DNA of 15,554 nt from an uncultured Acidobacteriota bacterium (GTDB lineage Bacteria > Acidobacteriota > Thermoanaerobaculia > UBA5066 > DATFVB01). The position numbers were made by a program, and so were the translations under genes. The stretch is from positions 1-15,554 of the forward strand of contig CAWEYG010000009.1 in NCBI GenBank assembly GCA_963813155.1, read 5' to 3'. Positions within the stretch are counted from its first letter, which is position 1. Each line of letters begins with the position of its first letter. The notes beneath the pieces were generated by a model. That model saw only the letters and a program-made list of their open reading frames with translations, made no database searches and was not told the origin of the DNA. Positions 1-15,554 of this stretch are shown one piece after another.

Positions 1-324
1 TCGCCGCTGACCAGCACTTCCCTCGCGAGAGACGCTGCGGTGGTCGTTTATGTCCTCGTCTCCCTCGCAGCAACCGGCCTGGCTTTACTCAATGCCGTCA
101 AGCTTGCGATCGTGCGCTTGCCTCCAGGGCGTTTCTATTTCAGCGCCAGCGTCCTGATCATCGCTTCTCTCGTGAATCTTGCCGCCCAGATCGGCATGTC
201 GGCGGTCTCGCTGCCCCATTTGCGGCGAGGGCCCCTCGAGCGCAAGGGACTCTGGGCGATCGGTCTTGCCCTCTTCGGGGTTCTGGTCTTTCCCGTCTAT
301 TACGTCCTGTTCATGCGGACATGA
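1..324 (+). CDS. Small membrane protein, possibly 5'-truncated; C-terminus resembles a PLDc N-terminal-type membrane hairpin
   Basis: Frame is open from base 1 (GTG at 40 is the first start codon). It has three hydrophobic segments, the last being KGLWAIGLALFGVLVFPVYYVLF. Its TGA overlaps the next ATG (ATGA, 321-324). Confidence 0.55.
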   Translation, partial: SPLTSTSLARDAAVVVYVLVSLAATGLALLNAVKLAIVRLPPGRFYFSASVLIIASLVNLAAQIGMSAVSLPHLRRGPLERKGLWAIGLALFGVLVFPVYYVLFMRT

Positions 325-761
325 ACGAATCCGGACCGCTTGGCGGTCTGGATGCGCCGAAAGTGAAGGACGCTCGAGGCGTTCGCGTTTCCGACGCCCG
401 GAAGCTGCTCCTGAAGCTCGACGGCGTCGTCGAAGGCACGTCCTACCGGATGCCCTCGTTCCTCGTGAACGGCCGGTTCTTCGCTCGATTCCGCGACGAC
501 GACACGGTCCTCGTCCTGCAGCTCAAGGCGATCGCCGACCGGGACGTTCTGATGGAGATCGATCCGCAGGCGTTCTTTTTCACCGAGCACTACCGGAACT
601 ACCCCGCCGTTCTCATCCGGCTCGCCGAAGTCCGGCGGCCGCTGCTCGAAGATGTCGTCAAGGAAGCGTGGCGGCACGTCTCGACGCTTCCTGCTGCCCG
701 GCCGCGACCGAAACCGGCGCGGCCCCGTGCCCGGAAGCCGCGAAAGCCGAAGCTGAACTAG
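321..761 (+). CDS. MmcQ/YjbR family protein
   Basis: Family-like motifs EGTSYRMPSFLVNGRFFARF and DPQAFFFTEHYRNYPAVLIRL...VKEAW; Arg/Lys/Pro-rich tail. Alternative GTG start at 363. Confidence 0.8.
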   Translation: MNESGPLGGLDAPKVKDARGVRVSDARKLLLKLDGVVEGTSYRMPSFLVNGRFFARFRDDDTVLVLQLKAIADRDVLMEIDPQAFFFTEHYRNYPAVLIRLAEVRRPLLEDVVKEAWRHVSTLPAARPRPKPARPRARKPRKPKLN

Positions 762-2665
762 CGGCCTGTTCTCATCTCCGCCCGACTTTCAGCGGGATCC
801 GGGGTTGGCGCGGGCGCGAGGCAGCCGCCCCTCCTCGTCGCGCAGCCGCCCGTGGGCGCGGCCTCCCAGTTCGCCGCGAGGGCCGCCGCGTCCAGCGAGC
901 CGAGTCCCGTCGTCTGGTCGTAGCCCGCGCCGGAGGAATAGCCGGTGACTCCCGGAACGCTGTTGTCGCCTTCGACGACGTCGTGGAAGACGGCAGTTCC
1001 CCCGTGCGCAAACTGGTTCGCGCCGAGGCGGTAGAGGTTCGGGTTGATGTTGCCCTGGCGCTTGCCCGTCTTCTGGACGATCAGCGCCATGATGCCCGCC
1101 ATCGAAGGCGTCGAGACGGACGTTCCCTCCGCCCCGGAGAGGCCGGACGAAGAGGCGGACGCGCCCTGGACGATGAGGTACGGAACGCTGCCGGCCGCCG
1201 CGAACGAGATGTCCGGCACCTGTCGCCGGCTGCCGGCGGCGATGCCGGGAACCCCCTGCTGCCAGGTGGGCTGCGAAACGAGCGTGCTCGTGCCGCCGCC
1301 GGTCGACCACAGGCCCGAACCGCCGGGCGTCTTTCCGCTTTCGTTCCACGCGGCTTCGGGAATGTAGGACAGCGCGGAGCCGAGCCGCGAGTCGCTGGAG
1401 TCGGCCCAGTACCGGCTCGGGTCGCCGTGGTCGTCGAACTGCGTGCCGCCGACGCAGACGTCGTTGGCCGTCGTGCACAGTCCCGACACGGCCCTTCCCG
1501 ACCCCTCGGCGTCCTCGGCGGTGCTGCAGGCGGATGCGCCGCTGTCCATGGACGCGACGAACACGGTCATTCCCTGGGCCGCGGCCTGGACCCACAGGTT
1601 CTTGTACAGCGCGCTCGCCGCGGTGCCCATCTCGGCCTCGCAGTTTCCGAAGCTGACCGACACGATCGGCGCCAGGTTCTGGTCCACGATGTATTGCGCG
1701 GACAGGTCGATCCCGTCGGTCGCAGCCGTCGAGCCGGAGATGACGAGCTTCACGGCCGCGTTCGGAGCGGTCGCCCCGGACCATTCGACGTCCAGGTCCG
1801 CCTCGAATTCCTCGTACCCGCCGAGGTTTCCGGGCGAAGGCCCATTGCGAACGATCACCGGATCGTTCGCGGGAAGGCCGAACAGTTTCCGAAAAGCCGA
1901 GACGTCCGCGACGGAGATCTCGGTCCGCCCCGCGATCGCGATCGTCACGCCGGCCGCCGTCACGCCCGCCGCGTGCAGCGGCGCGACGCCGTAGATCGTC
2001 GCGAAGTCCTCGGGCGCGAGAGCGTGATCGCCGGAGCCGCCGCCATAAGCGAGGCTTCGGGCAGCGGAGGTTCGATGGCTCATCGGCCTCCGCGAGGCGC
2101 TTCCGAGAGACGCAAGGCCGGCTACCAATCCGGCGATTTCCCGGGGCATCGTCAGGGAATCCAATCGAACGGGGCGCTCGCCCTCGGCGTTCGAGAACGT
2201 ATGGATCTTCGTTCCAAAAGCCGACTCCACTCGCGCGACCGGCCCCGAGACGTTGATCCATCCGCGTCCCCGGCCGATCTCGTCGATCGTGAGCCCCTGC
2301 TGTTCCAGCCAGGCCGCGACTTTCGCGACCTCTTCGTCGGAGATTCCGAATCGCCGCCCGAATTCCGCCGGCGCAAGCCAGCGATGATACTCGGCAGAGG
2401 CAGGGTCCTGCTGGGCTTCCAGGAAACTCTCCAGTCGCGCGTCCGCCTCCGGCGAGCGGGCCAGAACGAGGATCATCCGATCGAGCGGGGCGTCCAGGGC
2501 CGCCGGTCCGAGGTCGACGGCATCGACCGGGACGGCGATCCTCTCCGCGAGACGGACAGAGCTCCCCTTCGAAGACGGCGACGCTGCCGCAGAAGAGCGA
2601 GCGACCGCGGCGCAGGCCGCGACGACGCACAGAACGATTCTCAGCCGGGTCGGCACAGATCTCAT
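758..2665 (-). CDS. Secreted S53 (sedolisin/kumamolisin-like) serine peptidase with pro-domain, 635 aa
   Basis: Signal peptide MRSVPTRLRIVLCVVAACAAVA; pro-domain QDPASAEYHRWLAPAEFGRRFG; catalytic EADLD, oxyanion ASMDSG and nucleophile GTSVSTP; Ca-binding FHDVVEGDN...GYDQTTGLGS. SD-like AAGGGGG precedes ATG 2665, so the 2815 start is unlikely. Confidence 0.93.
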   Translation of the reverse strand: MRSVPTRLRIVLCVVAACAAVARSSAAASPSSKGSSVRLAERIAVPVDAVDLGPAALDAPLDRMILVLARSPEADARLESFLEAQQDPASAEYHRWLAPAEFGRRFGISDEEVAKVAAWLEQQGLTIDEIGRGRGWINVSGPVARVESAFGTKIHTFSNAEGERPVRLDSLTMPREIAGLVAGLASLGSASRRPMSHRTSAARSLAYGGGSGDHALAPEDFATIYGVAPLHAAGVTAAGVTIAIAGRTEISVADVSAFRKLFGLPANDPVIVRNGPSPGNLGGYEEFEADLDVEWSGATAPNAAVKLVISGSTAATDGIDLSAQYIVDQNLAPIVSVSFGNCEAEMGTAASALYKNLWVQAAAQGMTVFVASMDSGASACSTAEDAEGSGRAVSGLCTTANDVCVGGTQFDDHGDPSRYWADSSDSRLGSALSYIPEAAWNESGKTPGGSGLWSTGGGTSTLVSQPTWQQGVPGIAAGSRRQVPDISFAAAGSVPYLIVQGASASSSGLSGAEGTSVSTPSMAGIMALIVQKTGKRQGNINPNLYRLGANQFAHGGTAVFHDVVEGDNSVPGVTGYSSGAGYDQTTGLGSLDAAALAANWEAAPTGGCATRRGGCLAPAPTPDPAESRAEMRTGR

Positions 2666-2845
2666 CGGATTCCCCCTTTGCCGTTCCCGTGAAAGAGCAG
2701 GATCGGGGCCTCCGTGAATGGGCGGTCCCACGGCGGCCAACTCCCGGAGAAACCAGCAGATCGCCGGTCGGGAAGATTCAGGCGAAGGATTCGGCTCCCG
2801 CAGCGGGACAGACATTCTGGAAAGGAGACTCGAGCTTCACTCGAA

Positions 2846-2851
2846 TAGAAT
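2846..2851 (+). promoter_or_regulatory. Candidate -10 box (TAGAAT) for the SRPBCC gene
   Basis: TAGAAT lies 18 nt upstream of ATG 2870, followed by a GGGAGG SD; no clear -35. Confidence 0.4.
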
Positions 2852-2869
2852 CGAGAGCGGGAGGAAACG

Positions 2870-3313
2870 ATGCCCAACACGATCCGGCTTCACCGGGTGC
2901 TCCGGGCCACGCCCGAGAGGGTCTATCGGGCGTTCCTGGACCCCGACGCGATGGCGAAATGGCTTCCGCCGAACGGATTCACCGGCAAGGTCCACCAGAT
3001 CGACGCGAAGGTCGGCGGGACCTACAAGATGTCGTTCACGAATTTCACGAGCGGCAACAGCCACTCGTTCGGCGGGAAATACGTGGAGCTCGTGCCGAAC
3101 GAGCGCATCCGCTACACGGACCACTTCGACGACCCGAACCTCAAGGGCGAGATGCAGGCGACGATCACGCTGAAGAAGGTATCGGTCGGGACCGAGCTCC
3201 AGATCGTGCAGGAAGGCGTCCCGGACATGATCCCCGCCGAGGCCTGCTACCTCGGCTGGCAGGAATCCCTGACGCTCCTGGCGAAGCTCGTCGAGGCCGA
3301 AATCCCCGGTTAG
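2870..3313 (+). CDS. SRPBCC/AHSA1 (START-like) family protein
   Basis: Motifs LHRVLRATPERVYRAFLDPDAMAKWLPP, DAKVGGTYKMSF, YVELVPNERIRYTD and GWQESLTLLAKLVE; strong SD GGGAGG. Confidence 0.92.
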   Translation: MPNTIRLHRVLRATPERVYRAFLDPDAMAKWLPPNGFTGKVHQIDAKVGGTYKMSFTNFTSGNSHSFGGKYVELVPNERIRYTDHFDDPNLKGEMQATITLKKVSVGTELQIVQEGVPDMIPAEACYLGWQESLTLLAKLVEAEIPG

Positions 3314-3329
3314 CGCCCCGGGCCGAGGA

Positions 3330-6486
<3,157 letters not shown>

Positions 6487-6494
<8 letters not shown>

Positions 6495-8275
6495 GCGCGG
6501 CCGAGCGCCTGCCCTTCGCAGCGACCCGGGCCGGCGCCCCCTTCTTTCGGGCCGGGGGCTTTCCCTCCCCCGCTCCGTCGTAGAACGACGACAGCGCCGA
6601 CACGATCCCCCGGGCGACGGACTCCCGATACTTGCGCGTCTGGATGAGCGCGAGGTCTTCCTCGTTGTTCAGGTTGCAGACTTCCACGAGCGCTCGGGCG
6701 GGGACTTCGTTGTAGCGAATCACGGCCGGCACCCACTGGCGGCCGGAGCGGATGACGCTTTCGCGAATCGGCTGAAACGCGTGGACGGGAAGGTTGTCGT
6801 GGCGGAACGCCCCGACGATCTTCTCCGCGAGCCCCCGCGAAACTCCCTCGGCCTCGAGCCTTTCGCGGCGGGAGAACGAGACCCGCGGAGCCTGCCGGTA
6901 TTCCCGGCGCGCCTCGTAGATCGATCCGGACTTTCCGAAAGAGTCCTTCAGGTACTTCTCGCCCGGGATGTAGACCATCGCGCCGCGCACCGAGGGGTGG
7001 AGCGAGTCGGCGTGCAACGAGAGGAACACGACGTGAGCGGCGTCCCCGCCGCCCGAGATGACGGACCGGAGGAGCGAGTTCGAGAGATACCAGCGCAAGT
7101 GCACGCCGGGGACGGTGTCGTCGATGGGGTACGGCGGGCTCGTCATGACGCGGCCGCCGGAGGAAACCGAGAGCCGGTCCCGGTCCGTCGCGCCGGAAAC
7201 CGACGGATCCTCGACCGTGACGACGACGCGCGCGCGCGTGTTCTTCCGCAGGAGCGCCGCCGTGCGCATCGTGATGTCGTAGACGTAGCGCGATTCCGCG
7301 ACGCCCGACACGAGCGCGCCCGTGTCGCGGCCCCCGTGCCCCGGATCGAGGATCACGGTGACGCCCTGGAGATCCGCGGCCTTGAGTCGGTTCACGAACT
7401 GCGCCGCCTCGAGCTTCGAGTGCTCGTACGCGATCCGCTTCGGGTCGTCCGAAGAACGGTAATCCGGCAGGAGATCGTCGACGGGAATCCGGATCTCGTA
7501 CCCGACCGGTATCGCGTGCACGTTCGCGACGCCGCTTCGCTCGGCGATTTTCTGCGCCTCGGCGTTGACCTCTTCGGCGTACACGAGCCCGGTGAACCGG
7601 ACGACGACCGCCGAGTAGAGGGCTTCCCCCTTCTGGAGCCGGTACGACGCGTACGGGCCCTTCGCGTCCTTCCCGAACGAAAGCGGGGGCGGCCCCGTGA
7701 CTTCCTTCGCGACCGCCTCCGCCCGAAACACGGGCAGCAGGAGGTCGATCGGGATCTTCAGCTTCTGGCCCTTTTCGGTCTCGAGCGACGACAGGGCGTT
7801 GGCCTTCTTGATCTTTTCGTAGTTCGCGCCGTCCCCGGTGAACCACTCCGCGATCCGCCAGAGGCTCTCCGGCTCGCCGGAGAGGCCCGCGACCGTGTGC
7901 GTCCAGCCCTCCGAGGACGCGCTGTCCCCCGAAAAGAGCGCCTGCATCGCGATCTTCTTGTAGTTGCCGGACAGCAGCTCGTAAGGAACGCGGAGAAAGA
8001 TCGCCTGCCGGAGGACGTCGCTCTCCTTGTTGAGCGACAGAATCCGCGCTTTCGTGGCCGGATCCTCCGTGAAGCGGCGAACGAAGGCGTTGATACCTTC
8101 CCCGGGCAAGCGGCTTCGCGAAGAGATAGACGAGGTCTCCGCGCGCCATGCCGACCTTCAGCTCGTCCGAAATGACGACCGTTTTGGAAAATTCGGGCTC
8201 TTCCGCCGCGCCGCCCGCGACCGCGAGCGCGCAGAAGGCCAGAACGAGACTAGGCCGCGGCCGGAGGAACCGCAT
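6487..8275 (-). CDS. N-acetylmuramoyl-L-alanine amidase (Amidase_3) with signal peptide and three LysM-like modules; +1 frameshift near 8109
   Basis: Zn-amidase motifs ILDPGHGG, AESRY, FLSLHADS and LVEVCNLNN; LysM-like ESLWRIAEWFTG...IKKAN...GQKLKIP. The signal peptide MRFLRPRPSLVLAFCALAVAGGAA is in the adjacent frame starting at 8275. Confidence 0.88.
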
Positions 8276-9699
8276 CCGTGAAACGCGTCTCCCGTTCGTA
8301 AGCAGCCGCCGCGGCGAACACCGAATCGTCGCGGCCGCGGTCGGCGAGAATCTGAAGCCCGAGGGGCAGGCCCGAAGCCGCCGGGCCCGACGGCACCGAA
8401 ATCGCAGGAAGTCCCGCGAGGGAGGCCGGCGTCGTGAAGATGTCGGAGAGGTACATGGAGACCGGGTCGTCCGCTTTTTCGCCGAACCGGAACGCCGGCC
8501 CGGGAACCGTCGGCGTCACGATCAACGTCGACGCGGGAAAAGGCCTCCCGGAAATCCGCGCGCAGCAGAGCGCGGGCGCGCTCCGCCCGACGGTAATACT
8601 CGTCCGCGTATCCCGCAGAGAGAACGAAGGTCCCCAGGAGAATCCTGCGCTTGACCTCCTCGCCGAATCCGAGTGTCCGCTGTTCCGTGTAGAACTCCTC
8701 CACGGTCGGCATCTCCACTCGCGGCCCGTACCGGATCCCGTCGTAGCGGGCGAGGTTGGAGGACGCTTCGGCATTCGCGACGACGTAGTAGATCGGAATC
8801 GCGTACGGCGCGCGCGGAACGGACGCTTCCCGAACTGTCGCGCCGAGGCTTCGCAGGACGTCGACTGCGCGGGAAAAGTTCTTCTCGACCTCGGGGTCGA
8901 GCTCGCCGTTCACCGCTTCCTTCAGCACCCCGATCTTCATTCCACGGATCCCCTGCCCGACCGCGCCGACGGGATCGCCGACGGGCTCTCGAAGCGATGT
9001 GGAATCGCGAGGATCTGCGCCCGCCATGACGGCGTAGACCCTGGCGGCGTCCTCGACCGAGGTCGCGATCGGCCCGATCTGGTCCAGCGAAGAGGCGAAT
9101 GCGATCAGCCCGTATCTCGAGACCCTGCCGTAAGTGGGCTTGTAGCCCACGACTCCGCAAAGGGCCGCGGGCTGGCGCACGGAGCCGCCCGTGTCCGACC
9201 CGAGAGCCACCGGGACTTCGCGGCCCGCGACCGCGGCGGCACTCCCCCCGGACGAGCCGCCCGGCACTCGCTCGGGATCCCACGGGTTGCGAGTGAGCTG
9301 GAAGGCGGAGTTCTCCGTCGAGGAGCCCATCGCGAATTCGTCGAGGTTCGTCTTGCCCGCGACGACCGCTCCGGCGGCCTTGAGCCGCTCCACGGCCGTC
9401 GCGTCGTAGCCCGGCGAGAAGCCGCGGAGAATCTTCGACGCGCAGGTGGCCGTGTAACCCGAGACCGCCATGTTGTCCTTCACGGCGACGAGTACGCCGG
9501 CGAGCGGAAGGTCTTCCCGGGCGGCCGCCCGGCGGTCCACCTCCCGGGCGTCCGCCAGGACGCGATCCTCCTCGAACGAAAGGAACGCGCGAATGCTCGG
9601 TTCCCGTTCTGCCATGCGCGCGAGCGCCTCGCGCGCGAATTCCTCCGCGGAGTGCCGGCGCGAAGTCACTGCGGCGGCAATCTCGACGATCGAGCTCAC
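8250..9699 (-). CDS. gatA: Asp/Glu-tRNA amidotransferase subunit A; +1 frameshift near 8524 (482 aa when corrected)
   Basis: Motifs VKDN, GKTNLDEFAMGSSTENS, PGGSSGGS, GSDTGGSVRQPA, SSNLARYDGIRYG and EVKRRILLGTF. The C-terminus (TPT..AFRFGEK.DDPVSMYLSDIFT..ASLAGLPAISVP) is in the next frame. GTG start overlaps the gatC stop. Confidence 0.95.
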
Positions 9700-10007
9700 C
9701 GGGCCGGGTCCACCACTCGGGGCACGGGGACGAGGCCATGCACGAGCTGGCCGGCGTTCGCCTCGAGCTCCTGCCGGCCGGTGCCGGCCGTGGGCTCGTC
9801 CAGGCGGAGCGTCGTTTCGGGAGGCAGGGACGGTTCGGGCAGCTCGGAATCCGGAATCTCCCTCAGTTTCTGCACGTGCTCGACGATCCGCTCCATCTGC
9901 GCGCCCCAGCGCCCGAGGCTTCCGGCGTCGATCCGGAGGCGCGCCAGCCGGGCGACGCGCTGGATGCCTTCGGGGGACAGGAAGACATCTTCGGCGTCGC
10001 CTCGCAT
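9696..10007 (-). CDS. gatC: Asp/Glu-tRNA amidotransferase subunit C
   Basis: IQRVARLARL, IVEHVQKL, TLRLDEP and the C-terminal VPVPRVV; ~100 aa, directly upstream of gatA. Start is 10007 or 10016. Confidence 0.85.
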   Translation of the reverse strand: MRGDAEDVFLSPEGIQRVARLARLRIDAGSLGRWGAQMERIVEHVQKLREIPDSELPEPSLPPETTLRLDEPTAGTGRQELEANAGQLVHGLVPVPRVVDPAR

Positions 10008-10014
10008 GGCGCTC

Positions 10015-10024
10015 ATTGTAACCT
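10015..10024. promoter_or_regulatory. Candidate overlapping divergent -10 boxes: TACAAT (-) and TAACCT (+)
   Basis: ATTGTAACCT lies between gatC and the nucleotidyltransferase gene; TACAAT is 7 nt upstream of ATG 10007. Confidence 0.45.
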
Positions 10025-10053
10025 CTTCGCCGCGGAGGAAGACAATTCCGGCA

Positions 10054-11241
10054 ATGAAGAGCCTCGAGAAGATCGTTCGCGAGTTCGCGCGCCGGCGGCC
10101 CGGGAATCCGGTCTACCTCGTGGGCGGCGCCGTGCGCGACCGGTTGCTCGGGCTGCCAGTGTCCGATTTCGATTTCGCCATCGCCCGGGGCGAGGCGGAC
10201 CTCGCGCGCGAGCTCGAGCGGGCCGGCTTCGGACGGGCGGTTCGGATTTCCCCGGAGTCGTCTCCCGTTTCCGTCTGGCGTCTCGCGGGACGCGGTTTGA
10301 CCGCGGACATCGCCCGCTTCGAGAAAGACGGGTCGATCGAGGACGATCTCGCGCGGCGCGATTTCACAGCGAACGCGATCGCGCGGGACGTCGTCTCGGA
10401 GCGCCTCATCGATCCTTTCGGCGGCCGGGCAGACGTTCGTCGGAGACGAGTCCGGATGATCGCGCCGGCCAACCTCGACGCCGACCCGATCCGGATCCTT
10501 CGCGGCTACCGCCTCGCCGCCGCGCTCGGATGGACGATCGCCCCGCGAACCCGCGCGGCGCTCGCGGCGCGATCCGCGACTCTCGCGGGCGAGGCGAAAG
10601 AGCGGATTCGCGCCGAGCTCGTCCGGCTCTTCGGCGCGCGGAAAGCTTCGCGGCCGATCGCCTGGGCTTCAAGCGATGGGGTTCTCGCCGTCTGTCTCGG
10701 CCTGCCGCAAGCCTCGCCGGGAGCTCTCGCACGGTTGCTCTCCCCATTCGACGCGCCTCGCCTCGAGGAAAGTCTGCGATTTCCCTTCCGCCTGGCGACG
10801 TTGATCTTTCGTTCTGGCGCCGCTTCGAATAACGTCGGGACGGATCTCGTGAGCCGCGGCTTTTCGCGATCCGAGGCTTCCGCCGTCGCCACGGGAGGTC
10901 GCTTTCTCGCGGCCGCGTTCTCCGGCGAGACGGCAGTGCGGGTCCTCTTCGAGTTTCGCGAACAGTGGAAGGACCTCCGGGTTCTCCTTCGCCTCGCGGC
11001 GAGAAGCGCGAAAGAAAAGAAGAGGGCGCGCGCGTTCGCGGCTCGCGCCCGGCGGTGCAATTTCGGACCGATCTCCGTCGACGGGCGCGACATCGCCCGC
11101 TGGCTCGCGATTCCGCCGGGGCAACGCCTGGGCCGCGCGCTCGGCCACGCGGCCTTTCTGCATTTCACCGGCGAGGCGCGAACCCGCGCGCAGATCGAGC
11201 GGGCCGTGCGGTCGTTTGACGGGGCGCGGGCGGAGGAGTAA
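10054..11241 (+). CDS. Class II tRNA nucleotidyltransferase (CCA/poly(A) polymerase family), probably CC-adding type, 395 aa
   Basis: Motifs YLVGGAVRDRLLG..SDFDF, EDDLARRDFTANAIA, IDPFGG, DPIRILRGYR and ERIRAEL; C-terminal VDGRDI...IPPGQRLG. ATG 10054 lies within the long 8434-11241 ORF. Confidence 0.9.
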   Translation: MKSLEKIVREFARRRPGNPVYLVGGAVRDRLLGLPVSDFDFAIARGEADLARELERAGFGRAVRISPESSPVSVWRLAGRGLTADIARFEKDGSIEDDLARRDFTANAIARDVVSERLIDPFGGRADVRRRRVRMIAPANLDADPIRILRGYRLAAALGWTIAPRTRAALAARSATLAGEAKERIRAELVRLFGARKASRPIAWASSDGVLAVCLGLPQASPGALARLLSPFDAPRLEESLRFPFRLATLIFRSGAASNNVGTDLVSRGFSRSEASAVATGGRFLAAAFSGETAVRVLFEFREQWKDLRVLLRLAARSAKEKKRARAFAARARRCNFGPISVDGRDIARWLAIPPGQRLGRALGHAAFLHFTGEARTRAQIERAVRSFDGARAEE

Positions 11242-11263
11242 TCTGCCCGGAAGGGAGGGGTGC

Positions 11264-12706
11264 GTGGATCTTTCCGAACTCCTCAAGTTCACCACAAAAA
11301 AAGGCGCGTCGGACCTGCACCTGAAGCCGATGCGGCCGCCCCTGCTGCGGCTGAACGGGAAGATGGTCCCTCTCAAGACCGAACCGATGAGCCCGAAGGT
11401 CCTGGAAGAGATGCTCCTCCCGATCCTGACGCCCGTTCAGCGCGAGAGGCTCGAGCGCGATTTCTCCGTCGACATCGGGTACGGCCTGCAGGGCGTCGCC
11501 CGTTTCCGCTGCAACATTTTCACGCAGCGCGGATCGTACGCGGCCGCGTTCCGCCGCATTCCCTTCACGCTTCCGACGATCGACGAGCTGGAGCTCCCGG
11601 AGGTCCTGAAGAGCTTCGCGCACCTACCCGGCGGCCTCGTCATCGTCACGGGCCCGACCGGCTCGGGAAAATCGACGACGCTCGCCGCGATCATGCGCGA
11701 GATCACCGAGAAGCGCCCGGTGCACATCGTGACGATCGAGGACCCGATCGAGTACCTCCTCTCCGACGGCCTCGCGGCCGTCTCGCAGCGGGAAGTGGGC
11801 ACCGACACGCCCTCGTTCCACGAGGCGCTGCGAAACATGATGCGCCAGGACCCGGACGTCATCATGGTCGGCGAGATGCGCGACTGGGAGACCATGCAGA
11901 CGGCGATCACCGCGGCGGAGACGGGTCACCTCGTCTTTTCGACCCTCCACACGAACAACGCGGCGCAGTCCATCGACCGCCTCATCGACTCCTGCCCGGG
12001 GAACCTCCAGAAACAGGTGCGCGACCAGCTGGCCCTCGTGCTTCGCTCGATCGTTTCCATGAAGCTCGTGGAGCGCGCGGACGGCAAGGGCCTGACGGCC
12101 GTCGTGGAAATCATGATCAACTCGCCGAAGATCGCGAAGCAGGTCGAGCTCGGCGAGACGAAAGACATCCTGGACGAAATCGAGTCTTCGGTGGGCTACT
12201 ACCGGATGCAATCGATGAACCAGTCGCTTCTCGCCCTTCTCGTTCACCAGAAGATCTCGTACGAGAAGGCGATGGAGATTTCGACCGACCCCGAGGACCT
12301 TTCGCTGAAGCTGCGCAAGCTGTTTCCGCAGATCGAGGAATCTTTCCGAGGAGGAAAAATGTCGTTCAACGATTTTTCCATCGTCACCGGGCTCATGGAT
12401 ACCCAGAAGCTCTACGACGAGCAGGAAGAGAAGTGGAAGATGCGGGTCGCCGAGTTCCAGGAGGAAGTCGGCCGCCTTCGCCAGGAAGTCGAGGACCAGC
12501 GCCGGCTCATGGACGCGAAGACGAAGGGCTACGCGGACCTGGAAGCCGAGACCTCGCGGCTGCGCGGAGAGGCGGACCGGATCCAGAAGGACGCCGGCCA
12601 GAAGATCGCGGCCCTCAACGACCGCATCAAACAGCTGAACGCGCAGCTCGCCGACGTCGCGGGCGCGCGCAAGGCCACGGCGAACGAAGGATTTTTCAAG
12701 AGATAA
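11264..12706 (+). CDS. pilT: PilT/PilU family type IV pilus ATPase with C-terminal coiled-coil extension, 480 aa
   Basis: ASDLHL, RFRCNIF.QRG, Walker A GPTGSGKST, TIEDPIE, QREVG.DT, Walker B DPDVIMVGEMRD and His box TGHLVFSTLHT; SD GGGAGG before GTG 11264. Confidence 0.92.
   Translation: MDLSELLKFTTKKGASDLHLKPMRPPLLRLNGKMVPLKTEPMSPKVLEEMLLPILTPVQRERLERDFSVDIGYGLQGVARFRCNIFTQRGSYAAAFRRIPFTLPTIDELELPEVLKSFAHLPGGLVIVTGPTGSGKSTTLAAIMREITEKRPVHIVTIEDPIEYLLSDGLAAVSQREVGTDTPSFHEALRNMMRQDPDVIMVGEMRDWETMQTAITAAETGHLVFSTLHTNNAAQSIDRLIDSCPGNLQKQVRDQLALVLRSIVSMKLVERADGKGLTAVVEIMINSPKIAKQVELGETKDILDEIESSVGYYRMQSMNQSLLALLVHQKISYEKAMEISTDPEDLSLKLRKLFPQIEESFRGGKMSFNDFSIVTGLMDTQKLYDEQEEKWKMRVAEFQEEVGRLRQEVEDQRRLMDAKTKGYADLEAETSRLRGEADRIQKDAGQKIAALNDRIKQLNAQLADVAGARKATANEGFFKR
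12348..12361 (+). promoter_or_regulatory. Internal in-frame ribosome binding site and ATG within the pilT-like gene
   Basis: GAGGAGGAAAAATG; ATG 12359 is in frame (codon 366), at the ATPase/coiled-coil boundary. Confidence 0.55.
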
Positions 12707-12864
12707 GCGCTCGACCCGGGATCGCGGCGTGGCCCCCAGGACGCCGAGCTCGGCACTCGCCCGCTGGCACGGCGCGATCAGTCGGGGTGGAATCAGTCTT
12801 CCGCGCCTCTAGCGTTCGGCGCGAGATCTCGCCTCTCAACTAACCACGAGATTCTTCTTGCGCC

Positions 12865-13380
12865 TCACTCATGGCCTGCGGACGAGCGCCTGCGCCCCGC
12901 GTCCTGGCCCGCCCGATTGGCGCGCTTCTTTCCAGCAAACGTCCGAATGATGAGCCTGCCACGCCCCCTGGATGGCAACGGAACACTCGCCAGGTCGATC
13001 GCAACGGCAATTAGCGCCGCCACATCCGGATGCGCCAGCTGCCGGGCAGCCTCCACGCGGATGAAACGGGCTTGCTTGCCCGATCCCACCAGTAGCCTCT
13101 TCGGGTCGGGCAATTGTGGCCCGTGCATGAGGTACAGACGCACCCCATCCGGACGCGCGGCGGTTGCGACGATCGCATCCATGGGTCGATCCGTCGACGA
13201 ATACGCGATGACGAAGAAGCTGCGGTAGTCGTACACCAGCTCGTTGGCCGTCGGCAGCCGCTTGCGCACGGCAGACCGGACGGAGCGGATGAACCTCTGC
13301 TCCGCGGGATCGAATTTCTCGATGAGCGACCGAAGCTGGGCCTCTGGTGTGCTCTTCGCGTCAACAGAGCTGGCTACCAT
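12865..13380 (-). CDS. DUF1801 (YdhG-like) domain protein, 171 aa
   Basis: RKRLPTANELVYDY, VRLYLMHGPQLPDPKRLLVGSGKQARFI and PDVAALIAVA; SD GGAGG before ATG 13380. Confidence 0.8.
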   Translation of the reverse strand: MVASSVDAKSTPEAQLRSLIEKFDPAEQRFIRSVRSAVRKRLPTANELVYDYRSFFVIAYSSTDRPMDAIVATAARPDGVRLYLMHGPQLPDPKRLLVGSGKQARFIRVEAARQLAHPDVAALIAVAIDLASVPLPSRGRGRLIIRTFAGKKRANRAGQDAGRRRSSAGHE

Positions 13381-13434
13381 TCTGTCCTCCGGGATCTTGT
13401 AAAGGTTGCCGCAAAGGATCCGCCGAATGACACG

Positions 13435-13526
13435 GCTTCCACCTTCGCGTGAAGCTTCGGCGTGGCTTCCCAGCGGCAAGGCCGCGGGCCGTAGCTCGCC
13501 GGCCGTACCTTTGGCGAAGGCGAAGC
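13435..13526. repeat. REP/REPIN-like intergenic inverted repeat
   Basis: Arms GCTTCCACCTTCGCGTGAAGCTTCGGC (13435-13461) and GCCGTACCTTTGGCGAAGGCGAAGC (13502-13526) are imperfect reverse complements around a 40-nt spacer. Confidence 0.6.
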
Positions 13527-13561
13527 TTGTCGCGACGTCAGCCGGGAAACGAGCCGTACGC

Positions 13562-15554
13562 TTATCGGCCGACCGGTCCAATCCTCAGTTCCGTTCCAGG
13601 CACCCAGCAATAATGTCTCCATGCCACCGACTGGAAGTATCTCACCCTCCGCGCCGTCCGCGTGTGCTGCTCGAAATTCCAAAGACGCACGGTCCTGGCG
13701 CGACGTGGTCCTGATGAGTTTCGCCCACCCGATCGGCGATATCCAAGAAGGATCGTAAAATGCGCTGTTTTCCCTATCTCGGGCCCTGGCGGTTGCCAGG
13801 CGCGATGGATAGTCCCGAGTCCCGACATCGGTGCCGAGATTTCGCACTCTGATGCACGACAACCGTCCCAGCTCGAGGTCTGCTGATGATCTCCGCCGCC
13901 ACCATGTTGTACGGATGGTGTCCGAGTCCTCGCCGTTCGCAGCTGCGGCAGCCGATGTTGGTCCCATTCAGCAAACTTCGCCGGAATTCGCAGCTTCGCT
14001 GTCTCCAAATTTCGGCGGAAGGTGGTGGCGGTTGACCCAATAGCGTATTGTAGGTGGTGCCCTCGCATCGGTACACGGTGCCGACTCGTGTGACGATGGC
14101 CTTCCCCATGGGTCGAACCAGACTCGTCGGCGGGAATCTTCTCGCGATGTCGAGTGCGTGACCGCCGCGTCCGGGGTAGACGTCTCGTTCGACTCCCTGG
14201 TTCGCACCTTTATCAGTCAGCCGGGAGGGTCGGAGCATGTTGACGGCTACACCCAGCGCTTGCGCCTCGTCGTGGATCTTAATCAAGGTTTCGCGCTGTT
14301 CACGCGAATACGCGGGAACCATTGAGCGACTTGCCTCGGTGGTGAAGTTGACGCCGCGAAGTATAAGCTGCTTCACCGCGTACTCATCCAGCAGGGCGGG
14401 AATCCGGCCAAGCTTTCCAATGTGTCATTCATCACCACGGCGTGAATGCGGACAGTTTCCGGGTTGTCGATAGCGGCAACAGCGCGCTTCAGTCCAGCGA
14501 GGTTCTGCTCAAAGGCTGCCCCCGGGTTTTTTGATACAGGTCCGGTTCCGGCGAATCGATTGAAAACGTGAGCTCACGCGGTGCCTGAGTTTACCAAGCG
14601 AGGGGCCCTCTCAATGTTGATCAGGTCGCCGTTCGTGCAGATAGCCGTTTTCCTCCAGCGTCATCAAGCTGGCGAAGGTAATTAAGAACTCAGGGTGCGT
14701 CCATGGCTCGCCCGTGCCCAAGATGTTCACTGTCTCAACGTGCCGCGCCGTCGCCAAAAAGCGAGCCCATACCTGAGGTGGCAGCGTGCTCAGACGCACC
14801 GCCCCTTTCTGACCCTCGAACACCTCCTGGTTTCGCTGAGGTGACAGACAGCTCTCTGGTGTGCTGCGCATCATAACAGCCATTTCTCCGGGCAAGAGAT
14901 TGAGCACAGGGCTGTTCAACTTCGCCGCTTTTCCTGAAAGTCGTGACAGATGGTGAACGGAGCAGCAATCCCGGAGCACTCGACCATCACCGGGTCGCTC
15001 TTCCATCTCGCCGGAGAGTCCTGATCAACCTTGAAGGTTGTCGATCTCGACCACGCACATGAAATGGTGACGCTGTGGAAACCTGACTGGTAGTGGTCTC
15101 AGAATTCCAAGACATAGTCAACCAGCACAGTGACTCCTGCGGGGATTGGTGGAGTTCGAAAGTTCGTGTGGAACTTGAATTCGATCTGCTCAACACCACG
15201 AGGGAGCCTGTGGATCCCAACGTCTCTCGACCAATACCATTGCCAGCCGTCCAAGCCGTTTCAGCCTCATACCAGCCCTTAACTAACCACCGCTGATCTC
15301 CCGCCATGACGACACTAGGGTTCCCCTTCCAACGCCGTGCTCTCAGCCGCTTCTGGTCTGGGATAATTTTGGACCACACCTCCACGTCTCGGCAGGGGTT
15401 CCACCGTCGAACTTCTTCATGGCGAGGCAGCACCCAGGGCAGCGATCTGGCACATAGAACTCTCGGTCGCGTGCAGTCGACAGCCGGCTTTCGCTACTCG
15501 CGGGACTACAGGTACAGCGGGCGGGGTTGGAAACCGGGGTTGGTGGCTGCTTCT
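13562..15554 (-). pseudogene. Multiply frameshifted radical SAM/SPASM-domain gene with N-terminal beta-sandwich-like and C-terminal Ig-like domains (pseudogene or read errors; 5' boundary uncertain)
   Basis: Collinear motifs across frames: GWYEAE..LDGWQWYWS, ILGTGEPWTHPEF, ICTNGDLI, LTFSIDS.EPDLYQKTRG, HAVVMNDTLESL, FDPW/KAIVTRVGTVYRCE, EIW..EFRRSLL..GCRSC, IRVRNLGT..RLATARARDRE.SAFYDPSW, HVAPG, YFQ, CWVPGTELRI; TAA at 13562-13564. Confidence 0.75.

Follow-up and report, generated by a model that had tools for sequence, protein, structure and literature searches.

The window (the whole 15,554-nt stretch of DNA analysed here) carries on its forward strand a gene for a PilT/PilU-family ATPase equipped with a C-terminal tail, and the frame of this gene contains a second candidate start codon with a Shine-Dalgarno (SD) sequence of its own. 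The features of the locus are as follows.

11216..12706, + strand: open frame, read from the sequence.
11254..11258, + strand: SD sequence of the main start, GGAGG, 5 nt 5' of GTG 11264, read directly.
11264..12706, + strand: whole coding sequence of the 480-aa PilT/PilU-family ATPase with C-terminal tail (P0001), from the sequence read and the TIGR01420 match.
11270..12298, + strand: PilT/PilU ATPase core, residues 3-345, from TIGR01420, Pfam T2SSE and alignment with solved PilT.
11651..11677, + strand: Walker A loop GPTGSGKST, residues 130-138, from the alignment of homologues.
12348..12354, + strand: internal SD sequence GAGGAGG, coded by CGA GGA GGA (R362 G363 G364), read directly.
12350..12379, + strand: flexible linker from motor to tail, residues 363-372, with pLDDT <50 in the AlphaFold2 model.
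12359..12361, + strand: candidate internal in-frame start ATG (M366, codon 366), from the sequence and its conservation in 194 sequences.
12359..12706, + strand: predicted second product (P0002), a free tail of 115 aa with the frame and stop of P0001, postulated from the conserved SD sequence and start.
12374..12661, + strand: single long helix (~96 residues), residues 371-466, a predicted parallel coiled coil, from AlphaFold2 and the two-copy model.
12689..12703, + strand: C-terminal GFFKR motif, residues 476-480, from conservation in homologues.

The organism uses SD-led starts, with GGAGG placed 5 nt (29 cases), 6 nt (22) or 4 nt (17) before ATG at likely true starts of the window's genome, and the in-frame GTG at 11264 has its SD sequence at a spacing within this preferred range of 4-6 nt. 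In many relatives the main start is a TTG codon that lacks an SD sequence and lies ~9 nt 3' of a TATAAT box. The internal site reads GAGGAGG-AAAA-ATG, as the initial annotation of the locus had it, with the AAAA spacer at 12355-12358; the ATG is in frame, no stop precedes it within the frame, the SD sequence stands at a working distance of 4 nt, and 115 codons lead from it to the TAA at 12704-12706. That annotation had regarded the 4-nt spacing as short, but it is no obstacle, being the commonest at this site (40 of the 73 orthologues with an SD match of at least 5 nt) and the third commonest at the likely true starts of the genome. A consensus scan of positions 10900-13000 found no internal promoter or terminator. 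Programmed frameshifting was considered as well and rejected, since homologues do not keep the A-run seen in the window.

The gene product is a divergent hexameric ATPase of the PilT/PilU family. PilT-like ATPases are single-polypeptide hexameric motors. The NCBIfam model TIGR01420 scores 405.4 bits against a cut-off of 319.1, with model positions 2-343 of 343 falling on residues 3-345, and the Pfam T2SSE match to the core has an E-value of 2.2e-46. Over residues 3-350 the protein aligns from end to end with the type IVa pilus retraction ATPases of solved structure (PilT 5zfq, 6ojx, 2ewv and 3jvu; PilU 9n32), at E-values from 3e-95, for 5zfq/6ojx, to 1e-77. The nucleotide-binding motifs are intact: the Walker A loop GPTGSGKST does not vary in any of the 93 homologues aligned (93 of 93), and DVIMVGEMRD and TGHLVFSTLHTN, in the Walker B, Asp box and His box stretches, are likewise present and conserved. 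Opposite AIRNLIRE of 5zfq, the C-terminal-domain motif of PilT in the strict sense (the retraction motor), the protein has KIAKQVEL, so the strict-sense motif is absent. Ten family members above the TIGR01420 cut-off are encoded in the genome, the tail-bearing gene and nine others. No pilus (pil) genes lie within the 15.5-kb window, where the neighbours are a PolyA_pol-domain gene, ThiC and a pro-kumamolisin-like gene; MutS2-like and SpoIID/SPOR genes are found beside other loci. An attempt to derive a function from gene context was abandoned, as the neighbours are housekeeping genes and differ between the two classes in which the gene was studied.

With 480 residues the protein lies outside the usual family length of ~340-400 residues, at which members end soon after the C-terminal domain. 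Solved PilT and PilU chains (356-402 aa) cover only residues 2-353, in keeping with the earlier statement that canonical members have no such tail; unlike them, the present protein continues for 130 further residues, comprising a linker, a long helix and the GFFKR end. In the AlphaFold2 model the core extends to about residue 340 and is followed by helices (343-362), the linker (363-372), the long helix (371-466) and a disordered end (467-478), such that the placing of the end of the ATPase near codon 365 was roughly right, and the internal SD sequence and ATG fall inside the low-confidence linker. Among 93 homologues G476 and F478 of the GFFKR motif never vary, and F477 and K479 reach a conservation of at least 90%; in families further away the motif reads GIFR or GLFR, or is missing. 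Comparison of the tail with Pfam and NCBIfam returned only sub-threshold coiled-coil noise, comparison with the PDB generic coiled coils only, and comparison with the ESM Atlas, at a recognition lower than usual, nothing informative.

The association of motor and tail was examined across genomes and metagenomes. Within the window's class, 264 of 301 genomes carry the tail, as do 105 of 107 genera, and 82 of the 85 loci fetched from this class are full-length orthologues in intact single frames. In a second acidobacterial class, labelled Ca. Polarisedimenticolia/-aceae in some records, the frame runs upstream into a full PilT at 33 of 35 genome loci, with 46-52% protein identity; the upstream frames of the other two are short, one being cut by the contig end (L110) and one having 120 open codons (L124). 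Among metagenomes, in a set that may overlap the genome sets, 65 of 79 classable loci are full-length. An even sample of the phylum had the tail in 60 of 401 genomes, 58 of the 60 tails lying in frames of at least 473 aa and the other two in frames of 221 and 281 aa. No stop was found at the junction in the 85, 35 and 79 loci; locus L154, on a 1317-nt contig, has a stop 196 codons upstream of it. Three loci with broken or truncated frames (L054, L062 and L091) were left out of the tests described below, all three still having the SD sequence and start codon, as were L110 and L124 from the second-class test, and L033, which contains N, was dropped from the resampling test. Two of the 82 class orthologues (L010 and L018) come from the unpublished genomes G104 and G004; the class tally includes the unpublished G104, G004, G179, G175 and G135, the phylum tally G004, and no claim is made on these alone.

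A profile built from 51 tails was also run against 1.84 billion representative sequences, giving 349 matches at E ≤1e-3. Among the 150 matches listed of the 349, about 30 are entries of 98-122 aa that start at the internal Met. Ten of the short entries were looked up; each has one contig on record, of 500-9111 nt, and eight of the ten are the sole member of their cluster. For the one on the 9111-nt contig (P0132) the best relative found was 93% identical. The short entries were thus rejected as evidence for separate tail genes, being most probably cut gene calls on small contigs, and neither a split gene nor a true stand-alone tail gene was found among the genome and metagenome loci or by the profile search. 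These distributions mark the fusion of motor and tail as old, and the suggestion made at the outset that two operon genes might have recently fused finds no support in them.

Conservation of the internal site was examined next at the level of codons. Codon 366 is ATG in 166, GTG in 14 and TTG in 14 of 194 sequences, with no other codon present. Leu at this position is encoded by TTG in 14 of 14 cases, a codon that makes up 4.1% of the 3937 Leu codons of these frames, and Val by GTG in 14 of 14, against 49.7% of Val codons; the adjoining Pro codon varies through all four synonyms. The alignments demonstrate a start position restricted to ATG, GTG or TTG. Position two of the predicted free tail is taken by a small residue (A, S, P, G, T or V) in 113 of the 114 sequences compared. 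Folding of the mRNA is not reduced at the internal start, where the mean energy is -8.88 kcal/mol against -9.29 kcal/mol for the rest of the gene (median rank 0.48); the mean at main starts, whose assignments are uncertain, is -7.45.

An SD 5-mer stands 3-9 nt 5' of codon 366 in 71 of 81 orthologues, whereas synonymous resampling gave an expectation of 21.0 ± 3.7, the highest of 300 simulations reaching 31 of 81. The site is the sole outlier of this kind in the gene, with a z-score of 13.5 against 3.7 for the next unrelated column, values that overstate significance because related genomes are not independent and resampling ignores relatedness. For the second class the 5-mer was found in 24 of 33 sequences, against 10.9 ± 2.0 expected and 17 in the highest simulation, and the top columns of the gene again fall at the junction. 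The codons responsible are otherwise rare: Arg at the internal SD sequence is CGA in 29 of 51 cases (4.6% gene-wide), and Gly is GGA in 48 of 62 (15.2%) and GGC in none of 62 (55.4%), with GGA in 26 of 26 cases in the second class (17.2%). The 3' end of the 16S rRNA of the genome reads GGATCACCTCCTTTCT, and the conserved SD words are all complementary to it, among them GAGGTG, the form given by the GGT variants. There are 58 distinct four-residue contexts at the site, and contexts as different as RGG, REG, QGG, EGG, KGG, KEA, TGG, SGG, AGG, DGG and VEG each give GGAGG, GAGGTG or AAGGAG in the DNA; an SD 5-mer is kept in 75 of 90 unique 18-mers, and its distance from a start-capable codon is held at 4-7 nt. 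Approximately one in ten class orthologues has only a weak motif (GGGGGAG forms, found in part of family f5, together with L076 and L092). Within the window's order R362, G363, G364 and M366 are conserved as residues (94-97 of 97), and part of the signal there is therefore at the amino-acid level. The orthologue comparison nevertheless demonstrates that codon choice maintains the internal SD sequence, with selection acting at synonymous sites, and on this comparative footing the internal start and its SD sequence are conserved beyond the needs of the protein. Both the Met and the purine-rich motif accordingly came through the homologue check that had been proposed for them.

The structural behaviour of the tail was examined by modelling two copies together. 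The two-copy model scored 0.44, against 0.00 for the best of three controls, with runs agreeing in at least 95% of contacts and a partner pLDDT of at least 83. Its contacts run i-to-i in a heptad a/d pattern from tail residues 12 to 104, in agreement with the heptads noticed at the start. Of 30 proteins solved as one-chain pairs, 20 reached the mark used for such complexes, as did one of 23 solved single chains, figures that are only a rough guide since the analysis's own alignment was used for the tail; the pass may also stem partly from memorisation by the model, as coiled coils resemble many solved structures. The model supports a parallel dimer of tails.

Readings in which no second protein is made were weighed against these data. 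The SD-like motif could feasibly act as a translational pause, with anti-SD binding once the ATPase has emerged allowing the motor to fold or hexamerise before the tail appears. Its place in a disordered linker, right where the domains meet, suits such a role, and synonymous constraint fits a pause as well as a start. Yet a pause needs no start codon 4-7 nt downstream, and one is present in 194 of 194 sequences; the exclusive use of TTG for Leu and the second residue typical of protein N-termini would also be left without explanation. SD-induced pausing has itself been questioned as a profiling artefact, and this reading appears improbable. It is less likely still that the site is a relic of the old fusion, or a by-product of constraint on an R-G-G-x-M linker motif, with no present role in translation. 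The conserved residues of the window's order are what such a by-product would look like, and the coding of a Glu/Lys-rich coiled coil makes SD-like words elsewhere, for example before codon 402 in 66 of 82 sequences. Those other words, however, are explained by amino acids and preferred codons (z <4), whereas the junction needs rare codons; the residues differ across families while the nucleotide motif persists, and retention in two classes at ~50% protein identity is far beyond what neutral synonymous sites would allow.

Synonymous constraint alone is silent on what reads the sequence, and the purine-rich stretch might be an RNA element of another kind, for example one that a small RNA or regulatory protein binds or at which the RNA is processed, with the Met kept for the protein. 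Against this stand the complementarity of every conserved word to the 16S 3' end, the fixed spacing to a start-capable codon, and the absence of any Rfam match in the window or of a local structure signal, and we give this explanation very little credence. The last alternative, an assembly error that joined two ordinary genes or an artefactual open frame, draws what weight it has from a 95% identical second copy on contig C3 of the same assembly, in which the gene carries +1, -3 and -1 indels. These indels all lie away from the junction, the interval 12340-12365 is spanned gap-free by contigs of three further soil runs, for which the one indel listed falls at 11217, and a single long frame is present in 180 loci from genomes and metagenomes. 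An error at the junction is refuted by these observations, as is the splitting stop or indel that the initial annotation had allowed for, and the probability of an artefact in general is negligible.

The reading that probably holds is that one gene has two products, the motor and, as a separate protein of ~115 aa, a free tail, which pairs with the tail borne by the motor. Ribosomes would most likely start at ATG 12359 as well as at GTG 11264, one mRNA thereby yielding the 480-aa motor and a free tail identical to that of the motor; judging from the two-copy model, the free tail may form parallel, in-register pairs with the tails of full-length copies to give mixed motor-tail assemblies, in which it could serve as a stalk, scaffold or regulator. 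The two-products proposal of the initial annotation has thus gained comparative support from synonymous-site conservation of the SD sequence and start, from which we infer that the short protein is made, and a prediction of tail-tail contact accompanies it. The conservation of the site across the sampled relatives suggests that many soil Acidobacteriota additionally produce the tail as a small protein of its own.

Similar arrangements are known from unrelated systems. In the SctQ family (YscQ, SpaO, HrcQ) of type III secretion sorting platforms, an internal in-frame start is reported to give a short C-terminal isoform that acts with the long form (PMC13059759, PMC4295842, PMC8553256), the short form of SpaO consisting of the C-terminal 101 residues (PMC13059759). 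The present gene would likewise make two in-frame products, the short one being the C-terminal part of the long, but the protein family, fold and machine are unrelated, and the SctQ products were detected experimentally whereas the evidence here is conservation. Two-polypeptide endolysins have overlapping in-frame ORFs with a common stop, and the C-terminal polypeptide from the internal start can multimerise with the full-length enzyme (PMC9430671); these are phage lysis enzymes with a C-terminal cell-wall-binding domain, unlike the cellular ATPase with a coiled-coil tail considered here. By analogy, the free tail would have the part that short isoforms play in SctQ/SpaO or in these endolysins. 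In E. coli, internal in-frame sites (infB/IF2, arcB/ArcB-C and others) have an SD-like sequence 5' of an internal AUG, GUG or UUG, the evidence including site conservation and locally raised synonymous conservation, and one scenario named is that a C-terminal isoform enters the multimer formed by the primary protein (bioRxiv 10.1101/520783, available text). Unlike the present site, those were mapped by retapamulin ribosome profiling, and no PilT-like ATPase is among them in that text. Full-text searches limited to the main text of openly accessible articles turned up no paper linking PilT to an internal start or to a coiled-coil tail.

The findings describe a PilT paralogue present throughout the lineage, with an integral stalk and, probably, a second product encoded inside the gene. 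This would be a new architecture in this motor family, and it would also be a case of a 'gene within a gene' in bacteria for which the comparative support, from ~190 natural sequence variants, is unusually strong. They also expose an annotation gap, in that the ~115-aa product is unannotated in complete genes and databases hold only short entries from small contigs. More speculatively, and on balance doubtful, this may be the first ATPase of the PilT/GspE/VirB11-type secretion superfamily to be built as a two-subunit machine from one ORF, with six tails each paired with a separately translated tail in long two-stranded stalks that end in the basic-aromatic GFFKR tip. If so, the GFFKR-tipped stalks could anchor or position the motor, for instance at the membrane or on a partner, and where the main start lacks an SD sequence the free tail could be the more abundant product, setting the activity or location of the motor.

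The PilT/PilU-family ATPase gene starts at a GTG and encodes a 480-aa protein, within which direct reading of the sequence confirmed exactly the GAGGAGG, AAAA and in-frame ATG described in the initial annotation.

11216-12706, + strand: open frame containing the in-frame GTG 11264
11264, + strand: main start GTG, giving the 480-aa protein, with GGAGG five bases upstream
12348-12354, + strand: internal Shine-Dalgarno (SD)-like GAGGAGG, then AAAA, then in-frame ATG 12359 (codon 366)

Residues 3-345 score 405.4 bits against the full length of the PilT/PilU family model TIGR01420 (cut-off 319.1), the ATPase part also matches Pfam T2SSE, and the Walker A loop shows no variation among 93 homologues. 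Where Geobacter PilT (5zfq) has AIRNLIRE, the protein studied here has KIAKQVEL. Solved PilT/PilU chains (356-402 aa) cover residues 2-353 only (E 3e-95 to 3e-64), in agreement with the earlier statement that canonical members have no such tail, and the tail itself returned no family match above threshold, only generic coiled-coil models. In an AlphaFold2 model based on an alignment of the 93 homologues (mean pLDDT 79.4), the ATPase core ends at about residue 340 and is followed by two short helices (343-362), a low-confidence linker (363-372), a single unbroken helix (371-466) and a disordered C-terminal end bearing GFFKR. The GAGGAGG, AAAA and ATG 12359 all fall inside the linker. The C-terminal G-F-F-K-R/K (12689-12703) is kept in the order to which the window belongs, with GIFR, GLFR or no such motif in farther families; it resembles the short, basic and aromatic C-termini that target proteins such as MinD to the membrane.

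Judged from their distribution, motor and tail were fused long ago. Residues 340-480, used as a query, matched 613 proteins; among the 120 matches listed, most were of 470-485 aa, the shorter ones came from short contigs as far as checked, and those with a name were annotated as PilT of Thermoanaerobaculia or Acidobacteriota. Within the window's class, Thermoanaerobaculia, 264 of 301 whole genomes have the tail (105 of 107 genera), one family being mostly without it (3/33). A single intact frame of approximately 470-490 codons was found in 82 of 85 class loci (21 families), the remaining three being truncated or frame-broken elsewhere than at the junction. Searching with a profile of 51 tails brought in a more distant group, referred to here as the second class. 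The full-length fused gene, with 46-52% identity to the window protein, is present at 33 of the 35 genome loci found with this group, some of them in records titled Candidatus Polarisedimenticolia/-aceae or 'Acidobacteria bacterium Mor1'. In an even sample of the phylum the tail occurs in 60 of 401 genomes, with frames of at least 473 aa in 58 and of 221 and 281 aa in the other two. Classification was possible for 79 of 80 metagenome loci (65 fused, 13 open to the contig edge and one with a stop far upstream), and none of the 79 is split at the junction. Since the fused form spans all of these sets, the suggestion of a recent fusion of two operon genes is not supported. Unpublished genomes are included in these counts (G104 and G004 among the 82 class orthologues; G104, G004, G179, G175 and G135 among the 301 genomes; G004 also among the 401), and no claim depends on them alone.

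The protein library holds many entries of 98-122 aa that begin precisely at the internal Met. Ten were looked up, each on a contig of its own of 0.5-9 kb, and such entries were rejected as separate tail genes, being interpreted as genes called on truncated contigs; neither the tail profile nor the genome and metagenome loci yielded a true stand-alone tail gene, as envisaged in the initial annotation.

Codons at the internal start position (codon 366)
Class orthologues (n = 82): ATG 79, GTG 3, TTG 0
Three excluded class loci: ATG 2, GTG 1, TTG 0
Second class (n = 33): ATG 32, GTG 1, TTG 0
Metagenome loci (n = 76): ATG 53, GTG 9, TTG 14
All sets (n = 194): ATG 166, GTG 14, TTG 14

Conservation of the internal Met thus extends to a start-capable codon in 194 of 194 sequences, none having a codon other than ATG, GTG or TTG. 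Leucine at this position is encoded by TTG in 14 of 14 cases, against 4.1% of the 3937 leucine codons of these frames, and valine by GTG in 14 of 14, against 49.7% of Val codons. The TTG-bearing sequences may form one clade; among them the Pro codon two places on takes all four synonyms, with TTG constant. In 113 of 114 sequences the start codon is followed by a small residue (A, S, P, G, T or V), as often happens at real N-termini. The 16S rRNA of the window's genome ends in GGATCACCTCCTTTCT, and GGAGG-ATG spacing at likely true starts there is most often 5 nt (29), 6 nt (22) or 4 nt (17), so the 4-nt spacing, previously considered short, is normal in this genome.

The residues preceding the Met vary among the 82 class orthologues (RGG, REG, QGG, EGG, KGG, KEA, TGG, SGG, AGG, DGG and VEG), yet the DNA of all these contexts still spells GGAGG, GAGGTG or AAGGAG. 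In 73 of 82, a stretch of at least 5 nt complementary to the 3' end of the 16S rRNA lies within 20 nt upstream of the internal start; the spacing is 4 nt in 40 of them, 5 nt in another 23 and 7 nt in 5 more, and some orthologues have weak motifs only. Other parts of the gene contain SD-like words too (before codon 402 in 66/82, for example) because Glu-rich coiled-coil coding sequence makes them, and synonymous codons were therefore resampled from each gene's own usage (300 simulations). The motif before codon 366 was observed in 71 of 81 sequences versus 21.0 ± 3.7 expected (simulation maximum 31), with z = 13.5 compared with 3.7 for the best unrelated column, both values being inflated by relatedness of the sequences. 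The excess stems from the use of rare codons: arginine at the site (n = 51) is CGA in 29 and AGG in 13, CGA being 4.6% gene-wide, and glycine (n = 62) is GGA in 48 versus 15.2% gene-wide and never GGC, versus 55.4%. The second class provides an independent repeat, with the motif in 24 of 33 versus 10.9 ± 2.0 expected (simulation maximum 17), the highest-scoring columns of the whole gene again at the junction, and the glycine three codons ahead of the start encoded by GGA in 26 of 26 (17.2% gene-wide). With identical sequences collapsed, 75 of 90 unique 18-mers retain the motif, across 58 different four-residue contexts. That the motif recurs in so many residue contexts, and in both classes, argues more strongly than the z-scores do. 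The SD is therefore conserved at synonymous sites, a question raised by the initial annotation, and comparison of the orthologues indicates that selection acts on the nucleotide sequence of the internal site.

The internal site could conceivably represent a translational pause site, a relic of the fusion or another RNA element, but each of these explanations leaves unaccounted for either the restriction to start codons or the synonymous constraint. Reduced mRNA folding around the internal start relative to the rest of the gene was not found, nor was any promoter-like or terminator-like site near it. DNA contigs from three other soil runs span the junction without gaps, which excludes an assembly artefact there; contigs of two of these runs carry a K365-to-D variant with the SD unaltered. 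No RNA run was listed among those containing the stretch.

Few orthologues (22 of 112) have an SD 5-mer at the main start. A perfect TATAAT without any SD lies approximately 9 nt before a TTG (CTG in L032) that aligns with the first codon in 21 of 80 class loci (L015-L023, L025-L032, L034-L036 and L038), which suggests that the full-length protein is made there from a leaderless or nearly leaderless mRNA. Given these two features, the internal start may be stronger than the main start in many relatives.

The gene is one of 10 PilT-family genes above cut-off in its genome; no pilus genes were found among its neighbours in the window, and the neighbours differ between the two classes. Two tandem pairs among these 10, with near-equal scores (C2:283937-286035 and C13:10405-12503, on other contigs of the assembly) may reflect another duplicated or variant contig. 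The window's whole contig (C9; positions 371-12715 against C3:304345-317668) is a second copy, 92-95% identical, of part of the 1-Mb contig C3 in the same assembly, probably a co-binned strain variant; the C3 copy of the gene has +1, -3 and -1 indels and is called as 391 aa (P0019), with a junction sequence identical to the window's. The upstream gene (8434-11241, +) stops 22 nt short of the PilT start, and its PolyA_pol head and RNA-binding domains are confined to residues 560-743 of a 935-codon frame, the first ~550 residues having no Pfam match. Immediately after the stop codon, ~205 nt (12708-12916) recur in reverse orientation on C13 (7283-7494) and C2 (871591-871795) at 87-88% identity, with no Rfam or tRNA match. 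At 5092-8275 two long frames overlap on opposite strands as candidate genes (1027 aa, +; 1052 aa, -), neither with a Pfam match.

As a type of feature, internal in-frame starts are already known. A full-text search, with most subscription journals and supplements outside it, found no paper on a PilT with a coiled-coil or C-terminal extension or an internal start, in Thermoanaerobaculia or otherwise. From the architecture, the conservation and the selection on the linker SD and start codon, we infer that the internal start is likely in use: ribosomes would initiate at codon 366 in addition to codon 1, one gene thereby giving a full-length motor and a free tail. Two tail copies are predicted to pair along tail residues 12-104 as a coiled coil, parallel and in register (score 0.44; best of three controls 0.00), with at least 95% of contacts agreeing between runs and pLDDT of at least 83. 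Among proteins solved as one-chain pairs 20 of 30 reached the pairing mark, and among those solved as single chains 1 of 23; these counts hold only roughly since the alignment was one made for this analysis, and the pass may be owed partly to likeness with solved structures. In the simplest mechanism, free tails would pair with the tails of the full-length hexamer and act as a stalk or scaffold, or as a competitor that keeps motors from linking tail to tail. The same logic is reported for the short isoforms of SctQ/SpaO and for two-polypeptide endolysins (PMC9430671), and it matches the multimer scenario outlined for E. coli internal starts (bioRxiv 10.1101/520783). The reading of a PilT-tail gene with two products has good comparative support.
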